Below, in pieces: positions 1 through 64,000 of a stretch of 64,000 bases of DNA; within the stretch, counting starts at the first letter, position 1, and every line of letters starts with the position of its first letter. Origin of the DNA: an uncultured Gemmatimonadales bacterium. Lineage in GTDB: Bacteria > Gemmatimonadota > Gemmatimonadetes > Gemmatimonadales > Gemmatimonadaceae. The stretch is taken from the NCBI GenBank assembly GCA_963701965.1, contig OY969695.1, positions 2,464,001 through 2,528,000 of the forward strand. Reading direction: 5' to 3'. The position numbers and the translations under genes were made by a program. Under the pieces are notes generated by a model, which saw only the letters and a program-made list of their open reading frames with translations, was not told where the DNA came from and did not search any database.

Positions 1-843
1 CGTGGGATGGAGGACGAGATCATAACGTCCCACTTCCACGGGCTTGGCCTTGAGCTTCTCGGCGGCCTGCTCGGCCCATTCCTTGGCGTGCCCGGCGAGA
101 TCGGTCTCCAGCACGTACTCCCAGCCTTGGCCCTTGGGGGCCGCGACGTTCGTCCGCGTCTGAAAGTCCGTGTGATCGCTGGACACGGCGGTGATGGCCA
201 TCGTGGGGCCGGTGCGCACCACCGTCTGCGTGATGACCGAGCCCTCCGTCGACGCGAAGTGGCGCTCCTCCTTTACGAACTGCAGGCCGCTGTTCACGAA
301 CTGGACGCCCGGGACTTTGAGGGCCTCGGCGTTGGCGGAGAGCAGGATCTCGACCTTTTGCCCGACCGGGATGTCGAACGGATCCGTCTTGAATCCGTTG
401 TTCCACGTGACGTCGCTGTAGGCGGCCGTCGGCGTCAATTCCACGGGGGCCGCGCGCGCGATGCGATTGGCTTTGGCGATGGCGACGGCTTGCTTGGCGG
501 CGCTGGCCACGCCGTCGGGGGTCAACTGTCGCGTTGCTGCGAAGCCCCACGTCCCATCCACCAGCACGCGGACCCCGCACCCGAGGGTGTCGTTGTCCAC
601 CACATTCAGGATCTGGTGCTCGCGCGTGAACACCAAGTTGGTCCGCCACCGGGCCACCCGCACGTCGGCGTAGCCGGCCCCGGCGGACTTCGCCGCGTTG
701 AGCGCGGCCATCAACAGGCCGCGCGCTTCGGGCGGGTCGTTGAAGACCCTGAGGGCCGCGTCGATGGCCCGTGTCGAGCGGTGTCCCATTGTGGCGACGG
801 CGAGAACCGCGCTGTGCTTGAGAAAATCCCGTCGATCGGTCAT
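1..843 (-). CDS. tldD: TldD/PmbA family metalloprotease subunit with Tat signal (5' part, runs off left edge)
   Basis: Manual translation from ATG at 843: MTDRRDFLKHSAV (twin-arginine motif)...ALNAAKSAGAGYADVRV...GCGVRVLVDGTWGFAAT, typical of a TldD N-terminus; absent from the ORF track because there is no stop in the window. Confidence 0.85.
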   Translation of the reverse strand, partial: MTDRRDFLKHSAVLAVATMGHRSTRAIDAALRVFNDPPEARGLLMAALNAAKSAGAGYADVRVARWRTNLVFTREHQILNVVDNDTLGCGVRVLVDGTWGFAATRQLTPDGVASAAKQAVAIAKANRIARAAPVELTPTAAYSDVTWNNGFKTDPFDIPVGQKVEILLSANAEALKVPGVQFVNSGLQFVKEERHFASTEGSVITQTVVRTGPTMAITAVSSDHTDFQTRTNVAAPKGQGWEYVLETDLAGHAKEWAEQAAEKLKAKPVEVGRYDLVLHPT

Positions 844-853
844 GCATTCCCCT

Positions 854-1186
854 GTGGCGACAATCGAAGACTTCGTACGCGTCGACATCCGCGTCGGCAC
901 CGTCCTCGAAGCTGCTGCATTTCCCGACGCGCGCAAGCCGTCCATCAAACTCAAAATCGATTTTGGGCCGGAGATCGGGATCAAAGCGTCGAGCGCCCAG
1001 CTCACGGTCTACTACGACCCGCCGGCGCTCATCGGCCGCCAGGTCGTTGCGGTCGTGAATTTTCCGCCGCGCCGGATCGCCGGATTTTCCAGCGAGGTCC
1101 TGGTGCTGGGCGCCATGCCGAGCCCGACCGACGTCATCCTTCTTGCGCCCGACCAACCCGTCGCGAACGGCGTGCGAATTGGGTAG
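854..1186 (+). CDS. csaA: tRNA-binding/chaperone protein CsaA (OB fold)
   Basis: IEDFVRVDIRVGTV...KIDFGPEIGIKASSAQLT...VVNFPPRRIAGFSSEVLVLG; start GTG 854 or ATG 842. Confidence 0.92.
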   Translation: MATIEDFVRVDIRVGTVLEAAAFPDARKPSIKLKIDFGPEIGIKASSAQLTVYYDPPALIGRQVVAVVNFPPRRIAGFSSEVLVLGAMPSPTDVILLAPDQPVANGVRIG

Positions 1187-1198
1187 TCTACGGGTCCT

Positions 1199-2110
1199 AT
1201 GGCGAGCGGTTGGTGGCGGCGGCGGGCGACGCCGCTGGAGAATCGGGCCGGCGGCGCCGACCGGTGGTACCTCTGGCGCAGGCACCGCATCGCCTATGGC
1301 GTCCGCGGGAATGGATCGCCGCTCCTGCTCGTCCACGGGATCCACGCGGCGGCGTGGTCCTATGAGTGGCGGCTGGCGGCGGACGCGCTCGGGGCCCGGC
1401 ACACGGTCTACACGATCGACCTGCTGGGTTTCGGCCGGTCGGATCGCCCGGCGATCCGGTATTCGTCGGCCCTCTACGTCGACCTGCTGAGCGACGTCCT
1501 CCGCGACGTCGTCCGGGCGCCGTGCACGATGATCGCGGGTGCGTTGGGTGCCGCGTACGCGACGGCCGCGGCGGCACGCCATCCGGAACGCGTTGGCGCG
1601 TTGGTGCTGGTCGAGCCGGCCGGATTGACGCCGGGTACGCGGCGCGGCGGACGCTGGCGGACCATCCTGCGCCGCGCATTGTACGGACCGGTCGTCGGCG
1701 CGTCGTTGTTCCACGCCCAAACGCGCCGCTCGGCGCTCCGCCGCCGGTTTCGGCTGGCGTACGCGACCGAGGCGCGTGTAACGGACGACATGGTGGAGCA
1801 CTACCATGAGACCGCGCGGCAACCGGGCGCGCGGCATGCGCCGGCGGCGTGGGGGGCGTTCCGGCTGGACCTGGACGTGACCGCGGTCTGGCCGCGGCTC
1901 ATCCACCCCACGCTCATCGTGTGGGGCGCGCACCCGCACCACGCGCCATTAGCGGATTTGCGCGCGCTCCGCGCGGCCCGGCCCGCGGCTGACGCCGCGA
2001 TCATCGAAGGCGCGGGCGACCTCCCGCACGAGGAGTCGAGCGAGGATTTCGTCGAGGTGGTGGAGGCTTTTTTCAGCGGTGCTCGCCAGGACTCACCGGT
2101 GGTGCTTTAG
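1199..2110 (+). CDS. Alpha/beta fold hydrolase (nucleophile apparently Ala)
   Basis: LLLVHGI, IDLLGFGRSDRP, LIVWG and LPHEE motifs. Confidence 0.85.
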   Translation: MASGWWRRRATPLENRAGGADRWYLWRRHRIAYGVRGNGSPLLLVHGIHAAAWSYEWRLAADALGARHTVYTIDLLGFGRSDRPAIRYSSALYVDLLSDVLRDVVRAPCTMIAGALGAAYATAAAARHPERVGALVLVEPAGLTPGTRRGGRWRTILRRALYGPVVGASLFHAQTRRSALRRRFRLAYATEARVTDDMVEHYHETARQPGARHAPAAWGAFRLDLDVTAVWPRLIHPTLIVWGAHPHHAPLADLRALRAARPAADAAIIEGAGDLPHEESSEDFVEVVEAFFSGARQDSPVVL

Positions 2111-2143
2111 CAGGTGCTAGCGCACCTGCCAAAGCACCGTCGG
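2096..2143. terminator. Long hairpin between convergent genes (probable bidirectional terminator)
   Basis: CCGGTGGTGCTTT-A-GCAGGTGC-TAGC-GCACCTGC-C-AAAGCACCGTCGG, ~21-bp interrupted stem. Confidence 0.6.
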
Positions 2144-2202
2144 TTGGATGGGCCGCGGCACTGCAACTCCGCGGGGCCAGCGGCGCGGCTGCTGTAGAGC
2201 GG

Positions 2203-3252
2203 CTAGATGCGCGCCCCAGTCGCGGGGTCGAACGTATGCACCTGATCCAAGTCGATGCCCAGCGTGACCTCGCTCCCAATGCTCGGCGCGGCGTCGGGCG
2301 ACACCCGCGCGGTCAGCGCACCGTCCGCGAAGCGGACGTGCAGTAGCGCTTCCGGTCCCAGCGGCTCCACCAGCTCGACGCGCGCTCGAATCGTCCCATT
2401 TGGCGATGGCCGGAGATGCTCCGGCCTCACCCCGATTGTTACTGGCCGATCGCCGAGCCGCGCCAGCGGAAAGCTCAGCGTATCGTGCGGCGCGTGAAAC
2501 ACGCCGCCGTCCACACGCCCGTCGATGAGGTTCATCGGCGGACTCCCCATGAACGTGGCCACGAACCGATTCGCGGGCCGCTCGTAGATGACGCGCGGCG
2601 CGTCGACTTGCTGAACCGCCCCGCGCTCCATGACGACGATGCGGTCGCCCATGGTCATGGCTTCCACTTGATCATGGGTGACGTAGATCGTGGTCGCCCG
2701 AAACTCCCGGTGAATCCGCGCGATCTCACGCCGCATCTCCAGCCGGAGTTGGGCGTCGAGGTTGGAAAGGGGCTCGTCGAACAAGAACACCTGGGGCTGA
2801 CGCACGATGGCCCGCCCGATGGCCACGCGCTGCCGCTGGCCGCCCGACAGCTCCTTCGGCTTCCGGTCCAGCAACTCGTCGAGGCCGAGCACTTCGGCGG
2901 CGTGCCCGACCCGGGTGCTGATCTCCGTGGCGGGCAACCGTCGCAGCTCGAGCGCGAACGCCATGTTCTCCCGGACGGACATGTGCGGGTACAAGGCGTA
3001 GTTCTGAAAGACCATTGCGATGTCGCGCTCTTTCGGCGGGACGTCGTTGACGACGCGCCCCCCGATCGCGACCGCGCCCGACGTGATGACCTCGAGTCCG
3101 GCGATGAGCCGCAACGTGGTCGTCTTGCCGCACCCCGACGGGCCGACAAGCACGACGAACTCGCCGTCCGCGATATCGAGGCTCACGTCGCGCACGACCA
3201 CGTTGTCCGGTTCGTACGTCTTCCGGACCCGGTCCAGTGTCACTCGCGCCAT
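2203..3252 (-). CDS. Carbohydrate ABC transporter ATP-binding protein (MalK/UgpC family)
   Basis: GPSGCGKTT, VFQNYALYPHM, LSGGQRQRVA, FLFDEPLSNLD and C-terminal TOBE region; start MARVTLDRV. Confidence 0.95.
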   Translation of the reverse strand: MARVTLDRVRKTYEPDNVVVRDVSLDIADGEFVVLVGPSGCGKTTTLRLIAGLEVITSGAVAIGGRVVNDVPPKERDIAMVFQNYALYPHMSVRENMAFALELRRLPATEISTRVGHAAEVLGLDELLDRKPKELSGGQRQRVAIGRAIVRQPQVFLFDEPLSNLDAQLRLEMRREIARIHREFRATTIYVTHDQVEAMTMGDRIVVMERGAVQQVDAPRVIYERPANRFVATFMGSPPMNLIDGRVDGGVFHAPHDTLSFPLARLGDRPVTIGVRPEHLRPSPNGTIRARVELVEPLGPEALLHVRFADGALTARVSPDAAPSIGSEVTLGIDLDQVHTFDPATGARI

Positions 3253-3440
3253 GTATGATCGGCAGGGAGGGCGTGGATGACGACACTGTCGGCGCGCGCA
3301 CCCACGGGTGCGCGGCGGGTGCTCACGCCCGGCGTGAGCCATTCACGGCGCAGGCCGGCGCCGACGACGAGCGTCGAGTCGTGGTGGGAGTCGTAGGCGA
3401 AGAGATCGCTCACGGCTCGAATGTACTCGGCGGCCACCAG
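3240..3440 (-). pseudogene. Remnant of the C-terminus of the large discoidin(F5/8C)-domain glycoside-hydrolase-like gene usually found at this operon position
   Basis: VAAEYIRAVSDLFAYDSHHDSTLVVGAGLRREWL...DSVVIHALPAD resembles the recalled C-terminus (WVGSDFIRS.LDMFAYER..DS.LV.GAG....WL ... VVVRALPA) of ~1000-aa proteins between permease and ATPase in such loci; only ~200 bp remain. Confidence 0.6.
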
Positions 3441-3444
3441 CCCA

Positions 3445-4269
3445 TCACCCTTTGACACTCCCCATGGTAATGCCGGCGATGTAGTACCGCTGGAGCAGCA
3501 CGAACGCGGTCAGCACGGGGACCAGCGTCACCACGGCGCCGGCCATCATGAGCTCCGTATCCTGCACGTGCTCCCCGGTCAGGTTGGCCAGGGCCACCGG
3601 CAGCGTGTATTTGGCGTCATCGCTGAGGACGATCAACGGCCACATGAAGTCGTTCCACACGCTCATGAACATGAACACGGCGAACGTGACCAGGATCGGC
3701 GTGAGGAGCGGAAAGACGATGCGGCGAAAGATCGCGAACTCCCCGGCGCCATCAATGCGCGCGGCGTCGAGCAGATCGTCGGGAATCGAGGTCGCGTACT
3801 GCCGGATCAGAAAAATGCCGAAGATGCTCGCCATCGAGGGGATGATGACGGCCCAATAGGTGTTGACGAGGTGCATCTCCTTCATGAGCACGAACAGGGG
3901 CAACATCCCGACCTGCGCCGGGATCACGAGACCCGCCAACAGCAGCTTGAAGAGGGCGTCGCGGCCGCGGAACCGGAATTTCGCGAAGGCGTAGCCCGCC
4001 ATCGCGTTGATGATCGTGGAGAGGCCGGTCGCGGCCAGCGACACGATGGCGCTGTTGCGGAGGTTGCGGGCGACATCGAGCCGCGTGAAGAGCAGCCGGT
4101 AGTTCTCGAACGTCAGCGGATGCGGGATCAGCCGGGGCGGATAGGTCGTGGCCTGGCCGGCCGGCATCAGGGATGCCGCAACCATCCACAGGAGCGGCGC
4201 GAGCGTGGCGGCGGCGCCGGTCACCAGCGCCACGTGCAATAACACCACGCCCAGCGGGCGGCGGTTCAT
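3445..4269 (-). CDS. Carbohydrate ABC transporter permease (MalG-like)
   Basis: AGYAFAKFRFRGRD, EAA loop DLLDAARIDGAGEF, ends GITMGSVKG; start MNRRPLG. Confidence 0.95.
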   Translation of the reverse strand: MNRRPLGVVLLHVALVTGAAATLAPLLWMVAASLMPAGQATTYPPRLIPHPLTFENYRLLFTRLDVARNLRNSAIVSLAATGLSTIINAMAGYAFAKFRFRGRDALFKLLLAGLVIPAQVGMLPLFVLMKEMHLVNTYWAVIIPSMASIFGIFLIRQYATSIPDDLLDAARIDGAGEFAIFRRIVFPLLTPILVTFAVFMFMSVWNDFMWPLIVLSDDAKYTLPVALANLTGEHVQDTELMMAGAVVTLVPVLTAFVLLQRYYIAGITMGSVKG

Positions 4270-5129
4270 CGGCGCAGCCGCCGTTGGACGAGGGTGCCGA
4301 TCAGCACCATCGCGAACAGGACGAAGGCGATGGCCGCGGCGAAGCCGAGGTGCCACCACCGGAATCCTTCCTCGTACATGTAGAGCACGATGCTGTATGT
4401 CGCGTGCAGCGGTCCGCCTTGCGTCATCACGTAGGGCTCGGCGAAGAGCTGCGTGTAGCCGATCATCGTGGTCACGCCGACGAACAAGAATGTCGGGCCC
4501 AGCATCGGCACCGTCACGTGCCGGAATCGTTGCCACGCGCTCGCGCCATCGACCAGCGCGGCGTCGTACAAATCCTGGGGGATCGCCTGCAGACCGGCGA
4601 CGAAGATGAGCATGTTGTACCCGAAGTTCTTCCACACCGTCATGAGGATGATCGACGGCATGGCCCATCGACGATCGCCGAGCCAGTCTATTCCACCGAG
4701 TCCTAGGCTTTTCAGAGCAAAGTTGATCAAACCAAAGCGCGGGTCGTACAGGTATCGCCAGATCACGGCCACGGCCACCAGCGTCGTCACGACCGGCACG
4801 AAGTAGAGGGCGCGGAACAGCGGTTGGGCCCGGGTGAGTTTCGCGTTGACGAGGAGCGCGGCGCCGAGGGACACGGCGACCGACAGTGGTCCCCCGACCG
4901 CCACGAAATACAACGTGTTGCCGATCGCCGTCCAGAAGAGCGGCGTGCGCAGGAGATCGATGTAATTGCGGGCGCCGACGAATCGCACGTTGCCCAGCGC
5001 CGCGACCGCGTAGATGTCGAAGTCGGTGGCGCTCAGCACGAGCGACGCCACGATGGGCACGACGAAGAACACCGCGATGAGGAGCATCGCGGGCAATAGA
5101 AACCAATAGGGCGCTCGCGTATCGCGCAC
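4266..5129 (-). CDS. Carbohydrate ABC transporter permease (MalF-like)
   Basis: WKNFGYNMLIFVAGLQAIPQDLYDAALVDGASAWQRF; GTG start at 5129. Confidence 0.95.
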   Translation of the reverse strand: MRDTRAPYWFLLPAMLLIAVFFVVPIVASLVLSATDFDIYAVAALGNVRFVGARNYIDLLRTPLFWTAIGNTLYFVAVGGPLSVAVSLGAALLVNAKLTRAQPLFRALYFVPVVTTLVAVAVIWRYLYDPRFGLINFALKSLGLGGIDWLGDRRWAMPSIILMTVWKNFGYNMLIFVAGLQAIPQDLYDAALVDGASAWQRFRHVTVPMLGPTFLFVGVTTMIGYTQLFAEPYVMTQGGPLHATYSIVLYMYEEGFRWWHLGFAAAIAFVLFAMVLIGTLVQRRLRR

Positions 5130-6376
5130 TAGCGGTGGTGGTCCTCGAGCCAGCGGCGCTTTTCCAACATGCGATCGACGTCGCGGTCGAGCGCGGTCAG
5201 CGCCGCGTCTTCCGTCATGGCGCCGCGGACGGTCTCCTCGGCGTACTGGGCGACCGCGGTCGCGATCTGCTCCCACTCCGGCACTTGGGGTGTCGGCACC
5301 ACGTGCCGGAGTTGTTCCCGGAATGGGGCCGCGAAGTGGTTCGTGTCGAGGACCGGATCGGCCCACGCCGACTCACGGGGTGGCAGGTCTCCCGTGAGGC
5401 TATAGAGCTGAACCTGCACGGCGGGTTCGGAGAGATACTGGATGAGTTGCCGCGCGGCGGCCTGGTGTCGCGAGCCCCGGAATATCACCAGGCTGGAGCC
5501 ACCAGCCAGCGAGAGTCCCGGCCCGGACCCGGGCGACGGCATCGGCGCCGTCATCCATTTTCCGTTCAGTGACGGCGGCAATCGCCGGTCGAACTCGCCA
5601 ATGTCCCAGGGACCAGTCATGGCCATGACGTACTCGCCGCGCCCAAAGGACTGGTACCGGTTGGCGATTTGCGCGGCGGTGACGGCGGGCGCCAGTCCGT
5701 CGCGAAACAATCCGACATAGAACGCGAAAGCCTGGCGAAACTCGGGACTGGTGAAATCGCCGTACCGCCCATGATCGCGCAGTAACGGCGCGCGCAATTC
5801 CATCCCGAAAATGATCGGCGCCGCCCATTCGTTGAGCGGAAGGAGGATCGCGAAACGAATATCGCCGCCCGCGGCGCGGGCCTTGACCATGGACTGGCGC
5901 CAGGTTTCCCACGTCGTGGGAAACGTGCGGTACCCGGCGGCGGCCAGCACATCGGTCCGGTAGAAAATGAGGCGCGTATCGACGTACCAGGGCACGCCGT
6001 ACAGGCGGCCGTCGATGACGTTGGTATTCCAGATGCCGGGGAAATAGTCCCGAGCGTCGACCAGCGGCGGGTCGAGCGAGTCGAGCGCACCGAGCGCCAC
6101 CAACTCGGGCACCCAAGTGTTGCCCAGCTGCGCGACGTCGGGCGTGGCGCCGCCGACAAATGCGGTCAGCAGCTTTTCGTGGGCCGCCGTCCACGGGATC
6201 TGCTGTACGGTGACCTTGATCCCGGGATTGCGCCGCTCGAACTCCGGCAAGAGCGTGCGCAAGATCTCGCCTTCCCGTCCCAGACCCCACACGCGCAGCG
6301 TGACGACGCCCGCGTCGTGGCTCGAGCATCCGACCAGCACGGCAAGCCCGGCGAGCAAGAGCGCGCGCCAGTTCAT
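5129..6376 (-). CDS. Sugar ABC transporter substrate-binding lipoprotein
   Basis: Lipobox LVGC; QQIPWTAAHEKLLTAFVGGATPDVAQLGNTW; YGVPWYVDTR. Confidence 0.93.
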   Translation of the reverse strand: MNWRALLLAGLAVLVGCSSHDAGVVTLRVWGLGREGEILRTLLPEFERRNPGIKVTVQQIPWTAAHEKLLTAFVGGATPDVAQLGNTWVPELVALGALDSLDPPLVDARDYFPGIWNTNVIDGRLYGVPWYVDTRLIFYRTDVLAAAGYRTFPTTWETWRQSMVKARAAGGDIRFAILLPLNEWAAPIIFGMELRAPLLRDHGRYGDFTSPEFRQAFAFYVGLFRDGLAPAVTAAQIANRYQSFGRGEYVMAMTGPWDIGEFDRRLPPSLNGKWMTAPMPSPGSGPGLSLAGGSSLVIFRGSRHQAAARQLIQYLSEPAVQVQLYSLTGDLPPRESAWADPVLDTNHFAAPFREQLRHVVPTPQVPEWEQIATAVAQYAEETVRGAMTEDAALTALDRDVDRMLEKRRWLEDHHR

Positions 6377-7881
6377 GGCACCAGTTCGTGCAACGCGACC
6401 GGCGGCGGCGGGGCAGGCGACGGCGGTCGGGGTGGTGCCTCGGGCACCGGTCCCGCGCGGTCGAGCCATCCGCCGGAGAACCCGGCGCGACGCAAGCCGC
6501 GGATGACGTACGGGCTCTTTCTCATCAAGTCCCAGATGAGCCCGGACCGATAGTTCTCGATCATCGCGACGATCGGCCCCTGGTCGATGCCCAGGTAGTC
6601 GGAGTCGAACCATCCCTGCGTCGGGTCAACGCGTCCGCTGACGACTTTCACCGGGGCCACGAACGTCGGATTGAACGCATCCACGAATCCGTAGGTGGAG
6701 AACACGTTGTCGCCGTAGGTCTGCCGCATGTGGAGCAGCGTGGGAATCACGATCTCCGGCGCGAACGCGATCGAGCCGCCGGCCGCGGTGGGCGCGATGG
6801 TCCCGTCGTCGAACGACCGGGCGACGGACACGCCGCGATCCGTGTAATCGCGAAACCGCCGCGGCTTGCCATCGAGGACGAGCAGGAGATTGCCCGGTCC
6901 GTCGCAAGAGGTGAAGCCCCACAGGTTGGGCCCGTACCCGACGTATCCCAGGGAGTCCGCGATCGCATAGGCCCGCTGCGCATACGTCGCGCGGCGGGAG
7001 TTCTCAAAGTAGTCGCTGCCGTGCGCGCGCATATAGTCGTCGCGCACATCGCGGAAGTCGATCCAGACGTGCGTATACTGGTGCCCGAACTGGGGCGCGA
7101 AGGTCAGATACGACTGTCCGTAGTACGTGCCCCAACGATACGTGCGCTGATATTCGCCCCACACCGAGGGATCGACCGCGTGCGTCGGCGAGCCGAGGGC
7201 CAAGATGTACAGGATCATCGCCTCGTTGTAGCCGCGATAATCGTACGGCATGAACCCGCTGTCGGGCGCCCAACCCAGCGTGATCGCCGGCGGAAAGTTC
7301 TGGGCCCATTGCCAGTCGACGCGCCGGTAGAGCGAATCGGCGTAGGCGCGGATGGCCACTTCATCGTCGCTCGACCGGTCGAAGTACTGACCGGCGAACA
7401 AGGCGCCGGCGAGGAGCAACGCGGTATCGATCGTCGAGAGCTCGGACGGCGCGAACCGCCGTCCGTGTTTCATGTCCAGGAAGTGATAGAAAAAGCCTTT
7501 GAACCCGATGGTGCCGGTGTCGGCCGGTCCCTGCGGCGCTTGATAGAGGTACTGGAGCGTGATCCGCGTGCGATGGGCCGCCGCCTCGCGCGTGACGTAG
7601 CCGCGCTCGGCGCCGATGGGATAGGCCGTCAGCGCGAAGCCAACGGCGGCGATCGACGAGAACGTCGGCGACAGCGCGCGGTCCGGCGTCAAGCCGGTCG
7701 TCGAGTCGGAGAAATGCCAGAAAAAATCGAAGGACCGGTGCTCGACGGTATCGAGAAAAGCCTGGCCCGCGATGCCGCCAGGGACCGGCACCGGCGCCAC
7801 GCGTGGAGCCGGCGGCGTGCGTGCGCACGCCGCCGTCAACACCATTGCGGCGACCGCCGCGGCCTTCCAGGAGACGGGCAC
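6373..7881 (-). CDS. Glucoamylase-family / GH144 endo-beta-1,2-glucanase-like lipoprotein
   Basis: SELSTIDTALL, GYNEAMILYILALGSPTH, HQYTHVWIDFR, YLGIDQGPIVAMIENYRSG; lipobox TAAC. Confidence 0.88.
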   Translation of the reverse strand: MPVSWKAAAVAAMVLTAACARTPPAPRVAPVPVPGGIAGQAFLDTVEHRSFDFFWHFSDSTTGLTPDRALSPTFSSIAAVGFALTAYPIGAERGYVTREAAAHRTRITLQYLYQAPQGPADTGTIGFKGFFYHFLDMKHGRRFAPSELSTIDTALLLAGALFAGQYFDRSSDDEVAIRAYADSLYRRVDWQWAQNFPPAITLGWAPDSGFMPYDYRGYNEAMILYILALGSPTHAVDPSVWGEYQRTYRWGTYYGQSYLTFAPQFGHQYTHVWIDFRDVRDDYMRAHGSDYFENSRRATYAQRAYAIADSLGYVGYGPNLWGFTSCDGPGNLLLVLDGKPRRFRDYTDRGVSVARSFDDGTIAPTAAGGSIAFAPEIVIPTLLHMRQTYGDNVFSTYGFVDAFNPTFVAPVKVVSGRVDPTQGWFDSDYLGIDQGPIVAMIENYRSGLIWDLMRKSPYVIRGLRRAGFSGGWLDRAGPVPEAPPRPPSPAPPPPVALHELVP

Positions 7882-7906
7882 CTCTAACAGTACACGGGCG
7901 CGGCGG

Positions 7907-9516
7907 TCAGAAGTCGTAGGTCAGGCCGGCCTGGAACGTTCGCCCCTGGTTGTTGAACCCGGCGCAGGTGAGTTGGCCGAACCCGACCTGGGGGCCAGCC
8001 GAGCCGATGGATGCATTCGGGCACGCGCGGTTGGCCAAGTTGAAGACGTTGAACACGTCCAGGAGCAACCCGACCCGCTGGGCGCCGACCGTCTGGAAAT
8101 ACTTCTGGACCCGGAGATCATCCTGATAGTAGGCGAAGGCGTTGTTGATGCCGAGGAAATCGTGCTTGGGGACATAGAACGTGTTGTATTGGGTGTAACA
8201 CCCGAAGATCGGGCTGTCGGAGATCTGGCAGTTCACCTGATTGTACGCCGATCCTGCGCTCAATGTCACGATACTGCTGACGACGAAGTCCCACGGGAGC
8301 CGCACGATGCCGTTCGCTTGGACCGTCGACCGCTGGTCCGTGGCCGTCGGGTGGCGCGGGTAGTTGCTCGGCCGTTGGCGGTCGAGGTCAAAGATATCGT
8401 TTCCGCCATCCTCGTATGCCCAGCCGAGGGTGTAGGCGATCCATCCGCCCCAACGGGAGCGCCAAAGAACAGACTTTGGCGGAGCTGCTGGATCTGCGTC
8501 GACGCGAACTGCTGGGCGTCGAGCGCCTGTCCCGTGGCCGACGCGGGTGTGCCGGGGATGACCCTGGTCGCGAAGTTCTGATAGTTGCCTTCGTAGCTGC
8601 CAAAGATGTGCAGCTTGTCCTTGATGATCGGACCGCCGAGGCTCACGCCATCCTGCAGGCGCCGGAAGTCCGGCGGCGGCGAGCCGTTAATCGTGCTCTG
8701 GAAATCACGCCGGATCATCCAGGGCGCTTCGCCGTAGCCGAAGATGTTCCCGTGCCATTCATTGCCGCCGGACTGCGTCTTGGCCTCCACGATGGCGCTG
8801 GTCGCGTACTGGTATTCCGGCTTGAAGTTGTTGGTGATGACGCGAAATTCCTGCACGGCATTCTCGGGAAACGGATTGCCGCGGTTCGTCGTTTGCCCGT
8901 TGACGCCGCCGTTGAGCACATTGTTCTTGTAGCTGGCGCCGTCGATGTACACATTGACCTGGTCCAATGTCGCCGCCCCGGCGCCGAACGTCTTCTGGTC
9001 ATTGGGCGGAATCGGCTGTTGGACGCCCGGCACGAGCCGCGCCAGGTCCAGGAAATTCCGATCGATCTGCGGCAGGTGCACGATCTGATCCGTCGAGATC
9101 TGGCTGGCGACGGTCGGGTCCCGGAGATCCGACACTGGCGCGGCCGCCGAGATCTGGATCTGCTCGAGTTGCGTGGCCGAGGTCACCAGCTGGAAGTCGA
9201 GACGCGGCGTCGTGGCCACGCTGATGTGCATCGTGTCGACCTGCGGGCGGTGACCGATCGCCGTCGCCTGCAGCACGTAGTTGCTGGCCTGGAGTCCACC
9301 AATGTAGTAGAAGCCACTCGTCCCGGTCCGCGCCGACCGCACCGTCCCGGCTTTGAGATCGCGCGCCGTCACGATGGCGCCCGCGAGTGGTTCTCGATTC
9401 TCGCCCGTCACGAGCCCCTGCACTGTGGCCAACTCGGATTGCGCCGCCACGCGCGGCGCATCGACGAGGGCCAGTCCCACCACGATCAGATACCACCGAC
9501 AAACACTTCCTCGCAT
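7907..9516 (-). pseudogene. TonB-dependent receptor with a large internal deletion and frameshift
   Basis: Signal peptide, carboxypeptidase-regulatory domain and plug (RNFLDLARLVPG, AVQEFRVITNN) in one frame to ...LRQSLFFG (~8460), then last barrel strands (SRWGGWIAYTLGW...LDVFNVFN...FQAGLTYDF) in another frame; ~1.6 kb versus ~3 kb typical. Confidence 0.85.
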
Positions 9517-9575
9517 CGGCCCGCCTCCAATGAAGGAAGGACGTGGCGAGGCTTCCTGCGTCGCGTCCTTCGCTG

Positions 9576-10607
9576 TTATCCGTCGCTCATGGTGCCTCGG
9601 GTGCTTGTTCCTCCTCGCGACGACGCGCGAATGACCATGGTGGTGGGCACGACGATCTGCTTTCGCTCGTGCCGATTCTTCTCTTCGATCGCGGTCAGCA
9701 GGGCCCGCATGGCCTGCGACCCGAGCGCGCTGTTCTCGACGTGCACCGACGTCAGGGCGGGACTCATGTACCGCGCCATCGGGATGTCATCGAATCCGCC
9801 GACGGCAATGTCGTCGGGCACGCGCAACCCCGCCTCGCGAAATCCGCTCAAGGCGCCGATGGCCATGGCATCGTTGGCTGCGAAGACGGCGTTGGGTCGC
9901 GGCGTGAGCCCGGCGAGGACTTGGGCCGCGGCGTATCCGCCCGCCTCGGTGAAGTCGCCCGGTATCTCCCATTCCTCCCGCCAGACCGCGCCGGCGTCGC
10001 GAAGGGTGGTGCGGTAACCGCGCAGCCGTTCGCGAGCATCGGCGTTGCGCGGTGACCCCGTGATAATCGCCACGCGGTCGCGGCCGGTAGCTAGCAAGTG
10101 CCGCACCATGGCTGAGCTACCGCCGAAATTGTCGACGCTGATTGCGTCGTAGGCCATCCCCTCGAACGCGCAATTCATGAGCACGACAGGAAGGCTCTCG
10201 GGGAGATTCGCCGCGAGCACGCGCTCGTCGAGATCGGGCGACATCACGATGAGCCCGTCGACGCGACCGCGCATCGCCCGCATCGCGGCCTCGACCCGCG
10301 CCTGCGTTTCGTGCGCGCTCGACAGGAGCACGTGATAGTTGTGCCGCTGCGCGGTCTGGTCGAGACCGCGGATGACTTCGGAAAAGAATTCGCCGTAGAG
10401 ATCGGGCAGCAGCACGCCGAGGACGTTCGACTTGGCGGTGATCAGACTGCGCGCGGCGCTGTTGGGCGTGTAGCGGAGCTCTCGGGCAACGTCGCGAATC
10501 CGCGCTCGCGTTTCCGCGTGCACCGGACCGCTATCGTTGAACACGCGAGAGACTGTTGCCACGGACACGCCGGCGGCCCGGGCGACATCGCGTATCGTAA
10601 CTGCCAT
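9576..10607 (-). CDS. LacI family transcriptional regulator
   Basis: VTIRDVARAAGVSVATVSRV HTH; FAANDAMAIG; VGGFDD. Confidence 0.97.
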   Translation of the reverse strand: MAVTIRDVARAAGVSVATVSRVFNDSGPVHAETRARIRDVARELRYTPNSAARSLITAKSNVLGVLLPDLYGEFFSEVIRGLDQTAQRHNYHVLLSSAHETQARVEAAMRAMRGRVDGLIVMSPDLDERVLAANLPESLPVVLMNCAFEGMAYDAISVDNFGGSSAMVRHLLATGRDRVAIITGSPRNADARERLRGYRTTLRDAGAVWREEWEIPGDFTEAGGYAAAQVLAGLTPRPNAVFAANDAMAIGALSGFREAGLRVPDDIAVGGFDDIPMARYMSPALTSVHVENSALGSQAMRALLTAIEEKNRHERKQIVVPTTMVIRASSRGGTSTRGTMSDG

Positions 10608-10610
10608 GCG

Positions 10611-10644
10611 TGAAAACGGTTACAGATCAGCGAAACGTTGTCAA
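10611..10644 (-). promoter_or_regulatory. Promoter (-35 TTGACA) with overlapping LacI-type operator
   Basis: TGTCAA at 10639-10644 (TTGACA on minus); imperfect palindrome TGAAAACGGTTACA at 10611-10624 with central CG, 3 nt from the lacI start. Confidence 0.7.
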
Positions 10645-10724
10645 GTGAGAGCGTGCTCTGCTACACGGAACGTCGCGTCACTTGGGACGCGCGCTTCAGC
10701 TCGCCTGCGTCGGAGCGACGTGGC

Positions 10725-11537
10725 TCAGTGCGAGAGCGAAAATACGAACGGCATTTCGACGAGCATCTTCGCGGGGCATCCGCCCACCGAAGCGGTGCGA
10801 AACTTCGCGGCGCTCAGAAACTTCCAGACGGACCGGGCGAAATTGCGATAGGTCGCGCGCTCGATATACATGGTACCGCGCATCGGGGTGCCACTCTCGT
10901 CGACGACAAAGATCGCCGTCACGGTATCCTGGACGTTGGCGCGGCGAGCCTCCTCTGGATAGTCCGGCGGGACATTGCCCGGCACCGTTCCCGTCGCCGC
11001 CACGTCGGTCCAGCGCGGCAGAGCAGTCTGGAGAAGCGGCGCGACCACGGCATCCTTCACAGGCACCGACCTGGTATTGGATGAGAGATACGCCGTCAGC
11101 CGCACGCGCGTGTGATGTCCCCCCGACTTTGGCAGAGGGAGAAAAAGATGGGCCGAGTCGGCGCGCCGCACGGCGTCGAGGATGGTGCTGTCGAACGCGT
11201 CCGAGAGCGACGACGCGAGACGGCCAACGTGGTCGATCGTCCCGTCGCGCCTGATGTCGAATTGCACGGTCGTGCTGGCCGCGAGAGACGCGGTGTCGCG
11301 GCCGGCGGGCTCGAATGACTGCACGCGCCACGGCTCGGTCAGGCGTATCGACTGCCGAACGACGACCAACACGGACTCCAAATACGTCGCGGGCAGCGGC
11401 TTTTCCGAGGGTGCGACGGTGAGACGCCCCACGATGAGCGCGGGCACGGTGTCGGCGGCCGGAGTCCGCTGACAGGTCGAGTCCTGCGCCGTCAGCCGAC
11501 CGGCGACCAGGACGAGCAGAAGAAACGGGTGACGCAT
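10725..11537 (-). CDS. Energy transducer TonB C-terminal domain protein (signal peptide, two TonB-C-like modules)
   Basis: VQFDIRRDGTI...FDSTILDAVRRA; PPDYPEEARRANVQDTVTAIFVVDESG...LVEMPFVF. Confidence 0.75.
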   Translation of the reverse strand: MRHPFLLLVLVAGRLTAQDSTCQRTPAADTVPALIVGRLTVAPSEKPLPATYLESVLVVVRQSIRLTEPWRVQSFEPAGRDTASLAASTTVQFDIRRDGTIDHVGRLASSLSDAFDSTILDAVRRADSAHLFLPLPKSGGHHTRVRLTAYLSSNTRSVPVKDAVVAPLLQTALPRWTDVAATGTVPGNVPPDYPEEARRANVQDTVTAIFVVDESGTPMRGTMYIERATYRNFARSVWKFLSAAKFRTASVGGCPAKMLVEMPFVFSLSH

Positions 11538-11589
11538 GGCGCACGAATATACATGAGTCCGCCCGCAGCGCGAGTTTAGTTTTGGTCAC

Positions 11590-14500
11590 ATGGCTCGCCG
11601 AACCAATGCGCTGACGCCGTTTCATCCGCTCGTCCAGCGCTGGTTCCGGGACACGCTCGGGAGCCCGAGCGCGCCGCAAGAGCGCGGCTGGCCCGCCATC
11701 GCGTTGGGCGAGCATACGCTGATTCTGGCGCCGACGGGCACCGGCAAGACGCTGGCGGCGTTTTTGTGGGAACTGAACGCGCTGATCGTCCGCGGGGCCG
11801 AGTCGCCCCTGCCGAACGCGGTCCAGATCCTCTACATCTCGCCCCTCAAGGCACTGGGCAATGATGTGCAGCGGAACCTCGACCGCCCGCTGGCCGACCT
11901 GCGCGCGCGATTCGCCGCGGCCGGCGAGACGTTTCCCGAGATCCGCGTCAATGTCCGGACGGGCGACACGTCGCCCTCGGCCCGCGCGCGGATGCTCCGG
12001 CGCACCCCGCACATTCTGATCACGACGCCCGAGTCCCTGCACATCTTGCTCACCACCGAGCGCGGCCGCACGATCTTCCCCGGCGTGCGCGCCGTCATCG
12101 TCGACGAGATTCACGCGGTCGCCGGCGGCAAGCGCGGCGCGCACCTCGCGCTCACGCTCGAGCGCCTCGATGCGCTGTGCCTCGGCGCCGGCTACAATGC
12201 GCCACAGCGGATCGGCCTCTCCGCCACGCAACGACCGCTCAATGAAGTCGCGCGCTTTCTCGGCGGCGCCGGCGATGACGGACGCTTTCGACCGGTCACC
12301 GTCGTGGACTGCGGACTCGTCAAGAAAATGGAGTTCACCGTGCAGTCGCCGGTGCCCGATCTCGGCGACGTCGGTGGGACGGTCTGGCCCGCCGTCACGG
12401 AGTTGCTCCTGGCGCGCATCCGCGAGGCCCGCACCACGCTCGTGTTCGTGAACAACCGCGGGCAGGCCGAGCGAGTGGCCGTGCGCATCAATGCGCTGGC
12501 CAACGAGGAGCCGGGCTCCGAGCTCGCCAGACCGTATCACGGGTCGCTGTCCAAAGAGCGACGCCTCGCGCTGGAGCGCGCGCTCAAGGCCGGCGAGCTC
12601 CGGGCGCTGGTCACCACCAGCGCGCTGGAGCTGGGCATCGACATCGGCTCCGTCGATCTCGTCGTCCAGATCCAAAGCCCCAAACGCGTCGCCGCCGCCG
12701 TGCAGCGCGCGGGCCGCGCCGGCCACTCGGTGGGCGACGTCAGTCGCGCGGTCTTCGTGCCGACGTTTCGCGATGACCTCATCGAGACGCTCGCCATCGT
12801 CGACGCGGCCCGGGAAGGCGACGTCGAGGCCACCGTCGTCCCGCAGAACGCGCTCGACGTGCTGGCGCAGGTCATCGTGGCCGTCACCTCCACGCCGATC
12901 GAGGGCACGACCGACGAAGCGCTGTATCAGCTCGTGCGCCGCGCCTACCCGTATCATCGCTTGCCCCGGGCGGCGTTCGATGAGACCCTCGCCATGCTCA
13001 GCGGCAAGTATCCGTCCGACGTGGCCGCCGAGCTGGAGCCGCGGCTCACGTGGGATCGCATCACCGGACGCGTCACGGGGTCGCGCGGCAGCCGCATGAC
13101 CGCGGTCATCTCCGGTGGCACCATCCCGGACCGGGGTCTCTATACTGTCAACCTTCCAGACCGCACGCGGCTCGGAGAGCTCGACGAGGAGTTCGTGCAC
13201 GAGTCGCGCGTCGGCGACGTGTTCCAACTCGGCTCCGCGACCTGGCGCATCGGGTCGATCGAGCACGATCGCGTCATCGTGACGCCGGCACCCGGCGCGC
13301 CGGCGCGGATGCCGTTCTGGCACGGCGAGTTCTCGACGCGCGGCGTCGCGGTCAGCCAGCGCGTCGGCGCGTTGCGCCGGGCGTTGACGGTGGCCGCGGA
13401 GACCGACGACGCCGCCTTCGCCGCCGCCAACGGCTGCGACGAGGCGTGCGCCCGCTCGGCGCGCGAATACATCGCGGCGCAACGCGCCGCGACCGGCATC
13501 GTCCCGGACGATCGCACGTTGGTGGTCGAGTGGTTCCGCGACGAAGTGGATTCGGTCCGCGTGGTGATCCATGCCAGCGTCGGCGGGCGCGTGACCGCGC
13601 CCTGGGGCATGGCATTGGCCCGGCGCGCGCGCGACCTCCTCGGCGTCAATGTCGCGGTGCAAACCAACGACGACGGCATCATGCTGCGCCTGCCGCCGCT
13701 CAACGGGCCGCCGCCCATCCGCGCGTTGCTGGCGCAGACGCCGGACGAGGTGGAGCGGGCCGTGCTCGACGAGGTGGGAACGACTCCGTTGTTCGGGGCG
13801 CGGTTCCGGATGAACGCGGCGCGCGCCCTCCTGCTGCCGCGGGGCACGGCGCGGCGGCGCATGCCCCTCTGGCTCCAACGACTCAAAGCCACCGATCTCC
13901 TGCAGGCCGTGCGGGCCTACCCCGAGTTTCCCATCCTCGTGGAGACCTATCGCGAAGTCCTGCGCAATGCGTTCGACATGGACGCGTTGACCGCTGTCGT
14001 CCGGGCGGTCGACGGCGGGCAGCTCGGGCTCCGCATCGTGGAGACGGACCGGCCGTCGCCCTTTGCGTCCGGGCTCTTGCTCGGCTTCGTGATGGACTGG
14101 TTGTACGCCGACGACACGCCGCGCGCCGAGCGGGCCGCGGCGCTGTTGGCCGTCGACCGGGGCATGCTCGACGACGTCATGGGAGTCGACGACACCGTCG
14201 ACGAGGCGACCATGCGGGCCATCGACAATGTGCTCGCCATGCGCCGGGGGACCGCGACCGGGCGGCAGGCGCGTACCGCGGACGAGTTGGCGCATCGGCT
14301 GGAGCGGGCCGGAGATCTGACGCGGGACGAGTTGGTCGCCCGGGAAGCGCCGGACTCGGGCGCACTGCGCGCGCTCCTCGCCTCGAGCCGCGTCGTCGTT
14401 GCCCGCGTCGGCGGGGACGGTAGCGACGGGAGCGCGGACGCCGAGCGGTATATCCTTGCCGAGTATCGCCCGCAATACGATACGGCGAGCGGCGGCGAAG

Positions 14501-16170
14501 GCGCGTCGATGCGCGCAGCGCGGCGAGAGATCCCGGCGCAGCCGGGATCAGTTCAACCGACTCTGGATCTCGCGTCGACGCGCGCAGCGCGACGAGAGAT
14601 CCCGGCGCAGCCGGGATCAGTTCAACCGACTCTGGATCTCGCGTCGACGCGCGCAGCGCGACGCGAGATTTTTGCTCGCTATCTCGCGCTCTCCGGCCCG
14701 GTGACGGTCAATGACGTAGCGGCACGCTATCCGTATCCGCGTCAGTGGATCGCCGCGCGCCTCGCCGAGTGGGAGCGCGCCGGCACGCTGGTGCGGGGCC
14801 GATTTCGGCCGGGCGTCGTCGAGCCGCAGTGGTGCTCCCGCCGCGTGGTGGACCGCGCGCGGCGGCGGGCGCTGGCGGCGCTCCGGGCCGAGATCGAAGC
14901 CACCGACCTCGCGACCTTCGCTGCGTTTCTCCAACGCTGGCAGCACATCGATCCCCGCGACCACCTCGATGGCGAGGCCGGCCTGGCGACGCTGCTGGAG
15001 CAGCTCGACGGTCTGGCCCGACCGGCCGCCGGCTGGGAGCGCGACTATCTCCCCTCCCGCCTCGCGCACTACGACCCCGCGTGGCTGGCGCGCCTCATGA
15101 GCGCGGGCACGCTCGTATGGGCCGGCGCGAACTTGGGCCGGATCCGGTTTTTCGAGCGCGGCGAAGGGGACCTCTGGTCCCGCGCCGTCGACGCGCCGCT
15201 ATCCGAGACCGCCGTCCAAGTGCGCGACACCCTCGCCCGCCTGGGCGCATCGTTCCTCGCCGATCTCGCGACAGAGACTGGCAAGACCCCCCTCAACGTC
15301 AAAGACGCGCTGCGGGAGCTGGTGGCGGCCGGCATCGCGACCAACGACACCGCCGAGGCCATGCGCGAGATCGTGCGGATGCCCGCGCTGCCGGGGCGCG
15401 CGCGGCGCGACGAGCCCGATCCCACGCGCTGGCTCCCCGCCGGCTTCACGCCGCGGCCCGTCGTGCAGCGTCGGGTCAGCGCCCGCCGGCTTCCCCGGTG
15501 GCAGCGCCCCGACCGTCCCGGCCGCGCCGCGGCCTCGGGTTGGATCGGCCGGTGGTCGTTGCTCGACACGCCCGGCACCCGCGGTCCCGCCCTCGACGAG
15601 GAGACCCGCGCGGCCGCGATCGCCGAGCGGTGGCTGGCGCGCTATGGCATCGTGACCCGCGACTGGTGGCGCCGCGAACGGCCTCCCGTGTCGTGGCGCG
15701 CGATCTATCGCGAGCTCCGGCGTCTCGAGCTCCGGGGCGAAGTCCGGCGCGGGTATTTCGTCACCGGCCTGGCCGGAGCGCAGTTCGCCGCGCCCGAGGC
15801 GGTCGAGCGGCTGCGCGCGGCCCGCGACGATCCCAATGCGCCGTTCGTGCTCATGGCCGCGAGCGACCCGGCCCATCCCGATGTCCTCCCGCGTCCCCGC
15901 GGCGCCAGCGCGCTCATCGTGACGCGGCGCGGGATCACGGTCATGACGGTCGAAGGCGCGGGACGGCGCGTGACCATCATGGCGCCGCTGACGGAGCCCG
16001 AAGTCGCCGGGATCGCCGCGCAGTTGGCGGCCCGACACCCGGGGCGGTCGGCGACGCGCGAGCTCGAGACCATCGACGGGCGCCCTGCGGCGACGAGTGC
16101 GCACGCGCCGGGGTTTCTGCGCGCGGGATTCCGGAACGACGGTCTCGCGCTCGCCTACCCGGTCGGTTGA
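11590..16170 (+). CDS. lhr: Lhr family ATP-dependent helicase
   Basis: APTGTGKTLAAF, YISPLKAL, TTPESL, VDEIH, GLSAT, LELGIDIG, QRAGRAGH; C-terminal LARYGIVTR and GEVRRGYFV. Confidence 0.95.
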   Translation: MARRTNALTPFHPLVQRWFRDTLGSPSAPQERGWPAIALGEHTLILAPTGTGKTLAAFLWELNALIVRGAESPLPNAVQILYISPLKALGNDVQRNLDRPLADLRARFAAAGETFPEIRVNVRTGDTSPSARARMLRRTPHILITTPESLHILLTTERGRTIFPGVRAVIVDEIHAVAGGKRGAHLALTLERLDALCLGAGYNAPQRIGLSATQRPLNEVARFLGGAGDDGRFRPVTVVDCGLVKKMEFTVQSPVPDLGDVGGTVWPAVTELLLARIREARTTLVFVNNRGQAERVAVRINALANEEPGSELARPYHGSLSKERRLALERALKAGELRALVTTSALELGIDIGSVDLVVQIQSPKRVAAAVQRAGRAGHSVGDVSRAVFVPTFRDDLIETLAIVDAAREGDVEATVVPQNALDVLAQVIVAVTSTPIEGTTDEALYQLVRRAYPYHRLPRAAFDETLAMLSGKYPSDVAAELEPRLTWDRITGRVTGSRGSRMTAVISGGTIPDRGLYTVNLPDRTRLGELDEEFVHESRVGDVFQLGSATWRIGSIEHDRVIVTPAPGAPARMPFWHGEFSTRGVAVSQRVGALRRALTVAAETDDAAFAAANGCDEACARSAREYIAAQRAATGIVPDDRTLVVEWFRDEVDSVRVVIHASVGGRVTAPWGMALARRARDLLGVNVAVQTNDDGIMLRLPPLNGPPPIRALLAQTPDEVERAVLDEVGTTPLFGARFRMNAARALLLPRGTARRRMPLWLQRLKATDLLQAVRAYPEFPILVETYREVLRNAFDMDALTAVVRAVDGGQLGLRIVETDRPSPFASGLLLGFVMDWLYADDTPRAERAAALLAVDRGMLDDVMGVDDTVDEATMRAIDNVLAMRRGTATGRQARTADELAHRLERAGDLTRDELVAREAPDSGALRALLASSRVVVARVGGDGSDGSADAERYILAEYRPQYDTASGGEGASMRAARREIPAQPGSVQPTLDLASTRAARREIPAQPGSVQPTLDLASTRAARREIFARYLALSGPVTVNDVAARYPYPRQWIAARLAEWERAGTLVRGRFRPGVVEPQWCSRRVVDRARRRALAALRAEIEATDLATFAAFLQRWQHIDPRDHLDGEAGLATLLEQLDGLARPAAGWERDYLPSRLAHYDPAWLARLMSAGTLVWAGANLGRIRFFERGEGDLWSRAVDAPLSETAVQVRDTLARLGASFLADLATETGKTPLNVKDALRELVAAGIATNDTAEAMREIVRMPALPGRARRDEPDPTRWLPAGFTPRPVVQRRVSARRLPRWQRPDRPGRAAASGWIGRWSLLDTPGTRGPALDEETRAAAIAERWLARYGIVTRDWWRRERPPVSWRAIYRELRRLELRGEVRRGYFVTGLAGAQFAAPEAVERLRAARDDPNAPFVLMAASDPAHPDVLPRPRGASALIVTRRGITVMTVEGAGRRVTIMAPLTEPEVAGIAAQLAARHPGRSATRELETIDGRPAATSAHAPGFLRAGFRNDGLALAYPVG
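14502..14669 (+). repeat. In-frame 69-bp tandem repeat (2 full copies + partial) containing a hairpin element
   Basis: Units start at 14502, 14571 and 14640; encode ASTRAARREIPAQPGSVQPTLDL x2; hairpin GATCCCGGC-GCA-GCCGGGATC. Confidence 0.97.
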
Positions 16171-16194
16171 ACCAGGCTCCGCCTGCGCGGAACT

Positions 16195-16683
16195 CTACGC
16201 GGGCGGGACGAGGTTGCCGCAGACGAGCGGCGGCGCGCCCGCCGGCGCCGACTCCACCCGCACGAAATACTGGCCGTTCGTCGGAAAGCCCAGTGGGATG
16301 ATGGCATAGTCCGACACCCTCCCCGTCGTGTCGGCCTCCAACAGTCGATACACGCTTGGGGGGCCGAACACGCCGAGGTCCCGGTCGCATTTGCCCTGGT
16401 GCACGCGCCAGGCGTATACGCCAGGGCTCGCGCGGCGCACGTCGATCCGCACGCGGATCGAGTGGTTGTCCGACGCGCCCGCCGCCATCCAGGCGATCCC
16501 ATACGGACCAGCGGTGGTGTCGCCGGCGGTGTCCTCCGGGGACCACAACGTCGCGTTCCAGCGCGTAGTCGAGGGGGGGTCCGGCTGCGGCGTGACCGCG
16601 TGCCGCGCACGGCGCATGAGTCCGCAGCCGAGACCGGACACCGATGCGACGAAAGCGATCCATGGGGGGCACAATCGGAACAT
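16195..16683 (-). CDS. Hypothetical lipoprotein (Cu/Zn-SOD- or CHRD-like small domain)
   Basis: Lipobox GLGC; WRVHQGKC...YFVRV...LVCGNL pattern; TAATAT box 8 nt upstream. Confidence 0.6.
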   Translation of the reverse strand: MFRLCPPWIAFVASVSGLGCGLMRRARHAVTPQPDPPSTTRWNATLWSPEDTAGDTTAGPYGIAWMAAGASDNHSIRVRIDVRRASPGVYAWRVHQGKCDRDLGVFGPPSVYRLLEADTTGRVSDYAIIPLGFPTNGQYFVRVESAPAGAPPLVCGNLVPPA

Positions 16684-16701
16684 GGGGAACAATATTACAG
16701 G

Positions 16702-17304
16702 GTGAGCGCCCGCCAATTCGACCGCGCGTATTTCGATCGCTGGTATCGCCACCCGGTGCATCGCGTGAAATCCGCAGGCGAGCTGTCGCGCGAAGTCGAG
16801 TTCGTGCTGCGCGCGACGGAACATATTCTCGGACGCGCCGTCCGGACGGTCCTCGACGTCGGCTGCGGCGAAGGCAACTGGTACCCGGTGCTAGCGGAGC
16901 GGCGTCCCGCGCTCCGCTACACGGGGGTCGACCCGAGCGAGTACGCGGTGCGCCAATGGACGGCGCGCCGCCACATCCGGCGCGGGTCGATCGGCGATCT
17001 CGGCCGCCTCGGTCTCGACGGCCCGTTCGACCTCATTATCTCGAGCGGCGTGTTGAACTACCTCACGCCCCGCGAGCTGACGCGCGGTTTGCGCGAGATC
17101 GCCGCGCTGCTCGGTGGCGTCGCCTATCTCGAGCTCTACACCGACGCGGACGCGGTGATCGGCGACACGCGCGACGCCCCGCGCCGCTCCGCGGCCTGGT
17201 ATCGCCGCGCGACGCGGCGCGCCGGCCTCGTCGCCTGCGGGCTCCATCTCTACGTCGGTTCGGAGATCGCGCCCGAGCTCGCGGAGCTGGAGCGGCCGCG
17301 GTAG
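16702..17304 (+). CDS. Class I SAM-dependent methyltransferase
   Basis: VLDVGCGEG, GVDPS, FDLIISSGVLNYL; GTG start. Confidence 0.88.
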   Translation: MSARQFDRAYFDRWYRHPVHRVKSAGELSREVEFVLRATEHILGRAVRTVLDVGCGEGNWYPVLAERRPALRYTGVDPSEYAVRQWTARRHIRRGSIGDLGRLGLDGPFDLIISSGVLNYLTPRELTRGLREIAALLGGVAYLELYTDADAVIGDTRDAPRRSAAWYRRATRRAGLVACGLHLYVGSEIAPELAELERPR

Positions 17305-17633
17305 GTCGCCTCCACGGCGAGAGCGGCCGCGCTCCAGGCGAGCGCCATCGGGAGCGCCAGCGTCACCACGATCGGCACCGCGGCCGGCGCGTGCAGGATC
17401 GCGCCCACGGTGTGCGCGAGGTTCGCCAGCGGGCCGCGCACGGCGTCGAACACCAACCATCCGCCCACCGCGAGGCACGCCGCCACGGCGCTCCGCGCCG
17501 CTGGCGCGCGGGCCGGGCCGACGCGCCACGCCCACACGAACGCGAAAGCCGGAATTGCCCACCATCCAGCCACTCGCACCGCGGCCGCGAAGACCGCGGT
17601 CAGGGCCACGACGTCGATGAGCGCGGCGAGCAT
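17250..17633 (-). CDS. Small hypothetical membrane protein
   Basis: MLAALIDVVALTAVF...; several hydrophobic segments; directly downstream of the acylase gene. Confidence 0.65.
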   Translation of the reverse strand: MLAALIDVVALTAVFAAAVRVAGWWAIPAFAFVWAWRVGPARAPAARSAVAACLAVGGWLVFDAVRGPLANLAHTVGAILHAPAAVPIVVTLALPMALAWSAAALAVEATYRGRSSSASSGAISEPT

Positions 17634-17641
17634 CGGTCGGA

Positions 17642-20038
17642 TTACCGGGTGCGATCGAATTCGAGGATCGCGATCGCGCCGTTGGACGCCGCTTCGTCGG
17701 GCGTCCGCGGCACGGCGATGGAGTCGAGCACACCGGCGGCCCAGCGCGGCAATCGGTCGGCGTAGCGCGGGCTCACGGGGTTGCCGGACTGGCCGCCGGG
17801 GTAGATGGCCCACGCCCGCACCGTCGGGCCCAGTTCGACGACCATGCGCCAACTGGGTCCGTGCACGCCCCGTTTGCCGAGCGGACTGACCGTCTCGGTC
17901 CCGCCGTCCACCGGGATACCGAGCCGCGAGAGCGCGGGGATCTCGAGCAGGTGGTAGATATGGACCGATCGCACCCGATCCCAGCGCCAGCCGCCGCCGT
18001 CGGGCGGCCCGTAGAGCCGGGTCACGTGCGTCAACGCCGCCCGCAGGCTCGCGGCCAGCACGGAATCGCGCGGCGCGTCCCACCACGCGCTCGTCGAGTC
18101 GCCGAGCAGCTCGCCCAACACCGCTTCGTTGGGGCGGACGGGCAATCGGCGCCACACGTGGTCCTGCAGCTGATCCATCGCCTCCTCGAACAGCACCGCG
18201 CGCGTATTCTCCCGCGTGTAGCGGCGGTCCCATTCGGCCAGCAGGCGCCCCGCTTCGCTGCCCCGCGCCGCGCGCAGGAAGAACGGCACGAAGAAGTCGG
18301 CGCGCGCGCTGCCGGGATCCGTCTGGAACCGGCGCATCGCGTCCGGCGTCACCGCCGAATCCGCGCGCAGCAGCGCATTGATGCGCATCGCGCGCCACGG
18401 CGGCTCCCAGTCCGCAGCCAGATAACCCGGTGACGCGGCCGGGTCGCTTGGCTCTTGGTTCGCCGAGGCCAAGAAGCCCTGCGGCGGGTTGATCGCGGTC
18501 GGCCAGGCGGCCACGGGTTCGTCGGCGCGCCAATCGCTGGCGGCCAATGCGCCATCGCGGATGACCGTGCCGAGATCGTCGCCGCCCCGCACCGGAAATC
18601 GCCCGTTCGAGCGAATGGCGATAGTCCCCGCGCGATCGGCGACGAGCATGTTCTGCGCCGGCACCAGAAACCCTTCCATGCCCCGCAGAAACTCCGCCAC
18701 GGTATGGGCGTGGGCCGCGTGGTCGAGCGCTGTGACGTTGTCGGATGGCTCCAGGGCCGTCCACCGCGTGGAAATCCAGTGTCCGCCAACGCGCCGCAGC
18801 GGCCCGCGGTGCGTGTAGCGCAGAGTGTCCGTCGCCAGCACCCGCCCCGACGGATCGCGATACGCCTCGACGTCGCGCTCGATGGGCCGCCACGCGCCAT
18901 CGACGCGATACCGCGTCGGCTGCACCGGATCGTCGACGGTCTCGGCGTATTCGTCCATGACGTCGGCGCCGGTATTCGTGAACGTCCACGCGATATCGCG
19001 ATTGAACCCAATGACGATGTTCGGCGATCCCGGTATGGTGACGCCGTACACGTCCATCTCCCCGGGCACGACGAGATGCGCCTCGTACCAGATCGAGGGC
19101 AACGTGAGATCGAGATGCGGATCGCCCGCCAGCAACGCGGCGCCGTTCCGCGTGCGGCGCGGCGCCACCGCCCAATTGTTGCTGCCAACGTCGTAGTGGG
19201 GCGCGTCGGGCGGCGGCGCGAAGGCGAAGCCGGGGAGCGTCGTGTCCGGCGCGCCCGGTGGCGGCAGGCGCCCGGGAAGCCACCGGGGTTCGGTGATCCC
19301 CGAACCGGCCGGCGGCGGGACGATCGGTTGCTGCAGGGGGCTATGGATCGGCAACAGCGCATCGGCCGCCACCGTCCCCACCCGCGCGGCGAGCGCGGTG
19401 CGCGCCGCTTCGTCGTCGCTCATTGCCAGCACGACGCTCATCCGGTTCAACAGATGCAGCGTGTTGATCGGCAACCAACGCACCGGCCGCCGCCCCAATA
19501 GATGGTATTCGAACGGCAGATCCTGGGGCTTCATCCGGGCGATCCACGTGTTGACCCCATCGGCGTAGGCGCGCGACGCCCGATAGGCCAACCCGGTGGT
19601 ATCCCACGACGCAACCTGTCGCTCCGCCGCTCGCGGCAGCCCGAGGGCGCGCGCCTCGCGGTCGAGCGGCAACGCGGCGGCGCCGAGCAACTCGGTGAGA
19701 TGACCACTCGCCGCCCGGGTCTGGATATCCAGTTGGAACAACCGGTCGCGCGCCACCACATAGCCCAGCGCCCGATACGCATCGAGCGTCGTATGGGCGA
19801 AGATGTGCGGCACGCCCCGCGTGTCGTAGAACACCCGCACCGACGAATCCAGCGTGCGCATCCGTCGCACCAGCGTGAATTCCGGAAGCTCGGCCCCCGG
19901 AGCGACCGACCACACGCCCGTCGCGGGATTGAGGAACACGCCGAGCGGGGGCAGCGGACCGAGTCGCGGCGCGCTGAGTCCCAGGGTCACGACGAGAACA
20001 GCGAGCGCGCCGGCGATGCGCCACGGTCGGCGGGGCAT
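17642..20038 (-). CDS. Penicillin acylase family Ntn-hydrolase (S45)
   Basis: DTRGVPHIFA, ARDRLFQLD, GSNNWAV (catalytic Ser), AGDPHL, PGGQSGNP. Confidence 0.95.
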   Translation of the reverse strand: MPRRPWRIAGALAVLVVTLGLSAPRLGPLPPLGVFLNPATGVWSVAPGAELPEFTLVRRMRTLDSSVRVFYDTRGVPHIFAHTTLDAYRALGYVVARDRLFQLDIQTRAASGHLTELLGAAALPLDREARALGLPRAAERQVASWDTTGLAYRASRAYADGVNTWIARMKPQDLPFEYHLLGRRPVRWLPINTLHLLNRMSVVLAMSDDEAARTALAARVGTVAADALLPIHSPLQQPIVPPPAGSGITEPRWLPGRLPPPGAPDTTLPGFAFAPPPDAPHYDVGSNNWAVAPRRTRNGAALLAGDPHLDLTLPSIWYEAHLVVPGEMDVYGVTIPGSPNIVIGFNRDIAWTFTNTGADVMDEYAETVDDPVQPTRYRVDGAWRPIERDVEAYRDPSGRVLATDTLRYTHRGPLRRVGGHWISTRWTALEPSDNVTALDHAAHAHTVAEFLRGMEGFLVPAQNMLVADRAGTIAIRSNGRFPVRGGDDLGTVIRDGALAASDWRADEPVAAWPTAINPPQGFLASANQEPSDPAASPGYLAADWEPPWRAMRINALLRADSAVTPDAMRRFQTDPGSARADFFVPFFLRAARGSEAGRLLAEWDRRYTRENTRAVLFEEAMDQLQDHVWRRLPVRPNEAVLGELLGDSTSAWWDAPRDSVLAASLRAALTHVTRLYGPPDGGGWRWDRVRSVHIYHLLEIPALSRLGIPVDGGTETVSPLGKRGVHGPSWRMVVELGPTVRAWAIYPGGQSGNPVSPRYADRLPRWAAGVLDSIAVPRTPDEAASNGAIAILEFDRTR

Positions 20039-20089
20039 GACACAAGTTGCCACGGTGCGCTCGCGACGGCGAGGCCCGTGGAGACGCCG

Positions 20090-21769
20090 TTACGGGTTCG
20101 GCGTCCGCGTCCGACGCAGCGAGTCCGCGGTGTCCCGCGGCGGGCGCACCGACACCGCGAGTCCCGGGTCCGGCTCGGAAGCCCGTGGAATCGGCGCCGC
20201 GCCAGGTTTCACGACGGCCGCCGTCATCGAATCGTGTTGCGGTTCGGCCGGCGGACGGCGGCGGCGGAGCTTGTGGTGCACCGGCGCCGCGGAGGCCACC
20301 GTCATGGTGTCGATCCGCGCCGGCGGCGGCGTCACCAGGGCAACGGACCGCGCGGTCCGCCCGCTCGGCGCCAGTGCCTCGATCGGCGGAGCCACGTATG
20401 GCGCCGCCGGATCCGGCGATGTCGCTGGCGGTGGGGCGGCGGGCGGTGACGCTTGCGGCGATGCCGGCGACGATGCCGCGGGCGGCGGGATGACCACCGG
20501 CGCCAGTCGCGCCGGCGTGGTCGGTGCGTTCGACCGGACCAGCTGCACCGTCAGCACGCTCGTCGCCAATGCGACGAACGCGCTGCAGATCACCGCGAGC
20601 CCCAGCAGACGCCGCCGATCCAACGCCGGACTGGGCACGCGGATGAACGTGTGCTGCGGGCGCGGCGGTACGGTCCGCGGCTCGCCCGGCGGTCCCGCCG
20701 TCGCCGGCTCGCTCCATCCGGCCGGCCGGCCTTTGACCCAGGCTTTGCGCCGCTCGATGCCGTCCCAGCGCCGCCGATCGCGCCCGCCGTATCCGTCGGC
20801 GCCACCCGTCGGCCCCGACACGCGCCGCACGGGCAAGCTCGGTCGAGGAAGCGGAACAGGACTCGACGGCCCCTCGCGCACGGCCGGCGCGCGGGACTCC
20901 GGCCGATACAGGGCGGCGAGCCCGGCGATCGGCGTCGCCAACGTGGGCACGCCTTTGGTCGCCGTACCGGTCCAGGGCTCCAACATGGCCGCGACGTCCA
21001 CCTGCACCCCGTGATCCAGCACTTCATGCACGGCCCGCTCGGGCTCCTGCGCCGCGATGGCCTCGCGCGCCGCCGCCCACGGCGCGCCAGGCACCGCGCC
21101 ACTGCACGCGCACCCGACGCGCGCCGCGAGATCAATGACGCACCAATGGCGCTTGGATACGTGATACGCGATTTCGGCGACGTAGTCGACGGACTCGGGT
21201 TCGGTCACGGCCTGCCCGCGCCCCTCGGCATAGACCCAATTCGGCGCCGGCACACCGCCCGGCAACGAGTAGAATCGGCGCCCATCGCGCGCGACCCGCT
21301 CGTCCATGGTCGTCGGTTGCTCGGTCGGTATGATGCCGCGCTTGGCGAGGCTCTTGAGCAGCGCCGCGGGCGAGGCGTACTTGTCGATGGCGGGATCCAC
21401 CGCGCCCGGACAGTCGCCGATGTACGTGACATGCAGCCCGTGCAGTCCCGCGCGGGCGCGGAGGTACCGCGCCGCGGCGACAGGCGGGGAGATGAACGGC
21501 AGGAGATTCGGCCGGAGGCTCCCGATCCGTCGCATCTTCTCGGCGACCCGGGGACAGGAGCACAGGATCAGCGCCTCGTCGCCGCGCGCCGCCAGCCGCT
21601 TGAGCGTCGCCTCGGCGATCAGCTCATCGCCCCAACTCGCCGGCACGGCCGCGGTGTAGCCCGCGGCCACGCACGCGTTGGCCAGCTGCACAGGCGTAGC
21701 CGGACGCGCCGCGAGAATCGCGTCCGCGCCGAGGATGACGACGGCCGGTGCTTGTTGCTGCTGGGACAA
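20090..21769 (-). CDS. Protein with degenerate [FeFe]-hydrogenase large-subunit C-terminal-like domain, TM helix and Pro-rich tail
   Basis: SWGDELIA, ILCSCPRV, ISPPVAAARYLR, VTYIGDCPG, SLPGG, IDLAARVGCACSG; TM LLGLAVICSAFVALATSVLTV; TTG start. Confidence 0.65.
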   Translation of the reverse strand: MSQQQQAPAVVILGADAILAARPATPVQLANACVAAGYTAAVPASWGDELIAEATLKRLAARGDEALILCSCPRVAEKMRRIGSLRPNLLPFISPPVAAARYLRARAGLHGLHVTYIGDCPGAVDPAIDKYASPAALLKSLAKRGIIPTEQPTTMDERVARDGRRFYSLPGGVPAPNWVYAEGRGQAVTEPESVDYVAEIAYHVSKRHWCVIDLAARVGCACSGAVPGAPWAAAREAIAAQEPERAVHEVLDHGVQVDVAAMLEPWTGTATKGVPTLATPIAGLAALYRPESRAPAVREGPSSPVPLPRPSLPVRRVSGPTGGADGYGGRDRRRWDGIERRKAWVKGRPAGWSEPATAGPPGEPRTVPPRPQHTFIRVPSPALDRRRLLGLAVICSAFVALATSVLTVQLVRSNAPTTPARLAPVVIPPPAASSPASPQASPPAAPPPATSPDPAAPYVAPPIEALAPSGRTARSVALVTPPPARIDTMTVASAAPVHHKLRRRRPPAEPQHDSMTAAVVKPGAAPIPRASEPDPGLAVSVRPPRDTADSLRRTRTPNP

Positions 21770-21807
21770 GGCGTTTTGAGGCTAGAGCCGTAAAGAGTGC
21801 AGCGGAG

Positions 21808-21843
21808 GAGCTCTCGGCGCAGCCGAGAGCTGTCCAACCGACT
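21808..21843 (+). repeat. Intergenic copy of the hairpin element found inside lhr
   Basis: GAGCTCTCGGCGCAGCCGAGAGCTGTCCAACCGACT versus lhr GAGATCCCGGCGCAGCCGGGATCAGTTCAACCGACT: 30/36 identical, stem differences compensatory. Confidence 0.85.
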
Positions 21844-21901
21844 GCCTCTCACGGGTGCGTCAGCACCCAATGAGAGGCCCCTCAGAGAGAGGACGTCCCG
21901 C

Positions 21902-22930
21902 TTACGGTTCGTGCAACAGGGAGATAGTCCCGGAGCCGCTGTCGATGGACATCTTGCCCCCGCCGCCGGAGCCGATTCGCCCCGTGAAATGCGAGTCATC
22001 GTCCCGCCCGCGGTCCAAACGCCAGTCGCTCTTGACCGCCCCCGACCCGGCGTCAATGTCGACCGCGGCGGCGAACGACGCGGGAAGCCGCAGCGTCACG
22101 TCCCCCGAACCGGCGTCGACTTTGACCCGTTGGATCCCTTTGGCAAAGGCCAGGTCGACATCGCCGCTGCCCGCATCGAGCGACATCTCATCGACGGCCA
22201 GACCGGAAATCCTGGTCATGCCGGAGGCGAGGTCGAGCTTGGCGCGCCGGTAAGCGACGGTCGTGGCGCGCAGCGCGCCCGATCCGGCGTCGATCTCTAG
22301 CCGTTCGCCGCCCACATTGGTGAGGGTGACGTCTCCCGAACCCCCGTCGATCGAGAGCTCGCCCCGCGCGTCGCTGATCTGGGTCGGTCCGGACCCGGCG
22401 TCGATGGAGAGCGCGCCGCGGGTATGCGTCGCCGTGAACGAGGCGGCGCCGAGATCGGCCACCACGTCGCCGTCGACATTGGCGACCGACGCCGAACCAA
22501 TGGCCAGATAGAGCGAGAGGCGGGCGCCGGTCGGCAAGTGGATCGTGAGATCGGCGTGGGCATCGAGCCCGCCGTTCGAAGACACGCGCACGCGGCGGCC
22601 GTGCGTGTGCCAATTCCCGCCCCACGTGCCGTCTTCCGCGACATCCAGCGTCATCGAGCCGCGATCCATCCCCCGATACATCACGCGGTCCGTGGGATAC
22701 AGCACGCGGAGGGTTTGCCGGTCGTGCAGCACGCCGGTGGCGATCGACAGTCGGCCCGCATCCGCCCCAGCCCGGTCGACATCGACCACGATGTCACTGC
22801 CGGTGCCGGCCACGACACGGATCGTGCCCGCGATGTCATAGACGTCGGCGGGCGAGGAGAGCGTGCGGTGTTCCGTTTGGGCGGTCAGGCAGGCCGGCAG
22901 CGCGACCGCGTACCACAGGTGTCTCATCAT
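21902..22930 (-). CDS. DUF4097 family beta-strand repeat (adhesin-like) protein
   Basis: Signal peptide; repeated IDAGSG/DLASG units. Confidence 0.88.
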   Translation of the reverse strand: MMRHLWYAVALPACLTAQTEHRTLSSPADVYDIAGTIRVVAGTGSDIVVDVDRAGADAGRLSIATGVLHDRQTLRVLYPTDRVMYRGMDRGSMTLDVAEDGTWGGNWHTHGRRVRVSSNGGLDAHADLTIHLPTGARLSLYLAIGSASVANVDGDVVADLGAASFTATHTRGALSIDAGSGPTQISDARGELSIDGGSGDVTLTNVGGERLEIDAGSGALRATTVAYRRAKLDLASGMTRISGLAVDEMSLDAGSGDVDLAFAKGIQRVKVDAGSGDVTLRLPASFAAAVDIDAGSGAVKSDWRLDRGRDDDSHFTGRIGSGGGGKMSIDSGSGTISLLHEP

Positions 22931-22937
22931 TTCCTGA

Positions 22938-23498
22938 TCAGACAGCGGCCCCGGTCCCACGGTTTATAGACTCGATCGCGCCCAGGACTTCATCGACCGT
23001 GGCCTGGCCCTTGTCCCGCGCATACCAGGCGCGGATCGCCTTGTAGCGCTCCTCTTTGGGCAGCGCCATCCCCTCCGAGACCGTCCACGCCTGGATCGCG
23101 CGCGGACGCGGTCCCCACCAGGCGCGCTCCTCGTATCCGGCGTCGAGGATCATGACGACAGGGATCGACCGCGACCGGCCCGTGAGATGCGCGTCCATGA
23201 GATCCGGGTTGGCATCGCGCTCGATGATGCGCAGCGAGATATTGGGCGCGCGCTCGGTGAGCCGCGCGAGCACCGGGACGGTGTTGACCGCATCGCCGCA
23301 CCAGTCCTCGGCCAGCACCAGCAGGTGCCAGGGACCGCCGAGCGCCGCCGCCCGGGCCACCGCGGCGTCGGAGACCTGGGCATGGGCGTACACGCCGCGC
23401 CACAGATCCACGTTGGCGGTGGCCGCCTCGACAAAGGCGTCGAGCGGGAGTCCGCCCTCGAAACGTTCGCGCAGCGAGAGCGAGGCCGGCGCCGTCAC
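22938..23498 (-). CDS. Thioredoxin family protein (Thioredoxin_9, WCGD)
   Basis: LAEDWCGDAVNTVP, RSIPVV, WGPRP. Confidence 0.88.
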   Translation of the reverse strand: MTAPASLSLRERFEGGLPLDAFVEAATANVDLWRGVYAHAQVSDAAVARAAALGGPWHLLVLAEDWCGDAVNTVPVLARLTERAPNISLRIIERDANPDLMDAHLTGRSRSIPVVMILDAGYEERAWWGPRPRAIQAWTVSEGMALPKEERYKAIRAWYARDKGQATVDEVLGAIESINRGTGAAV

Positions 23499-23956
23499 GA
23501 CGCTGCCGGGGTCTGGAGGGCGGCGAGCTGGGATTGCACTTGTCGCCGGAATTCGAGCGGCGCCGCAATGTTGGGGTACGACTCGCGCGTGCCCCCGCTG
23601 CCGGTGATCGTCACGGTGCCATAGTCGAACAGGCGGCCCACCAGCGTCTGATCCACCCCAATGCCCTCGACCTTGCCGAGCATGAGCTCCAGCGTGCGCC
23701 GTTGCATGGCGCCGACCGCGACAATGACCCGGTGATTCGTCACGGCGAATTCCGCCGACGCGCGCCGCGCCCACACGCCCAGCCACACCAACGCGGCGAT
23801 CGCCAGCGCCGGGATGGCCAGCAGCCACAGGTTCAGGACCCCTCCGGCGATCGCCACCAGCACGAAGGGCACGACCCACAGGTACGGCAACCGGTAGAGT
23901 GAGGCCCGATAGACGATGCGCTCGCCCGCGATCAGGTTGCGTTCGACGTATCTCAT
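23495..23956 (-). CDS. Bacterial PH-domain membrane protein
   Basis: MRYVERNLIAGERIVY, 2 TM segments, EFAVTNHRVI, GRLFDYGTVTITGSGG. Confidence 0.88.
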   Translation of the reverse strand: MRYVERNLIAGERIVYRASLYRLPYLWVVPFVLVAIAGGVLNLWLLAIPALAIAALVWLGVWARRASAEFAVTNHRVIVAVGAMQRRTLELMLGKVEGIGVDQTLVGRLFDYGTVTITGSGGTRESYPNIAAPLEFRRQVQSQLAALQTPAAS

Positions 23957-25880
23957 GTCGGAGAGACGATCGAGGCGATCGGATCGTCGATCTCCTCCTC
24001 TTCGCGATTCAACCGGTCGCGGAGCGTGGCCGCGTGGCCGAGGAGGAACGGCACCGCGATGACCACGACATTGGGGCGGAACAGGAACGCCGTGCGGATG
24101 TACAGCGCGGTCTTGTTGTGGAGCAGGTGCTCCCACCAGTGCTTGGGCACGATCTCCGGCACCACGACGCTCACCAGCTCGCCCATGGTGTCGCACCGCA
24201 GGGAGTCGACATACCGCACCAGCGGCCGGATGATGGAACGGTACGGCGACGGGACGACGACGAGATCGACCCCAATGTCCCACTGTTCCCATTCGCGCTG
24301 GATCGCTTCCGTGGCCTTGGGATCGACCTCGACGTAAACGGCCCGGACATCATCCGAGATCGTGGTCGCGTAGACCAGCGCGCCGGCCGTGGCTTTGGAG
24401 ATGCCGTTGATCGGCACGATGACCGTGTGCCGCAGCGGCGCGATCGGGCTCCGTCCGTCGAACTTGATGGCGTCGGCGAATTTGACGTAGTGGCGGTGGA
24501 TGGCGACCAGCAGCAGAAGCAAGGCGGAATGATCAGCACCACGATCCAGGCGCCCGTGGTGAACTTGGTCCACACCTGGATGACGCTGACGATGCCCGTG
24601 GCCGCCGCGCCCAGTCCGTTCAACGCCGCCCGCCACTGCCACCCACTGTCGCGGCAGCGGAACCAGTGCACGACCATGCCCGCTTGCGACAGCGTGAAGC
24701 AGACGAACACGCCGACGGCGTACAGCGGGATCAGGGCATTGGTGTTGCCCCGGAAGATCCAGATCAGGAAGATCGCCAGCAGCGCGAGCGTGACGATGCC
24801 GTTGGAGAACGCCAGGCGGTCGCCACGCGCGGCAAGCTGCCGGGGCATGTACCGATCGTTGGCCAGGATGCTGGCCAGCCGCGGGAAGTCGGCGAAGGCC
24901 GTGTTGGCGGCCAGGACCAGCACCGCGAACGTCGCGTACTGCAGGGCGTAATACCAGAATCCGGTGCCGAAGACCCGGTGTCCCAGCTGCGACAGGACCG
25001 TTTCGCCGAGCGGCTGGACGGTCACCTGGTAGTGGTGGGCGAGCAGGCTCGTACCCAGGAAGAACACGGCCAGGATGCTGACCATCCACACCAGCGTCGT
25101 GGCCGCGTTCCGGGCCGCGGGCTGTTTGAAGACCATGACCCCGTTGGAGATGGCTTCCGTGCCCGTCATTGCCGAGCAGCCCTCGGAGAACGCGCGCAGC
25201 AGCAGGATCTGAAACGCGAACCCGATCGGGATGATGCCGGGGTGGGTGACGGGCAGGGTGGCGACGACCGGCGTGACGTCGGGTGCATGCGCGAACCAGT
25301 GATAGAGGCCGCTCGCGATGAGCCCGATCATCATGGCGATGAACGCGTACGTCGGCACGCGGAACGCGGCGCCCGAGTCCCGGACGCCGCGCAAATTCAC
25401 CACCATGAGGACCAGCGCCGCGGCGACGCAGAAGAGGACTCGTCGGGGCGCGAGCGTGGGATAGGCCGACGCGATCGCGTCGACTCCGGACGCGATCGAC
25501 ACCGAGACGGTCAGGATGTAGTCGGTAAGCAGCGCCGCGGCGGCCACGAGTCCCGGGGTGACGCCCAGGTTCTCGCGGGCCACTGTGTAGGAGCCGCCGC
25601 CGCCCGGATACGCGAAGATCGTCTGGCGATACGAAAGGCCGACGAGGACGAGCAGCGCGACAATGACGCCGGAGATGGGGACGACGTACTGGACCGCGGC
25701 GGCGCCCAGAACGGCCAGGACGATCAGGATCTGGTCGGTGGCGTAGGCGACGGACGAGATGGCGTCCGACGACAGGACAGCCAGGGCGGTGACTTTGCCG
25801 AGCCGCTCATGGTCCAATCGCTCGCTGGCGAGTGGACGACCGAACAGCAGGTTTTTCAGGTGACGAAAAATTCGGCCCAT
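23953..25880 (-). CDS. APC family permease, KimA/YdaO-like K+ transporter; 1-nt frameshift at ~24525
   Basis: LSSDAISSVAYA, YPGGGGSY, TGTEAISNG, AFADFPRL; C-terminal domain (SPYRS, WWEHLLHN) in another frame; one added G restores IIPALLLLLVAIHRHY. Confidence 0.88.
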
Positions 25881-25918
25881 TCCTGTTGAATTTTAGCCGG
25901 GGCGGTAGAATTCAGGCT

Positions 25919-26464
25919 ATGGCCGCCTTTTACCGGGATGGCGAGCGGTACCCACTTGACGGCGAACGGAGCGTCATTCGCTTCGAGCTGCACAACTTGG
26001 GCATCCCGACCCTCAGGGGCACGCTCCACCCGCGGGCCGGCGAGATCGTCGTGGGCGCTGAAGCCGCGGTACGCTCAGCCGACTTTCACGTCGACGCCGC
26101 TAGTGTGCGAATTGACGGGCACAACCCCCACGCCGGGATCGTGGACCGCCTTTTCGGCAGCGACGACCACCCGACGATCACCTTCACCACGACGTGGGCG
26201 CGGCCGGTTGGTCACGGCCGGGTGGAGCTCGAAGGCATCCTCACTATGCACGGGGCCGAGCATCTCTTCAGCCTGCGTAGCGAGGGCGGCGCTTGGGAAC
26301 CGGGGAGCGGCGCCATGTGGCACCGCGGCACCGCGCGCGGCGTGCTGGATCGCACCACCTGGGAAAACCGGCGCCACACGTTGCGCGACGTGGCCGATCT
26401 GCTGCTCGGCCACGACGTGCACTTGGTGGCCGAGTTGTACGCGGGCCCCCGCCCGAACCAATAG
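25919..26464 (+). CDS. YceI-like protein (cytoplasmic, divergent)
   Basis: LDGERSVIRF...LRGT...LFGSDDHPTITF...EGILTMHG; TAGAAT box 7 nt before ATG. Confidence 0.7.
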   Translation: MAAFYRDGERYPLDGERSVIRFELHNLGIPTLRGTLHPRAGEIVVGAEAAVRSADFHVDAASVRIDGHNPHAGIVDRLFGSDDHPTITFTTTWARPVGHGRVELEGILTMHGAEHLFSLRSEGGAWEPGSGAMWHRGTARGVLDRTTWENRRHTLRDVADLLLGHDVHLVAELYAGPRPNQ

Positions 26465-26490
26465 CCGAGTCTGCCGCTAAGTAGGGCCTC

Positions 26491-26928
26491 TCACGCTTGC
26501 AGCCGATATCCTACTTTCGACACGGTCAGGATATGGCGCGGTTCCGACGGCACGGCTTCCAGTCGCCGCCGCAGCTCGAAGACGTGGGTGTCCACCGTCC
26601 GCGTGGCGCGCGGATCATGCCAATGCCATACCTCGGCCAGCAGCTCGGCGCGCGAAACGACCGCGCCACGCCGGCGAACGAGGGCCACCAGCAGATCGAA
26701 TAACTTGGGGCTCAGCGACACGGCCTGGTGGCCGCGCACGACGGTACGCGTCATGGGGTCGACCGTGATATCGCCGAACTGCTCGCGCGCCGCGGGCATG
26801 GGCGAGACGATGGCTCGGCCCTCCTCGCCTCCCAGCTCGCGCAGGATGCGGAGGCCGTCCCGCTCCGGTACTATGACCTGGAGCGCGACCCACCGGCCAT
26901 CGATCGGGACTTTTTCGGGCATCGTCAC
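26491..26928 (-). CDS. OmpR/PhoB-type winged-helix regulator without a receiver domain
   Basis: FGDITVD...LSPKLFDLL...VVSRAELLAEVW...TRTVDTHVFELRRRLE...ILTVSKVGYRL. Confidence 0.85.
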   Translation of the reverse strand: MTMPEKVPIDGRWVALQVIVPERDGLRILRELGGEEGRAIVSPMPAAREQFGDITVDPMTRTVVRGHQAVSLSPKLFDLLVALVRRRGAVVSRAELLAEVWHWHDPRATRTVDTHVFELRRRLEAVPSEPRHILTVSKVGYRLQA

Positions 26929-27102
26929 GATCGCATTGTAGGTCCACGAACCTGACTCCAGCCACGATTCGGGGATGAATCGCGCCGGGGGTGTGACCGG
27001 GCGCCGCTCGGCGCGTCGAACCGCGTAGCACCCACGTTGCGCCATACTCCCCCGGGTCGTCGCGTTTCACCCCCCTTACCGAGCGTTTCGTCCCCTATCA
27101 TG

Positions 27103-27134
27103 TTGCTCTCGCGTCATCAACCCGTACATTCGGC
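27103..27134 (+). promoter_or_regulatory. Putative sigma70 promoter of susC1
   Basis: TTGCTC-N16-TACATT; TACATTCGGC is also present upstream of susC2 (31817-31826). Confidence 0.5.
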
Positions 27135-27201
27135 CCGTTGAGTTTTAAGGACGTAGTACGACGGAACCAGGACCTGGATCTAACACTCCGGAGGTAAGCC
27201 C

Positions 27202-30200
27202 ATGAAATCAGCTTTTCGTCTGCTTCTCCTTTCGTCGTTGTCGCTCGCCGGGCCACTGGAGGCGCAACGCGGCGCCGTCAGCGGCCAGGTGACCGACAAG
27301 GCGAACGGAGCGCCCGTGCCCGCCGCATCGGTGGTCATCGTCGGCACGTCGCGCGGGACATCGACGGCGTCCGATGGTCGGTACCACATCGCCAATTTGC
27401 CGGCCGGCCCCGCGCAAGTTCGCATTCTCCGCCTGGGTTTCGAGCCCCAGACCCAGACCATCCAGATCACCGACAACGGGACGGCCACGGCGGATTTCGC
27501 GCTCAATCCGTCCGCGGTCACGCTCGACCAGGTCGTCGTGAGCGCGACCGGCGAGCAACAGCGGCAACGCGAGACCGGGAACGCCGTCTCCACGATCAAT
27601 CCGGATTCGGTGGCCCAACCCGCGGTGGCCGATTTCTCGGACATGCTCAACTCACGCGCGCCCGGCGTCTCTATCGTACAGCAGTCGGGCACCACCGGCG
27701 GCGCGTCCAAGATCCGCATTCGCGGCGCGAACAGCGTCTCGTTGAACAACGACCCGCTGCTCGTCATCGATGGCAATCGCGTCGACAACAACTCGAACTC
27801 GATGTCGGCGAACCTGTTCACGGGCGGCCAGACCATCTCGCGGTTCAATGACCTGAACCCGGACGAGATCGAGGATGTTCAGATCCTCAAGGGTCCGGCG
27901 GCTTCGGCGCTGTACGGCACGGCCGGCGCCAACGGGGTCATCCTGGTCACGACCCGACACGGCGTGCCCGGACACACCAAGTGGTCGTCGCACGCCGAGT
28001 ACGGCTCGGTCCGCGACTACACGAACTACCCGCCGAACTTCCTCGCCAATGGCATCGTGCTGGATGGCAATGGCGTGCCGACCAGCGATTCCACCGGCCA
28101 GTTCAACTGCTTCCTGTTCGAGCAGGGGCAGCCCAACGGTTGCAACATCCTGCCCTCGACGCTGATCGCGTTCAACCCAATGAGCGTCATCTCGCCGTTC
28201 GTGGCCGGCTATCGCGAGAGCTATGGCATCACGGCGTCCGGCGGCACCGAGAACCTCACGTACTTCCTCGGCGCCGACGACTACAACGAGCAGGGCGTCT
28301 ACATCAATAACCGCGACCGCCGCACGAACCTGCGCGCGAACTTCGGCGCCCAGCTTTCGTCGGTGTTGAACGCGAGTGTGAACGTCGGCTACCTCCAGAG
28401 CCGCCTCAGCCTGCCGCAGAATGACAACTCGCTGTACGGTGTGATCGGCCTGTCCCTGACCGGCGGCGCCATCAACGACCCGGTGTGCCACGGCTTCTTT
28501 GCGTGCGTGACGCCAACCAAAGCCAATCTGCTGCTCGCCGAACAGGACAACGACCGGTTCACGACCAGTGGATCGTTGAACTACCACCCGACGAACTGGT
28601 TCTCGGGCGTCGCCAGCGGCGGCCTCGATCTCGGCAACCGGTTCGACAATCTCTTCGAGCCGGCCAACGTCCTGCCCGGATCCCAAGGGGCCGGACTTGG
28701 CACCGCGGCGCCGGCACCGTACACACTCTACACGTACACCGCGAACCTGAGCGGCACGTTCAAGTTCGATCTGTCGTCGACGATCCGGTCCACCACCACG
28801 ATCGGCACGCAGTTCGTGGACGAATCGGCGCGCGGCATTCTGGCGTCCGGCGCGGGTATCGTGCCGGGCACGACCAACCTGGAGGGCGCGACCAGCCAGA
28901 AGACCGCGAACCAACCGGACTCCGAAGTCGTCACGTTCGGCGGCCTGGGATCGCAAGAGTTCTCGTGGCGCGACAAGGTCTTCCTGACGGCGGCCGTCCG
29001 CGCCGACGAAAGCAGCGCGTTCGGTAAGAACAACGACCTCGTCTGGTACCCGAATTTCAGTGCCTCATGGGTCATCGGCGAGGAGCCGTTCTTCCCCAAG
29101 TCGGCGATCGTGAGCTCGCTGCGACTGCGCGGCGCCTACGGCGAGTCGGGCCAGCGTCCGGATTTCCGTCAGGCCGAAACGTTCTACCAACCGATCGGCC
29201 AGACGAAGACCGGCATCGACCTGGGCGGCCTGACGCTGGGCGGTCTGGGCTTCCCGAACCTCAAGCCCGAGATCTCGCGCGAGATCGAAGGCGGCCTCGA
29301 CGTCGGGTTCTGGAAAGACCGCATCAACGCGACGTTCACGTTCTATAACAAGACGACGACCGACGCGCTCATTGCCGTTCCCGAAGCCGCGGACGTCTGC
29401 GGCGACACCCAGGTCGAGATCTGCAACGTCTTCCAGAACCTGGGCACGGTCAACAACAACGGCTTCGAGTTGGGCCTGAGCGGCACGGTCGTCAACACCA
29501 AGCCGTTCCGCTTCGACATGACGGTGAACGGATCGGAGAACAACAACAAGCTGCTGAAGCTGGGCCTGGCCGCACCGGTGTTGATCAACACCGCGATCGA
29601 CAATCCGGTGCAGGAGCACATCGCGGGGCACACGCTGGGTGTGTACTTCGCGACGCCCTACACGTTCAAGGATCTCAACCACGACGGGATCATCGAGCCC
29701 AACGAGATCACGCTGGGTAAGAATCCGGTCTTCCTCGGCGGCCCGAACCCCAAGGGCGAGTGGACGCTGTCGCCGGAATTCACGTTCTTCGGTCTGATCA
29801 AGGTCGGCTCGCTGTTCGATCGCCGCTATGGATCGCGGAACCTGAACTTCTCCGAGGAGTTCCGCTGCTTCGCCGCGTTCAACTGCGCCGCGGAGTACGA
29901 CAAGAAGGCGTCGCTGGCGTCACAGGCGGCGTTCGTGGCGGCATTCAACGACAACACCGACTACGGCTACATCGAGAACACGGCGTTCTGGAAGTGGCGC
30001 GAGCTGTCGGTCACGCTCATTGCGCCGCGGCCGTGGCTGCGCTTCTTGCACGTGTCGGATCTCAATATCCAGTTGGCCGAGCGGAACGTCGCGACGTGGA
30101 CGCATTACACGGGATACGATCCGGAGCTCAATTTCCAGAGCACGGGCTCGAATTTCTCCACGGCGGATTTCCTCACGCAACCGTTGGTGCGCTACTACAC

Positions 30201-30225
30201 GATGCGCATCAATGTCGGCCTCTAA
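27202..30225 (+). CDS. SusC/RagA family TonB-dependent outer membrane protein (copy 1)
   Basis: KIRIRGANS, PLLVIDG, DLNPDEIEDVQILKGPAASALYGTAGANGVILVTT, LKPEISRE; RBS GGAGG. Confidence 0.95.
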   Translation: MKSAFRLLLLSSLSLAGPLEAQRGAVSGQVTDKANGAPVPAASVVIVGTSRGTSTASDGRYHIANLPAGPAQVRILRLGFEPQTQTIQITDNGTATADFALNPSAVTLDQVVVSATGEQQRQRETGNAVSTINPDSVAQPAVADFSDMLNSRAPGVSIVQQSGTTGGASKIRIRGANSVSLNNDPLLVIDGNRVDNNSNSMSANLFTGGQTISRFNDLNPDEIEDVQILKGPAASALYGTAGANGVILVTTRHGVPGHTKWSSHAEYGSVRDYTNYPPNFLANGIVLDGNGVPTSDSTGQFNCFLFEQGQPNGCNILPSTLIAFNPMSVISPFVAGYRESYGITASGGTENLTYFLGADDYNEQGVYINNRDRRTNLRANFGAQLSSVLNASVNVGYLQSRLSLPQNDNSLYGVIGLSLTGGAINDPVCHGFFACVTPTKANLLLAEQDNDRFTTSGSLNYHPTNWFSGVASGGLDLGNRFDNLFEPANVLPGSQGAGLGTAAPAPYTLYTYTANLSGTFKFDLSSTIRSTTTIGTQFVDESARGILASGAGIVPGTTNLEGATSQKTANQPDSEVVTFGGLGSQEFSWRDKVFLTAAVRADESSAFGKNNDLVWYPNFSASWVIGEEPFFPKSAIVSSLRLRGAYGESGQRPDFRQAETFYQPIGQTKTGIDLGGLTLGGLGFPNLKPEISREIEGGLDVGFWKDRINATFTFYNKTTTDALIAVPEAADVCGDTQVEICNVFQNLGTVNNNGFELGLSGTVVNTKPFRFDMTVNGSENNNKLLKLGLAAPVLINTAIDNPVQEHIAGHTLGVYFATPYTFKDLNHDGIIEPNEITLGKNPVFLGGPNPKGEWTLSPEFTFFGLIKVGSLFDRRYGSRNLNFSEEFRCFAAFNCAAEYDKKASLASQAAFVAAFNDNTDYGYIENTAFWKWRELSVTLIAPRPWLRFLHVSDLNIQLAERNVATWTHYTGYDPELNFQSTGSNFSTADFLTQPLVRYYTMRINVGL

Positions 30226-30241
30226 CCCGGTGACCTCACCC

Positions 30242-31645
30242 ATGACGAAAACGATCGCGCTTGGCCTCGTCGTGCTGGCGGCCGCCGCGTGCAATCCCAA
30301 CGCCGCGCTCAAGCCAAAAGACGGGGGAGTCGTAACCACGGTCAACGCCGGGTCGCTGCCCGGCATCTATATCGGTGCGCTCAGCGACTTCCAGGTCGCG
30401 TGGTCCGGCGCCGGCAATGAAGCCAACGGCGGACACGAAGGCAACGTCGGTCTCTCGGCGATTTTCACCGACGAGCTGACCGCCGCCGGTCTCGATGAAT
30501 TCACGTTCCGGCGGAACTTGGACAGCCGCCAGGCCACGCCGTCCAATCCGCAGTTGGCGGGCATTTTCAATGATTTGTCCGGCGCGCGACACTCGACCGA
30601 GAATGCCGCGGCCGATTTCGCGAAGTTCGCTCCGAATGACCTCGGACGTGCCGAAATGCTCGCCCTCGAGGGCTACACATACATCGTCTTTGCCGAGATG
30701 TGGTGCACGGGCATTCCGTTCGGCGAGTTGACGTCGGACGGGAAACCGATCTACGGGACGCCGCTGCGGACGGGGCAGATGGACACCATCGCGCTCCAGA
30801 AGTTCGACTCGGCCACCGCGCTGGCTAAAGCGGACACCAGCAACCAAACCATCCTGGCCCTGACGCAAGTCGGTCGGGCCCGGGTCCTACTCGATCTGGG
30901 TCAGTTCGACGCGGCGGGTGCCGCGGCCGACTCGGCCTTGGCGGGCGATCCCCAGCTCGTCTATCAGATGGAGAATTCGCTCAACTCCGGGCGCCAGTTC
31001 AACGGCGTCTGGCAGTTTGTGCAAGGGAACAACGCGTGGGGCGTCGTCGACAAGAAGGGCGGCAACGGCTTGAATTTCATTTCCGCCCAGGACCCGCGTA
31101 TCCTGTGGGTCGACAGCCATCAGGTCGGCTCGCTCGGCGTCGATACCCCGTTCTTCGACATGAAGTATCCCACGAAAAACTCTAGCATCACGCTGGCCAG
31201 CGCCACCGAGGCCACGCTGATCAGCGCCGAGCGCGATCTCCACGACGGGAATGTCTCGTCGTGGGCGAGCAAGCTCAACGGACTGCGGGCGGCCTCGGGC
31301 CTCGTCCAGACTGTGTTCGACACGATCACCGTGTCACCGCTCAAGGTCGACACGCTCCGCGGGCCTCTGCCGGCACTCACCGCGGATTCGACCACCGGGG
31401 CGTCCGACTCGCTCAGGGTCGAGGTGCACTTCCGGGAACGGGAATTCTGGCTGTGGCTCACGGGCACCCGCTTGGGCGACCTGCGGCGACTCCTGAATCA
31501 GACCCAGTACCCCCAAGGCCAGTGGGGAACGCACAACGACTTCCCGCTGAACGAACCCGGCAGCGACGTGCGGTTCTCGGTGCCGGTCACCGAGCAGAAC
31601 AACCCGAACTTCAAGCAGTGCGGAGATGTCGGACACGAGCAATAA
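30242..31645 (+). CDS. SusD/RagB-like lipoprotein (copy 1)
   Basis: Lipobox AAAC; GRARVLLDLG; EATLISAE; FREREFWLWLTGTRLGDLRRL; EQNNPN. Confidence 0.88.
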   Translation: MTKTIALGLVVLAAAACNPNAALKPKDGGVVTTVNAGSLPGIYIGALSDFQVAWSGAGNEANGGHEGNVGLSAIFTDELTAAGLDEFTFRRNLDSRQATPSNPQLAGIFNDLSGARHSTENAAADFAKFAPNDLGRAEMLALEGYTYIVFAEMWCTGIPFGELTSDGKPIYGTPLRTGQMDTIALQKFDSATALAKADTSNQTILALTQVGRARVLLDLGQFDAAGAAADSALAGDPQLVYQMENSLNSGRQFNGVWQFVQGNNAWGVVDKKGGNGLNFISAQDPRILWVDSHQVGSLGVDTPFFDMKYPTKNSSITLASATEATLISAERDLHDGNVSSWASKLNGLRAASGLVQTVFDTITVSPLKVDTLRGPLPALTADSTTGASDSLRVEVHFREREFWLWLTGTRLGDLRRLLNQTQYPQGQWGTHNDFPLNEPGSDVRFSVPVTEQNNPNFKQCGDVGHEQ

Positions 31646-31703
31646 GTAGCCGCTGCTCTCAGTACTGAACTAACTCTGTAGTCGTCGGGTAGTCGTACCA
31701 CCT

Positions 31704-31735
31704 CGCAGGCCGGAGCGCATACGCTCCGGCCTGCG
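31704..31735 (+). terminator. Perfect 14-bp hairpin between the two susCD units
   Basis: CGCAGGCCGGAGCG-CATA-CGCTCCGGCCTGCG. Confidence 0.7.
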
Positions 31736-31869
31736 TGTCTTCCCCCCCAGCGTCGCATTCGACACGCGCGATCGCGCCTTCGTCCCCGGGCGCATCGAGA
31801 CCCGCGGACGCAATCCTACATTCGGCGGTTCACCCACACGCGCGCGATCGACGCGCGGGAGGATCGCCT

Positions 31870-34800
31870 ATGTTCCCACGTTTCTGTCTGTCTGTGCTGT
31901 CCGCGGAGCTCGCTCTTCTGGCCATGGCCGCGGCACCAGCCCGCGCCCAACGAGGCAGCGTCACCGGACACGTCAGTGACCGGGCCAACGGGGCAGCCGT
32001 GCCCGCGGCCTCGGTCGTCATTGTCGGCACGACGCGCGGCACGACGACGGGCGCCGATGGCCACTACCGCATCATCAATCTGCCGCGCGGCGCTGCACAG
32101 ATCCGTGTCCTCCGCTTGGGCTTCGAGCCGCAGACATCGAACGTCCAGATCCCGGATACCGGCACGGTCACCGTCGATTTCACGCTCGTCCCATCGGCGG
32201 TCAAGCTCGATCAGGTCGTCGTGAGCGCGGCGGGCGAGCAGCAGCGCCAGCGGGAAACGGGCAACGCCGTGTCCTCAATCAGTCCGGATTCTATTGCCCA
32301 ACCGGCCGTCGCCAGCTTCTCGGATCTCCTGAACTCCCGCGCCACCGGGGTGTCCGTCGTCCAACAGTCCGGCACGACGGGAGGCGCATCCAAGATCCGC
32401 ATCCGCGGCGCCAACAGCGTCTCGCTCAGCAACGACCCGCTGCTCGTCATCGACGGCAATCGCGTCGACAACAACTCGAACTCGGCGTCCAGCAATCTCT
32501 TCACGGGCGGCCAGACCCCGTCGCGTTTCGACGACCTCAACCCGGATGAGATCGAAGACGTCCAGATCCTGAAGGGTCCGGCGGCTTCGGCGCTCTACGG
32601 CACCGCCGGCGCCAACGGCGTCATCCTCGTCACGACCAAGCACGGCGTCCCGGGCCGCACCAAATGGTCGGCGCACGCCGAGTACGGCTCCGTCCGCGAC
32701 TACACCGATTACCCGCCCAACTTCACGATCAACGGCCTCGCCCTCGACGGCAACGGCCAGCCGATCGCCGGCGACACGGTGGTTGGCTGCTTGGTGGCCA
32801 CCAAAGGACAGCCGGACGGCTGCAACCCGATCGCGAGCTCGCTCCTCGCCTTCAATCCCATGAGCGCGATCTCGCCGTTCGTGGCCGGCTATCGCGAGAG
32901 CTATGGCATCACGGCATCCGGCGGCACCGAAAACCTGACGTACTTCCTGAGCGCCGAGGACTACAACGAACAAGGCGTCTATATCAACAACCGGAGCCGG
33001 CGCACGAACCTCCGCGCCAATTTCGGCGCTCAACTCTCGTCGGTGCTCAACGCGCACGTGAACGTCGGCTACCTGCAGAGCCGCCTCGATCTGCCGCAGA
33101 ACGACAACTCCCTCTTCGGCGTCATCGGACTCTCGCTCACCGGGACCGCCATCAACGATCCGGTGTGCCACGGCTTCTTCGCCTGCATCACGCCGGACCA
33201 GGCGGCGCTCTTACTCACCGAGCAGGATATCGATCGGTTCACGACCAGCGCCGATCTGAACTACCACCCGACGAGCTGGTTCTCGGGTGTCGCCACTGGC
33301 GGGTTGGACCTGGGCGACCGGTTCGACAATGCCTTCACGCCACCGAACGTGCTGCCCGGATCCCAGGGAGCCGGACTCGGTGCCGCGGCGCCCGCGCCGT
33401 ATACGCTCTGGACGTACACGGCGAACCTGAGCGGCACGTTCAAGTTCGACATCAATCCGTCGATCCGGTCCACGACGACGATCGGCACGCAGTTCGTCGA
33501 CCAAACGAGCCGGGGCATCGTCTCGTCCGGCGCCGGCATTGTGCCCGGACTGGGGAACCTGGCCGGCGCGACGTCGCAGTTCACGACCACGCAGCCGGAT
33601 TCCACCATCGTCACGTTCGGTGGGCTGGGGTCGCAGCAGTTCTCCTGGCGCGACAAGGTCTTCTTGACCGCCGCCGTTCGCGCCGACGAGAGCAGCGCGT
33701 TCGGGACGCAGAACGACCTGGTGTGGTATCCCAACTTCAGCGCGTCCTGGGTGCTCGGCGAGGAGCCGTTCTTTCCCAAGTCGGCGATCGTGAGCTCGCT
33801 GCGCGTGCGCGGCGCCTACGGCGAGTCGGGCCAGCGTCCGGCGTTTCGCCAGGCCGAGACGTTCTTTCAAGCCATCGGATCCACTCGCGAGGGCGTGGAT
33901 GTCGGCGGCCTGACGTTGGGCGGCATCGGTACACCGACGCTCAAGCCGGAGGTCTCGCGCGAGATCGAGGGAGGACTGGACGTCGGATTCTGGCGCGACC
34001 GCATCAACGTCGAATTCACGGTCTACAACAAGACCACGAGCGACGCGCTGATCCAACTGACGTACCCACCGTCGGCGTGCGGGCTCAATCTGGGCTCGAA
34101 TGCCACGAACCTGAGCACGTGCGTGGCGTTCCACAATCTGGGCGAAGTCAACAACAACGGCTTCGAGCTCGGGATCAACGGCACCGTCGTGGACACCCGC
34201 CGGTTCCGGTTCGATATGACCATCAATGGCGCCGAGAACAACAACAAGCTGATCACGCTGGGGTTGCCGGCGCCGATCGTGTTCAACACGGCCGCCGTCA
34301 ACCCGACGCAGGAGTTCATCGCCGGCAAACCCCTCGGCGTCTATACGGCGATCCCGTACACGTTCAAGGATCTGAATCACGACGGGATCATCGAACCCAA
34401 CGAGGTCACGCTGGGAAAGAATCCGGTCTTCCTCGGTGGACCAAACCCCAAGGGCGAATGGACGCTGGTGCCGGAGTTCACGTTCTTCGGCCTGGTGAAA
34501 GTCAGTTCCACGTTCGACCGCCGCTACGGCTCCCGCACGCTCAACTTCAGCGAGGAGTTCCGGTGCATCGACGCGGTGAACTGCCAGGGAATGTTCGATC
34601 CGCACGCGCCGCTGGCCCGGCAGGCGGCGTTCGTGGGCGCCGAGTTCCTCGGCACCGACTACGGGTACATCGAGAACAACGCGTTCTGGAAGTGGCGCGA
34701 GTTGGCGGTCACGCTGATCGCGCCGCGCGCCTGGACGCGCAAGCTGCATGTGTCCGACCTCAGCCTGCAGCTCGCCGAACGCAACGTCGCCACGTGGACG

Positions 34801-34923
34801 CATTACACTGGCTACGATCCGGAAATCAATTTCATCAGTACCGGCTCGAACTTCACGACGGCGGATTTCCTCACCCAACCGCCCGTGCGCTACTACACGA
34901 TGCGCATCAACCTTGGCCTCTGA
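31870..34923 (+). CDS. SusC/RagA family TonB-dependent outer membrane protein (copy 2)
   Basis: Collinear paralogue of 27202..30225 with long identical peptide blocks. Confidence 0.95.
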   Translation: MFPRFCLSVLSAELALLAMAAAPARAQRGSVTGHVSDRANGAAVPAASVVIVGTTRGTTTGADGHYRIINLPRGAAQIRVLRLGFEPQTSNVQIPDTGTVTVDFTLVPSAVKLDQVVVSAAGEQQRQRETGNAVSSISPDSIAQPAVASFSDLLNSRATGVSVVQQSGTTGGASKIRIRGANSVSLSNDPLLVIDGNRVDNNSNSASSNLFTGGQTPSRFDDLNPDEIEDVQILKGPAASALYGTAGANGVILVTTKHGVPGRTKWSAHAEYGSVRDYTDYPPNFTINGLALDGNGQPIAGDTVVGCLVATKGQPDGCNPIASSLLAFNPMSAISPFVAGYRESYGITASGGTENLTYFLSAEDYNEQGVYINNRSRRTNLRANFGAQLSSVLNAHVNVGYLQSRLDLPQNDNSLFGVIGLSLTGTAINDPVCHGFFACITPDQAALLLTEQDIDRFTTSADLNYHPTSWFSGVATGGLDLGDRFDNAFTPPNVLPGSQGAGLGAAAPAPYTLWTYTANLSGTFKFDINPSIRSTTTIGTQFVDQTSRGIVSSGAGIVPGLGNLAGATSQFTTTQPDSTIVTFGGLGSQQFSWRDKVFLTAAVRADESSAFGTQNDLVWYPNFSASWVLGEEPFFPKSAIVSSLRVRGAYGESGQRPAFRQAETFFQAIGSTREGVDVGGLTLGGIGTPTLKPEVSREIEGGLDVGFWRDRINVEFTVYNKTTSDALIQLTYPPSACGLNLGSNATNLSTCVAFHNLGEVNNNGFELGINGTVVDTRRFRFDMTINGAENNNKLITLGLPAPIVFNTAAVNPTQEFIAGKPLGVYTAIPYTFKDLNHDGIIEPNEVTLGKNPVFLGGPNPKGEWTLVPEFTFFGLVKVSSTFDRRYGSRTLNFSEEFRCIDAVNCQGMFDPHAPLARQAAFVGAEFLGTDYGYIENNAFWKWRELAVTLIAPRAWTRKLHVSDLSLQLAERNVATWTHYTGYDPEINFISTGSNFTTADFLTQPPVRYYTMRINLGL

Positions 34924-34937
34924 CGGTGACCCTTCCC

Positions 34938-36254
34938 ATGACGAAAACGATCATGCTCGGCCTCGTCGTGCTGGCGGCCGCCGCTTGCAATCCGAACGCG
35001 GCGCTCAAACCCAAGGACCCGTCGGTGGTCTCCACCATCACCGAGGCTTCCCTCCCCGGTATCTACGCCGGCTCGATCAGCGATTTTCAGGTGGCGTGGT
35101 CCGGCGCGGGCGATCAAACCAACGGCGCGCACGAAGGCAACGTCGGGATGTCCGCGATCTTCACCGATGAATTGACGGCGGACGGTCTCGACGAGTTCAT
35201 CTTCCGGCAGAACATCAGTGACCGGGTCGCGACGCCGGCCAACACGCAACTGTACGGCATCTTCAGCGACCTGTCGGCGGCGCGACACTCCACGGAGACG
35301 GCCGCCGCGAACTTCGCCAAGTTGGCACCCAAAGATCTGGGGCGGGCCGAGGTGATGAGCCTCGAGGCATACACGTACGTCCTCTTCGCGGAGATCTGGT
35401 GCGCGGGCGTGCCGTTCAGCGAGCTCAATACCGACGGCTCGGTGGCATTTGGCGATCCCCTGACCACGCCCCAGATGCTGGGCATCGCCATTCAGAAGTT
35501 CGACTCGGCCACGGCGCTGGCGGCGGGCGACACGTCGAACGCCGACATCCTGGCCCTGTCGCGGCTGGGGAAGGCGCGCGCCCTGCTCGACTCCGGCGCG
35601 TTCGACGCCGCGGGCGCGACGGCGGATTCCGTGCTGGCCGCCGACCCGACGCTCAACTACCAGATCGACAACTCGCTCAACTCGCCCCGGCAGTTCAACG
35701 GCGTGTGGCAGTATGTACAAGCCAACAATGCCTGGGGCGTCGTGAACCGGAAGGGGGGGAACGGGCTGGACTTCATGTCGGCGAACGACCCCCGCGTGCT
35801 CTGGATCGACAGCCACACGCTGGGTTCGCTCAGTGTCGACACGGTGATCTTCCAGTTGAAGTATCCGCAAAAGCAAGCGAGCGCGACGCTGGGCAGCGCC
35901 ACCGAAGCCGCCTTGATCAGCGCCGAGCGGGATCTGCACGACGGCAACATCGCCTCGTGGGCCACGAAGCTGAACACGCTGCGGACGACATCCGGCTTGG
36001 GGTTGGCGCCGCTGCCGGCCGATTCCACAACGGGGGCGTCCTCAGCGATGCAGCGGGAGGTGCACTTCCGCGAGCGGGCGTTCTGGCTCTGGCTGACGGG
36101 ATCGCGGCTCGGCGATCTCCGCCGCCTCCTCTCGCAGTACCACGTCAACGATTTTCCGGACGCCACGGGGAGCGACATTCGATTCCCCGTGCCGCTCCAG
36201 GAAGACAACAACCCGAAGTTCCACGGCTGCCTGGATAGCGGCCACGAGACCTAG
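34938..36254 (+). CDS. SusD/RagB-like lipoprotein (copy 2)
   Basis: MTKTIMLGLVVLAAAACNPNAALKPKD; paralogue of 30242..31645. Confidence 0.88.
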   Translation: MTKTIMLGLVVLAAAACNPNAALKPKDPSVVSTITEASLPGIYAGSISDFQVAWSGAGDQTNGAHEGNVGMSAIFTDELTADGLDEFIFRQNISDRVATPANTQLYGIFSDLSAARHSTETAAANFAKLAPKDLGRAEVMSLEAYTYVLFAEIWCAGVPFSELNTDGSVAFGDPLTTPQMLGIAIQKFDSATALAAGDTSNADILALSRLGKARALLDSGAFDAAGATADSVLAADPTLNYQIDNSLNSPRQFNGVWQYVQANNAWGVVNRKGGNGLDFMSANDPRVLWIDSHTLGSLSVDTVIFQLKYPQKQASATLGSATEAALISAERDLHDGNIASWATKLNTLRTTSGLGLAPLPADSTTGASSAMQREVHFRERAFWLWLTGSRLGDLRRLLSQYHVNDFPDATGSDIRFPVPLQEDNNPKFHGCLDSGHET

Positions 36255-36261
36255 CGAATGC

Positions 36262-37071
36262 CTACCGCGATCGGCGCCCGTGCAACGGGAGCCGGTCGCG
36301 GTACGTGCGACTCAGCTTGAGCCGCGTCCCGTCCCGGAGAATCACGACGTAGTTCCCGGCAAACCAGGGCTGGAGCTCCTGGATGCGATCGACGTTGACG
36401 ATGATCGTGCGGTGAATGCGCACGAAGATCGCCGGATCGAGCGTCGCCTCCAGGCCCTGCATCGTCTCCCGCAGGAGCGATGCCCCTTTGCCCACGTGCA
36501 GCCGCACGTAGTTGCCAGCGGCCTCGAACCAATCGACCTCGGACACCCGCACGAACACGACGCGACCATCGCGCTTGACCGTGAGCCGCGAGGCGTACCG
36601 GAGATTGCGCCCGGCATCAGTCGCCACAACCGCGCGCTCGGGCGTCATCCCGAACTCGCTCTCCACCAGGGCGCGGAGTCGCCGCCCCAGCTCGGCCAAT
36701 GTCAGCTGATCGAGCTGCGCGCGGGCGCGGCGGAACGCCGTCTGGAACCGCTCGGTGTCGAACGGCTTGAGCAGATAATCCGTGGCGTGCACCTCGAACG
36801 CGCGCAGGGCGTGGGCATCGTGCGCCGTCACGAAGATCACCGGCGGCATGGCCTCGGCGCCGATCTCGGCGACGACGCCAAACCCGTCGATGTCCGGGAG
36901 CTGCACGTCGAGCAGGACCAGGTCCGGCAGCGCGGTGCGAATGGCGTCGATCGCGGCGCGCCCCGTGGGGCACTCGGCGACAATCTCGACGTCGGGCTCG
37001 GCGTTGAGCAAACGCTGCAGCCGCCGCCGGGCAATCGGCTCGTCGTCGACTATGGCAACGCGTATCGTCAT
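36262..37071 (-). CDS. LytTR family response regulator
   Basis: IVDDEPIAR, LLDVQLP, FVTAHD, DYLLKP; EAAGNYVRLH, FVRIHRTIIVN. Confidence 0.96.
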   Translation of the reverse strand: MTIRVAIVDDEPIARRRLQRLLNAEPDVEIVAECPTGRAAIDAIRTALPDLVLLDVQLPDIDGFGVVAEIGAEAMPPVIFVTAHDAHALRAFEVHATDYLLKPFDTERFQTAFRRARAQLDQLTLAELGRRLRALVESEFGMTPERAVVATDAGRNLRYASRLTVKRDGRVVFVRVSEVDWFEAAGNYVRLHVGKGASLLRETMQGLEATLDPAIFVRIHRTIIVNVDRIQELQPWFAGNYVVILRDGTRLKLSRTYRDRLPLHGRRSR

Positions 37072-37083
37072 ACGGCACTCTCG

Positions 37084-39369
37084 CTAAGCAATGAGCTCTC
37101 TCCGCCGGGCGTCGTCCACGACAAAGACGACCTCGTGCGAATCGACCACGCGCACCGTGAGCCGTTCGATCGCCAGCGCCTGACGCGCGACCTCGGCGGC
37201 GTCATCGATCGGACGATCGGACACCACAGCAATGCGGGTCCCTCGGGACACTTCGCTGATTTCAATACGCACGGATGCCGGCCCGGCGTCCTCCAGCAAG
37301 GCGCGCAGCAGCCGGTTGGGAACAGGCCGGTCGCCATGCGTCCGGCCGCCGACGATCTGCACCCGAAGGCACGCGCGCCCGGCCTCGATGGTGCGCCGGA
37401 GATCCGTGTAGGCGGTGAGCAGCCCCAGTTCCCGCGTGAGCGCGATCCAGGGCTCGGCGGCGCTGTCCAGTGTCAGCCGGAGCAGATCGGCCAGGCGCGC
37501 CGTCATGCGCTCGGCCTGACTGGCATCGTCATCGATGAGCGCCGCGATGATGTCCAGGGTCTCACACACGAAATCGGGCCGGAGGCTGACGCACAGCGAC
37601 CGCCAACGGGCGCGGGCAATGGCGCTCTCCAGCTTGAGACTCTCCAGCTCCCGCTCGCGGCGCCACGCAAAGTAGTCGCGGCCGTGTGACCAGGCGACGA
37701 GGGCGGCGTACACGAAAAGATTCCACACCACGGACTGCGGCTGCTCGGCGAACCGGAACGATCGCGGCTCGACGTCGAGCGCGACGATCATGCTGACCTG
37801 CAGCAGCGAAAACACGATCGCGCCCGCGATGTGAATGAGCAGCGGACGGCCCACGCGCCCGACACCCACGCGCACGCGCCGCGCCACGAAGAGCACGGCC
37901 GGGGTCAGCGCCGCCCAGACCAGCACCAGCGAGATGTTGAGCGGCGCGTACAGGAGCATCTCGCGCACGGCGCGCTGGGGGTGGAACGGGAACCGGCCGA
38001 GATACGGCTGGAGGTACCAGAACGTGCCGAAGAGGGCCCAGCCCGTGGCCAGGAAGACCCAGTCGCGCGCCGTCAGCGGCGGCGACGGATGCGCATCGTG
38101 CGCGAAGGGCACGGTCTCCGCTGGGGCCACCGGCGTTGTGGCCAGCGGGAGACCGGCGGCCCCATCCCCGACGGCCACCGCATCAGCGGCCGCGGCGCGC
38201 GGCGCCGGCGACGGGCTCACGCGCTGATAGGGGATCCGGATGTCGACGCAGGTGCCGCCATCGGGGTTGTCACTCAACGCGAACCAATGGTCGGGGCCAT
38301 AGAGATGCCGCAGCCGCTCGCGCACGTTGCGCAATCCGATGCCGTAGCCCGAGGCCGATGGCATCGTCCCGTGGGGCAGACCCTGCCCGTCGTCCCGCAC
38401 CTGCACCGAGAGCCACCGCCCGTCGACGCGCGCCGTGATCTCCACCCGCCCGGGACCACCGCGCGGGATGAGTCCATGGCGAATGGCGTTCTCGACCAAG
38501 GGCTGCAGCACGAAGGGCGGCATGAGCGCGTGTCGGGCGTCGGCGTCGACGTTGGTCGTCACCGTGAGCCAGTCGCTGAACCGTGCGCGTTGGATGTCGA
38601 CGTACGGCTGCAGGGTGTCCAGCTCCTCGGCGAGCGCGACTTCGTCCCGTCCCGCTTTGGACACCGCCGATCGCAGCAAGGATTGGAGATCGCTGATGAT
38701 GTGGCGGGCGGCGGCTGGCGCCTCGTAGGCGAGCTCGGTGATGGCGTGCAAGCAGTTGAACAGAAAATGCGGCTGGAGCTGCCGCTCCAGGAACCGCAGC
38801 TGCGCGCCCGAGAGCTCGGATTCCAACGCCGCGGCCCGCAGCGCGCGGTCGCGGTACTCGCGCAGCTGATCCGCCGCGTGGGTCACGCCGATGATCACGA
38901 AATAGAGAACCACATCGAGATCGGCGTTGAGGAGCAGATAGCCCAGCACCATCGGGTACATCTGCTGCGACCACATGCGGAGGATCATGGTGTCGAGCAC
39001 GGTACGCAGCGCAGCGAACGCGACGGCGATGGTCATCGCCAGGATGAGATGCATGGCGACCGTGCGCGCACCCGCCCACCGCCCGGTGATCCGCTGCCGC
39101 GCCAGGTGGACGACGAGCGGGGTCAGCGCGGCCCAAGTCCAGGCCAGCGCCAGATCGAGCAGGAGCTCCCGCTCCCAGGCCGGCTTCGGCGTGAGCGTGG
39201 AGACCTGGTGTCCGAGAAATGCCAACACGGCGAACGCGGTCCACGCGCCGAGCAGCCAGCCAGACCGACGCAGCACCGCACGGTCCAGCGCCGGCAGGCG
39301 CAACCGTGCGGGTGCGGTCGTCGTCCGGCCCAGCGTCGCGGCCATCGGTGGCGGTCCCGCCGTTTCCAT
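37084..39369 (-). CDS. LytS-type sensor histidine kinase with a duplicated degenerate second module
   Basis: TM block, QLQPHFLFNCLH, LQPLVENAIRHG, DDGQG, GIGLRNVRERL; then a second TM block and LRPDFVCETLD...RLADLLRLTLD; start 39369 (TATCGT box) or 39393. Confidence 0.9.
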   Translation of the reverse strand: METAGPPPMAATLGRTTTAPARLRLPALDRAVLRRSGWLLGAWTAFAVLAFLGHQVSTLTPKPAWERELLLDLALAWTWAALTPLVVHLARQRITGRWAGARTVAMHLILAMTIAVAFAALRTVLDTMILRMWSQQMYPMVLGYLLLNADLDVVLYFVIIGVTHAADQLREYRDRALRAAALESELSGAQLRFLERQLQPHFLFNCLHAITELAYEAPAAARHIISDLQSLLRSAVSKAGRDEVALAEELDTLQPYVDIQRARFSDWLTVTTNVDADARHALMPPFVLQPLVENAIRHGLIPRGGPGRVEITARVDGRWLSVQVRDDGQGLPHGTMPSASGYGIGLRNVRERLRHLYGPDHWFALSDNPDGGTCVDIRIPYQRVSPSPAPRAAAADAVAVGDGAAGLPLATTPVAPAETVPFAHDAHPSPPLTARDWVFLATGWALFGTFWYLQPYLGRFPFHPQRAVREMLLYAPLNISLVLVWAALTPAVLFVARRVRVGVGRVGRPLLIHIAGAIVFSLLQVSMIVALDVEPRSFRFAEQPQSVVWNLFVYAALVAWSHGRDYFAWRRERELESLKLESAIARARWRSLCVSLRPDFVCETLDIIAALIDDDASQAERMTARLADLLRLTLDSAAEPWIALTRELGLLTAYTDLRRTIEAGRACLRVQIVGGRTHGDRPVPNRLLRALLEDAGPASVRIEISEVSRGTRIAVVSDRPIDDAAEVARQALAIERLTVRVVDSHEVVFVVDDARRRELIA

Positions 39370-39510
39370 CGGCCCACGATAGTGCGCATTCAAACGACGC
39401 GCTACGCCGGGCGTGCACCCGATCTCGCGGGACGAACTATCCCCATCCCCCGCGTTTGGCCCTCATCACCAGCATCCGCGCGTTCGACATCACGCCGCGC
39501 CGGCTCGTCC

Positions 39511-40323
39511 CTATTTGATCTTCGGCGCTCCGACGATCACCACCGGGCCCGTGGCGCGCGCGACGCCGCCCGCCGGCTCGAGGGTCACCGCGACGGCGCG
39601 CAGAGAGTCCGCGGGCAGTGCGTAGGTGGCGTGGACTTCCGCGCTGCCATCGGGCCCCGGGGTGAACGTGCCCGCGCTGATTTGCGCCGACGGCGTCACC
39701 AGCCAGAGCTGATACGTGCGGCCCGACGGGGGCGACGCCAGGCGATGCGCGAAGAACGACCAGGTATTGTCGCCGCGGTTCCAGAACATGAGCGCCGTCG
39801 CCGCCGGGGCGGCGTTGGTGCTGAGCGCGACCACCAATGTGTTGGCCCCCGTCAGCGCCTGGATCTCGCGGTCGCGCGACGCCAGCAGGTGGCGGGCCGA
39901 GTCGAGCGCCGCCGAGTCTCCCGCGGCGGCGCGCTCCGCGGCGGCCAGGGCCGATGTCAGCCGATCTCTCCCTCGCACCACGACCCACGCGACGATCAGC
40001 GCCGCTGCGGCCAGGAGCGCCACATCGCGCCAGCGCCGACGCCGTGGTGCTCCTTCGCCGAGCGGGGCCCGATCCGCGCGGGCACGAGCCAGGACCCGAA
40101 CGCGCACGCCGGCGATGCGCCGCTCGACGTCGGCCCCGCCGCGGAGCGGCACTCCAGCGCCCAGCGCGCCCAGCGCGGCCTGGAGCTCGGCGAACGCCGG
40201 CCCGCACTCCGGGCAGGTGGCGGCATGCGCGAGCACTGCCGCCTGCTCCCCGGCGGTGAGCGCGTCGAACGCCGCCCCCGCCAGGAGCTCACTCGCCGCG
40301 TCGTGCCCCATGTCGCGCGTCAC
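39511..40323 (-). CDS. Anti-sigma factor (RskA-like with ZAS motif)
   Basis: HAATCPEC, TM, YQLWLV, AVTLEPAGG. Confidence 0.88.
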   Translation of the reverse strand: MTRDMGHDAASELLAGAAFDALTAGEQAAVLAHAATCPECGPAFAELQAALGALGAGVPLRGGADVERRIAGVRVRVLARARADRAPLGEGAPRRRRWRDVALLAAAALIVAWVVVRGRDRLTSALAAAERAAAGDSAALDSARHLLASRDREIQALTGANTLVVALSTNAAPAATALMFWNRGDNTWSFFAHRLASPPSGRTYQLWLVTPSAQISAGTFTPGPDGSAEVHATYALPADSLRAVAVTLEPAGGVARATGPVVIVGAPKIK

Positions 40324-40919
40324 GCCCGCTCCCCTCCTCGCAGGACCGCGAGCCATTCGCGGAGTTTCTGGCCGGCCAGCCGCGTCCGCGTCTTGACCGT
40401 CCCCAGCGGCTGACCAGTCCGTTCGGCGATCTCCGTTTGACTCAACCCTCCGAAATACGCCAGCTCCACGACCTCCCGTTGTTCGGTGGGCAGGGCCTTC
40501 AACGCGGCGACCAACCGGTCCCGCCGCTCGGCCTCCTCGGCCCCGACCGCGGGATCGCCGTCGGCGACGATCTTGTCACCCGTCACCGGTGTCAACGGTT
40601 CCTCGCGCAGCCGCTTCCGCGCCCGCAGTCGATCCAAGGCCCGGCTGCGCGCGATCGTGATGATCCACGTGGACACGGCGCCGCGACCGGGCTCATAGCG
40701 CGAGGCCTGCCGCCACGCTTGATAAAAGACGTCCTCGACCACGTCATCCGCGTCGTCGGCATCGCGCACCATCTGCGACACCAACGCGTACACCGGGCGC
40801 GCCCACCGATCATAGAACCGCGCCAGCGCACGATCGTCCCCCGCGCTCATACGCGACACGAGCACCCGGTCTTCGTCGTTGTCGACGAGATACGCGAACT
40901 CAGGTGACCGCGGATTCAT
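40320..40919 (-). CDS. ECF RNA polymerase sigma factor (SigK-like)
   Basis: DDVVEDVFYQAWRQA, WIITIARSRALD, LAYFGGLSQTEIA, PLGTVKTR. Confidence 0.95.
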   Translation of the reverse strand: MNPRSPEFAYLVDNDEDRVLVSRMSAGDDRALARFYDRWARPVYALVSQMVRDADDADDVVEDVFYQAWRQASRYEPGRGAVSTWIITIARSRALDRLRARKRLREEPLTPVTGDKIVADGDPAVGAEEAERRDRLVAALKALPTEQREVVELAYFGGLSQTEIAERTGQPLGTVKTRTRLAGQKLREWLAVLRGGERA

Positions 40920-40991
40920 GATCGGCCAAAATGAACCCTGGTGCCTCCAAGGGCCAGTAAAAGAGCGCCCCAGGGATGTACTTTTCGCCGC

Positions 40992-41774
40992 ATGACGCCC
41001 CCTGCAACCTGTCCGGTCTGCGCCAGTCCGTCGACCGGCGGCCGGTTTTGTTCCTCGTGCGGCGCGCCGTTCGAGGGCGCCCTCTGCGCCGCGTGCCGCT
41101 CTACGCTCACGACCGGCGCAAAATTCTGCCACCGTTGTGGCACGGCAGTGGGCTCCGGCGCGGTCTCTGACCCCCGGATGGCGACGACCCTCCCGTGGGC
41201 CGTGGCCTCGATCGCGCTGTTGGCGCTCGTCGCCCTGATCGCGGGCCGCACCATCGGCGCGCGCCGCGTAGCGGCCGCGCCACCGGAACAGGCCGCACCA
41301 GCGGACAGCGACGCGCAGAGCCCCGGGGTGCGAGCGCCCGATATTTCGGCGATGTCGCCGGCCGAGCGCGCCGACCGCTTGTTCGATCGTGTCATGCGGC
41401 TGCACACGGAAGGCAAGGACGACAGCGTGCGATTCTTTTCGCCCATGGTGCTGAACGCGTACCAGATGCTCGGTCCTCTGGACGCGGATCATCACTACGA
41501 CCTCGGCCGCATCGGTGAAGTCCTCGGGCAGCCCGATCTCGCGCGGGCGGAAGCCGACACCATTCTTCGCGAGCAACCCACTCATCTGCTCGGCCTCGCC
41601 CTGGCGGCGCGCGCCGCGACCCTGGCGAAACAGGACGCCACCGCGCGGGCATTCTACCAGCGCCTGCTGGCCGCTGAGCCCACGGAACGCAAACGCAACG
41701 TGCCCGAATACGACCGCCACCGCGATGATATCGACGCCGCTCTCGCGACCGCCCGCGGGGCGCTCCGCTCATGA
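40992..41774 (+). CDS. Double zinc-ribbon membrane protein with C-terminal TPR-like helices
   Basis: CPVC, FCSSCG, CAAC, FCHRCG; one TM segment. Confidence 0.8.
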   Translation: MTPPATCPVCASPSTGGRFCSSCGAPFEGALCAACRSTLTTGAKFCHRCGTAVGSGAVSDPRMATTLPWAVASIALLALVALIAGRTIGARRVAAAPPEQAAPADSDAQSPGVRAPDISAMSPAERADRLFDRVMRLHTEGKDDSVRFFSPMVLNAYQMLGPLDADHHYDLGRIGEVLGQPDLARAEADTILREQPTHLLGLALAARAATLAKQDATARAFYQRLLAAEPTERKRNVPEYDRHRDDIDAALATARGALRS

Positions 41775-42619
41775 CCACGATTCACGTCAGCCATAGCCCG
41801 GACTCGGACGACGCGTTCATGTTCTACGCGCTCGCCGAAGGGAAAATCGATACCGGGGGTCTCGTGTACGTCCACGAGCTCGCGGACATCGAGACGCTCA
41901 ACCAGCGCGCGCGCCGCGGCGAGTTGGAGGTGACCGCCGTCTCGATACACGCCTACGCGTACATCGCGGACCGCTATGCCTTGCTCCCGCACGGCGCGTC
42001 CATGGGCGACCGCTATGGCCCGCGACTCGTGAGCGCGACGCCGATGGGCCGTGCGGATGTCAAAGGCCGCCGCATCGCCGTCCCCGGTCCCCTCACGACC
42101 GCCTACCTGACACTCAAACTCTACGAGCCGGATTTCGTCGCCATTCAGACCCCGTTCGACGAGATCGAGGACGCCGTTCTGAATGGCGACGCCGACATGG
42201 GTCTCTTGATTCACGAGGGGCAGTTGACCTTCGGCGACCGCGGCCTCCATCTCGTCGAAGACATGGGCGAATGGTGGTATCAAGAGACCGGTCTCCCGCT
42301 TCCCCTCGGCGGGAACGTGATCCGAAAGGACCTTGGCCCGGATCTGATTGGCAAGATTTCGCGACATTTATACGACAGTATCGCGTATGGATTGCGCCAT
42401 AGACACAAGGCGCTGGATCACGCAATGCAGTATGCCCGCGGCCTGGAGCGGTCTCGCGCCGACACGTTCGTCGGCATGTACGTCAACGACTACACGCTGG
42501 ATTATGGCGACCGTGGTCGTGAGGCCATCCGGCGTTTGCTGACGCGCGGCGTCGAGTCGGGCGTCATTCCTCACAACGTGACGGTCGAGTTCGCCGGAGA
42601 CACTGGAGGGGACTCGTAG
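41771..42619 (+). CDS. mqnD: 1,4-dihydroxy-6-naphthoate synthase (futalosine menaquinone pathway)
   Basis: HSPDSDDAFMFY, DIETLN, YGP, IHEGQLT, LPLPLGG, MYVN. Confidence 0.92.
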   Translation: MTTIHVSHSPDSDDAFMFYALAEGKIDTGGLVYVHELADIETLNQRARRGELEVTAVSIHAYAYIADRYALLPHGASMGDRYGPRLVSATPMGRADVKGRRIAVPGPLTTAYLTLKLYEPDFVAIQTPFDEIEDAVLNGDADMGLLIHEGQLTFGDRGLHLVEDMGEWWYQETGLPLPLGGNVIRKDLGPDLIGKISRHLYDSIAYGLRHRHKALDHAMQYARGLERSRADTFVGMYVNDYTLDYGDRGREAIRRLLTRGVESGVIPHNVTVEFAGDTGGDS

Positions 42620-42685
42620 TCCCCGCGCACTACCGTTACACGCCCGCCGCTTGATGCGTCTTCGGGCGGGAGTTCCCCTTTATTC

Positions 42686-45349
42686 GTGGACGGTCGCGAC
42701 GTGACATCTTCCGCACCGCACCCTTACCTCGCGACACGGTCGACACCAGCCGAGGGTGAGGTGCAGCAGGTGACGGGGCGATTTGCCGCTTTGGCGGATC
42801 AAGTCGCCGAAAGCGAGACGCTCGCCCAGATCGCCCGGCAGATCGCGGGCGTCGTGAGCGATCGCGGCGCGACGTTCGATCTGCTGGCGAACGGTGCGGT
42901 CTCGCTCTTGGGTGCCGATGGCGCGATCGTCGCCGTGCGGGGCGACGATGCGCGCCATGTGCGCGTGGAGGCCGCGGCCGGCTCGCTCATCCCGATGCTC
43001 GGGTTCTCCGCGCTGCTCGCGGGTACGTTGGCCGAGGAATCCCTGGGCTGCTTCCACCCGCTCGTGCTGAACGACACGACGGGCGATCCGCGCGTCGAGG
43101 CGCATTTCCTGTCGGCGTTTCATCCGCGGCAGGTCGTGGTCGCGCCCATGGTGGTCGCCGAGGCGCCGCGTGGATTCCTGCTCGCCCTCAACAGCGCGAA
43201 AGGCTATTTCGCGCCGCCGGACGGCGCGCTGCTGCAGCGGCTCGCCGATCACGGCGCCATCGCGATCCGACACGCCGAGCTTCTGGCTCGCACCGAAGCC
43301 GCCGTCGAGGAAGCGCGCCGGCTCGCGGACATCGTGCAGGAGATCAACCAGTCGCTCGAGCTGGAGCGCGTCGTCAAGCTCCTGGCCCGGCATGCGACCG
43401 GGCTGTTCGCGGCGCGCGGCGCCCGCGTGTCGGTGCTCGATGGCGAGCAGTTGATCACTACCGCCACGTTCGGCGATGCCGTGGACCGCATCGGCGCGGT
43501 GTTCGACCTGTCCACCGTGTTCGCCGGGGAGGCCATTCGCCAGCGCCGCGGGGTGGCGACCAGCGATCTCCGTCCCTACGCCGATCAGTGGGCGCGGACC
43601 GGGCGCGGGGCCTCGGTCGAGGAAGGACGGGCCAACGGCATGGCGGCGCCCTTGCTCGTCGGCGGGCGCGTCATCGGGGCCGTCACCGTGTTCGGGCGCG
43701 AGCAGGGGGATTTCAGCGACCATGACGCCGCGACCTTGCATGCGTTGGCCAATCACGCCGCGGTGGCGATCGAAAACTCGCGCCTCTACCGGGCCGCGGC
43801 CTATACGGCCCGGCACGCCAGTATTCTCGCCGCCACGGGGCGGGCGCTGGCCAACAGCGTGACGTCCGAGGCGGTCTACGCCGGTATCGCCGAAGTCGTC
43901 TACGACTCGCTGGGCGCCAACGGCTACACGGTCATCCTCGCCGATAACGAGACCGGACACGTCGAGCTCTCCCACGCGGAAGGGCCCGGATCCGAGCAAG
44001 TGACGATGCCCGTCGAGCACTTCTGGGCGAGCCCGGCCGGGACGGTCCTCAGGACCGGCGCTCCCGTGTATTTCCCGGACTTTGGGGACATGGACACCGC
44101 ATGGGCGCCCAGCGGATTTTCCGTCGCCAAGTACCGGGCGCGGTCGCTGGCGATCCTGCCGCTGATCAGCGAGGGACGCCCCCGCGGGACCCTCTCGATT
44201 CGCTTCGCCGCCGCCAAGAAGTTCGAAGAGCATGAGCGGCGCTTGCTGGAGGATTTCGGGACGCAGTTCGCCACGGCCGTCCGCAACGCGCAACTCGCCG
44301 CCGCCGAGCAGCGGCATCGCGAGCGCGAACGGATGTTGGCGACCGCGCTGGCGACCATGGAGCACCCGGTGTTCGTGCTCAACCCCAATGCCAAGATCCG
44401 GTACGCGAACCCCGCCGCGGCCCGCGAGTACGGGTACACGGTGGAGGAGCTGACCGCTTTGCCGCTCGACCGGCTCCTGGCCGTGCACTCCGATGGCATC
44501 GAAGGACCCGATCAGGTCCATCGCCGGCGCGATGGCACCGAGTTCCCGGCCACGGCGACCCTGAGCCAGATTCGCGATGACGCGGGCGCCGTGGTGGGGC
44601 AGGTGGTGTCCGTGCGCAATACGACGGAGGAGCGGAAGCTCGCCGAAGCAATGCACCAGACCGAAAAACTGGCGGCGCTGGGCGAGCTGGTGGCTGGTGT
44701 CGCCCACGAGCTGAACAATCCGCTGACGGGCATTTCGACATTCGCGCAGCTGTTGCTCGAAGAGGAGCTCACCGAGGACCAGCTGGAGTCCGTCCGGACG
44801 ATCAAGCGCGAGTCCGACCGCGCCGTTGCCGTGATCCGCGACCTGCTGGTCTTCTCGCGCAAGACCGGGCCCCGGCACGGGCCGGTGGATCTCCGGGCCT
44901 TGATCCAACAGACCGTCCGCCTTCGGAGTTATGCCTTACAGTCGGCCGGCGTCACACTGCAGACGGAGCTCGACGCCGATCTGCCGACGGTCCCAGGCGA
45001 CGACCGCAAGCTGCAACAGGTGCTGATGAACATGATGGTGAATGCCGAGTACGCCATGTCCAAGACCGAAGTCCGGACGCTGACCGTCCGGGCGTTGACC
45101 GGCACGGAGCACGTCACGCTCGAGATCGCCGATACGGGCATCGGGATGAGTCCGGATGTCGTCAAGCACGTCTTCGAGCCGTTCTACACCACGAAACCGG
45201 TCGGTGTGGGGACGGGACTCGGCCTTTCTGTCAGCTATGGAATCATCCAGGCGCACGGCGGCACGATCGACGTCAAGAGCGCCCCGGGCGCTGGCACGAC
45301 GTTTCGGATCGCGCTGCCGCTCGCCGCTACCGCGGCATCGTTCGAATGA
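42686..45349 (+). CDS. Cytoplasmic sensor histidine kinase (GAF x3, PAS, HisKA, HATPase)
   Basis: Three GAF-like repeats; EKLAALGELVAGVAHELNNPL; FEPFYTTKPVGVGTGLGLS. Confidence 0.92.
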   Translation: MDGRDVTSSAPHPYLATRSTPAEGEVQQVTGRFAALADQVAESETLAQIARQIAGVVSDRGATFDLLANGAVSLLGADGAIVAVRGDDARHVRVEAAAGSLIPMLGFSALLAGTLAEESLGCFHPLVLNDTTGDPRVEAHFLSAFHPRQVVVAPMVVAEAPRGFLLALNSAKGYFAPPDGALLQRLADHGAIAIRHAELLARTEAAVEEARRLADIVQEINQSLELERVVKLLARHATGLFAARGARVSVLDGEQLITTATFGDAVDRIGAVFDLSTVFAGEAIRQRRGVATSDLRPYADQWARTGRGASVEEGRANGMAAPLLVGGRVIGAVTVFGREQGDFSDHDAATLHALANHAAVAIENSRLYRAAAYTARHASILAATGRALANSVTSEAVYAGIAEVVYDSLGANGYTVILADNETGHVELSHAEGPGSEQVTMPVEHFWASPAGTVLRTGAPVYFPDFGDMDTAWAPSGFSVAKYRARSLAILPLISEGRPRGTLSIRFAAAKKFEEHERRLLEDFGTQFATAVRNAQLAAAEQRHRERERMLATALATMEHPVFVLNPNAKIRYANPAAAREYGYTVEELTALPLDRLLAVHSDGIEGPDQVHRRRDGTEFPATATLSQIRDDAGAVVGQVVSVRNTTEERKLAEAMHQTEKLAALGELVAGVAHELNNPLTGISTFAQLLLEEELTEDQLESVRTIKRESDRAVAVIRDLLVFSRKTGPRHGPVDLRALIQQTVRLRSYALQSAGVTLQTELDADLPTVPGDDRKLQQVLMNMMVNAEYAMSKTEVRTLTVRALTGTEHVTLEIADTGIGMSPDVVKHVFEPFYTTKPVGVGTGLGLSVSYGIIQAHGGTIDVKSAPGAGTTFRIALPLAATAASFE

Positions 45350-46395
45350 CCGATTCGACGCACGTTATCCCGCGCTTGTTGGTCGTCGACGATGAGCCGA
45401 CGATCCTCGGAGCGCTGTCCAAGTTTCTCCGATCGCGCGGGTACGACGTCCAAACGGCGTCGTCGGGCGCGGAAGCGCTCGAAAAGCTCGGGCAGGGCAA
45501 GTTCAAGCTGATCCTCTGCGACGTCCGGATGCCGGGGATGACGGGCGTGGAGGTCGTGACCCAGGCGCTGGCCCTGGACGGCGATCTGGCGATCGTGATG
45601 CTGACCGGCGTCAACGACGCGCCGACGGCCACGGACGCGTTGTCGCGCGGCGCCATGGACTACCTGCTCAAGCCGGTCGAGTTGGCCGATCTGCACCAGG
45701 CGATCGAGCGCGCGCTGCACCGGCGGGAGCTTTTGATCGACCGGCGCAACGTCGACCGGATCATTCGCGAGGAGGTCGACGCCCGCACCAAGGAGCTGGA
45801 GGCGATGAGCCTCGGCACCGTCCATGCGTTGATCAACGCCATGGAGGCGAAGGACATCTATTTGCGCGGGCACTCCGAGCGCATCGCCGAGCTCGCCGCG
45901 TCGATCGCCGATGCGCTGGGATTGGACGAGGACACGGTCGAAAACGTGCGGGTCGCGGGGCGGCTCCACGATATCGGCAAGATCGGGACCCGGGAGTCCG
46001 TGCTCAATAAGCCGGGCAAGCTGACGTCCGAGGAGTACGAGCACGTCAAGGACCACGTGCGTCTGTCGATGGAGATTCTCAAGCCCCTGAGCATCGTGCG
46101 GGACGCGATGGAGTACGTGCAGGACCACCACGAACGGTGGGACGGGAAGGGGTATCCGAGTGGGAAGGCGGGGGACGACATCTCGATCGGCGGGCGGATC
46201 CTCGCCGCGGCCGACGCCTTCGATGCGCTGACATCGCAGCGTCCGTACCGCGAGCCGAAATCGCCCAAGGACACGTTGACGTATCTCGAATCGTTGGTCG
46301 GCACGATGCTCGATCCACGGGTGTACGAGGCGCTCACGAATGTCGTGCGGGGGAGAAAGACGCTCGCGTTCTCCTTCATCGACGACCCCCATTGA
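45346..46395 (+). CDS. Response regulator with HD-GYP phosphodiesterase domain
   Basis: REC domain (VVDDE, CDVRMP); GHSER, LHDIGKIG, HHERWDGKGYP. Confidence 0.95.
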   Translation: MTDSTHVIPRLLVVDDEPTILGALSKFLRSRGYDVQTASSGAEALEKLGQGKFKLILCDVRMPGMTGVEVVTQALALDGDLAIVMLTGVNDAPTATDALSRGAMDYLLKPVELADLHQAIERALHRRELLIDRRNVDRIIREEVDARTKELEAMSLGTVHALINAMEAKDIYLRGHSERIAELAASIADALGLDEDTVENVRVAGRLHDIGKIGTRESVLNKPGKLTSEEYEHVKDHVRLSMEILKPLSIVRDAMEYVQDHHERWDGKGYPSGKAGDDISIGGRILAAADAFDALTSQRPYREPKSPKDTLTYLESLVGTMLDPRVYEALTNVVRGRKTLAFSFIDDPH

Positions 46396-46478
46396 CGCCA
46401 CGCTCGCGCCGTAGTATTCGGTGTGCTTCGTGATTAAGATTCCGGGCGATTGAAACACATACTATTGAGGAGGCGGTA

Positions 46479-47054
46479 ATGCCGCGCGGCGACGAGTGGG
46501 AAGACGAGCTCCGGTTCTCCGACCGGGATGATGAGGGGGACGACGCCGGCTACGGCGGCGGCGCCGGTGGCGGCGGAGCCGCCTATGACGACGACGATGA
46601 CGAAGAGGATGGCGGCTGGGCGATCACCAAAGACGCCAGCGAAGAGCTGTGGGATAGTGCCGAGGATGGGGAGGACGACGACGAGGAGGCGGAGGTCGTC
46701 GTCGCCGAGGTAGAGGGCGACGAGGACGAAGGCGACCTGTTCGGCGCCGCGCGTGTGCCCGCTAAAGCGCCCGCGAAGACCCCGGCCAAGGCGCCGGCGA
46801 AAGCCGCGGCCAAACAGCCGGTGAAGAAAGCGGCCCCCGCGAAGGCGGCGGCCAAGGCCCCGGCCAAGAAAGTCGCGAAGAAAGCGGCGAAGGCGGCGAA
46901 AAAAGCCCCCGCCAAGAAGGCGAAGAAGGCGGCGCCGCGTGCTGCCGCGAAAAAGAGCGGCAAGAAAGTCGCGAAGGCCGCGTCCAAGCCTTCGAAGGGT
47001 GCGAAGAAAGGCGGTGGGAACAAGGGAAAGAAAGGCAAGAAGGGGAAGCGCTAG
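46479..47054 (+). CDS. Bipolar low-complexity protein: acidic N-half and histone-H1-like Lys/Ala C-half
   Basis: Strong RBS GAGGAGG; D/E-rich residues 1-86; PAKK/AAKK repeats afterwards. Confidence 0.8.
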   Translation: MPRGDEWEDELRFSDRDDEGDDAGYGGGAGGGGAAYDDDDDEEDGGWAITKDASEELWDSAEDGEDDDEEAEVVVAEVEGDEDEGDLFGAARVPAKAPAKTPAKAPAKAAAKQPVKKAAPAKAAAKAPAKKVAKKAAKAAKKAPAKKAKKAAPRAAAKKSGKKVAKAASKPSKGAKKGGGNKGKKGKKGKR

Positions 47055-47361
47055 CCCGGCGCCCTTCGGGCGCACCGTCCAAAAGCGCCTCCACAGCGCC
47101 CCCCTCGGGAGCGCTCACCGCGCTGGAAGCCTGGCACGCCGCACAAACACACGCGGCCCGCCAGGCTTCTTTGCTTGCCTGAGCGTGCGGCACCGTTCCG
47201 ATAGCCGCCGCCTGCTGCGAGCCGTGGCTTTCGCAGGAGTGCCGCCGGACTCGGCGCGGACCGCGACGCGCCAAGCGCCGAGCCCACAACGCTGGCCGCG
47301 GGGCGCGCGTATCCCGGCAAGTACGCCTTTTTCCCAGCGGGGCGCTGTTATTGTATCCAAT

Positions 47362-47910
47362 ATGATGAACGAATCACCCGTCAACCTCCTGCGCACCCAC
47401 GCGAACCACGCGCCGTGGAACGCCCGCGGCCTCGCGTCACACGCGACGGCCTTGGTCGACGCCGCGGGGGTTCGCCCGACCAACGCCTCGGCCCGCGCGG
47501 CGCCGAGTGCCCGCGCGATCCGTTTCTACGTCGCCAGCGGCCTGCTGGACCGCCCGGAGGGCACGGGCACGGCGGCGACGTACCACTATCGCCACCTCCT
47601 CCAACTCCTCTCGATCAAGATCCGGCAGCGCGAGGGCCAGACCCTCGACCACATCAAGCGCGAGATGACCGGCGTCACCGGCGACGCCTTGGAGCGCCGG
47701 GTCGCCCAGTCGCTGGCCCCCGCGCTCAATGCCGGCAGCATGGCCACCCCTGGCGCTGAGCCCTCGGCGCTGCTCTCGTGGCGCCGGCTGCCGGTCGCTG
47801 ACGGGATCGAGCTGCACGTCCGCGAGGACTCCCCGGCGGCGCGCGACGACGCACTCGTCGCGATCCGCGAGGCCGTCCGCACGGCCCTCGGACGCCCGGA
47901 CATTCGGTAG
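47362..47910 (+). CDS. MerR family HTH protein
   Basis: PSARAIRFYVASGLLDRP...ATYHYRHLLQLLSIK; TATTGT box 7 nt upstream. Confidence 0.85.
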   Translation: MMNESPVNLLRTHANHAPWNARGLASHATALVDAAGVRPTNASARAAPSARAIRFYVASGLLDRPEGTGTAATYHYRHLLQLLSIKIRQREGQTLDHIKREMTGVTGDALERRVAQSLAPALNAGSMATPGAEPSALLSWRRLPVADGIELHVREDSPAARDDALVAIREAVRTALGRPDIR

Positions 47911-47914
47911 TCCC

Positions 47915-48622
47915 GTGCCCGCCGACGGGCTCGTCGTCATCACGGGCGTCGGCCACGAAGGCCAGGTGGGCGAAGCGATCGCCCGCGCGTTCGCGGCGAC
48001 CGGCGCCCCGCTGGCGATCATCGACCGCACACCCGACAACGTCCAGGCCCGCGCCGCCGCCCTGCGCGCCGCCGCCCCGACACCGGCGACCGTGACCGGC
48101 TACGCCTGCGATCTCACCGACGCGGCGGCGACCGCCGCTGTCGCCGCCGCGATCGGCGGCGCCATCGCCACCCTGGTCCACGTCGCCGGCGGTTTCGCCG
48201 CCAACGGTCCGATCGGCGACAGCGACCCGGCGGTATTCGCTCAACAGGTCGCGATCAACCTCACGACCGCCTACGTCGTGACCCGCGCGTTCTTTCCCCG
48301 CATCCGCGACGGCGGCAGCATCGTGTATTTCGCTTCGGCGTCGGCGCTGCCCGACGCCCCGGTGTCCGGACTGTCCGGGTACGTCGCCGCCAAGTCCGCG
48401 GTTATCGGCCTCATGCGGTCGGTGGCCGCCGAGGGGCACGCGCGCGGCATCCGCGCCAATGCCGTGGCGCCGACCACCATCCGAACGACCGTCAACCTTC
48501 GCGCGATGGGCGCCGATGCCCCGTACGTCGAACGCGAAGCCGTGGCCGACGCCGTGCTCTTTCTCTCGTCGCCGGCCGCCCGCGCGGTGACGGGGCAGGT
48601 GGTCGCGCTCCGACGGCCGTGA
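47915..48622 (+). CDS. SDR family oxidoreductase
   Basis: VITGVGHEGQVG, YVAAK, IRANAVAP. Confidence 0.9.
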   Translation: MPADGLVVITGVGHEGQVGEAIARAFAATGAPLAIIDRTPDNVQARAAALRAAAPTPATVTGYACDLTDAAATAAVAAAIGGAIATLVHVAGGFAANGPIGDSDPAVFAQQVAINLTTAYVVTRAFFPRIRDGGSIVYFASASALPDAPVSGLSGYVAAKSAVIGLMRSVAAEGHARGIRANAVAPTTIRTTVNLRAMGADAPYVEREAVADAVLFLSSPAARAVTGQVVALRRP

Positions 48623-48623
48623 C

Positions 48624-49485
48624 ATGATCGCCAGCGCCACCCGACGGCGCGGCGCTTCCAACACGGTATTTCTCGACCGGTCGCTCGAGGCGCTGCCGCT
48701 GTTTCGACTGAGCGATGCCTCCGACGAGGGCGCGCTGTCATACGCGCCGGAAACCGGCGGGCGGTGGCGCGTGCTGCCCGCGCCCGGCGATCGCCTGCCC
48801 GGCACGTTCGACCAGGATGTCTACGTCGAGGTGCTGCACCGCTACAGCGACGCCGGCGCCCCGCCGGACGGCGTCGTGCGCTTCACCCTGCACGCGTTTC
48901 TCCGGTCGATGGGTCGCCGCGTCGACGGGCGGACCTATGAGCAGTTGCGGGCCTCGCTCGGACGCCTGGAGCGGACCGTCCTCGAATCGGCCCAGGCCTA
49001 TTTCGTGGCGTCGGACGGTGCCACCGGGGCCTACGCCGACGCCCGTTTCACGATCCTGGCCTCGGTCGTGATCGACCGCCGGCGGGCCTCCGACCGGGAC
49101 CAGCTCCCCTTGTTCGAGACCCTCACCGCGGCTGAGCCTGGAGATGCCCGGGTCACCATCTCCCCGCTGGTGCGGGCCAACCTCAAGGTCGGCCACACGA
49201 TCGCCCTCTCGTCGGCGACCTACGCCGGTCTCCCATCACCCACGGCCCGCCGGTTGTATCGCCTACTCGAGGTGGCGCGCGCCGAGGGGCGGGTGGCGTG
49301 GCGAGTTGCGCTCGACGCCTTGGCCGAGCAGCTTCCGCTCAACCAGCGGTATCCCTCGCACCTGCACCGAGTCCTACAGCCGGCGCACGACTTGCTTGTT
49401 GAGGCGGGAATCGTTCGTGATGCCGTGATTCGGCAACATTCAGCGGGCTTGGTTCGTCGATTACGTGCTGGCGTCACGCGCCTGA
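48624..49485 (+). CDS. Plasmid-type replication initiator (RepA/TrfA-like) homologue; +1 frameshift at ~49440
   Basis: LPLFRLS, LPGTFDQDVY, VRFTLHAFLRSMG..DGRTYEQLRASLGRL, SPTARRLYRLL, LQPAHDLL; removing one T gives RQHQRAWFVDYVLASRA and a stop at 49483-49485. Confidence 0.72.
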
Positions 49486-49548
49486 CTCTAGGCCAAGGGC
49501 TTGGGTGCACGCCGGACGAACAGACTACCCGAGACGGAGCAACCCAAA

Positions 49549-49767
49549 ATGGCCACGAAACTCGACAAGACGATCAAGCGCGAGCTCGACATGGATGGGA
49601 GCGCGTTCACGGTGGCCATCTCCCCGGAAGGCGTGAAACTGACCCAAAAGGGCTTCCGCAAAGGCCGCGTGATGTCGTGGAAGTACTTCTGGGAGCACGG
49701 GAACGACGAATCCGCGGCCGGAGCCCAGCCGGAAGCCGGAACTCCCCCGTCGCCCACGAGTAAGTAA
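49549..49767 (+). CDS. Small conserved hypothetical protein
   Basis: MATKLDKTIKREL...TVAISPEGVKLTQKGFRKG; RBS GGAG; biased codon usage. Confidence 0.75.
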   Translation: MATKLDKTIKRELDMDGSAFTVAISPEGVKLTQKGFRKGRVMSWKYFWEHGNDESAAGAQPEAGTPPSPTSK

Positions 49768-49805
49768 GAAGGTAACGATTTTGTAGGCCCCCTCTTCCCT
49801 CGCGT

Positions 49806-51389
49806 ATGTCCCGTATCCGTCCCGCGGCCTTGGTCGCCCTCGTTTCCGTCCCGCTGGTCGCTGGCGGCTTCATTTGGCAGAGCCGGGCCACGCATGACGG
49901 GGCACGTCTGTTCGATCAGGTGCTGACGCTGGTCTCGGATCGGTTCGTCGATACCGTCGACCAGGGTGCGCTCTATGAGAAGGCGGCCGAGGGGTTGGTG
50001 CACGAGCTGAACGACCCGTACACGGAGTTGTTGCAGCCCAAGAAGCTGACCGAGTTCTCGCGCCGGACCGGCGGACGCTACGGTGGCGTCGGTATGGAGA
50101 TCGGACAGACTCCGCAGGGGCAAATCATCGTGGATCGCGTGTTCCCGCACACGCCCGCCGAAGAGGCGGGCGTGCTCGAGGGCGACCACATTATCGGCGT
50201 CGACACGGCGACCACGTCGGGCTGGAAGATCACCCAGGTGTCCGACTATCTCGTCGGCACGCCGGGCACCAAGGTCTCGGTCAAGTTCATGCGCCCCGGC
50301 GTCACCGAGCCGCTGGTCGATCATTTCACGCGCGCGATCATCCACATCCCGGCGGTGCCGTACGCGATCATGCTCGAGGGCAACATCGCCTACATCCCGC
50401 TGCAGCAGTTTAATGAGGATGCAACGGACGATCTCGAGGCGGCCCTCAAGAATCTCGTCTCCAAGCAGAACGCCAAAGGCGTCGTGCTGGATCTGCGCGA
50501 GGATCCGGGCGGGATCCTGGATCAGGCGCTCTCAGTGAGCAATGTGTTCCTCAAGGAAGGCCAAGAGATTCTGAGCGTACGCGGCCGCAACACGGAGCCG
50601 CAGGTGTACGTGGCGCGCGCCAAGCCGCTCGCACCCAGCGTCCCGCTCGTGGTCCTGGTCAACGGCAACAGCGCGTCCGCATCGGAGATCGTGGCCGGCG
50701 CGTTGCAGGATCACGACCGCGCGCTGGTCGTTGGGCAGACGTCGTTCGGCAAGGGCCTCGTGCAGACGCTCTTCCCGCTGGACGGCGGGTACGCGCTCAA
50801 GATGACGACCGCGAAATGGTATACGCCGAGCGGCCGTTCGATTCAGAAGGAGCGGAAACTGCTCGCCGACGGCGAGTTCATTGAAGTGCATCCGGACTCG
50901 CTGGAGACCGACTCGTCCCGCAAGGCCCGGCCGGCGTTCAAGTCGGACGCGGGGCGCACCGTGTACGGCGGCGGGGCGATCACGCCGGACGTGATCGTGA
51001 AGCCCGACACGCTGACCACTGTCGAGCAGTCGTTCCTCAAGACGCTGGCGCCCAAGGGTCAGGTGGTGTACCAGACGCTGACGAACTTCGCGCTCGATCT
51101 CAAGCCGAAGGTCGCACGCAACTACCCGTTCCAGCCGGCGTGGCACGATTCGCTGTACACGCGCCTCACGGCGGCCGGCGTGTCGATCCCGCGCGCCCAG
51201 TACGACTCGGCGGGCCGTTACATGGATCGGCTGCTGGATCTCCGGATCGCGCGGGTCGCCTTCGGGGACTCAACGGCCAAGCGCCGGGATCTGGACGAGG
51301 ACCCGCAGCTCAAGAAGGCGCTCGACCTCTTGCAGAAGGGGCAGACACAAAAAGAACTGTTCGCGGTAGCTCAGCAGCGGCTGCCGTGA
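49806..51389 (+). CDS. ctpA: S41 family carboxy-terminal processing protease
   Basis: PDZ domain; LDLREDPGG; SASASEIVAGALQD; GKGLVQ. Confidence 0.95.
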   Translation: MSRIRPAALVALVSVPLVAGGFIWQSRATHDGARLFDQVLTLVSDRFVDTVDQGALYEKAAEGLVHELNDPYTELLQPKKLTEFSRRTGGRYGGVGMEIGQTPQGQIIVDRVFPHTPAEEAGVLEGDHIIGVDTATTSGWKITQVSDYLVGTPGTKVSVKFMRPGVTEPLVDHFTRAIIHIPAVPYAIMLEGNIAYIPLQQFNEDATDDLEAALKNLVSKQNAKGVVLDLREDPGGILDQALSVSNVFLKEGQEILSVRGRNTEPQVYVARAKPLAPSVPLVVLVNGNSASASEIVAGALQDHDRALVVGQTSFGKGLVQTLFPLDGGYALKMTTAKWYTPSGRSIQKERKLLADGEFIEVHPDSLETDSSRKARPAFKSDAGRTVYGGGAITPDVIVKPDTLTTVEQSFLKTLAPKGQVVYQTLTNFALDLKPKVARNYPFQPAWHDSLYTRLTAAGVSIPRAQYDSAGRYMDRLLDLRIARVAFGDSTAKRRDLDEDPQLKKALDLLQKGQTQKELFAVAQQRLP

Positions 51390-51408
51390 CATTGGGGGTC
51401 AAAACGAG

Positions 51409-51442
51409 CGGCGGCCGTCGTCATGGCGGCCGCCGTTTTTTT
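51409..51442 (+). terminator. Rho-independent terminator
   Basis: CGGCGGCCGTC-gtcat-GGCGGCCGCCG followed by T7. Confidence 0.9.
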
Positions 51443-51476
51443 GTGCATCTATATTGCTGATTGACAGGAGGCCCTC

Positions 51477-52478
51477 ATGTTCGCCGGCGTACTCGCGGTC
51501 GCTTTCATCGCAGTGGTCGCGATGTTCATCATCTCCAGCTCGATCAAGATCATCGGGCAGGCCGAGGTGATGGTCATCGAGCGACTTGGCCGATTCAACC
51601 GGGTCGGGCGATCCGGCTTCAACGTGTTGATTCCCTTCATCGACCGGCCGCGCACGATCGACGTCCGGGTGTTCGACACCGATGTCAACGGCGTCAAGCG
51701 CATCTCCGCGGGGTCGACGGCGCGCATCGATCTCCGCGAGCAGGTGCTGAATTTCCCCAGTCAGCCGGTGATCACGAAGGACAACGTCACGATCAACATC
51801 GACGCGGTCATCTACTACCGCGTGGCCGATCCGCAAAAGGCGACGTACGCCATCCAGAATCTCCCGTTCGCCTTGGAGACGCTGACCCGTACCACGCTGC
51901 GCAACATCGTCGGCGAGATGGAGTTGGATCAGACACTGGGCTCCCGCGACACGATCAACCAGCGCATGCGCGACGTCATCGAAGAGGCGTCGATCGGTTG
52001 GGGCGTCGACGTCACGCGCGTCGAGCTGCAGGCGATCGAGCCGCCCCGGGACATTCAGCAGTCCATGGAGCTGCAGATGCGGGCCGAGCGGGAGCGGCGC
52101 GCGGCCGTCACGCAGGCCGAGGCGGGCAAGCGCGCCGCCATCCTGGAGGCCGAGGGCGTGCGCGAGTCGGCGGTGCTCCGCGCCCAGGGCGCGGCGGAGG
52201 CGCGGCTGGCGATGGCCAACGCCGAGGCCGAAGCGATCGGGCGCATCCGGAGCGCGCTGCCCGAGGGCGAGGCCGGGCTGTATCTCCTCGGACTCCGCTA
52301 CTTCGAGGCGCTGCCGCTGCTCTCGCAGGGGAAAGGCTCGACGGTCTTTTTGCCGGCGGACGCGGCCGGACTCATGGGTTCGATCGGGGCGCTGCGGGAG
52401 CTGATGCGGAGCGGGGTCAACTCCACCGCGGACGCCGCGTCCACGCGCTCACTGCCGGGGCCGGCTCCTAAGACGTGA
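51477..52478 (+). CDS. SPFH/band-7 (stomatin/QmcA-like) protein
   Basis: IERLGRF, QPVITKDNV, TTLRNIVG, QMRAERERRA. Confidence 0.95.
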   Translation: MFAGVLAVAFIAVVAMFIISSSIKIIGQAEVMVIERLGRFNRVGRSGFNVLIPFIDRPRTIDVRVFDTDVNGVKRISAGSTARIDLREQVLNFPSQPVITKDNVTINIDAVIYYRVADPQKATYAIQNLPFALETLTRTTLRNIVGEMELDQTLGSRDTINQRMRDVIEEASIGWGVDVTRVELQAIEPPRDIQQSMELQMRAERERRAAVTQAEAGKRAAILEAEGVRESAVLRAQGAAEARLAMANAEAEAIGRIRSALPEGEAGLYLLGLRYFEALPLLSQGKGSTVFLPADAAGLMGSIGALRELMRSGVNSTADAASTRSLPGPAPKT

Positions 52479-52690
52479 TCACCGAGGAGCGCGCCGTGCG
52501 CATTGCGCGGGCGCATGCGTGCGAGAACTGCGGCGAGTACACGTTCAAGCGACTCGTCGTGAAGGCGGCGACCGACGCCAATCGCACCGACCTCGGCGAG
52601 GCCTGGCACGCATTCAAGGTGTGCGGCGTCTGCGGCATGGAACATGAGCTTGGCATCGACGCCGAGGGCGACATCGTCTATGTGAGCTAG
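52475..52690 (+). CDS. Small protein with two CxxC motifs (zinc-binding)
   Basis: CENC and CGVC; GTGA overlap with the SPFH stop. Confidence 0.75.
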   Translation: MITEERAVRIARAHACENCGEYTFKRLVVKAATDANRTDLGEAWHAFKVCGVCGMEHELGIDAEGDIVYVS

Positions 52691-52773
52691 CGGAACGATC
52701 ACCACGGCATCGCGGTATAAGCGCGAGGGGCGTGGGCCCGGTGAGGCGGTCACCCTCGTCTGAAGCACCTATA

Positions 52774-52818
52774 TCACTGTGATGCACACGCTTAGGCGGT
52801 TACTTTTCATCACAGTGA
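52774..52818. promoter_or_regulatory. Pair of palindromic operators flanking a -10 box
   Basis: TCACTGTGATG (52774-52784) and CATCACAGTGA (52808-52818); TACTTT at 52801-52806. Confidence 0.6.
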
Positions 52819-52841
52819 CGAGCACTCCCTGAGGAGGCACG

Positions 52842-53051
52842 ATGCGGAAGCCACGCCCGAATACATACAATCCAGCCCAGGCGCTGCACCTTATTGCCAG
52901 CGACCGGAACGGTTCCCCCCTGTCCTGTCCTTCTTGCTCCGGGCCGATCGAACGCGATCCGATGCGGGTGCCGCCTCCTCCCAAATCTCACGTGACGTTG
53001 AAGTGCACCCGGTGCGGGCGCTTCGCCCGCTACATCGCCGGAGCTGCCTAG
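52842..53051 (+). CDS. Small zinc-ribbon protein
   Basis: RBS GAGGAGG; CPSC and CTRC. Confidence 0.75.
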   Translation: MRKPRPNTYNPAQALHLIASDRNGSPLSCPSCSGPIERDPMRVPPPPKSHVTLKCTRCGRFARYIAGAA

Positions 53052-53180
53052 CGCCCAGCGCGCTCGACAATTCCCTGCCTTGTCGGCAGGCAAGCTTCTT
53101 GCCCTACTAAAACGTCTCGGTCACGAGACAAACGTACGTGTAACAGTCAGCCCCGGTAGGGGAAGAAGAGGAAGCGTTTC

Positions 53181-53387
53181 ATGGCACGTCTCAACGGCAC
53201 AGTGAAGTGGTTCAACGATGCGAAAGGGTTCGGGTTCATCTCCCGCGAAGGAGGCCCGGATGTTTTCGTCCACTTCAGCGCGATCCAAGGCAACGGCTTC
53301 AAGTCCTTGTCCGAAGGCGACCGCGTGGAGTTCGAGATCGTACAAGGACAAAAGGGTCCGCAGGCCGCAGACGTCAACAAAGTCTGA
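53181..53387 (+). CDS. cspA: Cold-shock protein
   Basis: [29 protein letters not shown]. Confidence 0.98.
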
Positions 53388-53412
53388 CTAGACGCGCTCG
53401 CGCACTCCCCTG

Positions 53413-53448
53413 ACCGCGCCCCGGCCGCCGGCCGGGGCGTGGTTGTTT
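53413..53448 (+). terminator. Terminator hairpin after csp
   Basis: ACCGCGCCCCGGCC-GCC-GGCCGGGGCGTGGT-TGTTT. Confidence 0.75.
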
Positions 53449-53512
53449 GGGAGCCGGGCGGTTGGGCTGGAGCCAATGTGACGCCCCGCTTGGGGTGGTC
53501 GTCAACTTCCAG

Positions 53513-54082
53513 ATGCAGTCTATCTGTGCGGCTCTTCTGGCCTGTTCGATGGCGCTCGCTCTCCCCGCGAGCGCGCAGACACCCCGCACGCCGGCGAGGC
53601 TGATCGCCGTGCGCGGTCCGATCGACGGCCGTGTGTTGGTCACCACCGCCAAGCACTATATCGGCGTGCCCTACGTCCTCGGTGGGACGACGCCGCGCGC
53701 CTTCGACTGCTCCGGGTTCGTGCGCTATGTCTTCGCCCAGCACGGGATCGCGCTGCCGCGCACGGCACACGAGCAGGCCGCGCTCGGCGAAGCGCCAGCT
53801 CCGGGCGACACCCTGGAAGCCGGCGACTTGCTGTTTTTCTACGGTGGCCACGGCGCCCAGCACATCGCGATGTACGTGGGAGCCGATACGATCATCCATG
53901 CCTCGAGCACCGGACACCACGTGCGCCTGGACATGCTGACCCGTTCTGGCCACCGCCGCACGTGGTTCAACCAACGCTTGATCGCCGTCCGCCGTCTCCT
54001 TCCCATGGAGGGACTGACCTGGGTCCCGACGTCGGCGCCGCCATCGTATTCTTTCACCCCGGCCGCAAACCCCGAATGGTGA
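53513..54082 (+). CDS. NlpC/P60 (C40) peptidase
   Basis: Signal peptide; GVPYVLGG, FDCSGF, HIAMY, IIHAS. Confidence 0.93.
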   Translation: MQSICAALLACSMALALPASAQTPRTPARLIAVRGPIDGRVLVTTAKHYIGVPYVLGGTTPRAFDCSGFVRYVFAQHGIALPRTAHEQAALGEAPAPGDTLEAGDLLFFYGGHGAQHIAMYVGADTIIHASSTGHHVRLDMLTRSGHRRTWFNQRLIAVRRLLPMEGLTWVPTSAPPSYSFTPAANPEW

Positions 54083-54372
54083 TCTTCACGCCGAACGGCA
54101 CTCCCGACGCCGAGCCCCTCTACACCCGCACCCTCCCGGGCGGCGGTTACGTAGTCATTGAGGCCAGCCGGCATGACTCGGAATACCGCCTGAGTCTCTT
54201 CGTCGAACGCCGCGTCGACCCGCAACGCCGCGTCGGCCACAGCGCCCCGGTCGTCGCCGAGATCGCGGGCGCCGATCCGGCCGCCGCGGCCGAAGAGCTG
54301 ATGCGCATCGCCGCCGACAACGTCGAGGTGGCCCAGGCCCTCCGCCGCTGGCAGGCCTCCCGGGCCGACTGA
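54076..54372 (+). CDS. Hypothetical protein
   Basis: Codon-biased ORF overlapping the NlpC stop; LYTRTLPGGGYVVIE...VERRVDPQRR. Confidence 0.7.
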   Translation: MVIFTPNGTPDAEPLYTRTLPGGGYVVIEASRHDSEYRLSLFVERRVDPQRRVGHSAPVVAEIAGADPAAAAEELMRIAADNVEVAQALRRWQASRAD

Positions 54373-54418
54373 TGGCGCGGATGATAGATTAGGGCGTCTA
54401 TCATCCCGCGGGGGACGT

Positions 54419-54640
54419 GTGGCGGACGAGCAACCGGTGCGCTTGGTGTTGACGGCGGAACAGCGCGAGCTCCTTCAACGGCTGTCGGGCCAGAACATCG
54501 ACGCCATTGAGCTCACGCCCGACGACGGGACAAAGGAGTCGGGCCACCTGAAGCTGTTGTGGCGCCTCTCCGAGTCCAGCGGCATCCCGCGCCAGGGGTG
54601 GCACCTGGGCGACGCGGCTCCCCCGACGAAGGGGACCTAG
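54419..54640 (+). CDS. Small hypothetical protein upstream of the kinase
   Basis: MADEQPVRLVLTAEQRELLQRLSGQNIDAIEL; TATCAT box and GGGGG upstream. Confidence 0.65.
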   Translation: MADEQPVRLVLTAEQRELLQRLSGQNIDAIELTPDDGTKESGHLKLLWRLSESSGIPRQGWHLGDAAPPTKGT

Positions 54641-54648
54641 CACTCGCC

Positions 54649-55527
54649 GTGACGTTGGACGCGACGCCGGCCGACGCGACGCCGGCGGATCTCAGCGGTC
54701 AGCTGCTCGACGACCGCTACCAGATGCTGAAGCGGATCGGCCAGGGCGGGATGTGCGTCGTCTATCTGGCCCACGACACGCGGTTGGGCGACCTGGTAGC
54801 GGTCAAGATCCTCTTGCCCGCGCTGATCAACGACCCGATCTCAATGGCGCGGTTGCGCCGCGAAGCCGCGCTCGGCGCCCAGCTCGCGCATCCGAACGTC
54901 TGCCACATCATCCGCCTGGGCGAGACGACGGCCGGCTTTGACTACATCGTCATGCCCTTCGTCGAGGGCGAGCTGCTGTGCGTGCGCATCGCCCGGCAGG
55001 GGCAACTCTCCTTGCCAGTGACCGCTGGCTTCGTGCGCGATGCCAGCGCCGGACTCAACGTGGCGCATGAGCTCGGCATCCTCCACCGGGACCTCAAGCC
55101 CGAGAACATCATGATCGTTACGCGCCCCGATGGGTCGGAGCACGCGGTGGTCATCGATTTCAGCCTGGCCAACGGCCCCCAGGTGCCAGCGCTCACCATG
55201 CCGGGCAAGGTCGTGGGCACGCCGGAGTTCATGAGCCCTGAGCAGCTACGGGGGGCGCCCCTCGACGCCCGCTCGGACATCTATTCGCTGGCGTGCACGA
55301 CGTACGAGATGCTCACCGGCCAGCTGCCGTTTGAGGGGCAGAACCAGCACGCGGTCATGGTCGCTCGCCTCAAGGGCCTGACGACCCCGCTCCGCGTGAA
55401 GCGCCCGGATCTCGACCTTCCCAAAAAGGTGGACAAGGTGCTGCAGCAGGCGCTGTCTCTCGACCCCGACGCTCGCTACCCGACCACTCTCGCTTTCAGC
55501 GAGGCGTTCTCACGGGCGGCTCGATAG
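54649..55527 (+). CDS. Hanks-type Ser/Thr protein kinase (kinase domain only)
   Basis: IGQGGM, VAVK, HRDLKPEN, DFS (in place of DFG), GTPEFMSPEQ, SDIYSL. Confidence 0.92.
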   Translation: MTLDATPADATPADLSGQLLDDRYQMLKRIGQGGMCVVYLAHDTRLGDLVAVKILLPALINDPISMARLRREAALGAQLAHPNVCHIIRLGETTAGFDYIVMPFVEGELLCVRIARQGQLSLPVTAGFVRDASAGLNVAHELGILHRDLKPENIMIVTRPDGSEHAVVIDFSLANGPQVPALTMPGKVVGTPEFMSPEQLRGAPLDARSDIYSLACTTYEMLTGQLPFEGQNQHAVMVARLKGLTTPLRVKRPDLDLPKKVDKVLQQALSLDPDARYPTTLAFSEAFSRAAR

Positions 55528-57285
55528 CCCCGCGCCAAACGGGGCGACGGGCGGAATCGAGATGGGCAGCCGCCCCGTGACCGGGGCCAGCCCGAGGATG
55601 CCGCGGGCGGCGGCCTCCTGCGAGACCGGAAACCCGCCCCAGGCGACTACGTAGGTCGGCACCCCCGGCACCTGCTGCAGGAAGTACGGATTCCCCAGCG
55701 CCACCACGACCGGCCGGCGGCCGCGCGCCACGAGCTGATCGATGAACCCCACGACCGAGCCCGGCGCCTCGATGGTCGTCACGTCCCAACTCTGCGCGAC
55801 GTAGGAGCCGACGATCGTCACGTCGGCCGAGTCGGCTGACCTGAGCAAGTCGGCGAAGAGATCGCCTGGCTGGTCGGAATCGACGTAGGCCGTGTGCAGC
55901 GCCGGGAACGCCTGCCGCAGGATCGCGTTGAACGCCGTCCCGGCGCCGAGATCGGCGCGGTGGGCGATCGTGATCGACAGCACGCGCGCGCCGCGGTTCA
56001 AGCGGCCGAGAGGAAGCTCGTGCAGCGAATCCTTCACGGTGGTGATCGACCGCTCCGCCACGGTGCGGGCCAGCGCCTGACCGGCGGAGTCGCCGACGAT
56101 CAGGGAGACGCTGTCCAGCGAAACGGTCCGAGTCCGGACCAGTCCAAGCTGGTGCTTCATAGCCAGGAGCTTCCGCACCGCGTCGTCGAGCCGCGACGCC
56201 GGGTAACGGCCTTCCTGCACACCGGCCACGATGGCATCGATCGCCTGGGCGACGTCGACGGGCTGGATCAGCACATCCGCGCCTGCCGCGACGGCGCGTT
56301 TGACCGACTCCACCGCGCCGTACTGCACAAGGACACCCTGCATGTCCATGGCGTCGGAGAACACGACGCCGTTGAACCCCAGCTTCTCGCGCAGCAGTCC
56401 GGTGAGCACGGGCCGCGACAGCGTCCCTGGCGCGCCGCTCGAATCGAGGGCCGGCATCGACCCGTGAAAGGACATGATGGCGCCCACGCCGGCGGCGATC
56501 GCGGCCCGGAAGGGCACCAACTCCACCGTGTCGAGCCGCGCCCGGCTCACGGACACCACCGGGAGTCCGAGGTGGGAGTTCGTCTCCGTGTCCCCGTGCC
56601 CTGGGAAATGCTTGCCCGTCGCGATCATCCCGTGGTCCTGCAGCCCGCGGATGAAGGCGCGCCCGAACGCGGCGTCGAGCGCCGGCGACTCCCCGTAGGA
56701 CCGGGTGTTGATGACCGGATTCGCGGCGTTGTTGTTGACGTCGAGCACCGGGGCGTAGTCGATCTGGATGCCGAGGGCGCGGCCTTCCAGGGCCGTTACC
56801 CGGGCCTCCTCGTACGCCAGCATCGTGTCCCGCGTCGCGCCGAACGCCATCTCCCGGCGGAAAAGTCACGGCGCCGCCCAGGTCGATGGCGTTGGGCAGG
56901 AAGTACCCGCCCCGCGCCCGCTGGCCCGCGCCGAACTCGAGGTCGGCGCCCACCAGGAGCGGCAATGCCGCGGCGCGTTGCAAGGCATTGAGCTTGGCGG
57001 CGATCTCGATCGGCGATCCCACCGACACCGTCACGCCGCCGACGCCCTCGTCGGTCACGTAGTGGGTCAACGCCCGCCACTGGGGCGAGTCGCGACTCAC
57101 GAAGTCGCCCTTGAGCGACGGCCAGATCATCTGCGCGGCCTTTTGCCGCACGCTCATAGTGCGCAGGACCGAATCGGCCCAGACGTGGGCCGCGTCCCGC
57201 GAGGGCGCTGTCATTTTTGGCGCCGCCGGCTGCGCCGTCGCGCAACCAGCCGCCAGAATTCCGGCCAGCGCGACCCGCGCTACCA
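55510..57285 (-). CDS. GH3 beta-N-acetylglucosaminidase-like lipoprotein; +1 frameshift at ~56854, start uncertain
   Basis: ADLEFG, APVLDVNNN, KHFPGHGD, SDAMDM; an extra G in CCGGGAG breaks TFPP-EMAFG. Confidence 0.88.
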
Positions 57286-57558
57286 GTTGATAGTCCCTTG
57301 CTTGGTCGTGTCGACGTCTTCCTGATGGCCGCTCTTGAACAGGAACGCGTCGAGATTGCGGGTCAAAAACGCCCGCGCCTGGGGGTCCATCACGTTCAAC
57401 CCGTAGTGGTTGATCAGCATGGTCTGTTGCTTGAGCCATAGCCCCCAGCACTCGCGGCAGATCTCGGCCACGATCCGTTGTCCCATGGCGCCAGGAAACG
57501 GCGCGCGCTCGAATCCGTCGCGAGTCTGCCCGCAACGGCTGCACTTCACATCAGCCAT
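57280..57558 (-). CDS. yggX: Fe(II)-trafficking / oxidative damage protection protein
   Basis: PFPGAMGQRI...CWGLWLKQQTMLINHYGLN. Confidence 0.9.
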   Translation of the reverse strand: MADVKCSRCGQTRDGFERAPFPGAMGQRIVAEICRECWGLWLKQQTMLINHYGLNVMDPQARAFLTRNLDAFLFKSGHQEDVDTTKQGTINW

Positions 57559-57569
57559 GGGACCACCCG

Positions 57570-58325
57570 TCAGGACGTCGCGCGCGCGTACTGGACTTTG
57601 GCCAATCGCACGAGCTCCAGGGTCCGGATATACATCCACCCGATGTCGAACTCGTACCACTTGGCTTTGAACTTGGCGGAGTGGGGATCGGAGTGGTGGT
57701 TGTTGTGCAGCTCTTCGCCGCCCAGCCAGATCGCGACCGGGAGGATGTTCCGGCTCTCATCCTTGACGTTGAAGTTCCGGTAGCCGATCGCGTGGCCGAC
57801 GCCGTTGATGACGCCCGCGGCCCAGAACGGAATCCAGATCATTTGGACGCCCCAGACGATGGCGCCCACCATGAGGCCGAACAGATAGAGGTCGATCCCC
57901 AGCAGGAGGATGATGCCGAGGGTGTTGCGGCGGGTCAGGAGATGCCGCTCCAGCCAGTCGTTCGGGGTCCCTTTGCCGTACTTCTCGAGCACGCCCGGCA
58001 TGGTCACCGTCTGCCGGTAGTAGAAGGCGCCCTTGATCATGATGTTCCGCAGCCCCTCCAGCAACGGGCTGTGCGGATCACCCTCGCGGTCGGCGAACGC
58101 GTGGTGCTTCCGGTGGACCGCCACCCACTCTTTGGTGACGATCGACGTCGTCAACCAGAGCCACATCCGCATTGGGACCGAAGCGATGGCGTGAAAGCTC
58201 ACACTGCGGTGGGTCTGTGACCGATGTAGAAACAGCGTCACGCACACGTTGGTGATGTGGCCGGCGACCACCACGAAGACGATCGGGATCCACCAGTGCG
58301 ATGACAGGATGGCGTAGAACGGCAT
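57570..58325 (-). CDS. desA: Delta-9 fatty acid desaturase
   Basis: His boxes HRSQTH, HRKHH, HNNHH; EFDIGW. Confidence 0.92.
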   Translation of the reverse strand: MPFYAILSSHWWIPIVFVVVAGHITNVCVTLFLHRSQTHRSVSFHAIASVPMRMWLWLTTSIVTKEWVAVHRKHHAFADREGDPHSPLLEGLRNIMIKGAFYYRQTVTMPGVLEKYGKGTPNDWLERHLLTRRNTLGIILLLGIDLYLFGLMVGAIVWGVQMIWIPFWAAGVINGVGHAIGYRNFNVKDESRNILPVAIWLGGEELHNNHHSDPHSAKFKAKWYEFDIGWMYIRTLELVRLAKVQYARATS

Positions 58326-58470
58326 GACTCTCCTAGGCAAGTATCAACTGATCCAATGTACCGTTCTCCCCGGCGCGTGGGTAGTTATTGTCCCACAGGG
58401 GCTTAACCAGGGACGCTCGGCTCGCTTCGAGCGCCACGCCCGCGCAAGCGCCGCGATTAAACTTGGGTCC

Positions 58471-59487
58471 GTGACCGACGCGCTCCCGCCCCACCACCGC
58501 CCCGGCGGCGGCTTCCAGAACCCGTGGGGACCCGGCAGCCAGCAGGGACGCATCGGCGCGTTTCTCAAATGGGTCCTGCTCGACCGTCCGCGCGACCAGA
58601 CCCGGGGCACCGATCGGCGCGCGGCGTTCGCGGCCACCCACCCGCCGACAACGCCCGCCATCGCGCATCCGCGCGCCGACGCGGGCGCGCTGACGCTCAC
58701 GTGGATCGGACACTCGAGCTTTCTCGTCCAAATCGGCGCCCAGAACATCCTGCTGGACCCGATGTGGAGCGACCGGGCATCGCCCGTCGGATGGGCCGGA
58801 CCGCGCCGCTGGCGGCCACCCGGCCTGCGTTTGGATGCGCTGCCGCCGGTCGATGCGATCGTGCAGTCGCACGACCACTACGACCACTTGGACGCGCCGA
58901 CGGTCCGCCAACTCGTGCGCCGCCACCCGGCAGCCGTCTGGGTCGCACCGCTCGGCGTCGCGTCATGGCTGCGCCGCCGCGGCGCCGCCGACGTGCGCGA
59001 GCTGGACTGGTGGGCAAAAACGACCGTCGGGCCACTGACCATTAACGCGACGCCGGCCCAGCACTTCTCGGGACGGCGTCCCGACAACCGGAACAGCACC
59101 CTGTGGTCCGGGTGGTCGATCCGCGGCGGCGGCCGATCCGTGTTCTTCGTTGGCGACACAGGGTTCCACCCGGTGTTTCCCGAGATCGGACAGCGCCTTG
59201 GTCCCTTCGACGCCGTGCTCATGCCGATCGGTGCCTACGACCCGGCGTGGTTCATGGGTCCGGTGCACATCAACCCGGAGCACGCGGTCCAGGCTTTTGT
59301 CTCCCTGGCCAGTGGTGGCGCGGTCATGGGAGCGATGCACTGGGGGACGTTCAAGCTCACCGACGAGCCAATGGACGAACCCCCGGTCCGCGCGCGCGCG
59401 GCCTGGCAACGCGCGGGACTCGACCCGGGAAAGCTCTGGATCCCATCGCCCGGCGAGACGAAACGCTGGCCGTTATCCACGCACTGA
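58471..59487 (+). CDS. MBL-fold metallo-hydrolase (NAPE-PLD/RomA-like)
   Basis: TWIGHSSF, SHDHYDHLD, PAQHFSGR, PIGAY, MHWGTF. Confidence 0.93.
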   Translation: MTDALPPHHRPGGGFQNPWGPGSQQGRIGAFLKWVLLDRPRDQTRGTDRRAAFAATHPPTTPAIAHPRADAGALTLTWIGHSSFLVQIGAQNILLDPMWSDRASPVGWAGPRRWRPPGLRLDALPPVDAIVQSHDHYDHLDAPTVRQLVRRHPAAVWVAPLGVASWLRRRGAADVRELDWWAKTTVGPLTINATPAQHFSGRRPDNRNSTLWSGWSIRGGGRSVFFVGDTGFHPVFPEIGQRLGPFDAVLMPIGAYDPAWFMGPVHINPEHAVQAFVSLASGGAVMGAMHWGTFKLTDEPMDEPPVRARAAWQRAGLDPGKLWIPSPGETKRWPLSTH

Positions 59488-59548
59488 GCTACCGTAGAGG
59501 GAGATCAGCAGGCGCACTCACCCTCACTGTCTTATCGGAGTCAGCGCC

Positions 59549-60085
59549 ATGGCCAGTTCGAAACGCACCCGTCGCACCAGCAAGTCGCACCGCAAGCCAT
59601 CGCGCGCCAAGGCGGCCAAGCGCACGGTGACGCGCGCGTCGTCCGCGCGCAAATCGACACGCAGCGCATCGAAGCGCAGCGCGCCGAAGCGCAAGAAGGC
59701 CGCCGTCCGGAGAGCCGCCGCCAAGACCGCTCCCAAAGCCGCCGTGAAGGCGAAGACGGCGAAAGCGGCGAAGCCAGTCGCTGTCGCGAAGCCCATGCTC
59801 GCGAAGCCCGCGGTCGCGAAGTCTGCGGTCGCGAAGCCTGTGGTCGCGAAGCCCGCAGCGGCGAAGCCGATGATGGCCAAGCCCGCCGAAACGGCCAGCA
59901 CGCCGGGCGGTGGCAAGGTGCCGAACATTGCGGCGAAGCCCGTGCCGCCCGCACCAGCCCCAGTGGAAGCCGCCGCACCGCGCCGGGTGAGTCGCGCCGA
60001 CCGGACCGCGGCACCGGCCGCCACGCCGGTACCAGCCGCGCCAGCGGCCGCGCCCACGACACCGCCCAATACGACCCGGGCGTAG
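59549..60085 (+). CDS. Histone-H1-like basic low-complexity protein
   Basis: R/K/S-rich N-terminus, (V/A)AKP pentapeptide repeats; RBS GGAG. Confidence 0.7.
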   Translation: MASSKRTRRTSKSHRKPSRAKAAKRTVTRASSARKSTRSASKRSAPKRKKAAVRRAAAKTAPKAAVKAKTAKAAKPVAVAKPMLAKPAVAKSAVAKPVVAKPAAAKPMMAKPAETASTPGGGKVPNIAAKPVPPAPAPVEAAAPRRVSRADRTAAPAATPVPAAPAAAPTTPPNTTRA

Positions 60086-60097
60086 TCGGGGACAGCG

Positions 60098-61477
60098 CTA
60101 GACGTTCTTGACCTCGCTCACGAGCTTCGTGAGCGAGGCCTTGGCGTCCCCAAAGAGCATGCTCGTCTTGGCATTGTAGAACAATTCGTTCTCGATACCG
60201 GCGAATCCGGGACTCATCCCGCGCTTCATGACGATCACGCTCCGCGCGCGATCCACGTTCAGGATCGGCATACCGTAGATCGGGCTCGCCGGATCGTTCC
60301 GCGCGGCGGGATTGACGACATCGTTGGCCCCGATCACCAGCGCGATGTCCGCCAACTCGAACTCGCCATTGATGTCTTCCATGTCGTACAGCCGGTCGTA
60401 CGGCACGTTGGCCTCGGCCAACAACACGTTCATGTGCCCGGGCATGCGGCCGGCCACAGGGTGAATGGCGTACTTGACGTCGCCGCCCCGCTTCTCGATG
60501 AGATCCGCCAACTCGCGCACGATGTGCTGGGACTGGGCCACGGCCATGCCGTAGCCCGGCACGATGATCACGCGCGACGCATACGCCAGCCGCAACGCCG
60601 CATCCTCGGCTGTCACGGGGCGCACCACCAACCCGACCGCGCTCTTGGTCGCGCTGGCCGCCACGGGACTCCCGAACGCCCCGAAGAGCACGTTGGCGAA
60701 CGACCGGTTCATCGCCTTGCTCATGAGGATCGAGAGCAGGAACCCGGACGCGCCGTCCAACGCGCCGGCGATGATGAGCACGTTGTTGCCGATCGCGAAC
60801 CCGGTGGCCGCGGACGCGAGGCCGGCGTACGAGTTGAGCAGCGACACGACCACGGGCATGTCGGCGCCGCCAATCGGCAGCACCATCGACACGCCGATCA
60901 CCAAGCCCAGTGCGATCATGCCGTAGAAAAACATCGTTTGATCGGGCCGGGCGATCAGATACAGGAAGATCAGGAACGTGGCCGCGAACAACGAAAGGTT
61001 GACCGCGTTCTGGCCTTTGAACGTGATCGGCCGTCCCGGCACCAGCTCCTGCAGCTTGGCGAACGCCATGAAGCTGCCGGTGATCGTGAGGGACCCGAAC
61101 ATCACCTCGAAGCCGAGCGCGGTCATCCGCGCGTGCTCCAACACGCCGCCGGTGTTGTAGTACTCGGCCACCCCGACGAGCGTCGCCGCGATGGCGCCGA
61201 ACATGTGCGAGATCGCGATCCGCTGGGGCATCGCGGTCATCGGGACGAACATGCCCAGGGGATAGCCGACCACGGTCCCCACCGCGAGACCGGCCACGAT
61301 CCACTGGTACTCGACGATCTCGTGCTTGACGAGGGTCCCCGCGATCGCCAACACCATCCCGATGGCGGCCTGCTGCATCCCGCGCCGCGCGAACTCGGGC
61401 CGCGTGAGACTGCGCAGCCCGAGGATGAACATCACCGAAGCGGCGAGATACGAGCCTTCTGTGAAGAGGTCGCGCAT
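60098..61477 (-). CDS. pntB: NAD(P) transhydrogenase beta subunit
   Basis: PIGGADMPVVVSLLNSY, VPGYGMAVAQ, HPVAGRMPGHMNVLLAEA. Confidence 0.97.
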   Translation of the reverse strand: MRDLFTEGSYLAASVMFILGLRSLTRPEFARRGMQQAAIGMVLAIAGTLVKHEIVEYQWIVAGLAVGTVVGYPLGMFVPMTAMPQRIAISHMFGAIAATLVGVAEYYNTGGVLEHARMTALGFEVMFGSLTITGSFMAFAKLQELVPGRPITFKGQNAVNLSLFAATFLIFLYLIARPDQTMFFYGMIALGLVIGVSMVLPIGGADMPVVVSLLNSYAGLASAATGFAIGNNVLIIAGALDGASGFLLSILMSKAMNRSFANVLFGAFGSPVAASATKSAVGLVVRPVTAEDAALRLAYASRVIIVPGYGMAVAQSQHIVRELADLIEKRGGDVKYAIHPVAGRMPGHMNVLLAEANVPYDRLYDMEDINGEFELADIALVIGANDVVNPAARNDPASPIYGMPILNVDRARSVIVMKRGMSPGFAGIENELFYNAKTSMLFGDAKASLTKLVSEVKNV

Positions 61478-61481
61478 CAGG

Positions 61482-61799
61482 CTAGGACTGCTTCCCGTCG
61501 CCTTTCGGCGACCCGCCCGGCTGGCGCTTGAACATCTTGAGCATCCGATCGGTGATCAAGAAGCCGCCGACGACGTTGGTCATGGCGCTGGCGACGGCAA
61601 TGAAACCAAGGATCGTGCTGACGCGGGTCTCGTGTGAGCCGGCGGCGACCAGCGAGCCGACCAGCGAAATGCCGGAGATCGCGTTCGTCGCCGACATGAG
61701 CGGCGTGTGCAGCAGCGGAGGCACGCGCGTGATGACCTGGTACCCGACAAAGGCGGCGAGCACGAAAACGTACAGCTCGGTGGCCGACGTGACCGTCAT
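61482..61799 (-). CDS. pntAB: NAD(P) transhydrogenase alpha-2 subunit
   Basis: VPPLLHTPLMSATNAISG, GGFLITDRMLKMF. Confidence 0.96.
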   Translation of the reverse strand: MTVTSATELYVFVLAAFVGYQVITRVPPLLHTPLMSATNAISGISLVGSLVAAGSHETRVSTILGFIAVASAMTNVVGGFLITDRMLKMFKRQPGGSPKGDGKQS

Positions 61800-62907
61800 G
61801 GCTTCCCTCCGTTGTGCACGATCACCATGGCCCGCGTGATCTCGTCCTCGAGTTGCACCGGCAGCGCGCCGTCGGTCCCCAACTGCATCAATGCTCGATC
61901 AAGGCGACGACGTTCCGGCTGAACATCTGGCTGGCGTGGAGCGGCACGGTGGCCGCGATGTTCACGGGCCCTACGACGCGGACGCCATTGACGTCAATGG
62001 TCTCGCCGGCCCGCGTCACTTCGCAGTTGCCGCCGCTCTCGGCGGCCAGATCGACCACGACGGAGCCGGGGCGCATGCTCTCCACCATGCTCCGGGTGAT
62101 GAGCCGGGGCGCGGCCCGCCCCGGGACTTGCGCGGTCGTGATCACGACGTCGACCGTCGGCACGTGCGCGGCGAGCGCGGCGAGCGTGCGCTGTTGCTCG
62201 TCGTCGGTCTGGGCCCGGGCGTATCCGCCGGCCGCTTCCGCGGACTGGGTCACGGTTTCGGCGGCGATGAAGGTCGCGCCGAGACTCAGCACCTGCTCTC
62301 GCGCGGCAGGGCGGACGTCGAACGCGCTGACCACGGCGCCGAGGCGCCGCGCGGTGGCGATCGCCTGCAAGCCGGCGACGCCGGCGCCGATGACGAACAC
62401 GCGCGAGGGCACGAGGGTGCCGGCGGCGGTCGTCAGCATGGGGAAGAGCTTCCCCAGCTCGCCGGCGGCGAGCAACACGGCTTTGTAGCCGGCCACGGTC
62501 GCCTGCGACGAGAGCACGTCCATGGACTGGGCGCGCGTGATACGCGGCACCCGCTCCAGCGCGAGGGCCGTCACGCCGCGGCCGGCGAGGCGCGTCGGCA
62601 ATGCCTCGGCGTCGGGGCCGGTGCCCTGGAGACTGATCAACACCGCGCCGGCCGGCATCGCGTCGATCTCGGCCACGCTCGGCCGCTGGATCTTGACCAA
62701 AACCTGGGCGTCCCGAAACCCGTCGGCGATGAGCGCCGCGCCCGCGGCCGCATACGCGTCATCGGCGAACGACGCGGGCAGACCGGCGCCGCGCTCGACG
62801 CGGACGTGGGCCCCGGCTTTCACCAACATCCGCACGCCGTCGGGCACCACCGCGACCCGACGCTCGCCCGGCGCCGTCTCCCGCGGGATGGTCACGTCGA
62901 TCGGCAT
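61796..62907 (-). CDS. pntAA: NAD(P) transhydrogenase alpha-1 subunit; -1 frameshift at ~61890
   Basis: GERRVA, PRITRAQSMDVLSSQ, GAGVAGLQA, DLAAESGGNCE; one added T restores EHLMQL...EDEITRAM and a stop overlapping the next ATG. Confidence 0.93.
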
Positions 62908-62917
62908 GGTTCTGATG

Positions 62918-63793
62918 TTACCGCGTGGCGAGCCAGTCGGCGACCTTTTCGATGACGAGGTCCCGACCCGTGTCGACCGTGATGATATGGGCACCGTCGT
63001 CGACCCACACGATTTGCTTGTCCGCCGCGCCGAGGGTCGCGAACGCGGCGGTCGCGGCGGCCGACGCGATACGGTTGTCGTGATGGGACTGCACGACGAG
63101 GGTGGGCGCGCGAACGGCGGGCGCCGCCAGGGTGGCGGCGTCAACGACGGCGCGCAGCTCGCGCAGTAGCCGGGGGGTCGTGACGCCATAAGCGAGATTG
63201 CGGGCGGCCTCGGCGGGATCGCGGATCGAGCGTCCGCCACGGCCGCGCATATAACGCGTGAACACCGTGAGGAGCGGGGCTATCCGGCCGGCGAGTCGAA
63301 TGGTGCCGGGCATCGCGAGGTACGGGGCGATCAGCACGAGCGCCGGGAGATCCGGGGTTTCCGCCGCAAGGATCGTCGCCAGAGCTCCACCCATCGATAG
63401 GCCAAGGACCACGACGTGGTGGTGCTGGGCCCGAAGGCTGGCGTACTCGTGACGCACCGCGCCGATCCAGTCGGTGGCGCTCGAGCGGGCAAATGCGCTC
63501 AAGCTGCGGCCGTGGCCGGGCAGGAGCGGGGCGCGCACCGCCCACCCGGCCCGGGCGAGGGCCTGCGCTACGTACGCCAAGGTCTGCGGCGTATCCCCGA
63601 ACCCGTGGATCGCCAACACGGCCCCGCGTGGCGCGCCGGGAAGGGCGGGCAGATCAATGGTCCCGGCTCCCACGATGACGCCATCAGGACCGACGGGATG
63701 CCGGGCCCCAACCCACCGTTCAACCCGCCAGCCGATGATGGAGCGCCCGACGACCACCGCGGCGACGATGGCCGTGGCAATTGCCACGTACAT
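62918..63793 (-). CDS. Carboxylesterase / alpha-beta hydrolase
   Basis: IHGFGDTP, LLPGHG, GLSMGG, HIITVD. Confidence 0.9.
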   Translation of the reverse strand: MYVAIATAIVAAVVVGRSIIGWRVERWVGARHPVGPDGVIVGAGTIDLPALPGAPRGAVLAIHGFGDTPQTLAYVAQALARAGWAVRAPLLPGHGRSLSAFARSSATDWIGAVRHEYASLRAQHHHVVVLGLSMGGALATILAAETPDLPALVLIAPYLAMPGTIRLAGRIAPLLTVFTRYMRGRGGRSIRDPAEAARNLAYGVTTPRLLRELRAVVDAATLAAPAVRAPTLVVQSHHDNRIASAAATAAFATLGAADKQIVWVDDGAHIITVDTGRDLVIEKVADWLATR

Positions 63794-63820
63794 ATCGCCG
63801 CCAAGTTATACGCCGCTGGT

Positions 63821-63860
63821 GCTACGCCGCAGGCTTACGCCGCGGGCTTACGCCGCGGGC
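63821..63860. repeat. ~13-bp tandem repeat x3 copying the last codons and stop of the upstream gene
   Basis: GCTACGCCGCAG GCTTACGCCGCGG GCTTACGCCGCGG. Confidence 0.8.
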
Positions 63861-64000
63861 ATCCGGTCTTGCGGTCCACCGATATTGGCGGCGACGAGCG
63901 CGGGGGCCTCGCGGGTGCGCGCCAAGAGCTCGGACACCGAGGCGATGATGATCGCACCGGCCGAGCGCTCGGCGAGTCCGTCGGCTACGAGCTTGTTCAC
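63848..64000 (-). CDS. 3' end of a CDS, possibly a Crp/Fnr-type HTH regulator (partial)
   Basis: VNKLVADGLAERSAGAIIIASVSELL...MPAA-stop. Confidence 0.45.
   Translation of the reverse strand: MNKLVADGLAERSAGAIIIASVSELLARTREAPALVAANIGGPQDRMPAA

Follow-up and report, generated by a model that had tools for sequence, protein, structure and literature searches.

A dispersed two-hairpin repeat of one Gemmatimonadaceae genus, found between genes and in frame within them

Repeat copies in the 64-kb window

The window analysed here, a 64-kb stretch of DNA, contains lhr, whose product, a large helicase-related protein, is similar to PDB 7LHL, together with five copies of a structured repeat (Table 1). 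An earlier note had recorded three copies of a 36-nt motif, two in lhr and one intergenic; all three lie where it placed them, and two more are present on the minus strand (16162-16197 and 2101-2178). The motif is real but forms the front part of a longer element, which measures 60-80 nt in full and runs 35-45 nt further as a second hairpin, hairpin B. The GCAGCG that was said to precede the copies does so throughout the window but is no general trait of the family: genome-wide, only 4 of the 80 CGGCGCAGCCG sites have it.

Table 1. Positions of lhr and of the repeat copies in the window
Feature	Position	Strand	Remarks
lhr, large helicase-related protein, 1526 aa, host gene	11590..16170	+	Open through the insert; Pfam Lhr domains
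Host-like 30-nt segment (ASMRAARREI)	14502..14531	+	Directly repeated at 14571-14600 and 14640-14669
lhr copy 1, hairpin A	14529..14549	+	9-bp stem, GCA loop
lhr copy 1, 12-nt linker DGTYCAACCGAC	14550..14561	+	
lhr copy 1, hairpin B	14567..14600	+	Same fold as copy 2
lhr copy 2	14598..14669	+	Hairpin A 14598-14618, linker 14619-14630, hairpin B 14636-14669
Net in-frame lhr insertion, 138 bp (46 aa)	14532..14669	+	Absent in G001, G002, G003, G004
Truncated copy	16162..16197	-	Hairpin A with 4-nt loop, and linker; hairpin B lacking
Intergenic copy	21809..21878	+	Hairpin A 21809-21831, linker 21831-21842, hairpin B 21844-21878
Degenerate copy	2101..2178	-	Between convergent genes; folding z -5.65

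Both lhr copies are read in the lhr frame, and the peptide IPAQPGSVQPTLDL occurs twice; TRF run on the region reported 14502-14669 as 2.4 copies with a period of 69. In copy 1 the 3′ part of hairpin B is made up of the host-like repeat and extends into the beginning of copy 2, and a 30-nt direct repeat accompanies the insert. The xRAARREI peptide is ancestral. The IPAQPGSVQPTLDL segment, whose conservation in distant Lhr orthologues would, by the earlier note, have spoken against an insertion, is absent from Lhr in all four congeners that have the region (G001 to G004; G000 denotes the genome studied here) and is unconserved in distant orthologues. The insertion falls within the C-terminal region of Lhr, in a linker of variable length, with a pLDDT of 31-41 in the predicted structure against 79-94 for the flanking blocks. 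In a soil DNA run that may be the source sample, short contigs cross both junctions, host/copy-1 and copy-1/copy-2, without a single difference; no RNA run was listed among the sequencing runs holding the sequence.

The antisense strand of the truncated copy supplies the last codons and the TGA stop of lhr, while its own 5′ TAG is the stop of a facing ORF (16195-16617); its fold alone is not significant (z -0.46). The intergenic copy is antisense to the two minus-strand genes that flank it, and the motif was not seen in the orthologous interval of G001 and G003. The degenerate copy combines a weak hairpin A, a linker with one mismatch and a 17-bp hairpin B. Folding of the intergenic copy (z -6.8) and of lhr copy 2 (z -6.0) was matched by 0 of 200 shuffles in each case.

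Fold, covariation and genomic placement

Across the family, hairpin A has a 9-bp stem whose apex is mostly a GC-GNA-GC loop, the GNA loop being present in 75 of 95 distinct hairpin A cores. It is followed by the near-invariant 12-nt linker and by hairpin B, in which the fold is kept while the sequence varies: its identity of 0.33 compares with 0.82 in the linker, and its folding energy is -14.1 kcal/mol, against -7.1 for random DNA. Stem covariation amounted to 64 cells changed on both sides, a count of non-independent events because the copies share ancestry, compared with 21.8 in shuffled data (0/500 shuffles reached it) and at most 24 in slid controls. Within the 36-nt motif, four of the six differences counted by eye form two compensatory stem pairs, 4/22 (A-T to C-G) and 7/19 (C-G to T-A), as previously noted, and the covariation supports conservation of the structure. 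G-T and A-C mismatches are equally frequent (13 and 14), so mismatches do not tell which strand folds.

Two readings of the linker were rejected. A GTC-CAACC-GAC mini-hairpin inside it has no two-sided changes, and its flanking pair does not covary. An attC reading was prompted by RYYYAAC, which we take to be an attC-type motif, and was dropped by eye for want of a closing GTTRRRY.

That the element is dispersed, a claim for which a search for further copies had been set beforehand as the refuting test, is confirmed by 89 PWM profile matches above 14 bits in the genome, at 50 strong loci. Reversed decoys gave no profile match above 15 bits, and the exact-linker count was 85 versus 2. Thirty-three of the 50 loci are intergenic and 17 lie in frame within genes (13 of these firmly). 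Intergenic copies are enriched between convergent genes (12/33 versus a 10% background) and depleted between divergent ones (2/33 versus 26%); several copies begin at a stop codon.

This placement at gene 3′ ends and stop codons, together with the sense orientation of in-gene copies (15 sense, 2 antisense; p 0.002), could indicate a structured RNA maintained for its function in transcripts, whether as a terminator-like element, for stability or for protein binding. Co-directional intergenic copies are nevertheless as often antisense as sense (11 and 8; p 0.65), the sites are not conserved between species, and Rfam 15 yielded no match in the window at gathering score and none at E ≤0.5 in six loci. 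The in-gene sense bias can also stem from peptide selection, since antisense frames of the element are often open. GCGNAGC is described in PMC13037366 as a stable mini-hairpin specific to DNA; these GNA triloops and the lack of strand preference among co-directional intergenic copies argue for DNA rather than RNA as the folded form, and we regard a transcript role as very unlikely.

Two subfamilies differ sharply in where they reside. The 63-nt, stop-poor B1 has 16 of its 28 loci in frame in genes and supplies 16 of the 17 in-gene loci; the stop-rich B2 has none of its 13 loci in genes. This difference shows directly a coding filter, which is what lets the repeat colonise coding sequence. In-frame colonisation, which the earlier note had proposed from lhr, recurs in unrelated genes: homologues lack the insert of pyruvate kinase (5/5, where a 7-nt direct repeat flanks the insert), HisH (5/5), a TolB-like amidohydrolase (4/4), AlkA (4/4) and Ogt (8/8). 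Lhr, AlkA, Ogt and an SNF2 helicase are repair or helicase hosts among these loci. At least four frames, on both strands, are used by the insert peptides (IPAQPGSVQPT, DPGAAGISPTD and two antisense frames).

Copies also form head-to-tail arrays, with periods of 63, 63, 63 and 69 within genes and, among others, 62, 65 and 68 between them. End-to-end match of copies was 3.98 versus 3.57 when permuted (0/1000); this direct-repeat signal is small, and most copies share ≤4 nt. Nearest-neighbour identity among dispersed copies of G000 has a median of 0.85 and a maximum of 0.96; as no two are identical, current activity is not demonstrated.

Distribution, mobilisation and alternative origins

The repeat is restricted to one genus of soil bacteria within the Gemmatimonadaceae, and its sites differ between species. 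The pattern is present in 5/5 congeners and at chance level in 395 other genomes of the family. None of 25 congener sites syntenic in G000 carries the linker there, and at 18 of these the congener sequence exceeds that of G000 by 40-110 bp. Divergence of ~20-25% in the congeners blurs insertion ends. In all, 41 of the 50 G000 copies have their nearest neighbour within G000. A loose-pattern scan of a genome collection gave at least 109 matches, most by chance, and among the 80 matches listed the full hairpin-linker-hairpin forms all belong to Gemmatimonadaceae/Gemmatimonadales. A metagenome scan added 10 loci, whose best protein matches are mostly G000-like genes, and the viral contigs and plasmids scanned held no copies.

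The earlier note had seen no mobilising enzyme in the window, and with the families tested none was found anywhere in the genus; a RAYT/TnpA-Y1 or GIY-YIG gene flanked by copies, which it had suggested looking for, was not found. PF01797 (Y1_Tnp), which covers class-3 TnpA only partly, had no match in six genus genomes (67-95% complete), nor did NF047646 (REP_Tyr_transpos) in five; no RAYT gene flanked by copies occurred in these genomes, and a crude HUH motif scan of G000 was empty. GIY-YIG proteins of G000 comprised UvrC and a UvrC-like protein, with no single-domain Ssn type beside copies, and the small GIY-YIG genes of G001 had no copy within 1.5 kb. DUF559 gave one weak match in G000 (a 1644-aa frame) and 0/5 in congeners. 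Y2_Tnp/IS91 gave 0/6, but control genomes likewise gave none. Reverse transcriptase occurred only in G000, away from copies, and was not found in G003 despite its at least 25 copies. IS110 was present in 3/6 genomes, its flanks free of the motif, and no copy lay at multi-copy IS-like genes of G000. Pfam searches of 97 neighbouring or host proteins (20 of 38 merged regions) revealed no recurring mobile-element family, and clustering of ORFs around congener and metagenome copies recovered shared synteny alone. Class-3 TnpA was likewise not found on viral contigs bearing class-3 REPs.

This outcome across six genomes would be expected if a host housekeeping process sufficed: repair or template switching would capture, at microhomologies, stable mini-hairpins formed where DNA is briefly single-stranded, as on the lagging strand or in repair gaps. 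Several other observations fit: 20 of the 28 B1 loci lie within 0.8 Mb of dnaA (a window set after the data were seen), 16 of the 20 in mirror orientation; several hosts are repair or helicase genes; one array lies between recA-like and imuB-like genes; and in certain copies the outer stem of hairpin B has its pairing partner in host sequence that the empty site already contains. Yet a simple origin/terminus model over all 50 loci gives no clear strand bias (25:25 by hand count), and repair genes are general whereas the repeat is found in a single genus. The linker, moreover, is near-invariant genus-wide while hairpin B drifts, which points to sequence-specific recognition. We therefore consider a purely host-driven origin unlikely.

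On the observed anatomy, copy number, covariation, filled and empty sites, in-frame insertions and head-to-tail arrays, the reading we favour, at a probability of roughly 0.6, is that this non-coding two-hairpin repeat of the genus, present in frame in ~17 genes, belongs to the non-autonomous, REP/RPE-like elements, and that a trans-acting, hairpin-recognising nuclease or transposase, probably lost or too divergent, copied it in single-stranded DNA form. The folded single strand would be the substrate, hairpin A and the 12-nt linker the putative recognition site, and hairpin B would be needed as structure only. The ~63-nt unit may integrate where a few target nucleotides match its own junction (GAGATC-like or CTAG-like), which would leave a short direct repeat; slippage or recombination between such repeats may then expand arrays. 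In genes, a copy would survive only where its length is a multiple of three, its frame lacks a stop and its site is a tolerant loop, so the insert peptides would be passengers.

A bolder proposal, which we hold only tentatively and think rather doubtful, is a separate class of mini-element mobilised as single-stranded DNA. Its internal 12-nt recognition motif would separate a fixed mini-hairpin from a second hairpin that is free in sequence and is completed with target DNA on insertion; its enzyme would fall outside Y1/RAYT, Ssn and DUF559, and the new loops it writes would preferentially be in DNA-repair proteins encoded close to the replication origin. The invariant linker offers a precise bait for an enzyme that processes single-stranded DNA, which is relevant to how REP-like repeats can spread when they have no RAYT.

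Comparison with known repeat families

A literature search, which covered few subscription papers, returned no description of this family. In-frame repeat insertion is itself an already described phenomenon (intragenic REPs, Rickettsia RPEs). The earlier label REP/RPE-like holds for dispersal, structure and in-frame insertion, but by defining features the repeat is neither an RPE nor a tagged REP. Nor is it a MITE, its ends being two separate hairpins and not terminal inverted repeats of an IS.

By tag sequence the repeat falls outside the GTAG, CGTC/SRM and class-3 families. With GTAG REP/RAYT systems it shares a multi-copy, short imperfect palindrome, mainly extragenic and enriched between convergent genes, but the GTAG/GTGG found there 0-2 nt 5′ of the stem is absent from the linker consensus; the reverse strand of the linker begins GTCG, but 8 nt away from the stem. 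Intragenic REPs of the GTAG and CGTC super-families are short GC-rich hairpins in tens of copies (Di Nocera et al. 2013, PMC3733652), the CGTC families being without a known transposase as of that paper. Like the present repeat, they lie mostly between convergent or co-directional genes, some giving stop codons, and some are in frame in genes, DNA repair genes included. The repeat described here differs in having no GTAG/CGTC tag at the stem foot, a 12-nt linker between two hairpins, a hairpin B kept in fold only and a Gemmatimonadaceae host lineage, and its arrays are head-to-tail where those REPs form head-to-head dimers.

Descent from a tagged family whose enzyme gene was lost, either CGTC/SRM cut by Ssn or a class-3 CnGA REP, seems improbable to us. 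With SRM/NTS, the targets of Ssn GIY-YIG single-stranded DNA nucleases (PMC11893778), the repeat shares a strand-oriented hairpin with a non-palindromic flank, and hairpin A fits a tag-less SRM body in 8 of 95 cores versus 0.075% of random 28-mers; the full pattern, with HGTC directly before the stem, coincides with none of the 89 copies. DGTC occurs within the linker, whose final CCGA immediately precedes hairpin B and resembles the foot of class-3 TnpA-Y1 REPs (PMC6006769); in both, CCGA lies 1-5 nt 5′ of a hairpin. Class-3 stems, however, have a fixed and different sequence (Table S1 of that paper), their motif has one match in G000 at ≤3 mismatches, and the GIY-YIG searches and PF01797, with its partial coverage of class-3 TnpA, detected no such enzyme.

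RPEs, as presented in PMC10969869, resemble the repeat in that they sit in frame in housekeeping genes unrelated to one another, lengthen the product by 20-46 aa and are to a large extent intragenic. Their unit is ~150 bp and encodes one conserved peptide, whereas the present one is 63-69 bp and is read in several frames, and its host, unlike theirs, has a large, free-living genome. The repeat thus adds a free-living, large-genome lineage, and the share of B1 loci lying in frame in genes indicates that peptides can arise in the RPE manner outside reduced genomes too.

Anatomy and abundance of the repeat

Sequence comparison indicates that the 36-nt motif recognized by the earlier note belongs to a real, genus-restricted and mobile element that appears to be translated in frame. 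In G000, the genome holding the window (a single contig, 5.12 Mb, 67% GC), we found the further copies that the note had proposed to look for. A 36-nt weight matrix gave 89 matches above 14 bits, with no decoy match above 15 bits; nhmmer with a seed profile gave 116 matches at E 10 or better versus 2 in a reversed decoy; a structural rule search gave 68 versus 0 in the decoy; and the exact linker count was 85 versus 2. These counts are lower bounds because copies with 4-nt loops escape detection.

Nearly all copies share one order, hairpin A followed by DGTYCAACCGAC and then by hairpin B, which begins 1-5 nt further on; many copies in the congener G003 contain a third mini-hairpin. Hairpin A has a GNA loop in 75 of 95 distinct cores and two-sided changes at 7 of its 9 pairs (65 distinct cores). 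Its covariation amounted to 64 cells versus 21.8 after shuffling (0/500; slid controls ≤24), counts that are not independent events because the copies have common ancestry. Mean identity is only 0.33 for hairpin B versus 0.82 for the linker, and hairpin B folds at -14.1 kcal/mol versus -7.1 for random genomic DNA. Excerpts of PMC13037366 describe GCGNAGC as an exceptionally stable DNA mini-hairpin, with related RNA hairpins being much less stable.

Within the window, which spans G000:C1:2464001-2528000, the three motif copies lie where the earlier note had placed them, two compensatory pairs account for four of their six differences, and the lhr copies do lie in frame within the 1526-aa Lhr. 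DNA folding relative to shuffles gave z -6.8 for the intergenic copy and -6.0 for lhr copy 2.

Positions of element copies and other features (window coordinates unless the G000 contig C1 or the extracted locus L156 is named)
Feature	Position	Strand	Remark
Tandem lhr copies	14502-14669		69-bp period, 2.4 copies
Truncated copy	16162-16197	minus	Supplies stop codons of lhr and the facing ORF
Degenerate copy	2101-2178	minus	
Low-complexity Lys/Ala/Pro coding repeats	59764-59886; 46767-46934		Periods 15, 24, 48 and 54 bp; unrelated to the element
Four-copy array	G000:C1:2274944-2275168	antisense	Between recA-like and imuB-like genes
alkA/ada adjoining ogt	G000:C1:2730958-2733231		Both alkylation-repair genes; each with an in-frame copy, one sense, one antisense
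IS110/reverse-transcriptase cluster	G000:C1:238989-254045		Two IS110-family transposase matches, two reverse-transcriptase ORFs
GC-skew reversal	G000:C1 3.4-4.5 Mb		Sign opposite to simple origin model (dnaA ~2.64 Mb)
Presumed HDOD/EAL-like gene	L156:12686-13975		Apparently frameshifted

Distribution and empty sites

A pattern search was positive in all five congeners, with 2, 3, 25, 2 and 5 matches compared with 64 in G000; fragmented short-read genomes probably give too low repeat counts. A stricter pattern matched none of 400 other genomes of the phylum. A looser one matched 39 of 395 family genomes outside the genus (1-2 matches each), about as often as in the reversed control, and the matches listed there bore no resemblance to the element consensus. 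Among the matches listed in a genome-collection scan, the structured ones all came from Gemmatimonadaceae or Gemmatimonadales.

Syntenic placement in G000 was possible for 25 of 36 congener loci (two sites being common to G001 and G003); the linker was present at 0/25 of the G000 counterparts, and the congener was longer by 40-110 bp at 18 of them. Alignment of Lhr orthologues, a check suggested by the earlier note, revealed that the insert is missing in all four congeners that have the region. Inserts in G000 are likewise missing from homologues of pyruvate kinase (5/5; here a 7-nt direct repeat borders a clean insert of 63 bp), HisH (5/5), TolB-like amidohydrolase (4/4 congeners with a match), AlkA (4/4), PIG-L and an anti-sigma-like protein (one congener compared for each), and Ogt (8/8 database homologues; 21 aa, read from the antisense strand).

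The nearest neighbour of a G000 copy was also in G000 for 41 of 50 loci, and the expansion there is lineage-specific. No two G000 copies are identical (nearest-neighbour median 0.85, maximum 0.96), so the expansion may no longer be active.

The G004 hisH gene contains a distinct hairpin-containing in-frame insert (L243, ~80 bp) in the HisH loop where G000 has two element copies, which suggests a permissive or hotspot loop. In three congeners (L382, L383, L384), one TAG lies within the match to a G000 alpha/beta hydrolase hosting a copy, probably marking a shorter C-terminus.

Placement and coding filter

Seventeen of the 50 strong G000 loci lie in frame within genes, including one reclassified locus overlooked by the gene caller; 13 are firm, being inserted in the interior of genes from named families, and the other 4 are close to a terminus or in ORFs that Pfam does not match. 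Sense orientation predominates among them (15 versus 2 antisense, p 0.002). Of the 33 intergenic loci, 12 lie between convergent genes, 2 between divergent genes and 19 between co-directional ones, the last without strand preference (8 and 11). Array periods are 63 or 69 within genes and include 62, 65 and 68 between them. The B1 subfamily (63-nt, most frames open) accounts for 16 of the 17 in-gene loci, with one B2-looking locus caught by the B1 regex, and the stop-rich B2 subfamily for none (0/13 of its loci).

At the Lhr insert site, the aligned segment is 67-74 aa shorter in congeners and other genera have an unrelated segment; the site is a length-variable linker. AlphaFold with a 7-sequence alignment assigned the insert pLDDT 31-41 between well-predicted blocks, low confidence being expected for unaligned columns.

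Within 0.8 Mb of dnaA, a distance window picked post hoc, lie 20 of 28 B1 loci, 16 of these 20 in mirrored orientation; the whole locus set has no simple replichore bias. The GC-skew reversal is possibly a large inversion or mis-join. The imuB-like ORF may start further upstream than called, reading through the four-copy array.

Mobilization and relation to known repeats

Dispersal is observed, as are the empty sites, the covariation and the filter on coding copies; we infer a single-stranded substrate, a role for the linker and a route of integration. The element would be non-autonomous: a trans-acting enzyme would process its folded single-stranded DNA form, the element would insert at short matches to its own junction, and tandem amplification would follow, with reading frame and tolerance of the loop acting as a filter on in-gene copies. 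Copies do show an end-to-end direct repeat, albeit a small one on average (mean 3.98 versus 3.57 nt, 0/1000 permutations). In lhr it spans 30 nt, ancestral host codons among them, a pattern consistent with integration at a host site similar to hairpin B.

The enzyme is the weak point of this trans-mobilization proposal. In genomes 67-95% complete, Y1_Tnp matched 0/6, REP_Tyr_transpos matched 0/5, and no small GIY-YIG, DUF559, reverse transcriptase or IS110 gene lay beside copies. Two near-identical, probably mobile G001 regions (L217, L218) contain a small GIY-YIG-like ORF adjoining a radC-like gene, with no element copy nearby. None of the five congeners gave a match to the reverse transcriptases of the clustered IS110 region. 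A class-3-type REP motif occurs at 74 viral-contig loci (L308-L381), many amid phage structural genes, with no TnpA within 1.5 kb. The apparent frameshift in the L156 gene and similar splits in G003 lhr are consistent with long-read indel errors.

The earlier note's REP/RPE-like reading holds for behaviour, since the element works like both intragenic REPs and RPEs. Portions of PMC3733652 report REPs within genes, repair genes included, and REP termini providing stop codons; in-frame RPE fusions are on record in parts of PMC10969869. By its tag, however, the element is not a REP member, its stem lacking the foot of GTAG REPs. The SRM pattern, as given in sections of PMC11893778, was matched by 0/89 copies, and the stem is dissimilar to class-3 CnGA REPs as excerpted from PMC6006769. 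Rfam gave no match in the window or at six loci, and our search of largely open-access literature found no description of this element family. The internal tag is unusual for the REP/RPE kind; in-gene REPs and in-frame RPEs have already been described, and this genus-restricted element adds a further form to that known kind.
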